This document shows, one piece after another, positions 1 to 64,000 of a stretch of 64,000 nt of DNA (positions within the stretch are counted from its first letter, which is position 1; the number at the start of each line of letters is the position of its first letter). Made by a program: the position numbers and the translations under genes. Under the pieces are notes generated by a model, which worked only from the letters and a program-made list of their open reading frames with translations, made no database searches and was not told the origin of the DNA. The stretch is from Piromyces finnis finn (lineage: Eukaryota > Fungi > Neocallimastigomycota), in NCBI GenBank assembly GCA_002104945.1, contig MCFH01000020.1:496001-560000 (forward strand), read 5' to 3'.

Positions 1-2536
<2,536 letters not shown>

Positions 2537-3339
2537 ATTTTGATAATTTAATTTAAAAACAACATCATAATATATATATATACAGTTATAATATATTATG
2601 CATTAAAAACAATTTTGGTATTTAATTTATTTCATATAATACTATACTATACAATGCTTAATCATAAATATTTATAAATATTAAACGCATTCATTTCATT
2701 ATCATTTTATTATAGACTAATTTAAATTTTAATTTATCAATATAGTTAATCATTTTTATTTAAATATTTAAATATGGTATAATAAATATTATTAATATTT
2801 TAACATTATAATATTATTATAAAATACTTTTCCATTAATTATTCTTTATATAAATTTTGTATATTTCATTAAATTATTAATAGAAAATAAAACTATATAT
2901 TAAACAAGATTTTCTTATATTAATTTAAAAGTTTTATACTTTTCTTAAAGGGTTATATCTAAAATTATATACTAAATATAATAATATATGAATGATAGAA
3001 TATTGTAATATTAAAATATTCTAAAAAAAAAAAAAAAAAAAAAAAAGAATTTTATTAATATTGATATTCAAATCAATTTATTATATTTTGAATTTTTATT
3101 ATAAAACTAAAGTATTAGAAAAAAAGTTTTTTTATCTCACAAAATTATTTTGATATTATTTGTTTAAAGTTTGATACGAAGTGATACAGACATAAAAGTT
3201 TTATTGAAAGGATTATCTTTATTTCTGAATTTTATTATAAATCCTTGTACTATTTTAATATTATTGTTAAAATAATATGATGTATAAAAATTACAAAAAT
3301 TTCATTTATATATATTTTTAAATTTCCAATTTAAAAATA

Positions 3340-4500
3340 TTTGTATTAATTAAAGTTCAAAAATTTCCTTAAACTTTAAGAATGCTAATAAGTAATGTTT
3401 AATTTCAGGAGAAATAAGGAAAATTATGGAAATTTTAATAACTTAAATTAGTAATGAAAAATCCATAATACTAACTTGATAATGCTTTAAATTTAATTTT
3501 TTTATACTAAATACTTTTCAAAATAACTTATATGTAACTAAAATTAAATTCTTCAATGAATCAAATAATTACTGTAAAGGTTGTGATATAGTTTCATAAC
3601 AAAATAATATTTATTAGGATTTTGAAAATAGTCATTGATGGGATATGTTTAATAAATAAATAAAAATATACATATTCCTTTGTTTATCAAACTATTCAAT
3701 ATCAAAATATAATCGTTAGTAAAAATATATTTTCATAATATTCAAGTTTATGTTTCAAGTACAAATGGTAATTTCCTCCAATTGAATAGTTTAATTATCG
3801 ATCAAATTATAAACTACCAAAGCTTATTGGTGCTTCATTAATTCTAGTCAATACCCATTTAATGAAGATGTTGTTTCATAAGCATTTTTATATAGTAAAT
3901 GTATTAATATTAAGATAAATCTGGTATATACATAAGGGGTCATGATATAGAAATTTCATATTTCATGAAAGTAATTTCGATGTTAGAGTCTGAGGATACA
4001 AGCATGATGCAAATTATGGTTTTTCTAGTAGAAAAGAACCAGATCTTGTATGTTTATTTTCTTTAGTAACATAATGTTGGAAAATCAGGCAATGTGCTAA
4101 TATTATATTTTCTTTAGTAACATAATGTTGGAAAATCAGGCAATGTGCTAATATTAATAGAGATATTTATTCTAACTCTTCAATTGTAATTACTTCTCTT
4201 TTAATTAAAAACCATCTATCAATACAGCCATTATGGAATGATATTAAAACTAATATTGTTAATTTCTTTTATAATATTTACTATATCTAGGGGAAATTAT
4301 ATTATTAATCAAGTTCAATATGTGTATCCAACAAATCTTCACTTTACTTAAATGTGCCAATATACTTTTATGAATGGTATTGTTAAAAATAAATGAACAA
4401 TTTAAATTTGAAATACAATATGTATGATAATATTGCAATTGATTATGAGGTTTTTGATTATTCAATTTACGATAGTTAAGTTTATCACTATTCATGAGAA
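3340..4500 (-). pseudogene. Decayed coding-like relic, possibly a protein kinase or mobile-element remnant
   Basis: More G/C than the flanks, with stop-riddled frames. Minus-strand fragments DYFQNPNKYYFVMKLY, IKL..MDFS and SPEI occur in kinase order but in shifting frames. Confidence 0.2.
4055..4156. repeat. Direct tandem duplication, 51-bp unit x2
   Basis: ctttagtaacataatgttggaaaatcaggcaatgtgctaatatt starts at 4061 and again at 4112 (period 51). Confidence 0.93.
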
Positions 4501-5129
4501 AGATATGATGGAATTAACGTTTTATAATCCTATAGAATTTATATATTTTTTTAATAAAAAAATAAAATTATTAAATATAATATTAAAATAAAAAATATGA
4601 AATATAAAAATCAAAGTATTTATATTGATTTTTTGTAATTCTTTTTTTTTTTTTTTTTTATTTTTTAAACACATACATACAACTTTAAATTTTTGAATAT
4701 TATTATTTATTATTTTATATATTAGATTTTATAATCAAATAATTATATTTTTATTTATTTTCCTTTACTTTGTTTTCTTTAACATTTAAACGTGTACTTA
4801 TATATATATTATTTATTATTATTTATTTTATAACATATTTTTATTTTTTATTTTATATATATATATATATATCATCTTATTTTTAATTTAGTATTTTTTT
4901 TTTATCCTAATATAAAAAGTATATATACTTTTCTTTTTTAATATTTTTAAAAAACAAAAACTAATCGATAGAGAAATATATATTTGGTAAAGCAATTTAA
5001 AAAAAAATAAATACTTAAAAGTGTTAAACGAATTTTTTGTTTTAAACAGTATAAATTTTTATGTTTATTACAAGGAATATATTTATATAGTTAGAAGGGA
5101 ATTTTTTTTATATAAAAATTAAAAGATTT

Positions 5130-8100
5130 TTATTGATAGCTTCTATGATCATGGTGACAATTTGCACAAACATTTTGTTTCCATGGATCATATTTATTTT
5201 CACTACAACCACAGTAATGGCAATTTTTAGCATCACTAATATCTACTAGAGGCTTTGGACCACGTCTTGAATTACTAGATAATGGCGTTTGCATTGCAGT
5301 TTGTGCTGCTTTACGTGAATTGGATACTTGTATTCCATCAAGATTAATTAATGGACCACTCTTTTCCTTTCTACGACCACTTAATGATGGCTTTAATCCT
5401 GTACTTCCTGTACTTTTCCTTGAGATTGATTTATGACGTGCAGCTGAATTTGAATCAATTTGAACTAGTGGTCCGTTGGCTTCCTTTTGTAACTTTTTAC
5501 TTTTTTGAATTTCCATAGCTTTAATTCTCTGTCTATCTTCTAAAAGAGTCTATATTATTAAAAAAAAAGAGATATAATTAAATGTCAATTTTTTATTGAA
5601 AATATTTTTAAATATATATATAATTATTGTTATTTATTAAATATTATAAAGTATAAATATAGTAAATGTAAATAATAATACCTGTTGTCCTCTATAAGCA
5701 TTTACTTTTGGTACTGCAACATTTGGTGAACGAGAGCTGCTTATTCCAGTTCCAGGGCTACTATTTTCTTTTTCGTGTTGTTCTAATACATATTTTTCAG
5801 TCTATTTATTAAATAAAAAAAAAAAAAATATTATAATGCTATACATTTTTAAATTTATTTTTTAAAAAAAGTATTATCTGTATTATTCTGTTTACAATAA
5901 TTTTTAACATATTTATATAAAAATTACCTTTCCTTGTCTTATAGACATAACCCAATCAAATAACGAATTAACATCTGTAGCATATAAATAGTAAATATAC
6001 TTCTTTTTATCTTCAAAGAAATGGATTGGATCTGTGGATTTAATAGCAAATGCGAAATCTGTTGGTGCGTTTGGCATTTGAACTAAGAGGGTATAGACAT
6101 CATAACTAGCAAGATTAACAAGTAAAGTTTCTTGATTATTTTTCTTTTTATAATAAAATAAACCATTTGGACGTAATTCAAATTGTCTTTTATTGTACTT
6201 TCCAGGCTTAGTTTCCATATAAATTTTACCACGAATTGATGGGAATCGGCCAACAGCACTCTGTTATTATTTTATAGAGAATATTTATAAATTATAAATA
6301 AATAATATATATATATAAATATTGTGCACATAATATGTACAACTTACAGATGCTAATAATGACTCATAATAATTATATTGTTTAATAATTAAAGCATTCT
6401 TAGTTCTTTGTATATCCCATGACGTAATAATATCAGTAACAATTTCCCATTCTTTGAGAGGTCTCTCTAAAATATCCCCCGAAAATATATAAAAATTATT
6501 GAAAAATAATAATAGATTTAAATATTAAATTAAAAAAATTGGATATCTATTATATTTCTTTTTCTATTTTTAAGATAATAGAAATTTACCAACACCAAAA
6601 TCATTACAAAGTTCAAATAAAGTCCATTCAGGAGAATCCATAATATTTCTTCTTCTTATTATGTCTTTAATGACTTCCTTAACAGTCATTACTGAGGTTA
6701 ACATAACAGATTCATAGGTTTTAGCATCACCAATATAAATTCTTGTTGTAATCTTTTTTTTTTGTGATAAAATTTTTTTTATTAAAAAAAAAAATATTTT
6801 TTAATACTATTTTGCGTTTTATATTAATATTTATATTATTCTTACTTTCTTTACTGAAGCTTCTGCAAAATCAGATGTAAAATCTTTCTTTGATCTTGCT
6901 AAGAAGTTTTCTTTTGCCTATTATAAATTATGCAATAATATTATTATATTATATGTATTTAATATAAATTCGATTTAGTCTTTTCATTATAAATATTATT
7001 CAAAAACTTACAGTATCTTCATAAATATTTTCTTTGGGTGATTTAATTCCTGGTGATGGTTGACTATACTTTTGAGTTGGAATAGACAAGGTCTTTTTCT
7101 TTTTTTCCATTTTAGGCGTTAAGGATTTTCTACTTGTTGATTTAGATGATTTAATTGGTGATTTTTCTTCTTTATATGATGAAGTTTCTAATTTATTAAA
7201 TTTTTTGTAATGTCTATTTCTTCCTCTTATACCAGATGGTTTTGCTTTTGTATTTCTAAGAGGAAGATTATCATCATCTGTTTCAGATTCTGATGCTTCA
7301 GAACTATCATCCTCTGAAGAACTAAATGAATCAGAGGATTCAGAAAACGTAATATCAGATTCATCTTCATCAAAATCATCTTCATTAAATGCTTTTCTGT
7401 TATGTGAATTAGTTGGAGAACTTTTACGACTACGATAATCATCAACATCATTTTCATACATAAATATATCCTCTTCTTCTTCTTCATATTTACTCTTCCT
7501 ACTTGGGGCTCTACGAGAATTTCTATAACTATATTCATCTTCATTACTTTCATCGTCAGAATAACGTTTTTTATTATTTATTCTTTTTGATCTTCTATCA
7601 CTACGAGGAGAGCCTATTTCATTATTGGAATTATATGATTTTGAATAAATTTCTGGACTAGCTATTGGCGAGTTAAATTTAGAAGATGGTTTTGAAGATG
7701 TTTTATAAGGATTACTCTTTGGTGAAGTATTATAATAATTATTCATCATATTTTCATAGTCATCACGATAAGATAATGGTAAATTTCCTGAATCGCCATC
7801 ATCAAATTCATAGTTTTGAAGTTTTTCAGGTACCTTTATAGAAGGTGCTCTTGATGATGTTTTTGAATTTTCTCTAGGTCTATTATTAATTTGTTGACTT
7901 ATTGTTGAGAGGTGAAGTTTTAATTTATTAGAAGGATTCATGGATGAAATTCTTGAAGGGAATTTTTTCGTTTCAATAGGGGAAGTTGGTACAGAATTTG
8001 AATTAGAAGAATTATCTTTCCAATGATCAACTTCATGTCTGCTACGACTTCTACTTCTACTATATGCTTTACCACTATTATTACTACAATTACTATACTT

Positions 8101-8307
8101 TCTTCTTCCGACTCTATCTGTTTTAGAGGATATTGAATCTTTACTGAAAGAATCTTTTTCCAAAAAATCTTGTGTTTCTTGTAACTCATCTAAAAGATTA
8201 TCAAAATTAGTTGTTAATCTTGTTTGTGTTCTCTGATGATCTACAGATGATTTTCTTGGTACATTTGATGGAGAGCTACGACTACCATCATTATCGGAGA
8301 ATTTCAT
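5130..8307 (-). CDS. Ras-association (RA) plus PH domain protein (MRL/Grb7-like architecture) with a long disordered N-terminus
   Basis: Large low-complexity exon 7000-8307, then exons encoding ITTRIYIGDAKTYESVMLTSVMTVKEVI...EWTLFELCNDFGV/ERPLKEWEIV (RA) and KYNKRQFELRPNGLFYYKK...FAFAIKST...YYLYATDVNSLFDWVMSIRQGK (PH). Last exon ends at TAA 5130. The start may extend upstream of 8307. Confidence 0.75.
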
Positions 8308-11300
8308 ATTAGATAATTCTTTAAGAATTGAATCTTTTAATATTTATTTTTATTTTTTTAAAATACATTTTAATTATTAATAATATTATGAAATATATAT
8401 TGTTTTTGTAAAAAAAAAAAAAAAGAAATATTATATTAATTTATATTCTTTTTTTTAAATTATGATAAAAACTTTCAAATTTTATTGTTTTAATATTTTG
8501 TTTATTACCTAAATTTGACATTTTTATTCTTTATCTTTATAATATATTTGTATATTTTTCTTTAAAATATGATATTGTGATAGTTTTTGCGAATAATTTG
8601 AATTATAAATTTTACTGTTATATTTTTCTTTATCTCGAAAAATATATATTTAAAATATAAGTTATCTTATTTTATTGTGAAATAATAAATAAATTATATT
8701 ATAAAAACACAGAGAGATATTAAAATAATATATATATAATAAACAGTTAATATTACGAATTTAATAATAAATAAATTATTGTTTATTTTCTAAAAATATA
8801 TTCCACACAATCAATTATTTATTTTTTATTTACCTAAATTGAATATAAAATTTATTTTTTATTATTAGTATATCCTTGTATACTTTAAATTTCTGTTGTA
8901 AGATTTTGATACTTTTAAATTAATTTTAAAATATTATTTATTTATTCTTAATAATAGAAATGTTTATTCAATTTTTATTTCTCAATGTATATGAATACGA
9001 GAAATAGCAAAAAGAAAAAAAAAAATACTGGAGGTTTTATATGAAAGAATTAATTTATTTTTTCTTTTTTTCTTTTTTTATTATACTATGTTGTTTCTTT
9101 TCCTTAATATTTAAATTTTTATTCATTTACATACTTCAATCTTCGTTATATTGAAAAATTCCTATTTTTATTTTCAATTCGAAGTATTTAATATCAAACT
9201 ATTGAATTGGTAATTAGTTAATATATTTTATTTTTATTTCTTTTCTATTGCTTTTCTATGCAGTTATTAATTATTGTTTTTTATATAAAGTTTATATATT
9301 ATAAATAATGAAATTTAAATGAGACATATACGCTGTATAATTTACAATAATCGAATCATTATTTAATTAAATATACTAATAAAGTTTTACTTTATTTTTA
9401 TAAATGTTATATTGGTTATTTGTATGTCGATAAATTAAATACAAGGTATAGCAGGCACTTTTCTTTTAAATACACATAATATATATCTACGATTAATCTT
9501 TATTTTTATTATTATTATTATTACTATTATTATTACTATTATTATTACTATTATTATTAATATTATTAATAATTTATTTTACAATTTTCATAGTAAACTT
9601 AAATAAAATATGTTTACAAAATAAAAAAAAGAAGTTTATATATTAATAAAATTTTTATTTATAAGTAATTAAGAAATAAATTTTGAGTACAGAAATTTTA
9701 TAATAAATTTTATATTGTAAATTTTTATATATTAAATGAAAAATTAAAAATGACAAAATAACAATAAAGGTTAAAATGAAGTTATAACATATTTATTACA
9801 ATAAAAATGGCATTACTTCTTTCATCTTCAATACTTTTTATTTTTTATATACTCCAAGTTTATTTAATCAAAAAATTTTAGACGTGTAATAACTTTCATT
9901 TTTGTAATATAATTCTAAATGTACAAAATATATGGTTTATTTTATTTTATTTTACATAAAAGCATTTTATAATATCCATACTTTTTATACTAATGTTGAT
10001 ATTAAATATAATTGAGATAACCTCTTTATTAAACTTTTTTTTAAGACTATTACTATTTATTTAATATAATAAAAACCAAAAGCTTCATTAAAACACCTTT
10101 TTTGACTAAACTTTTAAAATGTAATTTTCCAAAAATAAAATCTATTAATAATTTAGAAGCTATTATTATTAATATATTAACTAATATGATTATTATAGAA
10201 ATAATATATATAGGCAATACATTTTTAAAATAATAGCAATTAAAGTTTGTTATCAAATTAAATTAATTAATATAATATTAAATTCTATTACATAAATTTC
10301 ATAATGTATAATTGTATAATTGGAGTAATTACTAAATATAAATTAAATGATTTAAATATATTACAATATATATATAATATAAATAATATCTAAATTAGTA
10401 TAAATTAAATGTATGTTAATATGTTTTGAAAAATGTTATAATTTTGAATTGACTTAACATCTTTGTTTTTTTCAAAAGATATAAAGTATTAACAATATAA
10501 ATATATATCAATAATTTTATCTATAAAAGTTAAAAGCTACTTAATATATTAATATTTAAAAATAAACAAGAATTGATATATAATAATTGTGATTAATAAT
10601 ATAACTAAGGCTTTTAGGTCATAATTAAAACAGAATTAATATTATATATGTAAAAGGAAATTATTTTAATTACAATATATGATAAAGACTATATTATTAA
10701 TACAATTGTGGATGATTAGAACTTTAAATACTCAAAATATCGATACAAAATATATAAAATAAAAAAAAAAGATTGAATAATCAAGAAATTTCATTGGATA
10801 GATTTAGTTAATTAATTAAAGACTATTCTTATGATGGAATAAATAATAATAAATTTAAAACACTTTTAATATATAAATACGATGATTAAGCCAAACTTTA
10901 ACAAAAACATTGGTCACAATTTACAACTATAAATAATATAAAAATGATGATTATAAAATAAATAAAAATACCTTTGATTACTATTTATTGTATAATAATA
11001 AACTTATAAAAATGTATAAATATAATGAAATATTAATTATAAAAGATATTATTTTTAATAATTACTTTATTAATTATAATATTCATATTCATGTGTCAAG
11101 ATGAATTATAGCAAGATCTTTAAATATATAAAATAATAAAATGTAATTGAAAATAAAATTACAAATATCTTTTTTTTTATAAAAAAACATTAATAATTAC
11201 TAACAAATTTTTATATATTGTTTTTTTAAAAAAAAAAAAAAAAAAAAAAACAGCATTGCTATTATTGAATATTGTAGACGGTCTGATTCCTTTAATTTTT

Positions 11301-12118
11301 GTTTTTGAATCAAAAGATCTTTACTCATTTTAAGATTTTAAGAGAATACTTAAATTTTTGAAACATCAAGGTACATTAAAACAATCATGTATATGTACAA
11401 ACTAGTACAATATTTTTGATAATAAAATAAATTCTGTATTTTTATATGAGCCATTTTTACTTTAAGCCACAGAAATATATTATTATTTTGGAAACTATTA
11501 TTTTACAAATAAATATATGCTTAGTAATCATTAATAAAAAGAAAAGTAAAATTTTGTGGTACAACGCTTATTTAGTGGCTGATTATAATTATTTCATTTA
11601 ATTTATTTAATTGTTGATTTTAATAATTTTGATTACTTTACATATAAAAGATAAAATTTTTTCATATAATATTTATTTATAATAATATTTAAAAATTTGA
11701 CATGTTTCTTTAATTTTTTTTTTCTATTATTATTTTCTTATGAAACAAAAATAAAATTTAAATCTATAAAAATTATATATAGAATCATTATTATAATCAT
11801 TTAAATATATAAATAAAATAAAGAAAAAGTTTCCTTTATTGTTATCATTGTTATTATTTTACTAAATTCATATTTTAATTCAATGTATATTTATATTTTA
11901 ATAAAAAATCTTTAAAAAATAATATTAAAATATTTATTACAAGAAACATATAATTATTACCATTAATTTAATATACCTTAAGATATAATATATATAATAT
12001 TAATATATGTTTAAATCTTTTAAAAAATTATAAAGTACCCATAGTATATGTAAAAATAAGTTGATTATAAAATAATAATAATTATTAAGTCGAAATTTTA
12101 TCGCTCCTTCAATCTATA

Positions 12119-12120
<2 letters not shown>

Positions 12121-12195
<75 letters not shown>
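12121..12195. repeat. (ATT)n microsatellite
   Basis: About 75-bp ATT run with one GTT variant, upstream of the hydrolase-phosphatase gene. A similar ATT/ACT run lies at about 9507-9570. Confidence 0.9.
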
Positions 12196-12198
<3 letters not shown>

Positions 12199-12414
12199 TA
12201 AATAAAAATATAATCTATTAGAATATCATAATATCATATATTATAGAGCTGTGAAGTACCTTGTAAATATATAAAAAGTTTTTTTAAAAGAATAAATAAA
12301 ACAAACATTTAGAATTACAATAATTTAAAAATAAATATAGACAAAATATTATTTTATGTATTTATTAATATTTAAACAATAGTTTTAGAAAACATCATAT
12401 ATATAATATTAAAG

Positions 12415-12827
12415 ATGTGGAAGTTAGTATTAAGTACAGTAGCACCAGCATTAATAATATTCTTTATTAAGAAAAGAATAAAAATACCTGAAGAAAAGAT
12501 ACCTACCTTTGAAGGTATATAATTATTATAATTATTATAATTATTATTATTTTTTTTAATCATTTTTTGCATATATATTTCTTATTGTTTTTTATTTATT
12601 ATTTAGAGGATAAAATTATAAAAAAGAATGAAACTTATATTACTATTAATGGTTTACAACATAGAGTAGTTTATGTTTCACATGTGATGAAAGAAAATGT
12701 ACCAACTATATTATTCATTCATGGTCTTGGTGGACAAGTAATTATTAATAAATTTATTAATTATATTTTTTAATAAAAATGAAATCAATATTAATTATAC
12801 TAAAATAATTACATTCAATTTTTATTG

Positions 12828-12873
<46 letters not shown>

Positions 12874-14671
12874 TATCTCAATGGACAAGTTTAATACAAC
12901 ATTTTTCAAATACTGCCAATGTGTTGGCAATGGAACAAACAGGGAATGGTAAAAGTGAATCATCACCAAAGTAAGTATTTAAAATGAATATTTTATTAAT
13001 AATCAAAAAATAAAATAAGATAATATACAACTTTTAAATTATAAAAAAATAAATATCTTAATATTAATTTTTAATAAAATATTAATTTAATATAATAAAT
13101 AAAATGTTTATACTTGATAGCTATGCCTGTTACAATACAGATGAATTTGTAAGAAATTTAAATCAATTATTGACATACTATCCAAATGATAATTTTGTTT
13201 TAGTAGGTCATTCTTATGGGTGCTGTTTAGCAACACTTCTTGCAGTAAAAGAACAAAACCCAAAAATCAAAACTATCATTTTAATATCACCTGTTTATGG
13301 TATTCCGAAATATCAAGTTTACTTAAAAAAATTAATAAGATTCGTACCAAATGAAATAATTGCATTCACTCGTAAAAAGGATAAAGAAGGTGGTATTCAT
13401 AGTAAGTCTGTCAACCGTTTCATTCATCAAACGGCACCAGACGAATTAAGATATAAACAACTTTGTTGGAATTCCCAATCTACAATTGCTACATTTAAAC
13501 GTACAATTTATGGAATGCGTTTTCCAACACTAGAAGAATATGCATCAATTAAAATACCTGTTCTTCTTATTGGAGGAAAAGATGATCTTATTGCACCAAT
13601 ATCAAATATTACAAAAATTAAGCAGTCAATATCTTCTTCACAACTTCTTGCTGATCCATATATTATACCAAACTCAGGACATCAAACAATTATTGAAAAA
13701 CCTCAATTAGTAGCAGCAATGATTCAAGAATTTGTTATTAATAAAGTTGGATTAACTGATATGGATGCAAAAGTTCAAATTTTAAAAACAGCGGATATGG
13801 ATAAATGGAGTCTTAAGGTAATTTTTATTTATTTATTTATTTATAAGAAATTTATATTTTTAATAAAATATTTAAGAATCTATCAAAGGAGACATTATTA
13901 AATTTATTTTTTTTTTTTTTCTTATAAAATGTTTCAGAATTATGATAAATGGAAGAAAAAAGTATCAGTGTCAGAAGTTATGAGGCCATCTAAATTTAGA
14001 GGAATGAAAGTTATGCGTCAAACTGATGACGAACATTGTCCAAAAATATTTTCAGAGAAGTATCCAAACGTTGGTATGGTTATCGATTTAACAAAAGATA
14101 CACCACCATACGATTTCGTCGATTTGAAATCAAGGAATATCATTTATCGTAAAATTGCTACAGTATCAAAAGTTCCACCACCTCTAAAGATTGTTCGTAC
14201 TTTTATTGATATTGCCAAAGATTTTTGGGATAAATATCCAGATAAGGAAATTGCAGGTATGACCTATTTTCATAATTATTAAATGTATTATTAAATAATA
14301 ATATATTCATTTGTTCAATATTATTTTTATATACTATAATAAATATTTTTATACTCATCATATAATAAAATTTATATCCAATTAGTCCATTGCCATTATG
14401 GAACTAATAGAACAGGTTTCTTAATTGCCTGTTATTTAATAGAAGTTTTAAAAATACCAATTCAAGAGGCAATAGAGATATTCGCAGAATATAGACCAAA
14501 AGGAATAAAGTAATTAAAATAATAAATATAAATAGTCACACAAAATTAAGAATAATAATATTAATTTATTAATTATATTGATAAATAAAAATTAATTATA
14601 GGCACATTCATTTTGTTGATGAGCTTTATTTAAGATATTCAGAATATGAAAAGATTAATAAAAATCAATAG
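12415..14671 (+). CDS. Alpha/beta-hydrolase fused to a DUSP11/RNA-triphosphatase-like cysteine phosphatase, with an N-terminal hydrophobic anchor (512 aa)
   Basis: 7 exons (12415-12514, 12607-12737, 12873-12970, 13121-13817, 13938-14256, 14386-14509, 14602-14671) total 1539 nt in frame. Hydrolase motifs HGLGG, GHSYG, GGKDDLI, SGHQ; phosphatase P-loop VHCHYGTNRTGFLIACYL; N-terminus MWKLVLSTVAPALIIFFIKKR. Confidence 0.88.
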
Positions 14672-15770
14672 AGAAATAATTAAAAAATAATTTTAATTAA
14701 TATAACTATAATTTATTGTAAAGATATATTTCAAACTATGATATAAATAAAAACAAGATAATTATTATATAAACCATGTTAAATTAATGCATAGAACTTC
14801 ATAATATGATTTATTTTTTAAAATGTTATACTGTAACTTTCTTTTTTTTTTTTTTAAATTATATTAAAAATCAATATATTTTTAAATCATAATAAAAATA
14901 AATGACTATTTATCAATATTACTAAATATAATCATTAAAATTATGAGTTATTAATTATTATGATTCAATAAATAGAGCATTTGAACTATTAGGTGTAAAA
15001 CTCTTAAAATATAATAATGGACGATATTATATTTAAAGAATTGAATCATTCAGACAAACAAATAAAAAAATAAATAAATAAATCATAAACAATCTTAATT
15101 ATTAATATTAATACATAATATTAATTATTCTGTTATATGTTGTTTGATCAATAATACTTTAAAAATCAATATCGCTTTTTGTTAATTAAGTTTAATAATG
15201 GTTTAGAATATAGCTATTTTGATCTTATATAGAATACAGAAAATATTTTTAATACATTTATAATATAATAAAATGTAAATTATTAATAAAATTAAAATAA
15301 TCATTTATTAAAAAAAGTTTAATTAATAAGAAATTAAATATATTTATAATTTATATTATAAAAACTTTTTATTATTTAACACAATTAATAAAATAAAATA
15401 AATAATCTAGAGTAACATAGAAAAAGATATAGTCCATCTATTCCATTTTACTTATTTTTATTTACCTTTTTTTTTTTTTAAAACATAAAAAAAGTAAAAA
15501 TAATAATAATAATAATAAAAATATATTGATTTATATCTAATATTTATAAAATAAAATAAACATTTATTTTTTCTCAAATAGAACATTATATGTAAGTAAA
15601 AGTAAATTACAAAATAAATAAAAAAAAAAAAAAAAATAACAATTTAATAGTAATGCTTTTCTTTCTAATATATATATTTTATTATAAATATAATATATAT
15701 ATATTATTATTTTATTATTATTTTCATCAACGGCTTAATTATAAAAGAAAAATATAAGTAATAAAAAAAA

Positions 15771-19191
<3,421 letters not shown>

Positions 19192-19364
19192 ATTTGATTA
19201 GTAATGACAATAGTACTATATAATAATGATTTAATAATTATTGTTGTTACAAACAAACTATAAATCAAATCAATATAACGTAAAATTCATTAAAATTGTT
19301 TATTAACATATTAACATCATTAACATCGCTTTAAAAATAAAAAACAAAAAACAAAAATAATAAC

Positions 19365-19402
<38 letters not shown>

Positions 19403-19795
19403 GCAACTGATAAAAAAATAAAAATAAAAAATAATATAAAATAATAATAATATAAAATAATAATAATAACAACAATAATAATAGCAATGATATTAGCAAA
19501 TAATATATAAATATATAATGTAATAAAATATTACTTTTTTTTATCTTTTTATTATTTTTCTTTTCATATATATATAAATGTCATACACAATTATAATAAA
19601 TAAATGCATATAAAAAATTAGAAAAATAAATTTTAAAAATTAAGATATAAATTTTTAGTCCATTTTATAATTTTAAGATTTACTTTTATGAATTATCTCT
19701 CTTTAAACAGAATCACAAAGATACTATATTAATAATTACTTTTTTCTATATATAATAGTTACTACAAAACTTTGTTTTAGAAATTATATTTCATT

Positions 19796-19835
<40 letters not shown>

Positions 19836-20066
19836 TACATAATAATTACTAATATTTAATATTTATTTTATACATTTTCGTTCTTTTTTTTTTTTTTTTT
19901 TTTTCTTATATAATATATATAAGATAAAGTAAATCGATTAAAAATAATAGAGTAAAAAGGAAATTAGGAGAAAAAAAAATAAATTTCCCCCCTTTGAATA
20001 ATACTACTAATGAATAACTATTTAATAAAAAAAAATTAGTAAAAAAAAAAAATTTAAACTGAAAAT

Positions 20067-20094
<28 letters not shown>

Positions 20095-20100
<6 letters not shown>

Positions 20101-23100
20101 ATTTAAAGTAATAAACTGTAATAAAATAAGCAATGTAATGAAAGTAAATACAACAAAAATATTATAATAAAATAATTTTCTATTAGCTTTATATAAGGAT
20201 TCTATTTTTGAAATTAAAATATATATGATAAATAATAATTTAGTATAAAGTTAGGAATATAAAAAATATAAAAATAGTTAATGTTGAATATTATAAAAAA
20301 CGAGAATATATCTACCTTTTAATCCTTTAACGGCATCTTCAGAATTTTTATATCTTATTTTGTAGGAGGATATCATTAAATCCTTTTCATGACATGGAAT
20401 ACATTTAGAATCAATATATGTACTTGCATTAACCGTATTTATTTCAGTTGTACTTGTGGACTGATTAATACCACGAGTATTAATCATCATATTTTCATAA
20501 CTATTATTATTCATATTATTCTTTTTATCATTTACATTATTTTTAGATGGTCTAATGGATGAGATAGGCGGTAAATTGGAATTATTTTGATAATTATATT
20601 TTTTATTTAGACTTGAACTAAAATGATTTAATTCAATAGTATTTTTATTATAGCTTTGTCCAGGTAAAATATGTAAATCTAAAGCCATTAATAAATCAGT
20701 AGTATCAGAGAGTGGGTAACTATTAAGAAGAATATCTGAATCCAAAATTTCAAGAGCAGTGGGTCTTTCCATTGGATCCGGATGCAATAAACTTTTTATT
20801 AATAAAAACTATTTGAAAAAAAAAAAGTTAATATTTTTAATATCTATAACATTAATAATATTTATTTATCCGTATACATTCATATTTTGAATAATGCTAA
20901 ATGTATTAATATAATAAAATTAATACTTACTTCTCTTGGCCATGTTTTGATGAATTTGTCTGAAAATTTACCTTGACGAATATCCATTAAAGTTTTTACC
21001 CTTTCCATACCTGTAGAAAATGGACATAGCATTTCAAATAAAAGAATACCCAAGGAATAAATATCAGTTTTATTGTCATAACAGCGATTTTCAGATAATT
21101 GTTCTGGAGAAGCATACAAATAAGTTCCAGCACCCATTAATTCATCATCTTCTTGTTCGAAATAACTTGAGTCTGTTACAATTTTTTTGGCTAAACCAAA
21201 ATCACCAATTAATATATGGTGATCCTCTTGTAAGAAAACTAGATTTTTACATTATAATATAATAGTATATTGATAGAAATGTTTTTTTATATATGAATGA
21301 AAATTTTTATATTTTTAGTTATGAAATTAATAAAAGTTAATTTCAAAAATTATTATGATATAATTATAATGATAAAAACTATTGAATATTTACTATTTGC
21401 TGGTTTAATATCACAATGAATAAAACCATTCCAATGAATATGAGCTAAACCTTGAACAATTTGTTTAAAAATCTTTATTACAATTTTACGATCAATCATA
21501 GGTTTAAAAGAGGTGTTTCTTTCTTCTAACCAAGCCTGTAATGTTTTTCCAGATACAAATTCCATTTGAATTAATAAAACCGAGCAGAGTTTTTTGGATG
21601 AATCCTCATTTTTTTGTTTCTTATAAAAATCAGGAGTAGTGACTTCATTTTGCTTATTACTACTTTCATATGGTTCTTTATATGAGATGGATTTTGTTAA
21701 TGTGTTTTGGAAGGTATTATCAAATACTGAAGAGAAGTGATCTTGTTCACGGGAATATTGATATGAATTATGAAAAGTAAATTCTGAAGTAGTCGTGGTT
21801 TTATTAATAATTGATGGATTATCAAATGTTCCAAAATTATTCTTTTTATATGATTCATTAAAAAAGAGGGAACTTTCAGTAATATTGATTCCAGTTGAAA
21901 AAAAAGAGGAAGAAATATTATTCTTTTTCTTTTTATCAATTAATCTTGTTCTACTATTTTCATCAAAACTACTAGATAAAATGTATTCTTTTTTCATAGG
22001 ATTTATTTCTTTTTTTGATGTATTATTGAGAATACTTTCCGTATCTTTATTGAATGTTATAGAAGAAGGAATAGTTTTAGTATAAAAATTAGATAATATT
22101 GAAGTACTATCACTACAATTACTACTACTATTATAATTTTCTTCAATAACTGAAAGCGTAGGAGAATTTATCGAACGATATTTTTTAATTGAATTTATCA
22201 CTGATAAACCTCCAGTGTCGAAGTAATTAGTATTATTATTAGTATTATTTGTTGTCAAATTATTTATATTTTTGAAAGATGGGTTTTTATTATCATATTT
22301 TGAATAATTTCTATTTCTCTTCTTTAAAGTATGCTTTAATAAGCCTTTAGTATATAAAATGATTAAATATTAATGATATTAATGATATATACTCCAAATT
22401 TATTTATATTTATGTATTAATATTAATAAAATTTGCTCTTACTGTTATTTTTCCTTGCAGACTTTCTTTTTTTTGAAATTTTATTAGATTTTAATTTTTT
22501 ATTTATTATTTCCGAAGTAATAGATGAATTTGAATTCGAATTATTTAGTACATATGATAATGATTTATCATTATTAGTCTTGGGTTCTTCAAATAAAATT
22601 ACAAAAGAATCTTCATTTTCTGTAGCAGAAGTTTTATCTGAAAAATACAATAAAAATTTTTATAAATATTTTATAAGATATAAGAATTTATATGTTTAAA
22701 ATTATATATTAATGCCAATAATAATAAAAAAAATAATGTACCATTTAATTCTAGTTTTGGTTGTTGAATTTCTTGGCTTAATTTTGAAAAATTTTTAGTT
22801 CCATTTATTTTTTCATATCCTTGATGAATAAAACTAAGTTCATCCTGACTAGTAATACTATTATCAATATCTATATGAATATCATGACTCTTACCTTCAA
22901 AAACAATTTCAATATCATCATTTTCTTTTAAATAAGAAATATGACTTGTATCAATATCTGAAGTTATATCTTGACTAAATTCATTATCATTGCTTTCATT
23001 ATCTGTATCGTTATCACTTTCATTAATTATTTCAATATTATCATTTTTATTAAAATTATTTAAGTTATCATTATCATAATCACTATCATTATCGCTGTCA

Positions 23101-23408
23101 TTTTCACTACTACTATTATTTTTAATAATGGAATTTTCATTGTCAAACTGATCACTAGATAAATCTGAATCATTATATTCATCAGAATCAGAATCACTAT
23201 CATCAGTAATTTCTAATGCTTCAATCCATGCACCATGATATCTTACAATATTTGGATGATTAGATATTCTAGCAAAGGTTTTTACCTCTTGAATAATACG
23301 AATATCCTTAGTAGATAAAGTATTAATAGGAAATTTGGAGGTAGCATCACTTAAACTAGTTGACGCCGACATATATCTATGATGACAAGCTCGATGTGGT
23401 ATAGTTTT

Positions 23409-23452
<44 letters not shown>

Positions 23453-24935
23453 CATTAATTATATTAGAATTTATATTATTATATGTAGTTTGTAACGACG
23501 TATTTATATTTAAATTTTTATTAGTTTTATTAGTATTACTTGTATGAGTTGTAACACTATCTTTATTAATTATATGATTTAATTCATCTTGATCCGATGA
23601 TAATGGTAAACCATTTTTAGGTAAGCTAGTATGAGAAAGTGGAGCATCAAAAAACTTGGAATTCATTACACATTCCATAGTATTTTTAGGATCACATTGA
23701 AGTTTAATCTTTTTTATTGCATAAAATTGACCATCAAGCTTATTTCTAACTTGAAATACTGAACCAAAGCCACCTTTTCCTAATTTTGTAATTTCTTCAA
23801 ATTCATTTTGATATCTTGAATAAGTTGTTTTACTAAATGATTCTCCATAATTTTCTTCATTATTGTGAAAGTGTTGTTTTAAAGGTGAAATATAAAATGA
23901 AAAATTTTGAATAGACGATGGAATATATGCAGGAATAACCTCAATTTTTTCTTTCTTAATAGGAATTGAAGTAGATGGCTTGAAAGAGTTTATTGAAGAT
24001 AAATATTTTGAAGGAGTTTCACCATTAATTTCATCGTATTTCTCCTCATCTTGATATATCATTGTTTTCTCTCTAAAAATACTTTGGCTTGTTTCATCTT
24101 TTATTTGATCATTTTCCCAACTAGATACATTTTCATCGAAGCTTTTATTATTGGAAATTGATTCATTTTTTTTATTAATATTTTTATCTTTAATTTTAGT
24201 GTTTGAAAAGCTTGTTTCATAATTTTCCAGTTGCCTGTTACTTTTCTTAAGACTTATATTATTCTCGTTTCTTCCTTTATTAGATAAAAAATTCAATTCA
24301 GGATTGGCATTAAATAAAGGATTATTTTCCAAATTTAAAGACTGTGTTCTTTTCAAATGAGCATAATTATCTCCATCAAAAAATTTAGTTTTTACTGGTT
24401 CATTGGATTTTAACTGAGAGATAATAAAACTTGTTGAAAAGATTATAAGATAAGTTTTTTTATTTTTTACAAGAAAATCTCTTGAAAAATTACTAATTAA
24501 AATGTTTGCTGGAAACGTTTTACCATCCTTTTTAAGTCCATAAACGAAATGTGTGGTATCTAATATAGAAGAAGGATCTATTCTTAATTGATTAGATATT
24601 TGGTTTCTATAACTATCTGTTAATAAAATATCAAAAGTCTTCTTTTCAATCTAAATTACAAATATAAAATAAATATAATATAATATAAATATACTTATTA
24701 TACTCCTAACTTTGTTTTGAAATTAATTATACACTATACATACTAGTTCATTATCTGTCCAACCGAAAAGCCTTGAAGCTTTTGAATTAATTTTTAATAT
24801 AACACCATTTTTATCACAAATTGTTATTGCTTCTGGTATTGAATTTAATGTATCAGAAACTAATTTATTCACAATTGAATTTGAGGATCTAAAAGTATTA
24901 ATGGTATTTTCATTTTTTATATTTGATAATAACAT
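20095..24935 (-). CDS. eIF2-alpha kinase (HRI-like) with N-terminal PAS domain and C-terminal transmembrane tail (1384 aa)
   Basis: 7 exons (24935-24744, 24650-22742, 22637-22443, 22344-21394, 21238-20931, 20808-20316, 20201-20095) total 4155 nt in frame with GT-AG ends. Kinase motifs RYQNEFEEITKLGKGGFGSV, YAIKKI, EVKTFARISNHPNIVRYHGAWIE, LLIQMEF, HCDIKPAN, IGDFGLAK, GTYLYASPEQL, DIYSLGILLFEM and FSTGMERVKTL. Confidence 0.9.
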
Positions 24936-27069
24936 TAATTTAAAAAAAAAAAAAAAAAAAATCTTTTGATATAGTTATCCTTTAAAAAAATTTATTATAA
25001 CTCCAATAATTATAATAAATATTTGTTTTATTGGTTGTTTTAGAAATATTTAAACTTAATAATTTTTTTTTTTTTTTACTTTTTATATTTTCTAATTTTT
25101 ATGTTATTTAAAAATATAAGTTTTATATTTTATTAGTAATTATTAAAATTTAGTATTTTATTGTTGAATTTAATTGTTTGTTTGTTCGTTTTTTATTTTT
25201 AATATTTTATTATGTATATTTATATATTCTTAAAAATAATAAATATCAATAAGAAAATATATTTCACAATAAATAATAAAAGGTATATCTTTTTTTTTTT
25301 TCTATTAATGATTATTATTTTATTATGAGTATACAATATTTGAATGTTTATATACAATACTTTTTTGTTTATTTTTTATATAATATAATAATATTTATAT
25401 ATTATAAAATAAAAAAATATATTAAGTTTATCCATAAATGTTGTTGTTTTATTACTCTTATAATATGTAATATTTAAATTATTTTTTTAAGATAAGAATA
25501 TCGAAATAACAATATAAAATAAAACTGATAATAATAATGTACTATTTTATTAACATATTATAAAATTAATTCATACTATTATTATATAAGTTTTATTTAT
25601 ATTATTTTATTCTTCTAATTGTTGCTGTTTTATTGCTCTTATTATTTTGCTGTTGTAATTATTAAGTGTAACTATTTTATTTGTTTAATTATATTATATT
25701 CATATAACAAAATATAATTGTTACTATTTAAATATAATTATTGATAGTAAATTTCTTTTGAATTAAAATAATTCAAAATTGTTAAAAAATTATTTTATAT
25801 TTTATTTTAATATATAATATTTATTTATTTAAAAAAAAAAAAAGTGAATATATAATCATTTCTTTTTTTTAAAAAAAAAAAAAAATCAATTAATCATTGA
25901 ATAAAATATTATAAATATATTTCAAATAGAAAATTATTGACTGGTATAAATATTAAAATAAAATATAATATTGGATTTTAACTCCTTTATATATATATAT
26001 ATGTTATATACTTGCTTATGTTTTCTATTATTATTTATTCTATGATTTGATATCATTAATAAAAAGTGCTTAAAAATATAAACTCTTTCATTTTTTTAAT
26101 AAAGAAAGTTCAATGGTGGTATATGTATCTTTTTTTTTTTAATATTAAAAATAAAGGGAAAAAAAAAAGAAAAGAAAAATAAAAAATAAAAATAAAGAAA
26201 AAAAGTTATATGTATGAATATAGTATTAATTTAAGTAAAATAATAATACTATATTAAATGAAATAATAAAAACAAACGTCTCAAATTTAATATTTTAAAA
26301 AAGAAAAGGAATATATTTAATTATTATTAAATTTATATATTACAAAAAATAAAATATAAAATTTAAATATAAAAAAAATAAATTAATAATTTAATTCAAT
26401 AATAATAAAATTAAAACTTAATTACTATTGTAAAATAATAATTATTATTTATTTAAAAGAAAAAGGAAAGGTTTAGGAAAAAAAAAAAGGTAAAATAAAA
26501 TATAAAAAAGAAAAAAAAAAAAGATTATTTTTTCAATTAATTCAAATTAATATTTTAGTATTAAAATTTAAAATGTAAAATATATATATATTTAAAATTT
26601 TAAAATTTAATTAAAAATACTTGTCATACAATAAAAAAAAAGTTTATCAATATATATTATAAATAATTTTAAAAAAAAGTACTGCGTTTTTTTTTTTTTT
26701 TTTTTATTTTATTTTTTTATCAATATTTTAATAGTAATGATTATAAATATAAATGAAAAGCTAATACAAAAAAAAAAAAAAGAACATGTATGTTAATGAA
26801 AAAGGAAAAATTAAAATTTGAAAAATATGAATTTTTAAATAATCTATAAATTTAATATTTAAGAAATGAGACTTTAATATATTAATTAAAAAAAATAAAA
26901 AATAAAAAAATCTAGATTTTAGATCTTTTTAAACAAAAAATGAATGTTAATATTTAAATAATGGATATCAAATTTTAGTTAGAAATAAGTTAAGCAGAAG
27001 TATGAATAACTTATGAATATAAATTCTTGATAAAGAAATATTATGATATATTTTATACATAATTTATTA

Positions 27070-27100
<31 letters not shown>

Positions 27101-28877
27101 GATTTTTAATCTAAATACTTTTTATGATAACTAAAAATAAATATTCAATTTCCTGATAAAAAATTAAAGTTTATAATTTCTAATTTTGGATAAATATAAA
27201 TTAGTAATGTTAATAATAAATGGCTACAAAATAGAAATGAAGCAAAACTATAATAAATGAAGACATTATTCTAATTATTATAATATTTAGCTGGACTAAA
27301 AAAATTTATTATTATCATTATGAAAAAAGTGTGATTAAAAATATATAGAATTTCATTATATTGATTATAAAATATATAATTAATATAATATACATAATAA
27401 TATGAAAAATCACAAAACCATCTTTTATTAAATAGAATAATACATAAAATATAAAACTGATGTTAAATATATATAAATATACTTTATTAAAATCATTCAT
27501 TTTACATGATTTCTTTGAAATGGATGAATAGAAATATATTAGGACACGAACTATTCATGTAGTATCGAAATATCCATAATATATAATATGAAGATTTCTT
27601 GTCCATCCCAATATCAAAAGACCTAACTGAATAATAATCATTCCATTATTTTTTTATTTAAAAAAAAACACCCACTCACCACTCCTATTTATTTATTTTA
27701 TTTATCATATTACCTTTAAAAATTTATATATATAATAATTTATATCCACTTTTTACATTCTACAACATTAATTAAAATGTTATAGATCATTTTAATTAAA
27801 ATTTAACCACATGACATGTAATTTATTATATTACCATATTTGGTTAAAAAATTAATTAAAATATATTTAATTGATTATGTATAAAAATTACATTTTATAA
27901 TTTTATGTATAAAAAATTATGTATAAAAAATGATATACTTTTAATTACTTCTTTTTATTTATAATTATTAATATTATTATATTTCTAATATATATATAAA
28001 AAGTATTAGCTTGAAATAAAATAATTATATAATATTGAAAAGATAATTTTATTATAAAGCAATAGTAATATAGTATTAGTTTTAAATAATATTAACAATT
28101 TAATAATGCTTTAATTTACTTTATATACTTTATCATATTCAATAAATTCTTTTTATTCTATGAATATCATTTTTCTATTCTAAATTTAAAATAAAAACTA
28201 ATATTTGTAATCACTATTCCACTATATTTTTATTTCATTAAAATATATATAAATTTATAAAATTTTAAAAAAAATACTCTTTGGAATTGTAATTTAAAAT
28301 TAAAAATATCATTTAATATAACGTATACAATTAAAGATTAGCATAAATATATTTTATAATAAATTATATTTTATATATTTTTATAAAACAATTTTGTATA
28401 CATTCAGAACTGAAAAATAAAAATTAAAAAATTAAAATAATATCTTTAAATTTATCAAAGGTTACTATATAAAGATATAAAATAAAGAGTTACTATAAAA
28501 GTAATGATAATAATAATGATAATATAGTTATAATATTATTATTATAATTATTATTATTATGTATTTATTATTTATATCCATTATACTTTTTTGTTAATTC
28601 CTTTTATTTTTATCATTTTATTATATTAAAAAAAAAAAAGAGAAATTGAATTTTCCAAAGACTATAAAATACACATAATAAGAATTTTGAATTATTATTT
28701 GCCCAAAGTAAACATTAATTATATATATACATATATAAATTCTCGGGAAAAAAAAAAGCTTTTATATAATATATACAATTTTATCTAAAGTATTATAAAT
28801 TTAAAAATAAGTATATAAGATTGTCATATATTCCTTCGACCATATATAAAATTAAAAATATTAAATTATGTTTAAAC

Positions 28878-31800
28878 ATGGAAGAAAAGCAGTATGTATA
28901 TTTAAAGAATTACTAATAATGTTTTTCAGTTTTTAAATGAAACAATATTATATGTTTTAAAATAATTTTGACAAGAAATTAAATACTTTAATAAAATGAT
29001 TATTAATATAATAACAATGAATATATATAAAATTATTTTTATATAGAACTTCTGAATCTTTAAATGAATTTATTGAAGGTATGTTATTAAAAAAAATAAA
29101 GTAAAAAATAAAAGAAGAAAAGAAGAAAATTTTTATACAAATTTAAATAAATCTTTATATTTTTTATATTATCCATTTATATAATTATTTCTTCATGACT
29201 CATGGCTAATAATATTATACATTATTAATTTGAAGCATCAAAATTAGAATTTATTAATTTTGATATAATAAAAGAAAAAATTCAGTCTTTTAAACAAAAA
29301 GACTCATTTAAAGGCTTAAAGGAATATTTTTATTCAATATGGTCAAGTTCTGCCTTACTTAAAAATAGTTTTATTCAAGTTAGTATTCAGAATTAAAAGG
29401 AAAAAATAATGTAATTAGTATTAAATAATATAACATATGCTTTTATTTTATTAAAAATTAGACGGAACCTCAATTAAGAGAATATTGTCCAATTGATACC
29501 AACCAAGTCATTAAAACATACAATTATATAAAGGAAGAAGTAATTATTAGAAAAAAATAATTATATCTATATTATATCTATCATACATATTGAATAAATA
29601 TAAAGATATTAAATATACTATATATAATAATAATAATAAAAAAAGTGTACAAAAGAATCAAGTGACGGTGTATTGTTCGGATTATCATCTCTTTTAGAAA
29701 AATATTCAGGAAAAGCACATACTATGACAGACGGGGATATGAATGTCTTAATGATTATAGCTATGGTTAGTTTATACCAAAATAGAAAATGTTATAACAA
29801 AAAAATTAAAAAACTATAAAACAAATATTTATAAACTTTATAAACACTAATTTTAAATAAATAATAAATTAATAATCTAAAGAATCCAATTTTGATGGAT
29901 CCAACTAATGGGTTATTATTAATGCCACAAATAAGTCAAATTATAACAGCATTACAACAAGATAAATTAGATACGTTTTTAAAATATTTAGTAGCACCAA
30001 GATGTGTGGAACAATTAGTTAATAAAACAGAAACCGACCGTATATACAAATTACCTCCACATATTACACCTGAAGAATTTACAAGAATTGTAAATTATTT
30101 CCAACAATTCATTACTGTTAGAACACTTACAAAACATCAAGAAATTAATTTAAATAAGGATGAATCCATAATAGCAGGAACAAAATGTTTAAACCTTTTA
30201 TGTAAATATTAAATCAATAATATTAATATATATGGATATAGAAATATTAAGAATAGCATATATTATATATACTAAGAATATTCATACTGATGATAATTAA
30301 ATTTGTATTATAATATATATTTATAATATCATGATATCTTATTAATATTCTCATTTACTATCCTAATTAAATTTCTAATGGGGAAAATAAAAAAAAAAAA
30401 AAAAAAAAAAAAAATTAAAATCAAATATATAAATAATAAAGATAAAATAAATGAGAAATATAAACTTGTGCCATATACCGAATTTTATAATGATGAAATT
30501 AATGAACAATTAGAAATCAAAGAAGATTATCCATGTTGGAAAGCAAAAGAGTATTGATAATAATAAATTAAGTATAAATGAAAGCCAATAATTGATTATT
30601 AATGAAAATATTATTACATAATTATAATGATTTAAAAAAGATTTTCATTCTGTAGTTATCCATTTATTTTAAATCCTTTAACAAAAAGTGATATTTTAAA
30701 AGTTGAAAGGTATTGTATATGGACTTTGTAAATAAGAATTATATACAGATTTTTCAAATCTGGATATTTCATAATTATTATTATTATCGTTAACAGTATC
30801 TCTTGTAACTTTAATTTTTTTTCTAATAATAGCATGGTCTCAATGAGACATGAATTACAGGTATAAAATATTCATATAATAATATATTAATATTTATAAT
30901 AACTATTATATATATGATATATATGAATATATGTTTATACAAATTCAAAGGATGCATTTTTTAGCGCAATGTTTTCAGGCATAACAAGTCCATATTTAGT
31001 ATTGGAAGTTAGAAGAGATCATCTTATTAGAGATGTTTTATATGGGGTAATAACATGTAATAATGATAATAGCAAAATAAATGAAATAATAAATATAATT
31101 AAAATAAAATATTTTTTTATATTATATTTTTATTTTTCAATGATAACAGTTGGAAGATCAATCACCTCATGATTTAAAAAAACAATTAAGGGTTCAATTT
31201 ATAGGAGAAGAGGGTATTGATGAAGGGGGTGTACAGAAAGAATTCTTTCAACTTTGTATAAAAGAATTATTTGACCCTATGTATGGTAAAATAATAAATT
31301 TCATCAATTAATAATTTTTCAAAATTTAAAAAAGATATTTGAATTAATTTTTGATATATTAAATTGATATCTTTTTCTTTTGTTATTAATATATCTAAAT
31401 AATTTTAAATGTTGTTTAACATAAAGGGATGTTTAAATTTAATGATGAATCTAATTTATGTTGGTTTACTAATGATCCAGCAAAAGATAATACAATGTTT
31501 TTGGAATATAAACTAATTGGTAGATTAATTGGTGTTGCAATATATAATTCAGTTATTCTTGATTTACATTTCCCTCTTGCACTATATAAAAAATTAAGAG
31601 GTATTAAAGTTGATTTAGAAGATATTAAAGAGCTAGATCCTGTAAATATTCCATTGCCAAATAAAATTCATAAATATAAATATAAAATATAAAATAATGA
31701 CTTTTAAAATTTTTCAAAAATAAATAATTAGATGTTATATGTCGGTTTAAGAAAAACTTTGACAGATGAAAGTAAGTATAAATTGTTTTATTTAACTCCG

Positions 31801-33021
31801 CTCTTACCATGTTATTATTTATTATTTCTTTTTATATATAATGAAAATAACATCATATGTAAAATAATTAAATAACATAGATGTTGAAAGCTACGAGCAA
31901 TCATTCCAAATTCAAATTGATAATAATTACGGAGGCTCAGTAACTGTAGATCTAAAACCAAATGGAGAAAATATAAAATTAAAAAAAGAGAACAGAGAAG
32001 GTATATTTAATTAATTATAGTCAAAATTATTTTATTAATTATAATAAAATACATTGTATTTTTTATAAAATTACTAAACTTATTCTTTATTATTTTAAAA
32101 AAAAATATTAAATTATATAATAATATTTAAATAAAATGATGATAGAATTTGTTGATCTTTATGTAGATTATTTATTAAATTCATCAATTAGTAAACAATT
32201 TAATGCTTTTAAAGAAGGTTTTGATTCCGTAGTAGAAGGAAGTGCAATTGAAGTATATTCTTTAAAATTTTTTATTTTTCTCTTTTTTAAATTTTAGATA
32301 TATGAAATCTTAAATATAAAATATTTTTTTGTAAATACCAATATAATAGATATTTAGACCAGAAGAGTTAGAGCAATTAGTTTGTGGTAGCCAAGATATA
32401 GATATAGATGTACTTGAGTCGGTAACACTATATGATGGATTTACAAAAGAATCTGAATGTGTCAAGTAAATATTAATATCCTTTTAATTTATTAATTAAA
32501 TAAATTCATAATAATAATAACAAAACAGCATTAATATGCTAATAATCTAAAAAAATATATATTATTAAAATAATACTTTAAAAAGAAACTTTTGGTCCAT
32601 TGTTCAGTATGTATTAATTAATAAAAATTACTTATTTTTAAATGTCTTTATCACTAATAAATGTAAAATTTTATTTAAAATATTAATAGTGAATTTGATG
32701 AAATACAAAAGAAAAGGTTATTATTCTTTACTACAGGTACAGATCGTGTTCCTTTAGGTGGTACATCAAAAATGCAATTTATTATAGCAAGAAATGGACC
32801 GGATAGTGATAGACTACCATCAGCCCATACTTGTTTTAGCGTAAATATTAAAAATTATAACATTATCAATACAATAAATATGTAAATATTTTAGAATTTT
32901 AATTTATAAATTATATTTATAATAGGTTTTATTATTAAATGACTATGCTACTAGAGAAAAACTAAAAGAAAGATTATTAACTGCTTTAAAAAATGCAGAT
33001 TGTGGGTTTTTCCTTGGATAG
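28878..33021 (+). CDS. HECT E3 ubiquitin ligase (UBE3A/HERC4/Hul4-like)
   Basis: [79 protein letters not shown] and catalytic RLPSAHTCF; ends GFFLG* at 33021. The start (ATG 28878, 14-nt first exon) is less certain. Confidence 0.9.
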
Positions 33022-33386
33022 ATTATTAATTATTAGCATTAAACTAAAATATACTCATTTTTGATTTATAAAAAAAAATGGAATAATATACATTATATAC
33101 ATTATAGACTATAATTTTTTTTATCATATTATATTATCAAATAATATAAATTTTTTTTCATAAATAATATTGTCTAATAGAAATATACTAAATATTAAAA
33201 TTATAAGCAAAGAATATTAAAAAATATTATGTATAGATATTTATTAATAATATTGTTTGTTATTATTGGTACTATTTAACTAAATATTATTATATTTTTA
33301 AATTATTTAAATAATAAAATAATAGTAATATACAATAAAATAACAATTTTGAAAATTTTTTTATTTTCTTTATTATTTTACAAAAA

Positions 33387-35512
33387 TTAATCATATTTTG
33401 ATTTCCATACCCAACTTTCACCATAAATACATTTTCCATTAGCATGTGCTTTTCTGTACCACATAGCAGCCATTTTTCTTGTTTTTTTAACACCAACTCC
33501 GTGATTATAACATTTAGCAAGTGCTAATTGGGCATCAGCATCACCCATATAAGCAGCTACATTAAAACAGTAAACTGCTTTAGATGTGGATTTAGGAACA
33601 CCATGTCCATGTAAAAATGATTGACCAATTTCATATATTGGTAAGGAGACAATGCAACGAACAATCCAAGTTTCAAATTCCTCATCTGTTAAATTAGACA
33701 ACATATTTGCAATGTTTGTTCTCATTAACATTTTTTCTGCAACTAATTTGTCGGATTCTTTTATATATAATAAAAAAAAAATCAATATATTTTTTGGTAT
33801 ATCATCCAAATATATATATTAAAACATTAAAATATAAAAAATTAATATTAATAAATATTTTGCTATTAAATAATTTTTATTTGAAAAAATTACTGTTATG
33901 GATTCATTACCTTCTTTATTAGTGTCATTAAGTGGGATCCTTTGAGTATCTTGTAATTTAATTCCTTCATTTTTATCATCTTCATTTTCATTATCCTCGT
34001 CTATCTTTCCAAATCGTTGTATCATTGGTTCATTATTTTTATTTATAGTTGGTATGGATTGAATGCTAGCTTCCGCGGATTTTAATAAATATTGAAAACC
34101 TAATTCTGGACTACATCCACTAATACCATGACCATACTTCATATACATTCCATGAAGATATAATCCTATAGCATTATTATCCACTGACGATAGAGTAAAA
34201 TAATAGTCGGCAATATCATATTGTTGATGATTATGATAATATATTCCAAGGGATAATGGGTCATAAGTCTGTAATTCATCAGTTATTGGTATATTTGGAA
34301 TAGTCAATTTAGGAATTGGAGCAGAATCACTAGCAATATTACTAACAAAAACATTATTACGAGTATTTATTTTCTTTTTTGCAAATTTAAAATAGGATCT
34401 AAAATTTTTATTCAATTTGGCATCAGCTGTATTTAACTCTTTTTTCTGATGTTTTAAGGTACCACGGTTATTGTTATCCTTGGTAATATCTAATTGACTA
34501 CATGAATTTCCGCCTGGTCCATGCATCAAACTAACCAATGATGATAATGAGTTGTTAATTGCAGAAGCATTTTGATTTGTAATATTTTCTAAATGTTCAA
34601 AAAATTCATGAATATTAATGTTATTATGGTATCTATAACTAATAGTGTTACATAGTTCAGAAGATGGGAACTCCATTGGTTTAAAATGTTGAACAGTTCC
34701 ACTAAATGATTGATAATACTTATGAATTTCATCCAATTTTGATTCACTCTTTTCTTCTGATGTTCGCATCATATTAAATTCTTCATCTATTTAATAAAAA
34801 TCATTAATATTTATTTTTTATTTCTTATTAAAAATTTAATAAAATTTAATCAATTTTATTTTTTATAAAATACTACAAATTTATATTTATTACCATCTTC
34901 CTTATCATCGTTAATCCCTACAGTATTAATATTATCTTTACTAAGAATTTTAATTTTATCATATAAATTAGAAAGCGTTCTTTTCAATTCAGTCGCATCC
35001 TCTGATTCTGCTAAATTTCTTCTAAATATATTATGAAAATCACCTTTAATTTCTAAATTTTCTGCTAAATTTTCCTCACTCTCTTCCTTTTCTTCGTTTA
35101 CATCATTTGCTTCATTTTCTTCATTTTTGCTTTCAACACTATCAATAACAATAGATGGTATATTTTCATTTTCTTCATTTTTGCTTTCAACATTATCAAT
35201 AACAATAGATGGTATATTTTCATTTTCATTTTCATTTTTAATATTATCAATAACATCAGATGTTGGATTTTCGTTTTTATCTACTTTTTCATTCTCATTA
35301 TTTTCATTTTTTTCTATATTATCATCACATTTTTTATCTTCTTTACTTACATTATTTTCTTCATTTTCAATATTATTTCTTTGATCTATCTTTTCACCAA
35401 CACTATTTACTGATTTATCTAAATTTACCTCATCTTTTACATCCGAATTTTCAATACCTTCTGTTGCGTCGGTAAATGATTCATTACTTTCATCTAATGA
35501 ATTTGCTGACAT
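33387..35512 (-). CDS. Nif1/Dsf2-like SEL1-repeat protein
   Basis: Three exons matching ORFs 34856-35512, 33819-34772 and 33387-33809. C-terminal LPIYEIGQSFLHGHGVPK...FNVAAYMGDADAQ...CYNHGVGVKKTRKMAAMWYRKA...GESWVWKSKYD matches the fungal Nif1/Dsf2 signature. Confidence 0.8.
35110..35270 (-). repeat. Coding tandem repeat, 54-bp (18-aa) unit x2 plus a diverged third copy
   Basis: NENIPSIVID(N/S)VESKNEE repeated; atcaataacaatagatggta at 35141 and 35195. Confidence 0.85.
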
Positions 35513-35645
35513 TAGTATATTTGTTGTTTATAATAAAAATAAATAAATTTTTAACGGTATAGACCTTATTTATTAATATTTTGGTATTAAATTAAATCAA
35601 ACATTATTAAAATTAAATTATATTTCAAATACAATAAAAACAATG

Positions 35646-35676
<31 letters not shown>

Positions 35677-35985
35677 TCTAAAACATTACTTTATATTACA
35701 GAAAAATAATAAAATATATAAAATTGGTATATTACTATTACATCAATTTAATATATTCCTTTTTTTTGTTACTAACATAAAAATATATTATAATGAAATA
35801 TTACATATATTTATTAATGTAATTAATAATGTAATAATAGATAAAACTTTATTAATAACTATAAAATAAAATTATTAATAAAGTTATTATCTTTTTATTA
35901 TATAATATATTGGTAAAAACATTAAAAATATTTATATAAAATACATAGACTTTCATCATGATATTGTGAATTATCATAAATTTCA

Positions 35986-36050
35986 TTTTTATTTATTTAT
36001 TTATTTATTTATTTGTTTGTTTGTTTGTTTGTATATTCATTTATTTATTC
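35986..36050. repeat. Compound (TTTA)n/(TTTG)n microsatellite
   Basis: Read directly in the intergenic spacer. Confidence 0.75.
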
Positions 36051-37342
36051 ATTTATAATAATTTATAAAATATACAAAAAAAAAAACTATTGAAATATGA
36101 ATATAATTAATTTATTGATTTTACTTTTATTTTTTAATATAATCTATAACATTATATGCATTATATCAAAAATAAATATATAAAGATATATTTATATTTA
36201 TGAAATTTAAAAAAAAAAGTTTTGCTTTAATATTAAGATTAATTAAAATAAAACAAAGTCATATTGAAATTATTATTACACCTTTTCAATAACACATAAT
36301 AATATTTTTATCCATATCTCTCAATTGTAAAAAAAAAAAAGATTATTTTTTATTCTTTTAAATTTACCATAGATAAATGATTTTCCCTTTAAAATTTACT
36401 TTGCATTTATCTATAATAATATTTTCAAAATAAAAGATTAATTAAATTTTACATTAAATAAAAAAAAAAAAAAAACAATTTACTCAATATACTATAGATT
36501 ATAATGTTTATCATTATTTTTATTTTTATTTTTATAAATTGTATTTTTTATCTTTAAAAATTTTATACTTTTTTTTATTTTTGTACTCTTTTTATTTAAT
36601 ATTTTTCTTTTTTTACAACTGAAATCATATTTTATAAATTTTATTATTATAAAGTTTTTCCTTATTATTTGAATAGCTAAAAATAAATGAAATCTTTATA
36701 TTTAACTAAATACTTTTTTTTTTTTTTTTTTTGGCAAATTAAAAATTAAATTTTAAATATTAATAAATGTTCAATATTAATATATCATACATCCATTTTT
36801 CAATTGTTATAAAGTGTATCCCATTATTTTTATTTCTTTTAATATATAAAAAAGTTAAAATAAAAGCATACTTAAAATCATTATAATTATAAAGTAACAT
36901 ATTATACTACAATGTTATATTAGAATTGTAGTATAATATGTTACTAATATCAAAATAAAGAATTTTATATTTATAAAAAAATTATACAACATATAATTAT
37001 AAAATCTATTTTTATTAAAATTTAAAAGCCAATAGATTACAAAATAAGATATTCTTTTTTTAAAATAAAAAAAAAAAAAAGAATAAATACTACAATTTAA
37101 AAAAAAAATAATTGTCCTTTTTTTCTTCAAATTTATCAGTTTACTTGATTTCAGTTTTTTGTAAAAAAAAAATAATAATAATAATAATAAACGTGTAAAT
37201 ATCAAAAAGTGAAATAGAGGAAACAAAGCAATAAATTTCAATATTTTAATATAATAAATAAAAATCCATTGTAAAATAAATAGCAGTAACAAACATTATA
37301 TTAATTAAATACAAATAAATTAAGTAAAATAAAAATTATAAA

Positions 37343-39400
37343 ATGGCGGATAATACTCAAAATGATGCTTCAAAATCAGAAATTTCAGAAAAATCAAGAG
37401 ACCCAAAAAAATATATGAAAAAGAGAACATCAGAATCAAAAAGAAAAGAATTAGTTATTGAACCTCCAAAAGATTATCCAATACAAGCTAAAATAAAAGG
37501 TATTAAATTATTTAAACTTTTATTGAAAAATATTTTATTTAATATTTATTTATTAACTATTATAAATTCATTTATAAATATATATTAAATAGGACCTGGT
37601 CCAGCCGCTTACTCATTACCAACAACACTTGGTAGAAAATCATATAAATTAAGAGCACCAGCATATTCCTTTGGAATGTACTTTGATCCTAATAATAGTA
37701 AGTATTAAATTTTTATTATTATTGGCTTATAATAATAATATTTACTCAATATATTCTCTTTAAAATATATCAAAAATAAAATAATAAAAATGTATTTTTC
37801 TATCAAAAAAAAAATATACAAAAATTATATTAAACTTTAAACTATCAAATATAATATATCAATATCTTATAATATATTTAATATATTTTAAATTCTTAAC
37901 TCAAAAGAAATTGGTAAGAAAAGCATCATTATAATAATAAATATATAAATAAATAATATATTAAAACTAATATATATATTTTCACTTTTCACCTTTTAAA
38001 AATTTACAAAATATTAACAGTATCACCAAGTCCAAATAAATTCTTTCCATCTGTATGTCGTACAGGCCAATATAACAGTCCATCATATTCATTAAGAATT
38101 AAAACAAAGGGATTAAAAAATGATAGTATGTATATCTACATAAAAAAAATTTATATTAACATTTGAGAAAAATAATTATTTGGTAAAATATTAATATATT
38201 ATCGATTGTTATTAATTAAATATATAATAATAATAGCAATTAGTTTCCCTGGTCCAGGAACATATGACCAAGATTGTAATAATATATACAAGAAAAATCC
38301 ATCCTATTCAATAAAATCTAGAAATAAGCCATTAAAAAGTATAATTACAAAATAATTATAAAATGAAATATTAATTTATTGAAATAAATATTTGGTATAT
38401 TAACATTTAAAATATAAAATTTTACAGACGATCCAAATCCAGGACCAGCACAGTAAGTATTTTGTTTTCTTTATTATTATTTTATTTTATTGTTTATACA
38501 CATTTATTATTATAAAAAAATATTAATTTTTTCTATTAAAATATACAAAAATTGCAATGATATAAAATAAAATAAAATAAAATAAAATAGATATTCTCAA
38601 TCATCAAACAATAAATGTACACCATCATGGTCTATAAATCCAAAAAGAGAATTAAAATGTATTATAATTATTTTAGATACATAAATATATATACAATATA
38701 AAAACACTATAAATAAAAAATATTAATTTTATTTTGATATATTTATTAATATTCAAAAAAAAAAAAAAAAAAAAAAGCAACAACAATCTCTCCTGGTCCA
38801 GCTGCTTATTCTACCACTAACTATAATGTATACCTTAAGGAATCACCATCATATTCATTAAAGGAGAGATTCCAATCTACAGAATATATTAGTGTTGAAG
38901 AATCAATGAGTAAGTTTCATATTACTTTTTAAAAGCAATTAATGAACTTTATAAATAGAGTTAATAAATATATTAATATTAATATATATATATTTATTTA
39001 TTATTTTAGAAAATCAAAAGAGAGTTAGTCCAATTAAGCCACGTAAAGTTGTTTTCCCAAGTCCAAACTCATACAGTGTTAAAATGAAATACGTCACAAA
39101 TTCATCTCCAAAATTCTCCTTTAGAAATAAGGTAATATTAATAATGTATAAATAAATATAACATATAATAAATATTAAATATTCACAATTATATAAATCA
39201 ATAGCATTCTGAATATGAATTATACGTAGACGATAATGTACCAATTTAGTTTTATTTATCAAAAATATTTTTTTCATATCATATAATAAAATCCTTTCAA
39301 CCTTACACAATTTATAAATAATAAATTAAGAAATATCAAAAATTTTTTCGTTGTAATTTTTTTCTATTAGAAAATATATATTTATCAGATATATTTTTGA
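37343..39400 (+). CDS. SHIPPO/PGP-repeat protein (ODF3/CIMAP1-like ciliary microtubule-associated protein)
   Basis: Repeated PGPxxY plus PxYS motifs across small exons: GPGPAAYSLP..APAYSFG, SPSPNK..SPSYSL, PGPGTYD..NPSYSI, NPGPAQY, SPGPAAYS..SPSYSL, PSPNSYS..SPKFSF. The last exon (39371-39400) is tentative. Confidence 0.85.
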
Positions 39401-42349
39401 GGAAAAAATAAAAAGTGACAATAACATTAAAAAAAATGATCTATCAAAAATAATAAATAACGATAAATAATTTTATAAAATTGTTAATAATATTTGTTGT
39501 TTAAATATTTTCTTTTTTTTAAAAAATTTCATATATATATATTAATCAAAAATATCTTATTAATGCAATACACCATTTATTTCTTTGAATTTTATTGTTC
39601 TTTTTATTTTAATTCCTATATTTTTTTTGTATAAAAAGAATAATATATTAAAAAGAAATTATTAATGTAGCAATATTATTATATTAATAATAAAGATGCT
39701 AATAAACTAAAGTAACAAATAATTCATTTAATAATTTGCCTTAAAATTCGAGCATTATTATTACAAAGTTATTAATTTAATTGTTTTTTATTTCTAACCC
39801 TTACATGCATTTTTTTTGGGAAAATTTTTTAATGAAATTGATTTGCAATTATTTCATTAAAATTTAATATGTATATAATATATATGTTCTTTTAAGCTAA
39901 CATAATATTAAATTAGCAAAAATTCAAAATCATAATTACATGGATTTTTTTAGATATAAAAGAAACTTTTTAATATATTTGCGATGAATCTTCATAAAGA
40001 AAAAAAAATTCTTTTTAGTATTATTCAGCAAAAATTAATTAAAAAAAAGGTAAAATAATTAAACAAAGTTAAATTATTTATTTGAAAGATTTATGATTAT
40101 TAAACGTATTATAAACTAAAGTATTATATAATATTTATAATTCATTTAATTATATCCTTTAGAATTCTCAATGAAGAAGGTATTATAATTTATTACAAAA
40201 TTGCAAAACTAATTTATTTATTTCCATTTTTCTAACCCTGTAGAAGAAATTCTTTAATATATTTTAATTATAATACTAATAATTTTAATTATAATAAAAG
40301 TAATAAGTTAATAGATTTGCTAAACTTAATAGTGAATGATTCATTTTATTTGAAATTAATATTTAAATAGAGCTTTTATTAATTTTGAATAATAATAACA
40401 ACACTATTACTACTATATTACTACTACATAATATTTAAACAATACTCAAAAAAACATACTAATACACTATATTGTAATTTTTAAAAAACAACATTTTATT
40501 GCTTTATATTGTGTGGAAATTATATATCTCTACTATAAACTAATTCAAAATATGTAAGTTAACAAAATCAGAAATCACTAAATATACACTATTAATTTAA
40601 ATTTAATTTTATTTCCTTGGTACTCTCTGTAACCAATTAAATTATTAATTACTATAAATAGAACATTTTCTTTGTGTTACACAATAATTTAATATCAAAA
40701 AGTAAATTCATTAACATTTTCACGTTATTCATTTATTAAAAAATATTTCCTTTTTTGTGAGTGTTATATATTACATTTTAAAGAATTTTTTTGAATGTCA
40801 AAAATTGAAATTATTAGTTATCAAAGTTTTAAATAAATTAAAAATATTACAAACAAAGCATGGCAAAATTTTTAAATATAATAAATTATACTCTAATATA
40901 TGTATAATTTATATCATTCATTCATCGTTAAGGTTTGGTTTCTTAAAATATTAATGTAATTATGAATATAAGTATCTTGATATTAAGAGTTTTAAAAGAA
41001 ATACTTACAGTAAAGCTTGAGGAGGTTATATTTCTTTTAAAATATCCACATAATAATACACATAAGTATTTTAATATTAAGTTTTTAAAAAAAGCGTATA
41101 AAGTAAAAGCTTATGATTGGTGTATATTTCTTTCTTGTAATTGTTTAATAATAGACCTTATACTATCTTCACATACAGTATTTCTTCTTCTTAAGACATA
41201 TTGCGATAATTTTGGGAAGACTACATTAATAGAAGTACTATGTGAACAATTTCCTTGTAGTATATAGCCATTTACACCCTTTACCATAGAGTTTGCAATG
41301 ATTGGCTTAAGCCATTCTTTTATTTAAAATATATAGAGAAAATTTATAATTTAACAAGTAGATTTGTATTTCTTTTTAGTATGAAATTTATCCTATTTTT
41401 AAATATGAAATGAAATATGTGTAATAAATTTTTTTTCAATGAATTTTTATTTCTTTTAAATCAAAGTAAATTGGTAAAAATTAATAAGCTTAATTCATAT
41501 AAAATTTATAAAAGGTAATTAAAAACTTATAAAGTTTAAAACCTATCATTATTGCTTATTATACTCTTGAGTTAAACTAATCATATAAACTTATTATCAC
41601 ATTTTTTCGATTGAGAAACATTTTAAAAATTTTAAAAAACTATAACCGATAAAAAAAAAACAAAATGGTAACTCATACTGTTTCTAAAAAGATTAACTTT
41701 TTCTATTCTCTTTTTTCTTATAAAATGTAAAACGTACTGGCTATATTCTAAATAGTTAAATAGTAATAACTTTTTATTATTATTAACAAAAATAGTCCAT
41801 TTTTACTTTTATTCCATTATATTTTAATTAATAATTATATAATTAAATTGACAATAAATATTTTATATGACCATTGGAAAAATGAACTTTATATTATTTC
41901 CTATTTAATTTTTTATTAAAAAATATTTTCTTAGAAAATTCTTTTTTACTTACCAAAATGCTATATTAAATTATTCTTAAAAAGATAATGTATACATAAT
42001 TGGATTATACATGGAAATAATTTAATATGTATACATTATTTTTTTAATTCACAAATTGCTTTAAATATATAAATAAATATATAAATATTAAATTATTAAA
42101 ATTTATGTACAAAAATAGGAATTATTGGATTTAAATTTATATATTATTATTTATTATTTATTTATTTATTTTTTTATTTATTTTTTTAAATTTTATTTGA
42201 AACTGTAATTAATGAAAAAAATTATTTCACTAAAGTTCTTTAAAAAAAATTTTTTTTTATATTCAATATTTACATTTTCTTATATAAGATGGGGAATTTT
42301 ATTTATTTATAATACACATTTATTTTAAATAATTTAATAAAAAATAAAT

Positions 42350-45300
42350 TTAAAGCTCATCATGACTTGTAGATGATGTTTTGTTGTCTTTTTTATTTTC
42401 TTCTTCTTCATCCTTTTCTTTATTTTCATTAGTTGTTTTTTCTTGATCAGGTGTAGTCCACCATTTTGATAAAAATGAAATATTTTTAGGATCATTGAAA
42501 CAATCCTTAACCCATTGATTTGCTTTATCGAATTGATCTTGATAAAATAATTCCTTTTTAAAAGCATCTGCATCAGAAATATCCTTTTTATTTGCTTGAA
42601 TAAGTTCTCTAGTGATTTCTTCTTGGATATGAATTGCAACTAATGTACCCCAAAGCTCGTTGATAAATTTCTTTTCTTCATCAGAAGCATTATCTTTATC
42701 AGCCTTTTCAGAAACAACATTATTTACTTCCATAAACCACTCTTTAATCCATTGAGCAAAATATCTATATTCCTTTTCACATTTACCATAATTTTCTTCT
42801 GAATTATTAATATTTTCAAGAATTGAATATATAGTAAATGATCCATTTGGTTCTTGTTCTGAGATAAGTTTATTCTTTATTATATCTTGATAACAAGCAA
42901 TAGATGTCTTATCTTCAGTAGTTGATGATGGTATTAATGTGCTTATGACAGATTTTCCTTTTTTATTGGTTTGGAGAGAATCTTTTAATACCTGACTAAA
43001 TTTACCTAAAATTGGATTACTCTTTTCCGAGGTTTCAACCCATTGCTTTAAAATACTTATTAAATCTTCACTCTCTTTTTGTAAAGTTATTTCGAATTTT
43101 TCATTTTTTAATATATTTAATATTAAGGTGGTGCCAATAAATTTATTAAATTCTTCTAATTCACTTGGTAATACTTGATTTTCAATTTCCTTTAATTCTT
43201 TACTCCATTCTTCAGTTAAAACCTTACCGTAATATTTTTCTATTACTTCTTTAATATTGGAAAAGTATAACGAGCCATCTTCATTAATAAGTAATTTTAA
43301 AGATTTTAATAAATGTTCTTTCTTTTGGTTAATTGAAATTAAAATTTTTTGACGAACATCTTGAATTGGGTTACGTTGTTGTTGTAATGAAATCCATTTT
43401 TCTGATTTTCCTTTAGCAAGTTCCCATTCATTTTGCAAGTCACCGAGGAAATCAGTGAAAATGACACATGCAATACTAGTACCAATTAATTTATCAAATT
43501 GATCAACAATAGCAGGGTAGATTTCCATATAATTGGTCTTAATGCCTTCTAATTCTTTTTTCCATTCATTAGAAAATTCTTCACCATAAGTTGGACTAAT
43601 TATATTATTGAGTAAATCAGATAATTTGAAGGAGCCATCGAAATTTTGATATTGAATTAAATTATTAAATAAAAGTCTTTGACTATTTTCCTTTGCTATA
43701 GAATTAGCATTAGACATCTTAATAATATTAATATCGCTTATATCAAATACATTTTCATTAGCACGGAAATAAATTTCTTCTTTTTCTTCTTCTTCTTTAG
43801 CTGTATCAATGTCTTCAGGATTAATTATTACTTCATTTAATGCAGCACTAGAAAAAGATCTTTTTTTGTTACCACCACCAATGTGATTTATAGATTGATC
43901 TCTAGTAACAAAAACATTTCTTGATGGAATAATAATGGTTTTATCTTCACTCTCTGATTTGTTTTTTTCATCATTATGTTTAATACATAAGAATGATGTA
44001 AATTTCGACATGATTTGATATTTTGTAGAAACCTCAACAATTTTTCTTTTGATTTTATTAAATATAGCTAATGCATTTTCATCATTATCTAATCTTTTCT
44101 TATATTCTTCAGAAAAGTGATATTTAGATGTTCCTTCTTGTAATTCTCTGATTAAATTTGTAGCAGCAAGTGAATGAATGAGTTTTCCATTTTTTAATTC
44201 TTCAACATCATTAAATGTAATAGTTTCAGTTTTAATGGTACCATCATTAAGCTTATAATTAATTTCAATTGGTGATGGGACTAAAGGCTTTTCAGAAATA
44301 GTATAAATAGAATATTCATAACCAATCCTCATTATAGGAGATTTATACGGAATTTGTTCTAAATCATCACTCTTAACAATTTTAGATGTGTTCTTTTCTT
44401 TCCAAGTAATAGTATAATCCTGGATAAATGGAACTAATACATTCTTTAATTGAAGTAAGACCTTCTTTTCTAATCTTTCACCTTCGGTGACAAATAACGA
44501 CATTCCATTGCCATTTCTTGCAATACCAGACACTAAATAATGACTAACAGAATCTCCAATACCAAAGGAATAAATTACTGCTTTTTGTTTTTGGGTATTT
44601 TCTCTTACCAAATCAATTACGGCTTCAACATCCCAAATTTCACCATCTTGTCATATATCACAATTAAAATATAAATTGTAAAATTTTATAAAGATTTTAA
44701 TAAAATAAATGTAATTAAATAACATTTGTTAATATATGTTATATATATATATTTAATTTAATTAATAATAAGAATTTAATAATTACCAGTAAGTAAAAAG
44801 ATAGAACGATTATATCCTTCTTGAATTTCTGTGCTGTATATATATTCCAATGCATCTTTCATTTCAGTACCTCCCATTGATGCATCCATATTTTTAACAT
44901 ATTCAACTGCTTCGTTTAATGATTTTTCGCTGTATTTAACACTCTTTTCAAAAAGACTTTCGTATAAAGATCCAAATTTTACAATATTAAAGTAACTATC
45001 CTAATAATATTTTAATTTTTGAGGTGTTAAGATAAAATTTATATTTCAGTATTACTGATTAATAGTAATAAATTAATTATTCAAATATTAAAAATATGAA
45101 TTTAATTACAGTTGGCATAGATTTTAAAAACAAATTTAATGCATCCTTTAAATATTCAAGTTTCCATCCATTCATTGATCCTGATCTATTTCATTAAATT
45201 GAGTAAAGTAATAACAAAAGCAGTTTTATTTTAATTATTAATGATCTTATTAATGCAATAGCAATATAAATAGATATATATTAATGACTTACTGATCAAT

Positions 45301-46746
45301 TAAAAAGATAATTTCTACTTTTGAGTTTTCATTTTCATTTAAAACAAAATTTGGGCTTAAAGTTAATAGAGTAGCGTAAGATTTTAATTCTTCATTATAT
45401 TCAATAAGGACTTTATTTTTTTTTAAATTTTCAACTTCGACATCTAATACGAAATCTTTATCTAAATAACCTTTATCTGAGCTTAGAGTTACAGTAGCTT
45501 CATTATTTTTGTTTTCGGATATTTTTGTACTTATTTCATATGAAGGTGATTCAATGCTATTAATTCTTCCACTCATTTCAACGTCAACATTTATATCAAG
45601 AGTATAATTTACATTTTCAGCATAGTTTATATTTCTTTCTTTTGAAGATACAGTTGAATTAGTGCTTTTATATCTTGGAGCAATAATATTTGGTATTATA
45701 AAAGTAATTTTATTATTTATTGAATTTAACTTGGTAACATAGGTCATTTTTACATGTACGGTTTGTTTTGGTCTTAAACTTCCAATGCTAACTTGAAATA
45801 CTTTAATATATATATAATCAATGAAGTAACATTATGTTTGTTTGTTAATTATATATTAGATTATATATTAGTAATTCAAAATTACATTTATTTTATTTCA
45901 AAATTTTGTTACCATCTTTAAATTCTTCAGTTAACAAAAATGCTGAATTACCATCCTGTAAATAATTTTTGTAAATTATGATAAAACATAATACCGAATT
46001 AATTAGAAAATACATATATTAAACACAAAGCAAATTATATAATTACCTTCATTTCTTTCTTGTACATTTGATATGCTTCATCATTTTCATATATTTTTGC
46101 ATGATATGATTGACCATCAATATCAGCTTCAAACGATTCAACTGCTGCCTCAGAATCTAATGGAAAATTGTATATGGCTTCAATAATATCTTCATCATTA
46201 TTAATATAAGTTTGCTGAATATAGACTATTATTAATAGCAAATATATAATAAAATCATAAACAAAATAATAAATAACAATAATTAGTAATAATAAAAATT
46301 AAATTCTTTTCAATTTTCCCAAAATCTTACTTTTGACTTAGGAAAATAAAATAAATTAATATAATAAATTTAATTATATCTTTTTATTTTTAGTATTACC
46401 TTCAGCGACAGTATCCTTAACTATTGTTTGTTTATTTTTTAAAATTTATATTGTTATAAAAATAGTTCATTAAAGAATATAAGTTAAATTATAAAAATAA
46501 AAATAGATATAAATAATTAATCAATATTATATTTTAAGTTTTGTATTATTAATAATGAAATATTTTTAATTTATGATTTTCATCGTTATTATTATTATTA
46601 TTATTATGTTTTAATAATCAATTACTTTTTGAATAAACTACAACTTTATTTAAGGGAATTTCTTGAAGTAAATCTGAGTCTTTATATAAACTTGCTATTA
46701 CTGTTTTTATTATCACAGTAAAAAAAAATAAAAGAATTTTTTTCAT
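42350..46746 (-). CDS. VIT plus von Willebrand A domain protein (VWA5A-like) with signal peptide and C-terminal HDEL (1152 aa)
   Basis: 8 exons (46746-46626, 46420-46400, 46225-46047, 45955-45913, 45800-45293, 45185-45110, 45000-44787, 44646-42350) total 3459 nt in frame. VIT motif EAIYNFPLDSEAAVESFEADIDG; vWA MIDAS IFLIDQSGSM, GGTEM, LTDGE; ends ...TSHDEL*. Confidence 0.9.
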
Positions 46747-46839
46747 TTTTTGTTCCTTTAATTTAATTTAATTTAATTTAATTTCTTCTTCTTCTTCTTC
46801 TTCTTTTTTACTTTTAGCTTTTTTTTTTATATTAATTAC

Positions 46840-46881
46840 TAAATGAATTTCCTAAAAAATTGTTTTTAGGAAATTCATTTA
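46840..46881. repeat. Perfect 19-bp inverted repeat with a 4-nt loop
   Basis: TAAATGAATTTCCTAAAAA-ATTG-TTTTTAGGAAATTCATTTA. Confidence 0.9.
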
Positions 46882-47412
46882 AATTGTTATTATCAACGTC
46901 TTAATTTATATATTTAATTATAAAATTTATTATTTATCAAATAGTTTTTTTTATATATTCAATAGGAGTTTAATAGTTATTTAAGATTAACTACTTACAT
47001 ATATATGTGTATATAATTTATTTTTTATAAACTATATTTTTATAATTATATGTTGAATATCATTAAATCATTAAATATTTCATTTAAAGTAAAAGTAACA
47101 TAATTAATTTTTATCCAATAAAAATTGTAAAGTTTTTAGATTTTAAATTTCTTAAAATAAAAAAAAAAATATAGAAAAATTTTTTTATGTACAAAACATA
47201 AAAAAAAAATATTATTCAATATAAAACAGCATTTGATAATATTTTGTTAATTAATTTTAAATACTATTATTTTTTATTTAGTCAAAAAAGAAATGAAATA
47301 ATATTCAATATATAAATACAGGATAATAAAATACAATTCAATTATAATAAAGTATTATAGAGTAGTTTTCGAATTTTTTAACATTTTTTTAAAAAAAAAA
47401 ATTATTGTCAAA

Positions 47413-50400
47413 ATGTTTTCAGCTATTAAGCAAACTCCACATCTTCAACGTTCAAGACAAAAAATAGTTTCATCTTCTAAAAAAGAAAATTCATATTCAG
47501 AACCAGATGAAATCTCAATTACTTCACAAAATATTGTACCATCACCTTTAAAAAAAATACCAATTACACCTCAATATCTTACATGTAATGAAAAAAGAGT
47601 TGTTTCACTTGTTGGTAACATTCCAGTTTATATTCAAGATCTTTTTAAAAAGTATTCTTATGATAAAATCACAGGTGAATTAAATTACACTTCAGGATAT
47701 GCTTACATAATTATTAGTAATAATTGCTATGTTTGGAATTATCAAAAGGTAAATAAATTTTTATTTTCATTTTTTTTTTTTCATCTAATTTATTAATATT
47801 TATATTGGTTACATTTTATTTTCAATATATATTTGATTGATCTTGATTTATTTTTGTTATTTAATATGTTATTATCAAAAAATATAATATAATAATAAAA
47901 AATAACAAAAGAATTCAAATGATGTTAAAATTTTCCAATTACCAGTTTCAAGAAAATATTTTGTCAGTTTTATTCCAATGTCAATGACCAATACTTATAA
48001 TATTGGATTAATGGTTTGTACTTATGAAGGAATTATAAAATATTGGTTTGATATTTCTTCAAATCCATCAAATTACATTTCTACAAATTTAGAATTAAAT
48101 AATGATAATTGTTCCTGCTTAGAAAAGAATGAGGTAAAGTAATTTTAATAATAATAGTAATAGTAAAAAATTGAATCATTCATTTTTTATTTCAATTTCA
48201 AATTTTTTTTTTTTTTACACAAATCTAGACTAGTAGTCTTATTGTAGGAACTACTAATGGTCATTTACATCTAGTAAATATTGTTAACCTAAGAGGAACC
48301 CCTGAATTAATGTGTAGTCAAATTATTAATTCAGTTGGTTTATTTCATAAAATGAGTTCATTTTTATTTTCAGATTCAAATAATAAAAATATTATCAAAA
48401 TTTTACCTCAACCTGAAATTAATAATCTAAGGTAATTGTTTTATTTAAATATAATTATTATTAAAATTTCATTATATATTTATAAAGAAAATCTAATAAA
48501 TAAAAATTAAACAGAGATGTCTATGTAATTACTTCTCAATCAATTCAATTATGGGAATTTAAAAATAATAATCAGGAAAAAATCATTTTTGATAAACCTG
48601 TATTAAATATTATGAATGAATTATTTATCCCACCAAAAGACCAAAATGAAATTAAAGAAAAATATAATCCAGAAGTTAAGATTATTGATTGTGATATTAC
48701 AAGGTTTATAATAGATTAATAGATTTATAATTTAATAAAAACACATCTTATGAATGTAATATTTAAAAAAAATATTTTAATTAAAAAATATTTATAGAGA
48801 AAACCAAATTTTATTTTTGATTTCATACAAGTTAAATAACGAAGTTCAAAAATATCATATGAAAAGTAATGCTATGGAAGAAGATTTAAAACCAACTTAT
48901 TCATTTGCTTTGGTTTTTTGTAATATTGAACAAGATGGCATTAAAGTTTCAAACGTTAAATTAATTGAAAAATCTGTAAATATATAAATTGCTATTATTT
49001 TAAAAATTATTTTCTTGGAATTCTTAAGTTTCAAAAATTAAACTAAATTATTTAAATTATATATAATAGGTTACTAAAAAGGATTATGAGGCTAAACTTG
49101 TATTACCAAATAGAGGACCAGTTATTTGTATATTATTTGAAAATACTATTGTTTTATCAACAACTGGAAAAGGTAAAATAAAAGTAAGATAGAAAATAAA
49201 ATTTTTGAAACTTATATTTTGAAACTTATTTATTTTATTTTTCATTTAAAAAAATAGATGTTACTTATAAAGAAATTTTCAGTATTAACAATAAACTTAT
49301 TGGTTTTGGAGTTGATAGATCAAAAATATGGAATCCAGAAGCTGATAGTCAAGAATCTATTCATATTTTATGTACAAATAAAAAAATATTCGATATTGAA
49401 ATCAGCATTGAAAATATTTATTTTGAAAATCATAGGTATTAATATATTAATAGTAATTATATATATAAAATTATAAATAAAGTTTCGAAAGTAATAATCT
49501 TAATTTTATAATATCATAATTAATGGTATGAATATAGTGAATTTATTGATACAAAGAAGGTAAGTTTATCTTATTTTAATTAAACTTTTTATTTGTTAAC
49601 AATATGTTTAATATTGATAATCATAAATTTATAATCATATTATAAATCAGCATGAACTTTACTCTTACTTAGAACAAGTTGTATTTTTCGACGATGATGA
49701 GGTTTTTATTATTATAATAATATATAAAAATTATATATAGATTTTAATTATGCTATCAATGATAATATTATTAATATTTTTTATTTTACAATAATTAATT
49801 AATATAAAAGAATCCAATTCATTTCGAACTTCCAAATTGTTCAACATCTGATCTAGAAATTGTTTCCAAGCAATTAAGTGACAGCATTTTAAATTCAAGT
49901 AAATTATCTAATTTATTTAATTTTCATTTATAATATGCATATCCTTATAATAGATTTTCTAATTATAAATATCTTTTATATTTTCATTTTATAGATTCAG
50001 AATTCTTACCACCAGTTATTGATCTAAAGAGTTACTTGTCTGAAAAATTGTTACGTCTTCAGAAAATTCTCAACTTCCTTAAAGAAAAGAATAGATTAAA
50101 TGGAGTAATTTATATATTATATATTATATTTATATTTATATTTATATTTATGATGTCTTAATTCTGTAACAATTAAATAATAATAATTTTTATTTCTATA
50201 TAAAGATTTCATTATCATCAAAATTAGGTCTTTTCTGGAATACAGAGAAAGAAGCAGCTGCAATAGAATTATGGAAATATACCAATTCTAAAATAGGGTA
50301 ATTACTAATAATATTTTATTTAGATTTGATTTCTGAAGTATTATTAATTTTTTTTTTTTTGGTTAATATATGGTATATCTTGAAATTTATGAAAACAGCA

Positions 50401-53136
50401 AAAGCGATAGTAATAGCAAACCATATCTTAATATTTTAGCTAATATTATTACTGCATTTTATAAAAACAAAAGTATTTCATCAGAAAGAGATGATACAAT
50501 AAGAAGCTTCTTTTATAATCATGTATGTATATTATATATATTTAATTATTCCAAAATAAATGATTTAATAATAAAGTTAATTTTCCTTTATTAATACTCT
50601 TAAAAGGTTGCTGATATTCCTTATCTTATAAAATTTATACCAAATGCTAATTCTGAAGTTGAACAAATTGAAATCAATGAAATTATATTAGTATGTATAA
50701 TAATTTAATATATCAAAGTGTGTGAATTATTTTATTAATTATTAAAAACTTCCTTTAAATGCATATATAACATATATATATATATAGATTATTTTAGAAT
50801 CCGCATATGCTTACAGAAAACAAAATGGTTCTGAATATGAATTAGATGATAATTCAATTTCTGGAGTCGAACCATGGACTGGTAATACATAAAATTTTAA
50901 TAAATAAAATAATTAAGAATGGATTAATAAAATATTAAATATATAAACATTTCATTATAAAATATTATTAGCTTCCGAAGCTATCTTAAATATTTTCCAA
51001 ATTAACTTTGAAAATAGTGAAGCATACTTAAATAACAATAAAATATATCCAGATGTTGAAAATTTAAAGGATGAAAATGTTATTTCAAATATCGAAAAAA
51101 GAAAGATATTAGAAGATCAATTAGTTAAATTAGCTTCAATAGTTTTGAAAATATTTAATGAACGTATTTCATTCATAAAGTAATATTTATTTATTCATAT
51201 ATATATTATATTTATTTATTAATTAAAATAAATATTAATTTAATGTATTTTTTAAAAAACATTATAACTAATGTGATAATATAATTGAATAAAAAGGAAA
51301 ACTGAAATGGTTGCTGTATTAAAAGCATTACAGGACGAATATCTTGAAAAACGTTCATCATTTATAAAACCATTGGGTAAATTTTTAAAGAATATATTAT
51401 TATATAGTATAGAAATTATTATTAATGAATTTTTTATATATTCTTTTTTTTTTAAAAAAAAAATAGGAACTATAAATAGAATTGATACCGCAATTAAATT
51501 AGCAGAAGAATATCATGATTTTGATACATTAGTTGAATTATCAATTAATAATGAAGAAAAACAACATTACTATATTGATCAATATGGTAATGAATATGCT
51601 GATATATTATATGACAAATTACAATTGAAAAACAATTATTATAAACTTTTAGAACAAGATGATAAATATAATACTACATTGAAAAACTATTTTGATAAAA
51701 AAGATATTCCTTTAATATCATGGATTCATGATATAAAATTAAAGAATTATGGTAATGCTCATAGAAAATTAATAAAGTCAGGTGGAATTATTAAGCAATC
51801 TCAAAGAAAGGTAATTAATTATTAATTTAGTAATTATTTTTTTTATATGATAAATATAATAAGAAAATAGTAATGCGATAAATACTTTTTAATATATATT
51901 ATTATTACAGCAACAATTAAGTATTGCTAAATTAGCTCTTTTAGCTGCGAAAAAAAGAGAAAATTTATCTATTAATAAAGACGATAATAAAGCTCAAGAT
52001 TATATTGAAAAATTACATAGTAAATAAGAATTATTAAATATTTTAAAAATTAAATATAAAAGTCTAATAAAAAAATATTAATTTTTTCTTCTTAAAAATA
52101 TACTATATAAAAAGAAACTGCTTTCCAATTAAAATTTGTTGACGTTTTAAATGCTTACAGAGAAAAATTAATCAATAATTTCAGAGATAATCCAGAATAT
52201 AAGGATTTAAGCGAAGAAGAAAAAAGTAAACCTGAAAACATAATTAATGCATATTATCAAGATGAAAGTGATCAATACAAAAATGACTATAAATCATTTT
52301 ATGAACTTCACAAAAAATATTCAAAAGAAATATTGAGTGAAAATATGATCAAGCTTGATGAATTTATTGATTTTTTGACCTTTGAAGGTCTTCTTTTAAA
52401 TGGTGATAATTCAATTGAAAATTTCTTATATGCCATACAATTCTATAGATACTTGGAGGATGTACGCATTTATATATACTTATAATTATAGTGATGATTT
52501 AATTATATTTTCGGGCTATACTAATTTATAATATAATAATTTTATTAAAATTTAAAAATAAAAATAGGAAATGTCTAAAGATGATCGTGAATGTATTTTA
52601 CAAGGTTTATGGAGAAGAGCCTTAATAAATACAAAGTAAATGTTTAATAATATAGGATCTTAATAAAAGTATAAAATATATTTTTTTAATAATTTTTAAT
52701 ATTTTTTTTTTAATTTAGTTGGGATAAATTAAAAATGGATATCAACGATGAACAAATTAACGATATGCTTGAAAACACTGCCTTCTTTAAATTAATATTA
52801 TACTTAAAATCAGGTAAAGTTAAACATATATTTATATATGTAATAGAGAATGATATATAAATAAATATGAATTTTAATACTAATTTAAAATTTTATTAAT
52901 TATATTCATTCGCTTACTCATTATTTTATTTACAACAAATAGAAAAATTATTTAAATATATTAGAAAACCACAAGATTGCTATGAAATCCCAAATCTTGA
53001 TAAAAAGTATCCATGGGCATCAGAGGAAGAAAAATTATCACTTTCTGAAGAATACAAAAAAGAAAAACAACAATTAGGATTCTTTATTACTCATTTTAAT
53101 ATTAATGATATTATAGAACAAATTATTAATTCTTAA
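47413..53136 (+). CDS. NUP133: Nucleoporin Nup133
   Basis: Multi-exon gene. N-terminal propeller motifs (YAYIIISNNCYVWNY, GLMVCTYEGIIKYWFDIS) and C-terminal helical motifs (LAEEYHDFDTLVEL, ISWIHDI, LSIAKLALLAA, LWRRALI). Ends IINS* at 53136. Confidence 0.85.
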
Positions 53137-54880
53137 ATATTTTGTATTTGTTTTTTTTTTTTTTTTTTTTATAGTAATCAGTTTTAATATTACTTCATTT
53201 TATTTATTATTAAAATAATTAATCATTTATATAAATGTTATCTCCTAAACTATTAATTTTTATATATTATATATAATTTTTATTTTATAGTCTTCATATA
53301 ATTATTATTAACTTTTCATTTTTCATTAGAAATATATATAAATATATATATTAATATAAATAAATTAAAAATAAAATAAAAAAAAAATCTTTAAAGATGA
53401 TTTTAAAATAATAAATACAAATATATATGTTTTCAACTTAATTATCTATATTTATAATTTTAAGTAAAAAGAAAAACTGAAATGAAATGTTTAAAAATAT
53501 TTATTTAAATTTGATATATTTTTAACAAATATCTTTGTATTTTCATCTAACAATATTCTTACTGAAACAAAATTATTATTACAAACAATAATAATTAAAG
53601 ATCTATATATAATGGAATTTTTTTTTTTTTCTTTTCCCGTCAAAACATAATAGATGATACACTTATCTTTATATTTTTATTTTTATATTAAATATAACAC
53701 TAACCCTATATACACAAGAATAAGTTTTAATTTTTTTGACACTTTTATGTATAATCAATTTTTAGTGAAAGATATATTAATTTTTTAAATTTTATAATTC
53801 AATTGAATCGATCTCATAATTAATCATATAATACCAATATATTGTAATAAATATATTATTTAATTTCAAATTTACTGAACAATCTAAATGTTTAAAATTC
53901 TATTTATTATTGTTTTTCTCTTTTATATAATAGTTAATTATATTTTTTATAATATATATTTAATTATTAACCATATATTAGTAAAAATATTTTTATTTTT
54001 TTTTATTACTATTTATTTTTATTGTATAAAAATAAAAGTAATTTAACATTTACTATTCTTACTTTTGGTTGAATCACCTAAAGAAATTTACAATTCTTAT
54101 AGAAAGAGTAAAAATTTAGAGGAAACAAAAGTACAATTATTATTTATTGTAAGTATACTAAATATACTAAATATATTATGCATTATTTATATTATATTTT
54201 TTTTTTTTTTTTTCATTTTTAATTTTTTGTTTATTTATTTGAACATTTTATTTATGTAAAAAGTTTATAAATTTAAGTTAAACAAAAATTAAAATGAAAT
54301 CTTAATTTTCACTTCAATTTTTAATTTTAATATTTACTTTTTTTTTTTTTTCTCTTTTCTTTTTTAAAGATTAATAATTTATTGGGTTAATTAATAATTT
54401 TTATAATTTTATTTGTATATTATATTACTATTTATTTTTTTATTTTTTAATTACTAATTTTCTTTGTTTATATTTTAATTTCTAATTTTGTTGTAAATTT
54501 CGAAAAAATAAATTCTATCTAAAAAAAATATATATAATTATATAAAATAATCTAATAGGTTCAATATTGATATTGTAAAATTCTATACATATGTAAACAT
54601 TTTGTTATAAGAAAACGACAACAAAATACAATAAATAAATAAAAAATATATAAATAAAATAATATAAAATCAAATGAAAATATACACAAATTAGATAAAG
54701 TAAAGGTAATATTAAGTAAAGAATACTATAAAATTAAATAATAAAAAAACTTGGAACTAACTATGAAAAAAAAAAAAAATAAATTTCAAAATCATTTATT
54801 TTTCAATTTATATTGTTAAACAAAATGCAGAATAAAATTTCCCACCACTTGAGTAACAGAAATAATTTTTTTTTTTTCAT

Positions 54881-57800
54881 ATGAATCATTCAACCTTAAC
54901 TTTACAATTACACTTAGCAGAAGTTTTAGCAACTTCTCCAAGAAAAGAATGGAAGAATATTGAAAAATTTATGACCTTTAAGGTTCCTGAGGATAATAAA
55001 ATTGAAATTATTGTAAGTTATATTATTATTATAATTATTATTATTATTATTTTAATTATACATATATATAATAAGTAATGCATAATTTTAAAGGAATTAA
55101 ATTAATCCTAACTACCTTATAGTTTAAAAATTGATGTAGTATTTAATAATATTTTATTAATAATAATATACCTATTATTATTATTATTATTATTTTTTAT
55201 AATATTGCTATTTATATTATTATAGCCATCAAGAACTCAGGAATCAATTTTTTCTTTGGCTTATTATTTAGAAAAATCAGACGGTACTCATGTTGAAAAA
55301 ATCCTTCCATATTTAGTTAATTGCTATAAATATATTGAAAGTATTTCCATAAATGAAAAACTAAGAATTGAAGGTACTTTTATTTTTTTCATATTTTTAT
55401 TTTTATATTTTATATATTTATGAAACAATAATATATATATTGATATATATTCATATTTTATTTTAGATTGCTATTCAATGCAGTTTTTTTCTAAGGCGTT
55501 ATTAGAAAAATTATTTATGTTTGCCGAAAAAAATAATGAATATAAAGATAAAGTAAATGAATTAGCATGGGATTCACTTACACTTCACACTAAAATATTC
55601 TCTGAAATATCTGAAAGTAAATTAAGAAATTAAGAGAAAATTCATTTTTTATTATATAATATTATCATTATATTAATATATTAAGCAGTAAATATAAAAT
55701 AAAATCTAAATTAAAAATGTACATTATAAATAATTTTAATTATATTTTAAATTATGATCTCGGTTATATAGAGGAGACATCAGTAAGCTATTCTACTCTT
55801 ATTTTATATGGAATCATTCAATTATTACAAATTATTAATTGCTATATTGATAATTGGTCAGAAGAATATTTAGAAAAAACACATGAATTATTTACAATTT
55901 TTGTTAAATCATCTTCATTAAAAACTGTTCATGCTATTTCAACTTATACTTTTCAAGGATCAAAAGAGAATTCAATTATTATCAAATCATGTAGAGAATA
56001 TGTACCTTTTTTCAACAAAAGACATATTATTGAAACAGGATTATCTCAAAGTAAATTAATTGGACTTGTATTTAAATTTTTGAAGAAAATTTTAATGACT
56101 GATATTAAAGAAGCATATAAAGAAAAACAGAGACAATTAAATCAATCTATTCATCAAGAAAGATTATGGAATATATTATCTTATAATAAAATTAGTTTTA
56201 ATTCTTCATTTAAGAATGAAACTGTTAATGAAATATATCAGACCTCCATTCGTTGGTTTTCCGAATATACTCAATTTATATTTAATTCATTATCTAGAGA
56301 TGATAATATAGCCGATCAAGATCTTTATGCTTTCACCACAGTTCTTGTAAATACCATATTTTTTTTTATATTCAAATATGATTAAAACATGAATTATATA
56401 TTATAATTTTTTTTTTAATTTTTTAATAATATTTATATTATTAACTTGCTTATATTATTTATATTTATAATTTCAAATATTTATTTATTAATAGAAAACA
56501 ATCATTATATCATCATTACATCTTAAACATATTGATGAAGACTTTGTTAATAAATTAAAAAATATTATATTAGATACAACCAATATTCCAAAATTACCAA
56601 TGACAGTAGCAGTATTGGAAGCTTTAGGTGTCATTATGATAAAGTAAATAATTATTAAATTATTGATATAATCAATTTTTTTTTTTTTTTTTAGATATGA
56701 TGAATTATGCGTATTAATGAAATATTTTATTTAACAAATGTAGCTTTGATAATTTACAAACTACAGTTTCGTTAGTTATAAAAAGCTTTTTAATTCAACC
56801 ATCAATATCATTCACTAAACTTGATAATACTTCTGTTACAATCTTAAGACAATGTGCTGCTGATTCAATTTCTTTAGCACTTAAAGTAAATATATTTTAG
56901 AATTTATGGATTATTAATACTTTATATTCTAATAATTAATAATCATTCTTTTATTTTTATTTATTTATTTTTTTGTTTTAAAATATAATTAATAATAATA
57001 ATTTTAATCTAAATTAAATAGGGTATAGATAGTACAAAGTTATCTAAAGCAGTATTAGTACATTATTGTGATGAACTTTATGGTATATCAAAGGAAATTT
57101 CAGGTGTTAAAACCATTATTTACCATAATGTATTAAAGGCAATTACAAGCATTGCTTGCCAAATAAATAAGAAAGAAATTATTGATATGGCAGTTCCAGC
57201 TTTAACAAGAAGATTAAATGAAAATGAAGATCAAATAAATGCTTTATACTGCTTAGTTGAAATTGCATTAACAAATGATGCTACTGTTTTCCGAGATATT
57301 ATTAATCTTTTATCGGAAATTAGTAAGCAAGAAAACTACGAAAATAATAATAAGGTTAAAATTGTAAGTTAACTGATTTTAAATATATACATATTTTTTT
57401 GAATTAAATATTAGTTAAAATAAATAGTTAATAGTAATTATACATACTTATATATATTAGATTTATCAATGTTTCTTAATTATCGCAAGAACTCCAAACT
57501 TACCACCTAAATTCTATGAATTATTGCTTGAAAGCTTATTATTTATATTTGTTAGTAAAACTTTGCTTTTACCACCAAAGGTCTTAAAGGTATGAATAGT
57601 TAAAAAATTTAATCAATTCAAAACAATCTCAACAAGTTAATTGATTAATATATATATTTTTTATTAATAGCATAGAGTAAAAATTGACGAATTTACTCCA
57701 TTATTAGTTATATTGAAGGAATTATTCTCACATGATTTAATTCATCCAGAACTTAATTGTAGTAATGAAATGAACGTTGCATTCAGAAATTTCTGGTTCT

Positions 57801-60800
57801 ATTGTATATTACTTGGTTTTAGAAATGGTCAATGGTATTCCAACTGGCAATTTATATTAACCACAATTTCTAAATATACACCAACCTTGTTAATTTCTGG
57901 TAGTAATGCAAACTCATTAGAAACTATTTTAGAATCAAATTCAATTTTAAGACAAAAATTTTCAGATGGAGTAGGTTTATTATTGATACTTAAAATTAAT
58001 AAATGTTTAATCAAATATTTATTTTATTTTCTTTCATCTATTTATTTTTATTATAAAGTTGCAAGCTCTCATTAAAAGTGAATGCCAAAATGTTGTTTTA
58101 AAGTCTACTGATATTAATGGATTATCATTTATCCAATCAGCTTATTTACTAACAGTACATCAATTAGAATCGATGAGAATGGATAAATTAGATATTACAT
58201 ATATTTTCCAATACATTCTAAATGAAGCAACAAACAATAGTGGTATTACATCTGCAATGGATGCCCTTTCTGATAAGGTAATTATTTAATACTGAAACTT
58301 TTAATTTGATAGAATAAAATATTATTTTTCTCATTATTAATTTTAATTTAAAATAAATACCAAAAAAACGAACAAAAAAAAAAAAACAAAATAAAACAAA
58401 ATATTTTAATTTATACAATACTATTAGATTCTTGATATTTATTTGAAGAAACAAGAAGCTTCTATTGGAACTAAAGAATTTACAGAAAATATTGAAAAAC
58501 AAATTGGTTTTATTGTTACTAATGCTAGTCACCGTTTAAAGAGAATAAGAAACTTTTCAAGACGCTATCTTGAAAAGATTGTTAAAAAATTCCCAAGTGT
58601 TTTGATGAACAAAAAAACCTTATATTTAATGTTAAATATATTAATTGCATTAACATCATCTTCATCTATTAAATCTTCAGAAGTATATATCTTTTCTTTT
58701 TTCTATTAATTTAAAATTATTGCTTTAAAAATTTAATAAAAATATGTATTGACTAATAATTTAATATTTTTTTAATAGAAATTATTTACAGATCATTCTT
58801 CTATTAATGATCTTACTTCATATTTGGAAGTAGCAGATGGCTGTGATCATAAAAAAGAATTAGCAAATGAATATCTTGGCTTATGTAAACAATGGATTGA
58901 ATATGCTTCTAAGGTTTCTTCATTTGAAATTAATGGTCTTCTTCAAAGTTATTTATTAAATATCCATATTCCAACTCCAGGTTCAGAAAGATTTATTGGT
59001 ACTGGTGTTACCAGTAAATTCGGTGATATGTTTGGTAGCAAATGTATATATTATATAATTTATTTCTAATAATATAAATTCTTATTTATGGTTTAAAAAA
59101 CACTAATAACAATAATAAATTAATTAATATTAATATCACTAATACTAATAATTGTTACTATTAATATGTATACAATCTAAGTTATTAATTCTTCATTCAT
59201 GAATACCTTTTCTCTTCAGTCCTACTGCATAGGAAAAGTCTTAGGTATTCGTGATGCTGTTAGAGAAAACTGTAAGTTTTTTTTTTATTATTTTTTAACT
59301 TTTTTTTTAGACCTGAATGAAAATATTTAGAATATATTTATTACCTTATTGTAGTAATGTCTGAGAGCTCAATATTAGCACAAATGAAAGGAAAATTACA
59401 ATGCTTTGATAAAGAAACTGATCCATCAAAGGTTGTTGAAAAATTCACATCCGAGTTATATATGGTTTGTGCTTATATTATTGTATCAGAAAATGTTGAT
59501 AAAGATTTATTACAAGATGTTTGTTGGGTTCCAATTCATATGTTTAATGCCAAAATAATGGCTGTTGCAAAAGCAGCCTGGATTTGGCTTATGACTACAA
59601 GACCAGAATTAAGTTTAATTATATTAACAGAATTACTTTCAGCTTGGGAATGGTCTAAGTTTAAGAAGAGAGGAATATTTTCATTAAGTAAAAAGTAAAT
59701 ATATAAGATCATAATAATATTAGTACAATTTTTTTATAAAAACAAAATAAATTAATTGTTTATTATTAATCATTTTGATTTAAGGCGTGAAGACCCATTT
59801 ATGCATCGTATTACATATACTGTTCCAGCAAAAAGAAAGCCAAAGGCACATTTCGCTGAAGTACATTCAATTTGGGTAGAATTTTTATCTGATAGATATA
59901 ATGTTCTAAAATATAATGGTGATGTCTATGATAAAGTATTTATGAAATTAATACAAATATCGTTTAATGACGATGCTTTAAGGTATAACAAATATGATAG
60001 TAATAGAAAAATTACTATATATAAATTAAAAATCATGTTTTAGTAATATTTATTTATATTTATTTATAATATATTAAATAGTAATAATATGTATGCCAGA
60101 AAGACAACTTTCCAATTATTAACCTTGGGTATGAAGATAATTCAACATCAAAAACAAAGACATGATGATGCAAAATATGAATTATTATTGAAGAAAGAAT
60201 TATATGAAGTAGCCTTCTCATGGTTCAAAGATCCATCTGTGTATATATTTATTGAATTATTTTTTAATTATATACTTTTAAAACCTTATGTGAATAAATA
60301 AATAAATAAATAATTATTATTATATTTTGAATTAATAGATGGGGTGACAGTAATGATAAACAAACCTTAGAAAATGAAATAAAAGCCATCGATGAATTTT
60401 GTCAAGTTATTAAGACAGATGTTAGAAACAATTATTCAACTTTAAGAAGCATAGAAAAATTTAAGACTAATAGTATTGTTTATAAGATGATTTTCCAACA
60501 ATATAGTAAATTAAACTTTGGTAAGATTCAATTATTATCAGGAAGTTGTAAAAGTATATTTTATTAAATTTTAATTGGAATAAAAATTTTATTTTTAAAT
60601 TATTTTTATAGAGCAATTTACAAAGAATATTATGAAAATATTTGAAAATGCACAAGAAATATTATTACTTTTACTTGAAGATGAACTAAGACATTTAGAT
60701 ATTTGGTATGATCCAGAAAGAAAACAAACTAAAAAAATTAATATTCCAAGTAATATAAACTTCAATAAGGTAAATGTTATAAATATGAATCTAAAATATA

Positions 60801-63272
60801 TCAATATTAGTAAATTAAAATTTATTATATATATTTTAATTATAGAATAAATGGGGATCATTAATTCAAAATGCATGGAATATTTCACCATTACTTGCTT
60901 CCGAAATTCCAAATAAATTTAAATTACCAGTTTTACATAGTGAATTAATAAGATTTATAACAACAAATCCATTAGCTGTTATTGACAGTACATCAGCATT
61001 AGGAGAAGTAATTAGTCAAAAATGCAATATTAGTAATAATTATGGATTCCGTGTAAGTTGGCCTTTATTAATTGTAAAAAATTTAATACTCAATAAAGAA
61101 TATTCAATTAATATTTTTATGATTATAATTTAATTTTGCAAGTCATTATTATATTGGACACATGTATCACCAATTCATGCAATTTCCTTTTTAGCTAATC
61201 AAACAGAAAAGAATCCATGGGAAATTCAATATTCATTAAGAGTATTAGAACACTTCCCAGCTGATATGATCTTCTTCTATGTACCACAAATTGTTCAACT
61301 TTTAAGAAATGATCCATTAGGTAATTATATCATAAAAACTCATATATTTAGATATTTATAAAAGTATTAATATTTTTAATTATAATTGATATAGGTTATG
61401 CTGAGCACTATATTTTAAAGACAGCTAATTCATCACAATTATTTGCTCATCAAATTATTTGGAATATGAAAGCTAATATGTGTATTGAAGGAAAAGATGG
61501 TGCTATTATTGTAAGAATTATTCATATTTTAGTATCTGATTAAATTATCAAAACAACTCTATAAATGATTATAACTATAAATTTAAATATAAATAATATC
61601 CCATAAAATCATAATAGGCGGATAAAATCAAGCCAGTACTTGAACGTATAATTGAAAAAATTGTTAACCCATTATCTGGTTCCGATAAAGAATTTTATGA
61701 AAGAGAATTTAATTTCTTTAATGAAGTTACTGGTATTTCTGGAAAATTAATGCCATATATTAAATGTTCTAAACCAGAAAAAAAGAAAAAAATTGATGAA
61801 GAAATGGCCAAAATTAAGGTTGATGTTGGTGTATATTTACCAAGTAATCCAGATAGTATTGTTGTTGATATTGACTATAAGTCTGGTATTCCATTACAAA
61901 GTCATGCTAAGGTTTGTATTGGTTTATATAATATATTTAAATACAAATACAACAAATTATTAAATATACTAATATTGAATATATATATATATAGGCTCCA
62001 TTCTTAGCTACGTTTAAAACTAAACCAAGAAGCGCTAGCGAAGAAAATAATGAAGAAAATGAAGATAATGAAATTAGCGAAGAAGAAGTTTCTACCAAAG
62101 AAATTTGGGAATCCGCTATTTTTAAGGTGGGAGATGATTGTAGACAAGATATTCTTTCTTTACAATTAATTGCTATCTTTAAGAGCATTTTTGTAAAAGA
62201 TGATTTAGATATGTATTTATATCCATATAGAGTTGTTGCTACTGATACTGGAGTAATTTTTTCTTTTCTTTTCTTTTTTTATTATAAATAATTATTTAAT
62301 TAAATGTTATTAATTTAAAATTTATTATTATGTATTATATAGTGTGGTGTTATTGAATGTATTCCAAACTCTATTTCTAGAGATCAAATGGGTAGAGAAA
62401 AAGTTAACAGTTTATATGAGTAAGTCTTAAACAATAAGAAATATTGTTATTGTTATTAATTTTATAAATAATTTGTAACATAATTATTAATGATTTTTTG
62501 AATATTATTTATTAAAAAATAGTTATTATGTTGTAAAGTTTGGTCATGCTGATACTGTTAGTTATCAAAAAGCTAGAGCCAATTTTATAAGAAGTTTAGC
62601 AGCATATTCTTTAGTCTTATATATGCTTCAAATTAAGGATAGACATAATGGTAATATTATGTTTGATAGCGAAGGTTATATTATTCATATTGGTAAGAAC
62701 CCCTTTTTATTTTACTTTTTTTTAAAACTAAATTTGTAGTGTTTATAATTTATTAATAATACATATTAATTGTATAAAAAACAGATTTCGGTTTTATTCT
62801 TGATATTTCACCTGGTGGTATTAATTTCGAAAATGTTCCATTTAAATTAACATCTGAAATGCTTGAAGTAATGAGAACTGAAATTGAATCACAACCATAT
62901 GAATGGTTCTGTGAATTATGTATTCGTGGTTATTTAGCTATTAGGTAAGTAATTATTGTATTATAAAGAGTATAAGCAATTATATTAATTAGGCTTTTAT
63001 AATTTCTTTTTAATATTAAATTAAATTATATTTATAGACCATATGCTACTCAAATTATTGAAATGGTTTCTTTAATGCAAGAATCAGGTTTACCTTGCTT
63101 TAGAGGAGAAGTTACTCTTAAAAAGTTAAAGAGTCGTTTCCAATTAGATCTTACAGAACAACAAGCTGCTGAATTCATGTCAGAAAAAATTCAACAAAGT
63201 AAACAAAATATTCGTAGTGTTGCATACGATCACTTCCAAAAGATTCAAAACGAAATTCCATATCATAGATAA
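54881..63272 (+). CDS. STT4: Phosphatidylinositol 4-kinase III alpha
   Basis: [16 protein letters not shown] accessory-domain [75 protein letters not shown]. Ends QNEIPYHR* at 63272. Confidence 0.95.
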
Positions 63273-63457
63273 ATATTCAATTTCATTTATATATATATTC
63301 TAATACAATAACAAACCAATAAATAATACCTATAATAACAATAACAAAAACAAAACCAACAATAAAACAAAAGTTATAATTGATTGTTAATATATTTTAT
63401 TATTTATTAACAATAAAAAAAAATTAATTATATATAAACGTTTTCTTTTTTTAATCT

Positions 63458-63461
<4 letters not shown>

Positions 63462-63495
<34 letters not shown>
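63462..63495. repeat. Short (AAT)n microsatellite downstream of STT4
   Basis: Read directly. Confidence 0.8.
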
Positions 63496-63497
<2 letters not shown>

Positions 63498-64000
63498 GTA
63501 AAAACATAGTAGTTTTTAAGGAATATAAAAAATCAAAAAATATAAAGTTTTTAAATAATAATTATCATAATTTATAAAAATAATAATTACAGATATTTGA
63601 TTTTAATAACAAAGATCTTTAATAATAAAAATTAAAAAAAAAAAAAACAAATAACTAATATTTTTTTTTAAAAAAAAAAATAAAAAATAATAAAAAATAG
63701 TTTTAAATATAAATATTATAATATTATCACTGTATATCCAAATAAATATATATATATATAAACAAACAAAAAAATTCCTTTACAATTATTCTTAAAGTAT
63801 ATGAATTAATTTTTAAATTAGTTAAACAATAATTAATATATATTAATTTTTAAAATTTTTTTTATTATTTTATAATTATTTTTTTAGTAAAAAAATATTA
63901 AATATTCTAATATTTTTAGTTAGGAATATAAATAAATATGTATTTTAAATTTTCTTTTTCTTTTCTTTCTTTTTTTTTTTTTTAAAGAAAAAGGATGAAA

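Follow-up and report, generated by a model that had tools for sequence, protein, structure and literature searches.

Does the PAS and eIF2-alpha-type kinase gene on the minus strand of this locus end in an exon that the public gene models miss, and does this exon provide the kinase with a membrane anchor? The window, that is the whole stretch of DNA that was analysed, comprises 64,000 nucleotides of Piromyces finnis contig MCFH01000020.1. A first-pass annotation, made from the letters of the window, had proposed that a donor at 20315 and an acceptor at 20202 join in phase, thereby adding a hydrophobic tail to the kinase. The gene and its 3' end were resolved as follows.

24935 to 20095, minus strand: whole coding sequence of the PAS and eIF2-alpha-type kinase gene, from contig splice joints, an exon-wise check of frame and stop, and Pfam matches to PAS and a split Pkinase.
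24935-24744, 24650-22742, 22637-22443, 22344-21394, 21238-20931, 20808-20316 and 20201-20095, minus strand: the seven exons, from contig joints and frame check.
20202 to 20315, minus strand: last intron, 114 nt, GTAGAT...AATAG, phase 1, 13% GC, from the joint in contigs of runs X1 and X2.
20095 to 20201, minus strand: last exon (exon 7), 35 codons and the stop TAA, from contigs, frame and identity to orthologues.
20278 to 20280, minus strand: stop codon reached only if the last intron is retained, unused in the assembled transcripts.

Transcripts were represented by assembled contigs rather than raw reads (5,401 letters from four runs), and rare variants drop out of such contigs. The joint from 20316 to 20201 is present in spliced contigs, one each from run X1 (study P1) and run X2 (study P2), which skip the 114 nt in between (CT..AC on the plus strand) and also lack the introns 20809-20930, 21239-21393, 22344/5-22441/2 and 22638-22741. 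The intron 24651-24743 is missing from other, separate contigs. Because six GT..AG introns have been lost at 100% identity, the contigs must derive from spliced mRNA; the RNA nature of the runs would otherwise have been a guess. The contigs of runs X3 and X4 end at 20368 and 20331, short of the last joint, and are uninformative there. Exon 6 ends with a G at 20316 in phase 1, the donor GTAGAT starts at 20315 and the acceptor AG lies at 20203-20202. The codon across the junction (G+AA) encodes E and is followed by 34 residues (20098-20199, minus strand) and the stop TAA at 20097-20095. Checked exon by exon, the seven-exon model is in frame, with a coding total of 4155 nt corresponding to 1384 codons plus stop. 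The contigs and the frame check thus bear out both the coordinates and the phase of the proposed join, the spliced sequence across 20316/20201 having been found in two runs from two studies. Read-through to the stop at 20278, which would speak against the join, was not seen in the assembled X1 and X2 transcripts that reach this position; the assembled mRNA is spliced instead. The genome has a GC content of 19.5% and exon 7 is intron-like in composition (15% GC); such DNA often encodes hydrophobic peptides.

The public P. finnis model, P0123, skips exon 7 and ends in ...GLK-VIH. Two of its elements concern us here.

20007 to 20018, minus strand: mini-exon V-I-H-stop of the public model behind a far acceptor (AG at 20019-20018), from the end of P0123 and a sequence check.
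23289 to 23540, minus strand: 84 codons cut out as an intron by the public model, contradicted by transcript contigs.

The annotated intron 23289-23540 is unsupported, since the contigs covering 23467-24650 contain 23467-23540. As P0123 is contradicted by RNA at this intron, its 3' end is probably a prediction error as well; the public model of the Piromyces sp. E2 orthologue likewise misses the last exon. One might argue that the anchor is real but optional, an additional soluble isoform being made either by retention of the last intron, which would add 12 codons past exon 6 and give ...GLK-GRYILVFYNIQH (the first codon beginning with the last base of exon 6), or by use of the far acceptor, giving ...GLK-VIH. 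P0123 uses this acceptor, rare variants could have been lost from the contigs, and the isoforms of DMPK provide a precedent (PMC2778554). However, neither alternative, including the joint to the far acceptor at 20018, occurs in any contig of the four runs (those of X3 and X4 stopping short of the joint), the spliced contigs fully account for the bin depths at 20162-20342, and in three other species independent cDNA contigs carry the anchored form throughout. In view of these data and of the probable misprediction in P0123, we regard an optional anchor as unlikely, although it would be compatible with the anchored kinase that we favour below.

The stretch encoded by exon 7 can be described as follows.

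20104 to 20175, minus strand: predicted transmembrane (TM) helix, 24 residues, GRAVY 2.15, from hydropathy, a gapless alignment and the AlphaFold2 model of an orthologue.

The hydrophobic stretch of about 24 residues noticed in the first pass, ending two residues before the stop, is indeed 24 residues long, with a basic cluster K-A-N-R-K (20190-20176) on its N-terminal side and only N-K before the stop codon. The best Kyte-Doolittle 19-mer of exon 7 reaches 2.68, compared with at most 1.4 in exons 1-6 (hydropathy only), and hydropathy revealed neither an N-terminal hydrophobic leader nor a second TM-grade segment across exons 1-6. The suggested tail-anchored topology is therefore well supported at the sequence level, as the predicted TM segment is the sole one, lies two residues from the stop, has a basic N-flank and is combined with a non-hydrophobic N-terminus. 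Among the stop-free stretches of the window with at least 34 codons, 6% match a score of 2.68, as do 3% of random stop-free peptides drawn at intron composition, and a weaker TM-like score is reached by about 20% of random stop-free stretches. Hydrophobicity as stand-alone evidence was dropped, as the null model gives 3-6% by chance; since it is weakly significant by itself, the evidence rests on conservation in orthologues and paralogues.

Exon 7 is kept in five orthologues, two from genomic DNA (Piromyces sp. E2 and a metagenome fungus) and three from spliced cDNA (contigs L013/L014, contig L015 and the full-length cDNA protein P0122), all of which stop 0-2 residues past the helix. The hydrophobic tail, whose absence from orthologues would have counted against the first-pass claim, is carried by six out of six orthologous sequences, which agree in tail length, in the basic flank N-terminal to the helix, in a polar N/S at one helix position and in the stop right after the helix. 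In P0122 the only TM-grade segment lies at 1548 of 1572. The helix aligns without gaps with those of the five orthologues and of eight paralogues. At the DNA level, exon 7 is 70-77% identical to its orthologues (z 5.5-7.8 against shuffles), whereas between-species identity of the last intron and the 3' flank is at shuffle level. Position and phase of the last intron are common to Piromyces sp. E2 (L001:11070-11212), the metagenome fungus (L002:6590-6691) and the P. finnis paralogue (L016:4038-4160). In the mostly N-masked Piromyces sp. E2 locus the tail region is readable, and because its intron of 143 nt is not a multiple of three, the tail can be read only after splicing. The orthologue search in metagenomes with exon 6 yielded three loci, all informative; loci L010-L012 fall short of the 3' end and give no information on the tail. 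An exon 2 word search, whose length window left out full-length orthologues, gave fragments and revealed the paralogue group, and full-length models were reached by a search with the 997-residue paralogue P0013.

These comparisons bear on the possibility that the hydrophobic C-terminus is no anchor at all but reflects the AT richness of the 3' sequence, serves as a degron or acts as a hydrophobic oligomerisation helix in a soluble kinase. Such an explanation would agree with the chance frequencies given above, with the intron-like composition of exon 7 and with the observation that fragmentary gene models of relatives, reading through introns, also end in hydrophobic-looking sequence. It is nevertheless very improbable, as exon 7 forms a conserved island between an unconserved intron and an unconserved 3' flank, as the six tails agree in length, flank, polar position and stop, and as the homologous helix of the paralogue, called TM by TMHMM in the published set (PMC10512342), precedes 150-190 further residues. 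That the kinase gene ends in a short spliced exon encoding a conserved C-terminal hydrophobic helix, a predicted membrane anchor, is hence confirmed.

The protein carries an N-terminal PAS domain (Pfam) and a Pfam Pkinase match that is split, with profile positions 1-41 in exon 2 and 72-128 onward in exon 4, the insert of several hundred residues lying between N-lobe strands (subdomains IV-V). The catalytic residues are present (YAIKK, H-C-D-IKPAN, DFG). When compared with solved structures, the C-lobe encoded by exon 5 matched PERK (4.9e-17), GCN2 (2.5e-15), HRI (4e-14) and PKR (2e-9) best, the first non-eIF2-alpha kinase among these matches being NEK2 (9e-9), and the gene sits within the eIF2-alpha-kinase tree; the predicted assignment to the eIF2-alpha kinases thus holds. 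The catalytic loop reads H-C-D, not H-R-D, in all three sequences of the group examined (P0123, P0005 and P0122), suggesting that regulation, and even substrate, may differ from those of classical eIF2-alpha kinases. A disordered Asn/Ser-rich linker precedes a helix that leads to the tail.

20317 to 20403, minus strand: juxtamembrane stalk encoded by the last part of exon 6, with the motif C-x2-C-x2-K-D-x2-I, from alignment A1 and the structure model.

The motif is invariant from gut fungi to the Gonapodya and Polychytrium relatives (A1 columns C71, C74, K77, D78 and I81). In the AlphaFold2 model of an orthologue (P0122:1440-1572; 13 sequences, monomer, no membrane), one continuous helix (72-132) runs from the stalk into the TM segment at a pLDDT of 83-98.

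The novelty that the first-pass annotation implied has to be reduced, as Swift et al. 2021 (PMC10512342) had described, for P. finnis and three further gut fungi, proteins that combine PAS with a PERK-like kinase and have a TM helix close to the C-terminus. Our literature search found no paper linking the term "tail-anchored" to an eIF2-alpha kinase as such. In a tree built by the "quick" method, the orthologue group of the window gene (group 1) comes out as sister to group 2 (95*), and a wider clade (99*) unites both with soluble Gonapodya and Polychytrium relatives. The window gene is the sister paralogue of the published type and hence represents, within an already known kind, a predicted form with a strict tail anchor; P. 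finnis MycoCosm 367815 is taken to be the paralogue P0013. Both types belong to the Neocallimastigomycete clade. Each has PAS at the N-terminus, lacks a signal peptide and carries an insert in its eIF2-alpha-type kinase; further along come the conserved C-x2-C-x2-K-D stalk and, after an intron of the same position and phase, a homologous TM helix. However, the published type runs about 150-190 residues past the helix with a conserved Ser/Thr-rich region, is single-pass and could be inserted co-translationally, whereas the window type stops 0-2 residues past the helix, as predicted for a strict tail anchor with post-translational insertion. In the window type the kinase insert is also much longer, and the catalytic loop reads H-C-D where the published type has H-R-D. 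The TM filter of the 2021 study (PMC10512342) would presumably have left out the window gene, the public model lacking the helix.

The nearest outgroup within the 99* clade consists of soluble kinases from zoosporic fungi and from metagenomes (Gonapodya P0124, Polychytrium P0135, P0125, P0127 and P0128), most with PAS and all with the C-x2-C-x2-K-D helix. These differ from the gut-fungus proteins in that they stop at the basic cluster or directly behind it, the point at which the gut-fungus helix begins, and none of the five contains a TM-grade segment. Since the nearest soluble relatives lack the predicted anchor and both paralogues have it behind the same intron, it can be dated to a single origin on the gut-fungus stem; the predicted TM helix is an innovation of this lineage.

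With PERK/EIF2AK3 and the membrane eIF2-alpha kinases TgIF2K-A and T. brucei eIF2K2 of protists, the protein shares an eIF2-alpha-type domain with insert and, by prediction, tethering to a membrane through one helix. PERK is a type I protein whose signal peptide, luminal IRE1-like sensor and mid-protein helix are established and also described in PMC10512342. In contrast, the window protein would have nothing in the lumen, its sensor and kinase both being predicted to be cytosolic, and its tree position is away from the PERK-like row. Membership of PERK was rejected on account of the N-terminal PAS domain, the lack of a hydrophobic leader and the position of the only helix at the extreme C-terminus. 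HRI/EIF2AK1 and the HRI-like proteins of fungi and chytrids resemble it in a soluble-type cytosolic sensor N-terminal to the kinase, and HRI proteins were the most frequent matches outside gut fungi in the exon 2 word search. HRI itself has no membrane anchor, the window gene falls into a separate starred clade, and membership of HRI was rejected because PF22949, the haem-binding N-terminal domain of the HRI type, which occurs on the animal HRI matches, was not found in P0122 or P0123. A similar build is seen in DMPK, where a Ser/Thr kinase is joined through a stalk, coiled-coil or helical, to a C-terminal tail anchor from the last spliced exon. Splicing yields tail-anchored and soluble isoforms of DMPK, the tails leading to the ER or the mitochondrial outer membrane (PMC2778554). 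DMPK is, however, an unrelated AGC kinase, and its tails are alternatively spliced, which was not seen in our contigs.

Taken together, we consider it quite probable that the spliced gene encodes a 1384-residue PAS and eIF2-alpha-type kinase with a C-terminal tail anchor, probably residing in the ER or a later endomembrane. A lone TM segment less than about 30-40 residues from the C-terminus emerges from the ribosome only once translation has terminated. The helix would thus still be within the ribosome at termination, so that insertion would have to be post-translational (of the GET/TRC40 or EMC type), and PAS sensor, kinase and stalk would stay in the cytosol with next to nothing beyond the membrane. 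Held in two dimensions by the tether and next to a dimer-prone stalk, the kinase would dimerise more readily, which is how eIF2-alpha kinases are activated, and it would phosphorylate eIF2-alpha at the membrane surface. Membrane insertion, the organelle and the "local translational control" of the first-pass annotation are what we infer from these features.

The ER or a later endomembrane would be the likeliest destination, because the helix is long and strongly hydrophobic, a basic C-terminal element is lacking and the 150-190-residue exoplasmic tail of the paralogue would need the Sec61 route. Over the group, the helix has 23-26 residues and a GRAVY of 1.9-2.5, and the C-terminal element of 0-2 residues is unconserved with a net charge of 0 or +1; the net charge of the flanks is +1 to +4 on the N-side and 0 or +1 on the C-side, which would agree with a predicted positive-inside arrangement that keeps the N-terminal bulk in the cytosol. 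The hydrogenosomal and mitochondrial tail anchors that PMC7446849 lists have segments of 20-23 residues, a GRAVY of mostly 1.4-1.7 and a C-terminal element of 5-11 residues with a net charge of +1 to +4, and by these measures the tail fits ER-type anchors better. The rules for targeting are known from yeast, mammals and Trichomonas, where they already admit exceptions (PMC7446849). Such leakiness, together with the basic residues on the N-side of the helix, leaves some room for a genuine anchor that targets the outer membrane of the hydrogenosome or another non-ER organelle and couples organelle state to translation; gut fungi do have hydrogenosomes, and those of Trichomonas carry tail-anchored proteins in their outer membranes (PMC3174187, PMC7446849). 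The longer and more hydrophobic helix, the shorter and less charged C-terminal element and the secretory route implied by the long region past the helix of the sister paralogue make this destination decidedly unlikely.

A broader and rather doubtful proposal is that in gut fungi a membrane helix was added to a PAS eIF2-alpha kinase whose ancestor had been soluble, and that this kinase later gave rise to two tethered forms. The tail-anchored H-C-D copy would then be the first eIF2-alpha kinase with sensor and catalytic domain on the cytosolic face of the ER or hydrogenosome. If true, these anaerobes would have a spatially restricted stress response on membrane-bound ribosomes that replaces the luminal sensing of PERK. 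With this gene, gut fungi would possess two PAS eIF2-alpha-type kinases with predicted membrane tethering, where the 2021 catalogue listed one for each species. Both the predicted biogenesis class (tail-anchored versus single-pass with an exoplasmic tail) and the catalytic loop distinguish the copies, and the pair offers a natural comparison for the role of membrane tethering in an eIF2-alpha kinase.

The P. finnis stress-kinase model is herewith corrected for one missed last exon and one false intron. Members with mis-annotated short terminal exons will escape any screen of these AT-rich genomes that filters predicted proteins by TM helices. The genomic sequence continues with a run of A directly after the stop TAA (20097-20095).

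The 3' end of the kinase gene consists of a short and very AT-rich exon (GC content only 15%, in a window with 19.5%), which is joined to the preceding exon as follows:

Features at the 3' end of the gene
20316, minus strand: end of exon 6, whose terminal G is the first base of a split codon
20202-20315, minus strand: last intron, with the GTAGAT donor at 20315 and AG at 20203-20202
20201, minus strand: start of exon 7, G+AA across the joint giving Glu
window:20098-20199:-, minus strand: exon 7 tail, 34 residues after Glu, then TAA at 20097-20095
20280-20278, minus strand: read-through stop, at which the protein would end 12 codons on with the intron retained

Directly after the stop codon the genome has some 27 consecutive A (20066-20094). 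Transcript contigs end in this run, where a poly(A) tail would look no different from the genomic sequence.

Contigs from four sequencing runs (X1-X4; one organism, three studies P1-P3, each run with 65-71% of sampled words) were placed on window:19800-25200 (5,401 letters). Six GT..AG introns are absent from them, namely 24651-24743, 22638-22741, 22344/5-22441/2, 21239-21393, 20809-20930 and 20202-20315. Although the RNA label of the runs is only a guess, contigs that lack the introns and yet are identical to the exons can have no source other than spliced mRNA. The last intron is skipped in one X1 contig (P1) and one X2 contig (P2), which also skip the remaining introns downstream of 23263 and show zero mismatches, so that the in-phase join of donor 20315 to acceptor 20202, predicted by the first-pass annotation, is borne out by the joint 20316/20201 in two studies. 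The X3 and X4 contigs stop at 20368 and 20331, short of this joint, and are uninformative for it. Since bin depths at 20162-20342 match the prediction from spliced contigs alone, no unspliced contig is present there; contigs mask rare isoforms and transcript ends, and a minor alternative isoform may accompany the spliced form.

Two further details of the contigs concern the upstream part of the gene. An X1 joint at 22508/23023 skips 514 bases with TT..CA ends and 21 letters on its shorter side, most likely representing a chimeric contig in low-complexity sequence and not a splice. Compared with the window, X4 (P3) carries two differences (C>T and G>A, at 22801 and 23094) and probably stems from the same species but another strain or isolate.

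The exons sum to 4155 nt, i.e. 1384 codons plus stop, and all are open in the expected phase. The public model P0123 ('kinase-like protein [Piromyces finnis]') is identical to window exons 1, 4 and 6 in its N- and C-terminal parts, which identifies the window as P. finnis. It uses the same last donor as the transcripts, but an acceptor at 20018, thereby skipping exon 7 and ending in ...GLK-VIH; the last exon is absent from this annotation. P0123 also treats 23540..23289 (84 codons, minus strand) as an intron, of which the transcript contigs contain 23467-23540, their cover being limited to this part because they break in an Asn-codon repeat (23264-23466). Both differences reconcile the lengths (1268 - 3 + 84 + 35 = 1384). 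The part cut at 23289-23540 includes the residues immediately before the conserved ...EVKTFARISNHPNIVRY segment.

Hydrophobicity by itself does not set the tail apart from chance. Its Kyte-Doolittle 19-mer value of 2.68 is matched by 6% of the window's stop-free stretches of at least 34 codons and reached by 3% of random peptides that match introns in composition and contain no stop (about 20% reach 2.0). The deciding evidence is conservation. Queries for the searches were the individual exons, the public model P0123 and cDNA orthologues as they occur in nature. In Piromyces sp. E2 (locus L001 of KZ150924.1, L001:11069-11316, with N at 9,683 of the 17,074 bases of the locus) a 143-nt GT..AG intron is followed by an exon in another frame (L001:11213-11316) with the same type of tail; the NCBI model PIROE2DRAFT_54356 (P0005) misses it and terminates at the read-through stop directly past the donor. 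A metagenome fungus (L002-L008) has a 102-nt intron and then the tail exon (L002:6692-6795), and in two other species, spliced contigs of cDNA have the tail in one open frame with the kinase C-terminus (L013:1455-1565, equal to L014, and L015:950-1045). The sole TM-grade segment of the full-length cDNA-derived orthologue P0122 (1572 residues, 20 sequences in its cluster) lies at 1548. Compared across the three genomic sequences, exon 7 has 70-77% identity (z 5.5-7.8 versus shuffles), whereas the values for the intron (57-61%) and the 3' flank (44-58%) are those of shuffled sequence. In all six sequences a helix of 23-26 residues (GRAVY 1.9-2.5) comes after a cluster of basic residues, the N-flank having a net charge of +1 to +4, and 0-2 residues separate the helix from the stop.

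A word search identified a second gut-fungus group, comprising P0013 from P. finnis and P0121 from N. californiae, together with numerous proteins from metagenomes and metatranscriptomes. These share the C-x2-C-x2-K-D stalk of the window gene and then have a helix that aligns gaplessly to that of the window gene; in complete sequences about 150-190 residues follow, whereas the window gene ends at its helix. The intron before the helix has identical position and phase in both P. finnis genes (in the paralogue ...GAA G|GTAAAT, the next exon opening AT TCT...). In a quick maximum-likelihood tree the two groups are sisters (95*) within a clade (99*) that also holds soluble Gonapodya, Polychytrium and metagenome kinases and is separate from HRI and GCN2. 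Stalk columns C, C, K, D and I are invariant in these outgroups too, and the outgroup proteins terminate at the basic cluster, the point from which the helix extends in gut fungi. The simplest reading is that the helix was gained once on the gut-fungus stem and that a duplication followed, one copy ending at the helix and the other carrying a putative exoplasmic extension.

The C-terminal helix is expressed, spliced and conserved. Within the window gene's exons no other TM segment or leader was found, and the tail-anchored topology proposed earlier is supported at the level of sequence and evolution. On the basis of alignment A1 (13 rows), AlphaFold2 modelled P0122:1440-1572 as a disordered linker and a continuous helix (72-132, pLDDT 83-98) that begins at the C-x2-C motif and includes the TM segment; as a monomer without membrane, the model indicates helical propensity only. 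By analogy with known tail-anchored proteins, the helix would leave the ribosome only after termination and be inserted post-translationally, and the positive-inside charges would leave the stalk, the kinase and the PAS domain on the cytosolic side. Tail anchors of the ER exceed those of mitochondria and hydrogenosomes in length and hydrophobicity; the latter are short, of moderate hydrophobicity, and have basic C-terminal elements next to them (5-11 residues, net charge +1 to +4 in Table 5) [PMC7446849]. Such an element is absent from the tails of the window gene and its orthologues, and the paralogue must take the secretory route, for which reasons the ER or a later endomembrane is favoured, as somewhat more likely than not, over the hydrogenosome, which appears an improbable destination. 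The kinase may plausibly control translation locally, at the membrane.

The architecture itself was already known: Swift et al. described gut-fungus proteins that have an N-terminal PAS domain, lack a signal peptide and contain a helix predicted by TMHMM close to the C-terminus, and proposed cytosolic sensing, e.g. of redox, for them [PMC10512342]. As that study was confined to gene models for which a TM helix was predicted, listing one candidate per species, the window gene, whose public model lacks the helix, was presumably not among them. Our analysis confirms the splice and tail observation and adds a second paralogue which, with its 3' end corrected, is a strict tail anchor, as well as support for it from RNA and from several species, the shared intron and a dating of the helix. 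Our literature search found no paper on a tail-anchored eIF2-alpha kinase as such; among other kinase families, tail-anchored members are known, e.g. DMPK isoforms [PMC2778554].

The C-x2-C-x2-K-D-x2-I motif that opens the C-terminal helix (window 20317-20403; alignment A1) is invariant from gut fungi to the Gonapodya, Polychytrium and metagenome PAS kinases; its cysteines could form a metal- or redox-sensitive pair, or the motif could be a dimer contact. In the paralogues (P0013, P0009, P0012, P0015, P0018, P0019) the C-terminal 60 residues hold a conserved motif near the exoplasmic end, of the type F-V-V-T-Q-T-L-S-I-N-Y-F-Y-K-S-R-T-I-T-V-T-R-T-K, without family assignment and preceded by a Ser/Thr/Asn-rich spacer.

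Pfam assigns an N-terminal PAS domain and a protein kinase domain split into two distant parts, and the best matches of the C-lobe exon among solved structures are PERK, GCN2, HRI and PKR. The catalytic loop (window 21400-21420, minus strand, exon 4) reads H-C-D-IKPAN in P0123, the Piromyces sp. E2 orthologue and P0122, and H-R-D in the paralogue group and every outgroup examined. The window gene's group therefore represents a 'non-RD' eIF2-alpha-type kinase, which may be activated without activation-loop phosphorylation.

Follow-up and report, generated by a model that had tools for sequence, protein, structure and literature searches.

The 64,000-nucleotide stretch of Piromyces finnis DNA analysed here (the window) carries a VIT-vWA gene whose product appears to begin with a signal peptide and to end in HDEL, which raises the question of whether a member of this family resides in the lumen of the endoplasmic reticulum (ER), as an earlier note made from the sequence alone had proposed. 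The gene lies on the minus strand (46746..42350), and its eight exons form an open reading frame of 3459 nt encoding 1152 amino acids. Its extent is supported by the gene model, spliced RNA contigs and orthologs.

42350..46746, minus strand: whole coding region, 1152 amino acids plus stop
46746-46626, 46420-46400, 46225-46047 and 45955-45913, minus strand: exons 1-4
45800-45293, 45185-45110, 45000-44787 and 44646-42350, minus strand: exons 5-8
46400..46420, minus strand: micro-exon 2 (21 nt), encoding IKDTVAE, part of the first VIT strand; supported by model and RNA

The introns are 91-205 nt long and follow the GT..AG rule throughout. In each of four RNA runs from three studies, one contig of 3.4-3.6 kb matches the exons without the introns, and five exon junctions were recovered in all four runs. 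The joint between exons 2 and 3 (46225/46400) was recovered in one run (X4), while in three runs (X1-X3) exons 1 and 3 share one contig with 15 unplaced letters between them, which correspond to the 21-nt exon 2 minus its overhangs. The gene is real, transcribed and spliced according to the model. The earlier note had suggested checking exons 1 and 2 against RNA and had allowed for a true start elsewhere, with no signal peptide. Exon 1, including the ATG, is present in the transcript contigs, and the exon 2 joint is the one seen in X4. Additionally, an in-frame stop stands eight codons 5' of the ATG, and the second Met is residue 98, within the VIT domain. These observations speak against a start elsewhere. 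The divergent neighbour of the gene is Nup133-like in both P. finnis and A. robustus, indicating that the locus is orthologous between the two.

The protein consists, in order, of a signal-like peptide, a VIT domain, a vWA domain, a disordered linker, three helical repeats, a charged tail and HDEL. Pfam was run on the P. finnis protein exon by exon, and the full-length analyses used the orthologs P0005 and P0009.

45715..46665, minus strand: VIT domain, about residues 28-150, exons 1-5 (Pfam PF08487, ITIH1 fold match)
44399..45318, minus strand: vWA domain with MIDAS, about residues 283-470 (Pfam PF13768, PDB sequence search)
43709..43966, minus strand: variable linker, residues 615-700 (pLDDT 30-48 in the equivalent stretch of an ortholog model)

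The VIT domain matches PF08487 on exon 3 with E 9.5e-14, exceeding the gathering score, and the vWA domain matches VWA_3 (PF13768) in exon 7 with E 2e-10. A PDB sequence search matched PARP4 over VIT-vWA (E 2.4e-53) and also ITIH1/4. The MIDAS, which the earlier note had read as intact, is complete, comprising D290-x-S292-x-S294 (DQSGS 290-294, interrupted by intron 5), T361 and D388, and the equivalent residues are invariant among orthologs. Kyte-Doolittle hydropathy reaches 1.6 at the N-terminus alone, and by this measure the protein has no transmembrane segment. The P. finnis protein contains five cysteines, three in invariant columns and two further ones kept in eight of ten orthologs, and only one or two N-x-S/T sequons are well conserved in the orthologs. 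The usual hallmarks of a luminal protein are therefore weak.

46693..46746, minus strand: predicted signal peptide, residues 1-18 (MKK, hydrophobic core, V-I-A), from the sequence pattern, orthologs and RNA
42365..42457, minus strand: low-complexity charged tail that varies in length and sequence (orthologs, pLDDT about 30)
42353..42364, minus strand: C-terminal HDEL, followed by TAA at 42350-42352 (10/10 orthologs)

Both terminal signals described in the earlier note were found as described, and the orthologs, in which it had suggested looking for them, keep both. The leader (M-K-K, hydrophobic stretch, V-I-A, S-L-Y-K) is present in exon 1, which encodes the predicted cleavage context V-I-A / S-L-Y-K. 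A basic and hydrophobic leader ending in x-A is found in all seven sequences with an intact N-terminus, namely P. finnis and six of six such orthologs (P0003, P0004, P0005, P0006, P0009 and P0011), and the n/h/c-region pattern with A at -1 is conserved among them. At the other end, the P. finnis protein terminates in ...TSSTS-HDEL-stop, and HDEL is the C-terminal end of all ten Neocallimastigomycota orthologs, whose sources include at least Piromyces, Anaeromyces and rumen metagenomes. The preceding tail ranges from 26 to 126 aa in these orthologs, and its last 20 residues are 19% identical; the invariance of HDEL beside a drifting tail suggests more than chance. An x[DE]EL terminus is absent from all 267 other relatives retrieved. 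Literature searches found nothing linking HDEL or KDEL to anaerobic gut fungi, nothing on any ER-resident or HDEL-bearing member of the VIT-vWA family, and no description of the gut-fungal protein.

A profile searched against 1.84 billion representatives recovered only three from the gut-fungal orthogroup. The next matches are VWA5A-like proteins of fungi and animals that lack a leader, and with them the score falls from 753 bits to 464. The closest relatives (Glomeromycota, Gonapodya, Calcarisporiella and animals) begin at a conserved "CGL(Y/F)" with no leader, and in a 58-sequence alignment the gut-fungal leader is an addition ahead of this conserved 'GL(Y/F)' start. The earlier note had regarded VWA5A-type proteins as intracellular; a 2023 family survey agrees, listing the fungal/VWA5A clade as wholly intracellular (PMC10539598), and the nearest relatives carry neither leader nor HDEL. 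A quick tree groups the gut-fungal sequences as one monophyletic clade (SH-aLRT 100), whose stem is long (1.38); the exact sister group is not fixed by that tree. In a search for a cytosolic paralog, no named gut-fungal protein outside the orthogroup was present among the best 150 representatives. One AT-rich-looking candidate for such a paralog, P0065, clusters with crustacean VWA5A-like proteins and was rejected. The conservation of leader and HDEL in gut fungi, combined with their absence in the nearest relatives, suggests a lineage-specific relocation of a VWA5A-type scaffold.

The C-terminal half of the protein sets the gut-fungal lineage apart in a further respect. As judged from profile and fold comparisons, it is a triplicated VWA5A/Vwa1 C-terminal domain (CTD), newly recognised here.

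43367..43708, minus strand: CTD repeat 1, residues 701-814, with Q-N-F-D-G-S-F ... E-W-E-L ... K-S-E-K-W
42962..43366, minus strand: CTD repeat 2, residues 815-949 (hhalign to repeat 1; fold match)
42446..42922, minus strand: CTD repeat 3, longer and diverged, residues 963-1121, with invariant Cys 972 and 1010 (hhalign)

Repeats 1 and 2 align by hhalign with a probability of 98.4% (E 5e-15), and the diverged repeat 3 aligns with repeat 1 at 76% (E 2e-5) and with repeat 2 at 72% (E 3e-5). In 63 outgroup proteins of VWA5A-like type, the HMM of repeat 1 matches the lone CTD at the C-terminus, a correspondence also shown in alignment A3. The profile of A3 reaches the CTD of a Trypanosoma brucei VWFA protein (E 0.006), to which repeat 2 has a fold match of Z 10.6 (9e5c_4t). 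Repeat 1 can be superposed on the MINT domain of PARP4 (9bw6_B residues 1570-1713) over 108 residues with an rmsd of 3.9 and Z 8.0, a score still in the range of common helical arrangements. PARP4 was not reached by profile A3 even at E up to 10, and the likeness of repeat 1 to MINT is thus one of fold, with no sequence-profile match. In the structure models, the three CTD copies are joined by flexible linkers like beads on a string. A Foldseek search of the PDB with the 459-aa C-terminal model found nothing significant, the best matches being terpene cyclases and C3d (E 0.56, TM about 0.13), and for this reason no relationship to alpha/alpha-toroids or to the TED is claimed. The TED hairpins of C4, CD109 and A2M gave VIA-align Z scores of 6-6.6, which is helical background.

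The nearest sequence relatives of the gut-fungal protein are VWA5A (BCSC-1) and Dictyostelium Vwa1 (clade B2, PMC10539598). They have in common, in the same order, the VIT domain, the hybrid/vWA domain with MIDAS, the helical/VITpt2 region, a disordered loop and a helical CTD, and the VWA5A/Vwa1-type CTD motif Q-x-F-D-G-S-F ... W-E-L ... K-A/S is present three times in the gut-fungal protein. VWA5A and Vwa1 are cytoplasmic, with a single CTD, no leader and no HDEL, whereas the gut-fungal protein adds the leader, HDEL, three CTDs, a lineage-specific tribasic motif in the linker and, in the tree, a long stem. The entire VIT-vWA-CTD architecture is also seen in a solved structure, that of the T. 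brucei flagellar doublet VWFA protein (9e5c 4s/4t), which Foldseek matched over 907 columns (9e5c_4s, E 1.5e-21). This protein is cytoplasmic and axoneme-associated; it has a single CTD and lacks secretory signals. PARP4 is the closest solved sequence relative across VIT-vWA. Unlike the gut-fungal protein, PARP4 has BRCT and PARP catalytic domains ahead of VIT and is cytosolic inside vaults; with VIT starting at about residue 28, straight after the leader, there is no space for such domains.

The inter-alpha-trypsin inhibitor heavy chains ITIH1-6 resemble the gut-fungal protein in VIT-vWA and in the conserved MIDAS, and they enter the secretory pathway by a signal peptide, as is predicted for the gut-fungal protein. 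Among solved structures, ITIH1 (6fpy) matches the fold of the VIT-vWA body best (E 6e-31, TMt 0.59 with an ortholog model). In contrast, ITIHs are secreted proteins from which a C-terminal propeptide is removed and which become ester-linked to chondroitin sulfate. No Pfam family, including ITI_HC_C, was found on the 764-aa last exon, and the DPHF cleavage and attachment site is absent from the gut-fungal protein, which has CTD repeats and HDEL in place of ITI_HC_C and is nearer in sequence to PARP4/VWA5A than to ITIH. With BiP/Kar2, PDI, calreticulin and GRP94 it shares a cleavable-looking leader, the lack of a membrane segment, a flexible charged tail that presents the tetrapeptide, and an invariant HDEL. 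However, none of these ER residents has a VIT or vWA domain, and no chaperone or oxidoreductase domain can be recognised in the gut-fungal protein.

Taken as a whole, it is probable that the Neocallimastigomycota moved a VWA5A/Vwa1-type scaffold into the secretory pathway and retained it in the ER lumen. The leader would be cut after A18, and a soluble protein of about 130 kDa would fold in the lumen, with molecules escaping to the Golgi brought back by the Erd2/KDEL receptor via HDEL. Through a divalent cation, the MIDAS would contact an acidic side chain on one partner; further partners would dock on the three CTD modules, making the protein a multivalent luminal adaptor. Such a role would fit the family, as MIDAS vWA domains and MINT are protein-binding modules; MINT, CTD-like in fold, is proven as one by its binding of MVP (PMC12280208).

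The linker contains a further invariant feature that may bear on whether the protein remains intact.

43853..43867, minus strand: K-K-R-S-F, candidate Kex2/furin-type site in the linker (10/10 orthologs)

The pattern [KR][KR]R[STA]F occurs once per protein at an identical alignment position in all ten orthologs and in none of the 267 other relatives. This lineage-specific K-K/R-R-[STA]-F motif, newly recognised, may be a processing site and hints at processing in the Golgi, for which a purely ER-resident protein would have no need. It therefore leaves room for a pro-protein, in which HDEL would hold or retrieve a precursor transiently until a late-Golgi Kex2/furin-type protease cut after K-K/R-R. 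The VIT-vWA body, freed of HDEL, would then be secreted or surface-bound as an ITIH-like adhesin, and the HDEL-bearing CTD repeats would go back to the ER as a pro-domain or escort. The position of the motif in an otherwise variable segment of pLDDT 30-48 (ortholog model) is consistent with this route, as is the presence of just three [KR]R dipeptides in the P. finnis protein. In addition, ITIH relatives mature by removal of a C-terminal propeptide (PMC10539598), and other lineages have independently evolved VIT-vWA proteins of surface type, in which a leader is combined with a hydrophobic C-terminus. However, HDEL retrieval lies upstream of the Kex2 compartment, so that most molecules should miss the protease; the motif is equally explicable as a binding or structural element, and the strong conservation of the CTD repeats suggests a function of their own. 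Processing of this kind is accordingly considered unlikely.

The two ends of the protein could also be read differently. If the hydrophobic N-terminus stayed uncleaved, it would anchor the protein in the membrane in type II orientation, with the body in the lumen, and residues 4-23 do form one helix in an ortholog model. Such an anchor is quite improbable, given that the hydrophobic core spans only about 10-15 residues and is broken by K or R/N, and that small residues, x-A, follow it at -3/-1 in every ortholog. HDEL, moreover, is the signal of soluble ER residents, and membrane residents typically carry a KKxx-type signal. A cytosolic protein, with its true start elsewhere or with a leader and HDEL that do not function, would agree with the uniformly leaderless close relatives outside the phylum and with the description of the fungal family as intracellular. 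It is the most doubtful reading, and highly improbable, as exon 1 is joined to the remainder in the transcript contigs, the upstream stop leaves a next Met that would truncate VIT, and leader and HDEL are conserved amid drifting surroundings.

A more speculative proposal, which has only a small chance of being correct, is that the protein is a Kex2-cut two-part secretory device, or else an uncut luminal scaffold for the assembly of very large secreted enzyme complexes. In a two-part device, the half bearing the tripled CTD and HDEL would escort the VIT-vWA half or hold it inactive. The cut would then give rise to a MIDAS-dependent product resembling ITIH, which would work at the cell surface or in the cellulosome as an adhesin or assembly factor.

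VIT-vWA proteins such as VWA5A, PARP4 and the ITIHs are widespread, and their intracellular members are poorly understood. Unlike the intracellular clade of the survey, an entire fungal phylum has a version that keeps signals for secretion and ER retention and bears its putative partner-binding domain in three copies. With the scaffold retained in the ER lumen as proposed, this would be a clean natural case of a compartment switch through two short added signals, and it may point to luminal partners particular to organisms whose secreted enzyme complexes are unusually large.

The gene under study lies on the minus strand of the window, where G+C is 19.5%, and has an open reading frame of 3459 nt (1152 codons) in eight exons, with all introns GT..AG and 91-205 nt in length. 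The closest ortholog of its product, at 73% identity, is found in Piromyces sp. E2.

46746-46626, 46420-46400, 46225-46047, 45955-45913, 45800-45293, 45185-45110, 45000-44787 and 44646-42350, minus strand: the eight exons
46400-46420, minus strand: micro-exon 2 (21 nt), part of the first VIT strand, supported by RNA contigs

An in-frame stop is located eight codons 5' of the ATG, and the next methionine, residue 98, is within the VIT domain. As the earlier note had read from the DNA, the N-terminus consists of M-K-K, a hydrophobic stretch and V-I-A before S-L-Y-K, the DQSGS motif of the MIDAS is intact (intron 5 splits it), and at the C-terminus a charged tail is followed by HDEL-TAA.

In four public RNA runs from three studies (X1-X4), sampled words of the gene stretch are present at 0.66-0.72, approximately its exonic share. 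Each run yielded one intron-free contig of 3.4-3.6 kb, reaching from 42264, 42291 or 42436 to 46745, or in X4 to 46225 plus the exon 2 joint, and CT..AC joints (GT..AG on the minus strand) occur at the modelled coordinates of introns 3-7 in all four runs. The RNA check of exons 1 and 2 proposed with the original prediction bore out the model: the joint 46225/46400 between exons 3 and 2 is seen in X4, while in X1-X3 exons 1 and 3 share a contig, with 15 unplaced letters between them that equal the 21-nt exon 2 minus overhangs. Because RNA contigs span exon 1 to exon 3, the leader exon belongs to the mature transcript, the contigs being silent on expression level and the exact 5' end. The transcribed gene encodes a leader, VIT and vWA domains with a MIDAS, a linker, three CTD repeats, a tail and HDEL. 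X1-X3 match the window within the gene, and X4 differs at 44051 (G>A), 45621 (C>T) and 45753 (C>T), probably through strain variation. Low-depth contigs with unrelated flanks at 46431-46497, part of intron 1, probably represent low-complexity sequence that other loci share, and not an alternative exon.

Nine orthologs were retrieved by a word-based search, and a Pecoramyces fragment was added by a representative search. As the ER-residence prediction would have it, a leader is found in 7/7 intact N-termini: the start is basic, 10-15 hydrophobic residues form the core, and x-A precedes a conserved L-Y-(K/N/G). P0001, P0002, P0007 and P0008, ortholog models that are 5'-truncated or mis-started, were left out of this count. 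Outside the leader, no window reaches 1.6 in a Kyte-Doolittle scan. HDEL ends all ten full C-termini, the window protein included. The tail from S-K-W-W, the last conserved motif, to HDEL ranges from 26 to 126 residues, and mean identity over its last 20 residues is only 19%. An invariant HDEL on a drifting tail is the pattern expected for selection on the terminal tetrapeptide, with the tail as a flexible spacer.

Searching 1.84 billion cluster representatives with a profile recovered three from the orthogroup (1744, 1139 and 753 bits), after which the score drops to 464 bits; next in rank are proteins of Rhizophagus, Diversispora, Gonapodya, Calcarisporiella and Paraphysoderma, and a fish VWA5A. 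These next-ranked relatives have no leader and start M-x(0-20)-C-G-L-(Y/F); in a 58-sequence alignment, the gut fungi have their leader added immediately before this C-G-L-(Y/F) motif. No x[DE]EL C-terminus occurs among 267 non-orthologous relatives. By these comparisons, leader and HDEL are both conserved and specific to the phylum. Four relatives (P0075 of Anaeramoeba, P0122 of Rotaria, P0142, and P0149 of Leptophrys) combine a leader-like N-terminus with a strongly hydrophobic C-terminus, and they look like independent entries into the secretory pathway as proteins of a surface-anchored type. The orthogroup forms a clade with SH-aLRT support of 100, and its stem is long, at 1.38 changes per column; the tree does not settle its sister group. 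The first intron falls at the same codon in the P. finnis and Anaeromyces robustus genes, and since both have a Nup133-like gene as divergent neighbour upstream, the two orthologous loci are syntenic.

47413-51825, plus strand: Nup133-like gene, divergent upstream neighbour (Nucleoporin_N E 8.9e-5, just below the gathering score; Nucleoporin_C E 1.1e-9)
L001:1-5044, minus strand: Nup133-like neighbour at the A. robustus locus

Exon 3 matches Pfam VIT (E 9.5e-14) and exon 7 VWA_3 (E 2e-10), and the complete set of MIDAS residues is invariant across orthologs. Searched against the PDB, a profile of five full-length orthologs matches PARP4 over the VIT-vWA region (E 2.4e-53), with ITIH4 and ITIH1 weaker. 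An AlphaFold model of the A. robustus ortholog, from the 58-sequence alignment (mean pLDDT 78.8), is confident in the body at residues 35-630 and matches the fold of ITIH1 (6fpy; E 6e-31, TMt 0.59) and a Trypanosoma brucei axonemal VWFA domain-containing protein (9e5c_4s; E 1.5e-21 over 907 columns). The latter, a flagellar doublet protein (PDB 9e5c, chains 4s/4t), has the complete VIT-vWA-CTD architecture and appears to be the only solved VWA5A-type structure with the CTD included.

Residues 701-1121 comprise three repeats, R1-R3, related in hhalign comparisons of ortholog sub-alignments (R1-R2 probability 98.4%, E 5e-15; R1-R3 76%, E 2e-5; R2-R3 72%, E 3e-5). In 63 outgroup proteins the R1 HMM matches a domain present once, at the C-terminus, and the motif Q-x-F-D-G-S-F ... 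(W)-A/G-T ... E-W-E-L-V ... K-A/S-E-x-W is common to both. The unit is the CTD known from human VWA5A and Dictyostelium Vwa1, which in those proteins forms a bundle of helices with predicted docking on the vWFA domain (PMC10539598); in AlphaFold models each repeat is all-helical and confident, with low-confidence joints. The T. brucei CTD superposes with R2 (VIA-align Z 10.6) and is matched by the CTD profile A3 (E 0.006). R1 also resembles the MVP-binding MINT domain of PARP4 (9bw6_B 1570-1713; VIA-align Z 8.0, 15% identity). As the A3 profile does not reach PARP4, this likeness is one of structure only; its interest lies in the proven role of MINT in protein docking (PMC12280208). Two invariant cysteines of R3 (42446-42922, minus strand), C972 and C1010, could form a luminal disulfide.

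The 2023 survey of VIT/vWFA proteins places fungal proteins and VWA5A in an entirely intracellular clade (PMC10539598), and luminal hallmarks are weak, with three invariant cysteine columns (two in R3) and one N-R-S sequon near the MIDAS Asp.

44788-44811, minus strand: N-R-S sequon (N380) directly before the MIDAS strand, ..G-Y-N-R-S-I-F-L-L-T-D-G-E
43853-43867, minus strand: K-K-R-S-F (residues 648-652) in the variable linker that joins the body to the CTD repeats

The sequon adjoins the MIDAS Asp in 7/8 orthologs; the wider alignment, mostly of leaderless relatives, has x-R-Q there as its consensus. N380 may be a glycosylation site acquired after relocation. A cytosolic protein with non-functional signals is very improbable, given signals so conserved. 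A signal-anchored membrane form, with the leader as its anchor, is only slightly less improbable. A pro-protein processed in the Golgi, though still unlikely, is the strongest of these alternatives. K-K-R-S-F, new relative to the earlier note, has Kex2/furin-type form and may be a processing site; [KR][KR]R[STA]F occurs exactly once, at the same alignment position, in 10/10 orthologs and nowhere in the 267 relatives, and the ortholog model gives this linker pLDDT 30-48.

The reading as an ER-lumen adaptor is probable as a whole, mainly as regards localisation and architecture, with the adaptor function less firm. What the earlier note saw in the sequence is confirmed, and the ER-lumen residence predicted from it is supported in part, through the conserved, phylum-specific leader and HDEL and the transcribed leader exon. 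From established knowledge of signal peptides, the leader would direct co-translational import and be cleaved after A18, and the soluble protein would reside in the lumen, retrieved from the Golgi by the Erd2/KDEL receptor. By analogy with the family, the MIDAS would bind an acidic residue of a partner in a metal-dependent manner, and the three CTD modules would add contacts, giving a multivalent adaptor. A literature search found no published H/KDEL-bearing member of the family; the gut-fungal protein would be a VWA5A-type protein that has switched compartment, with its CTD tripled.
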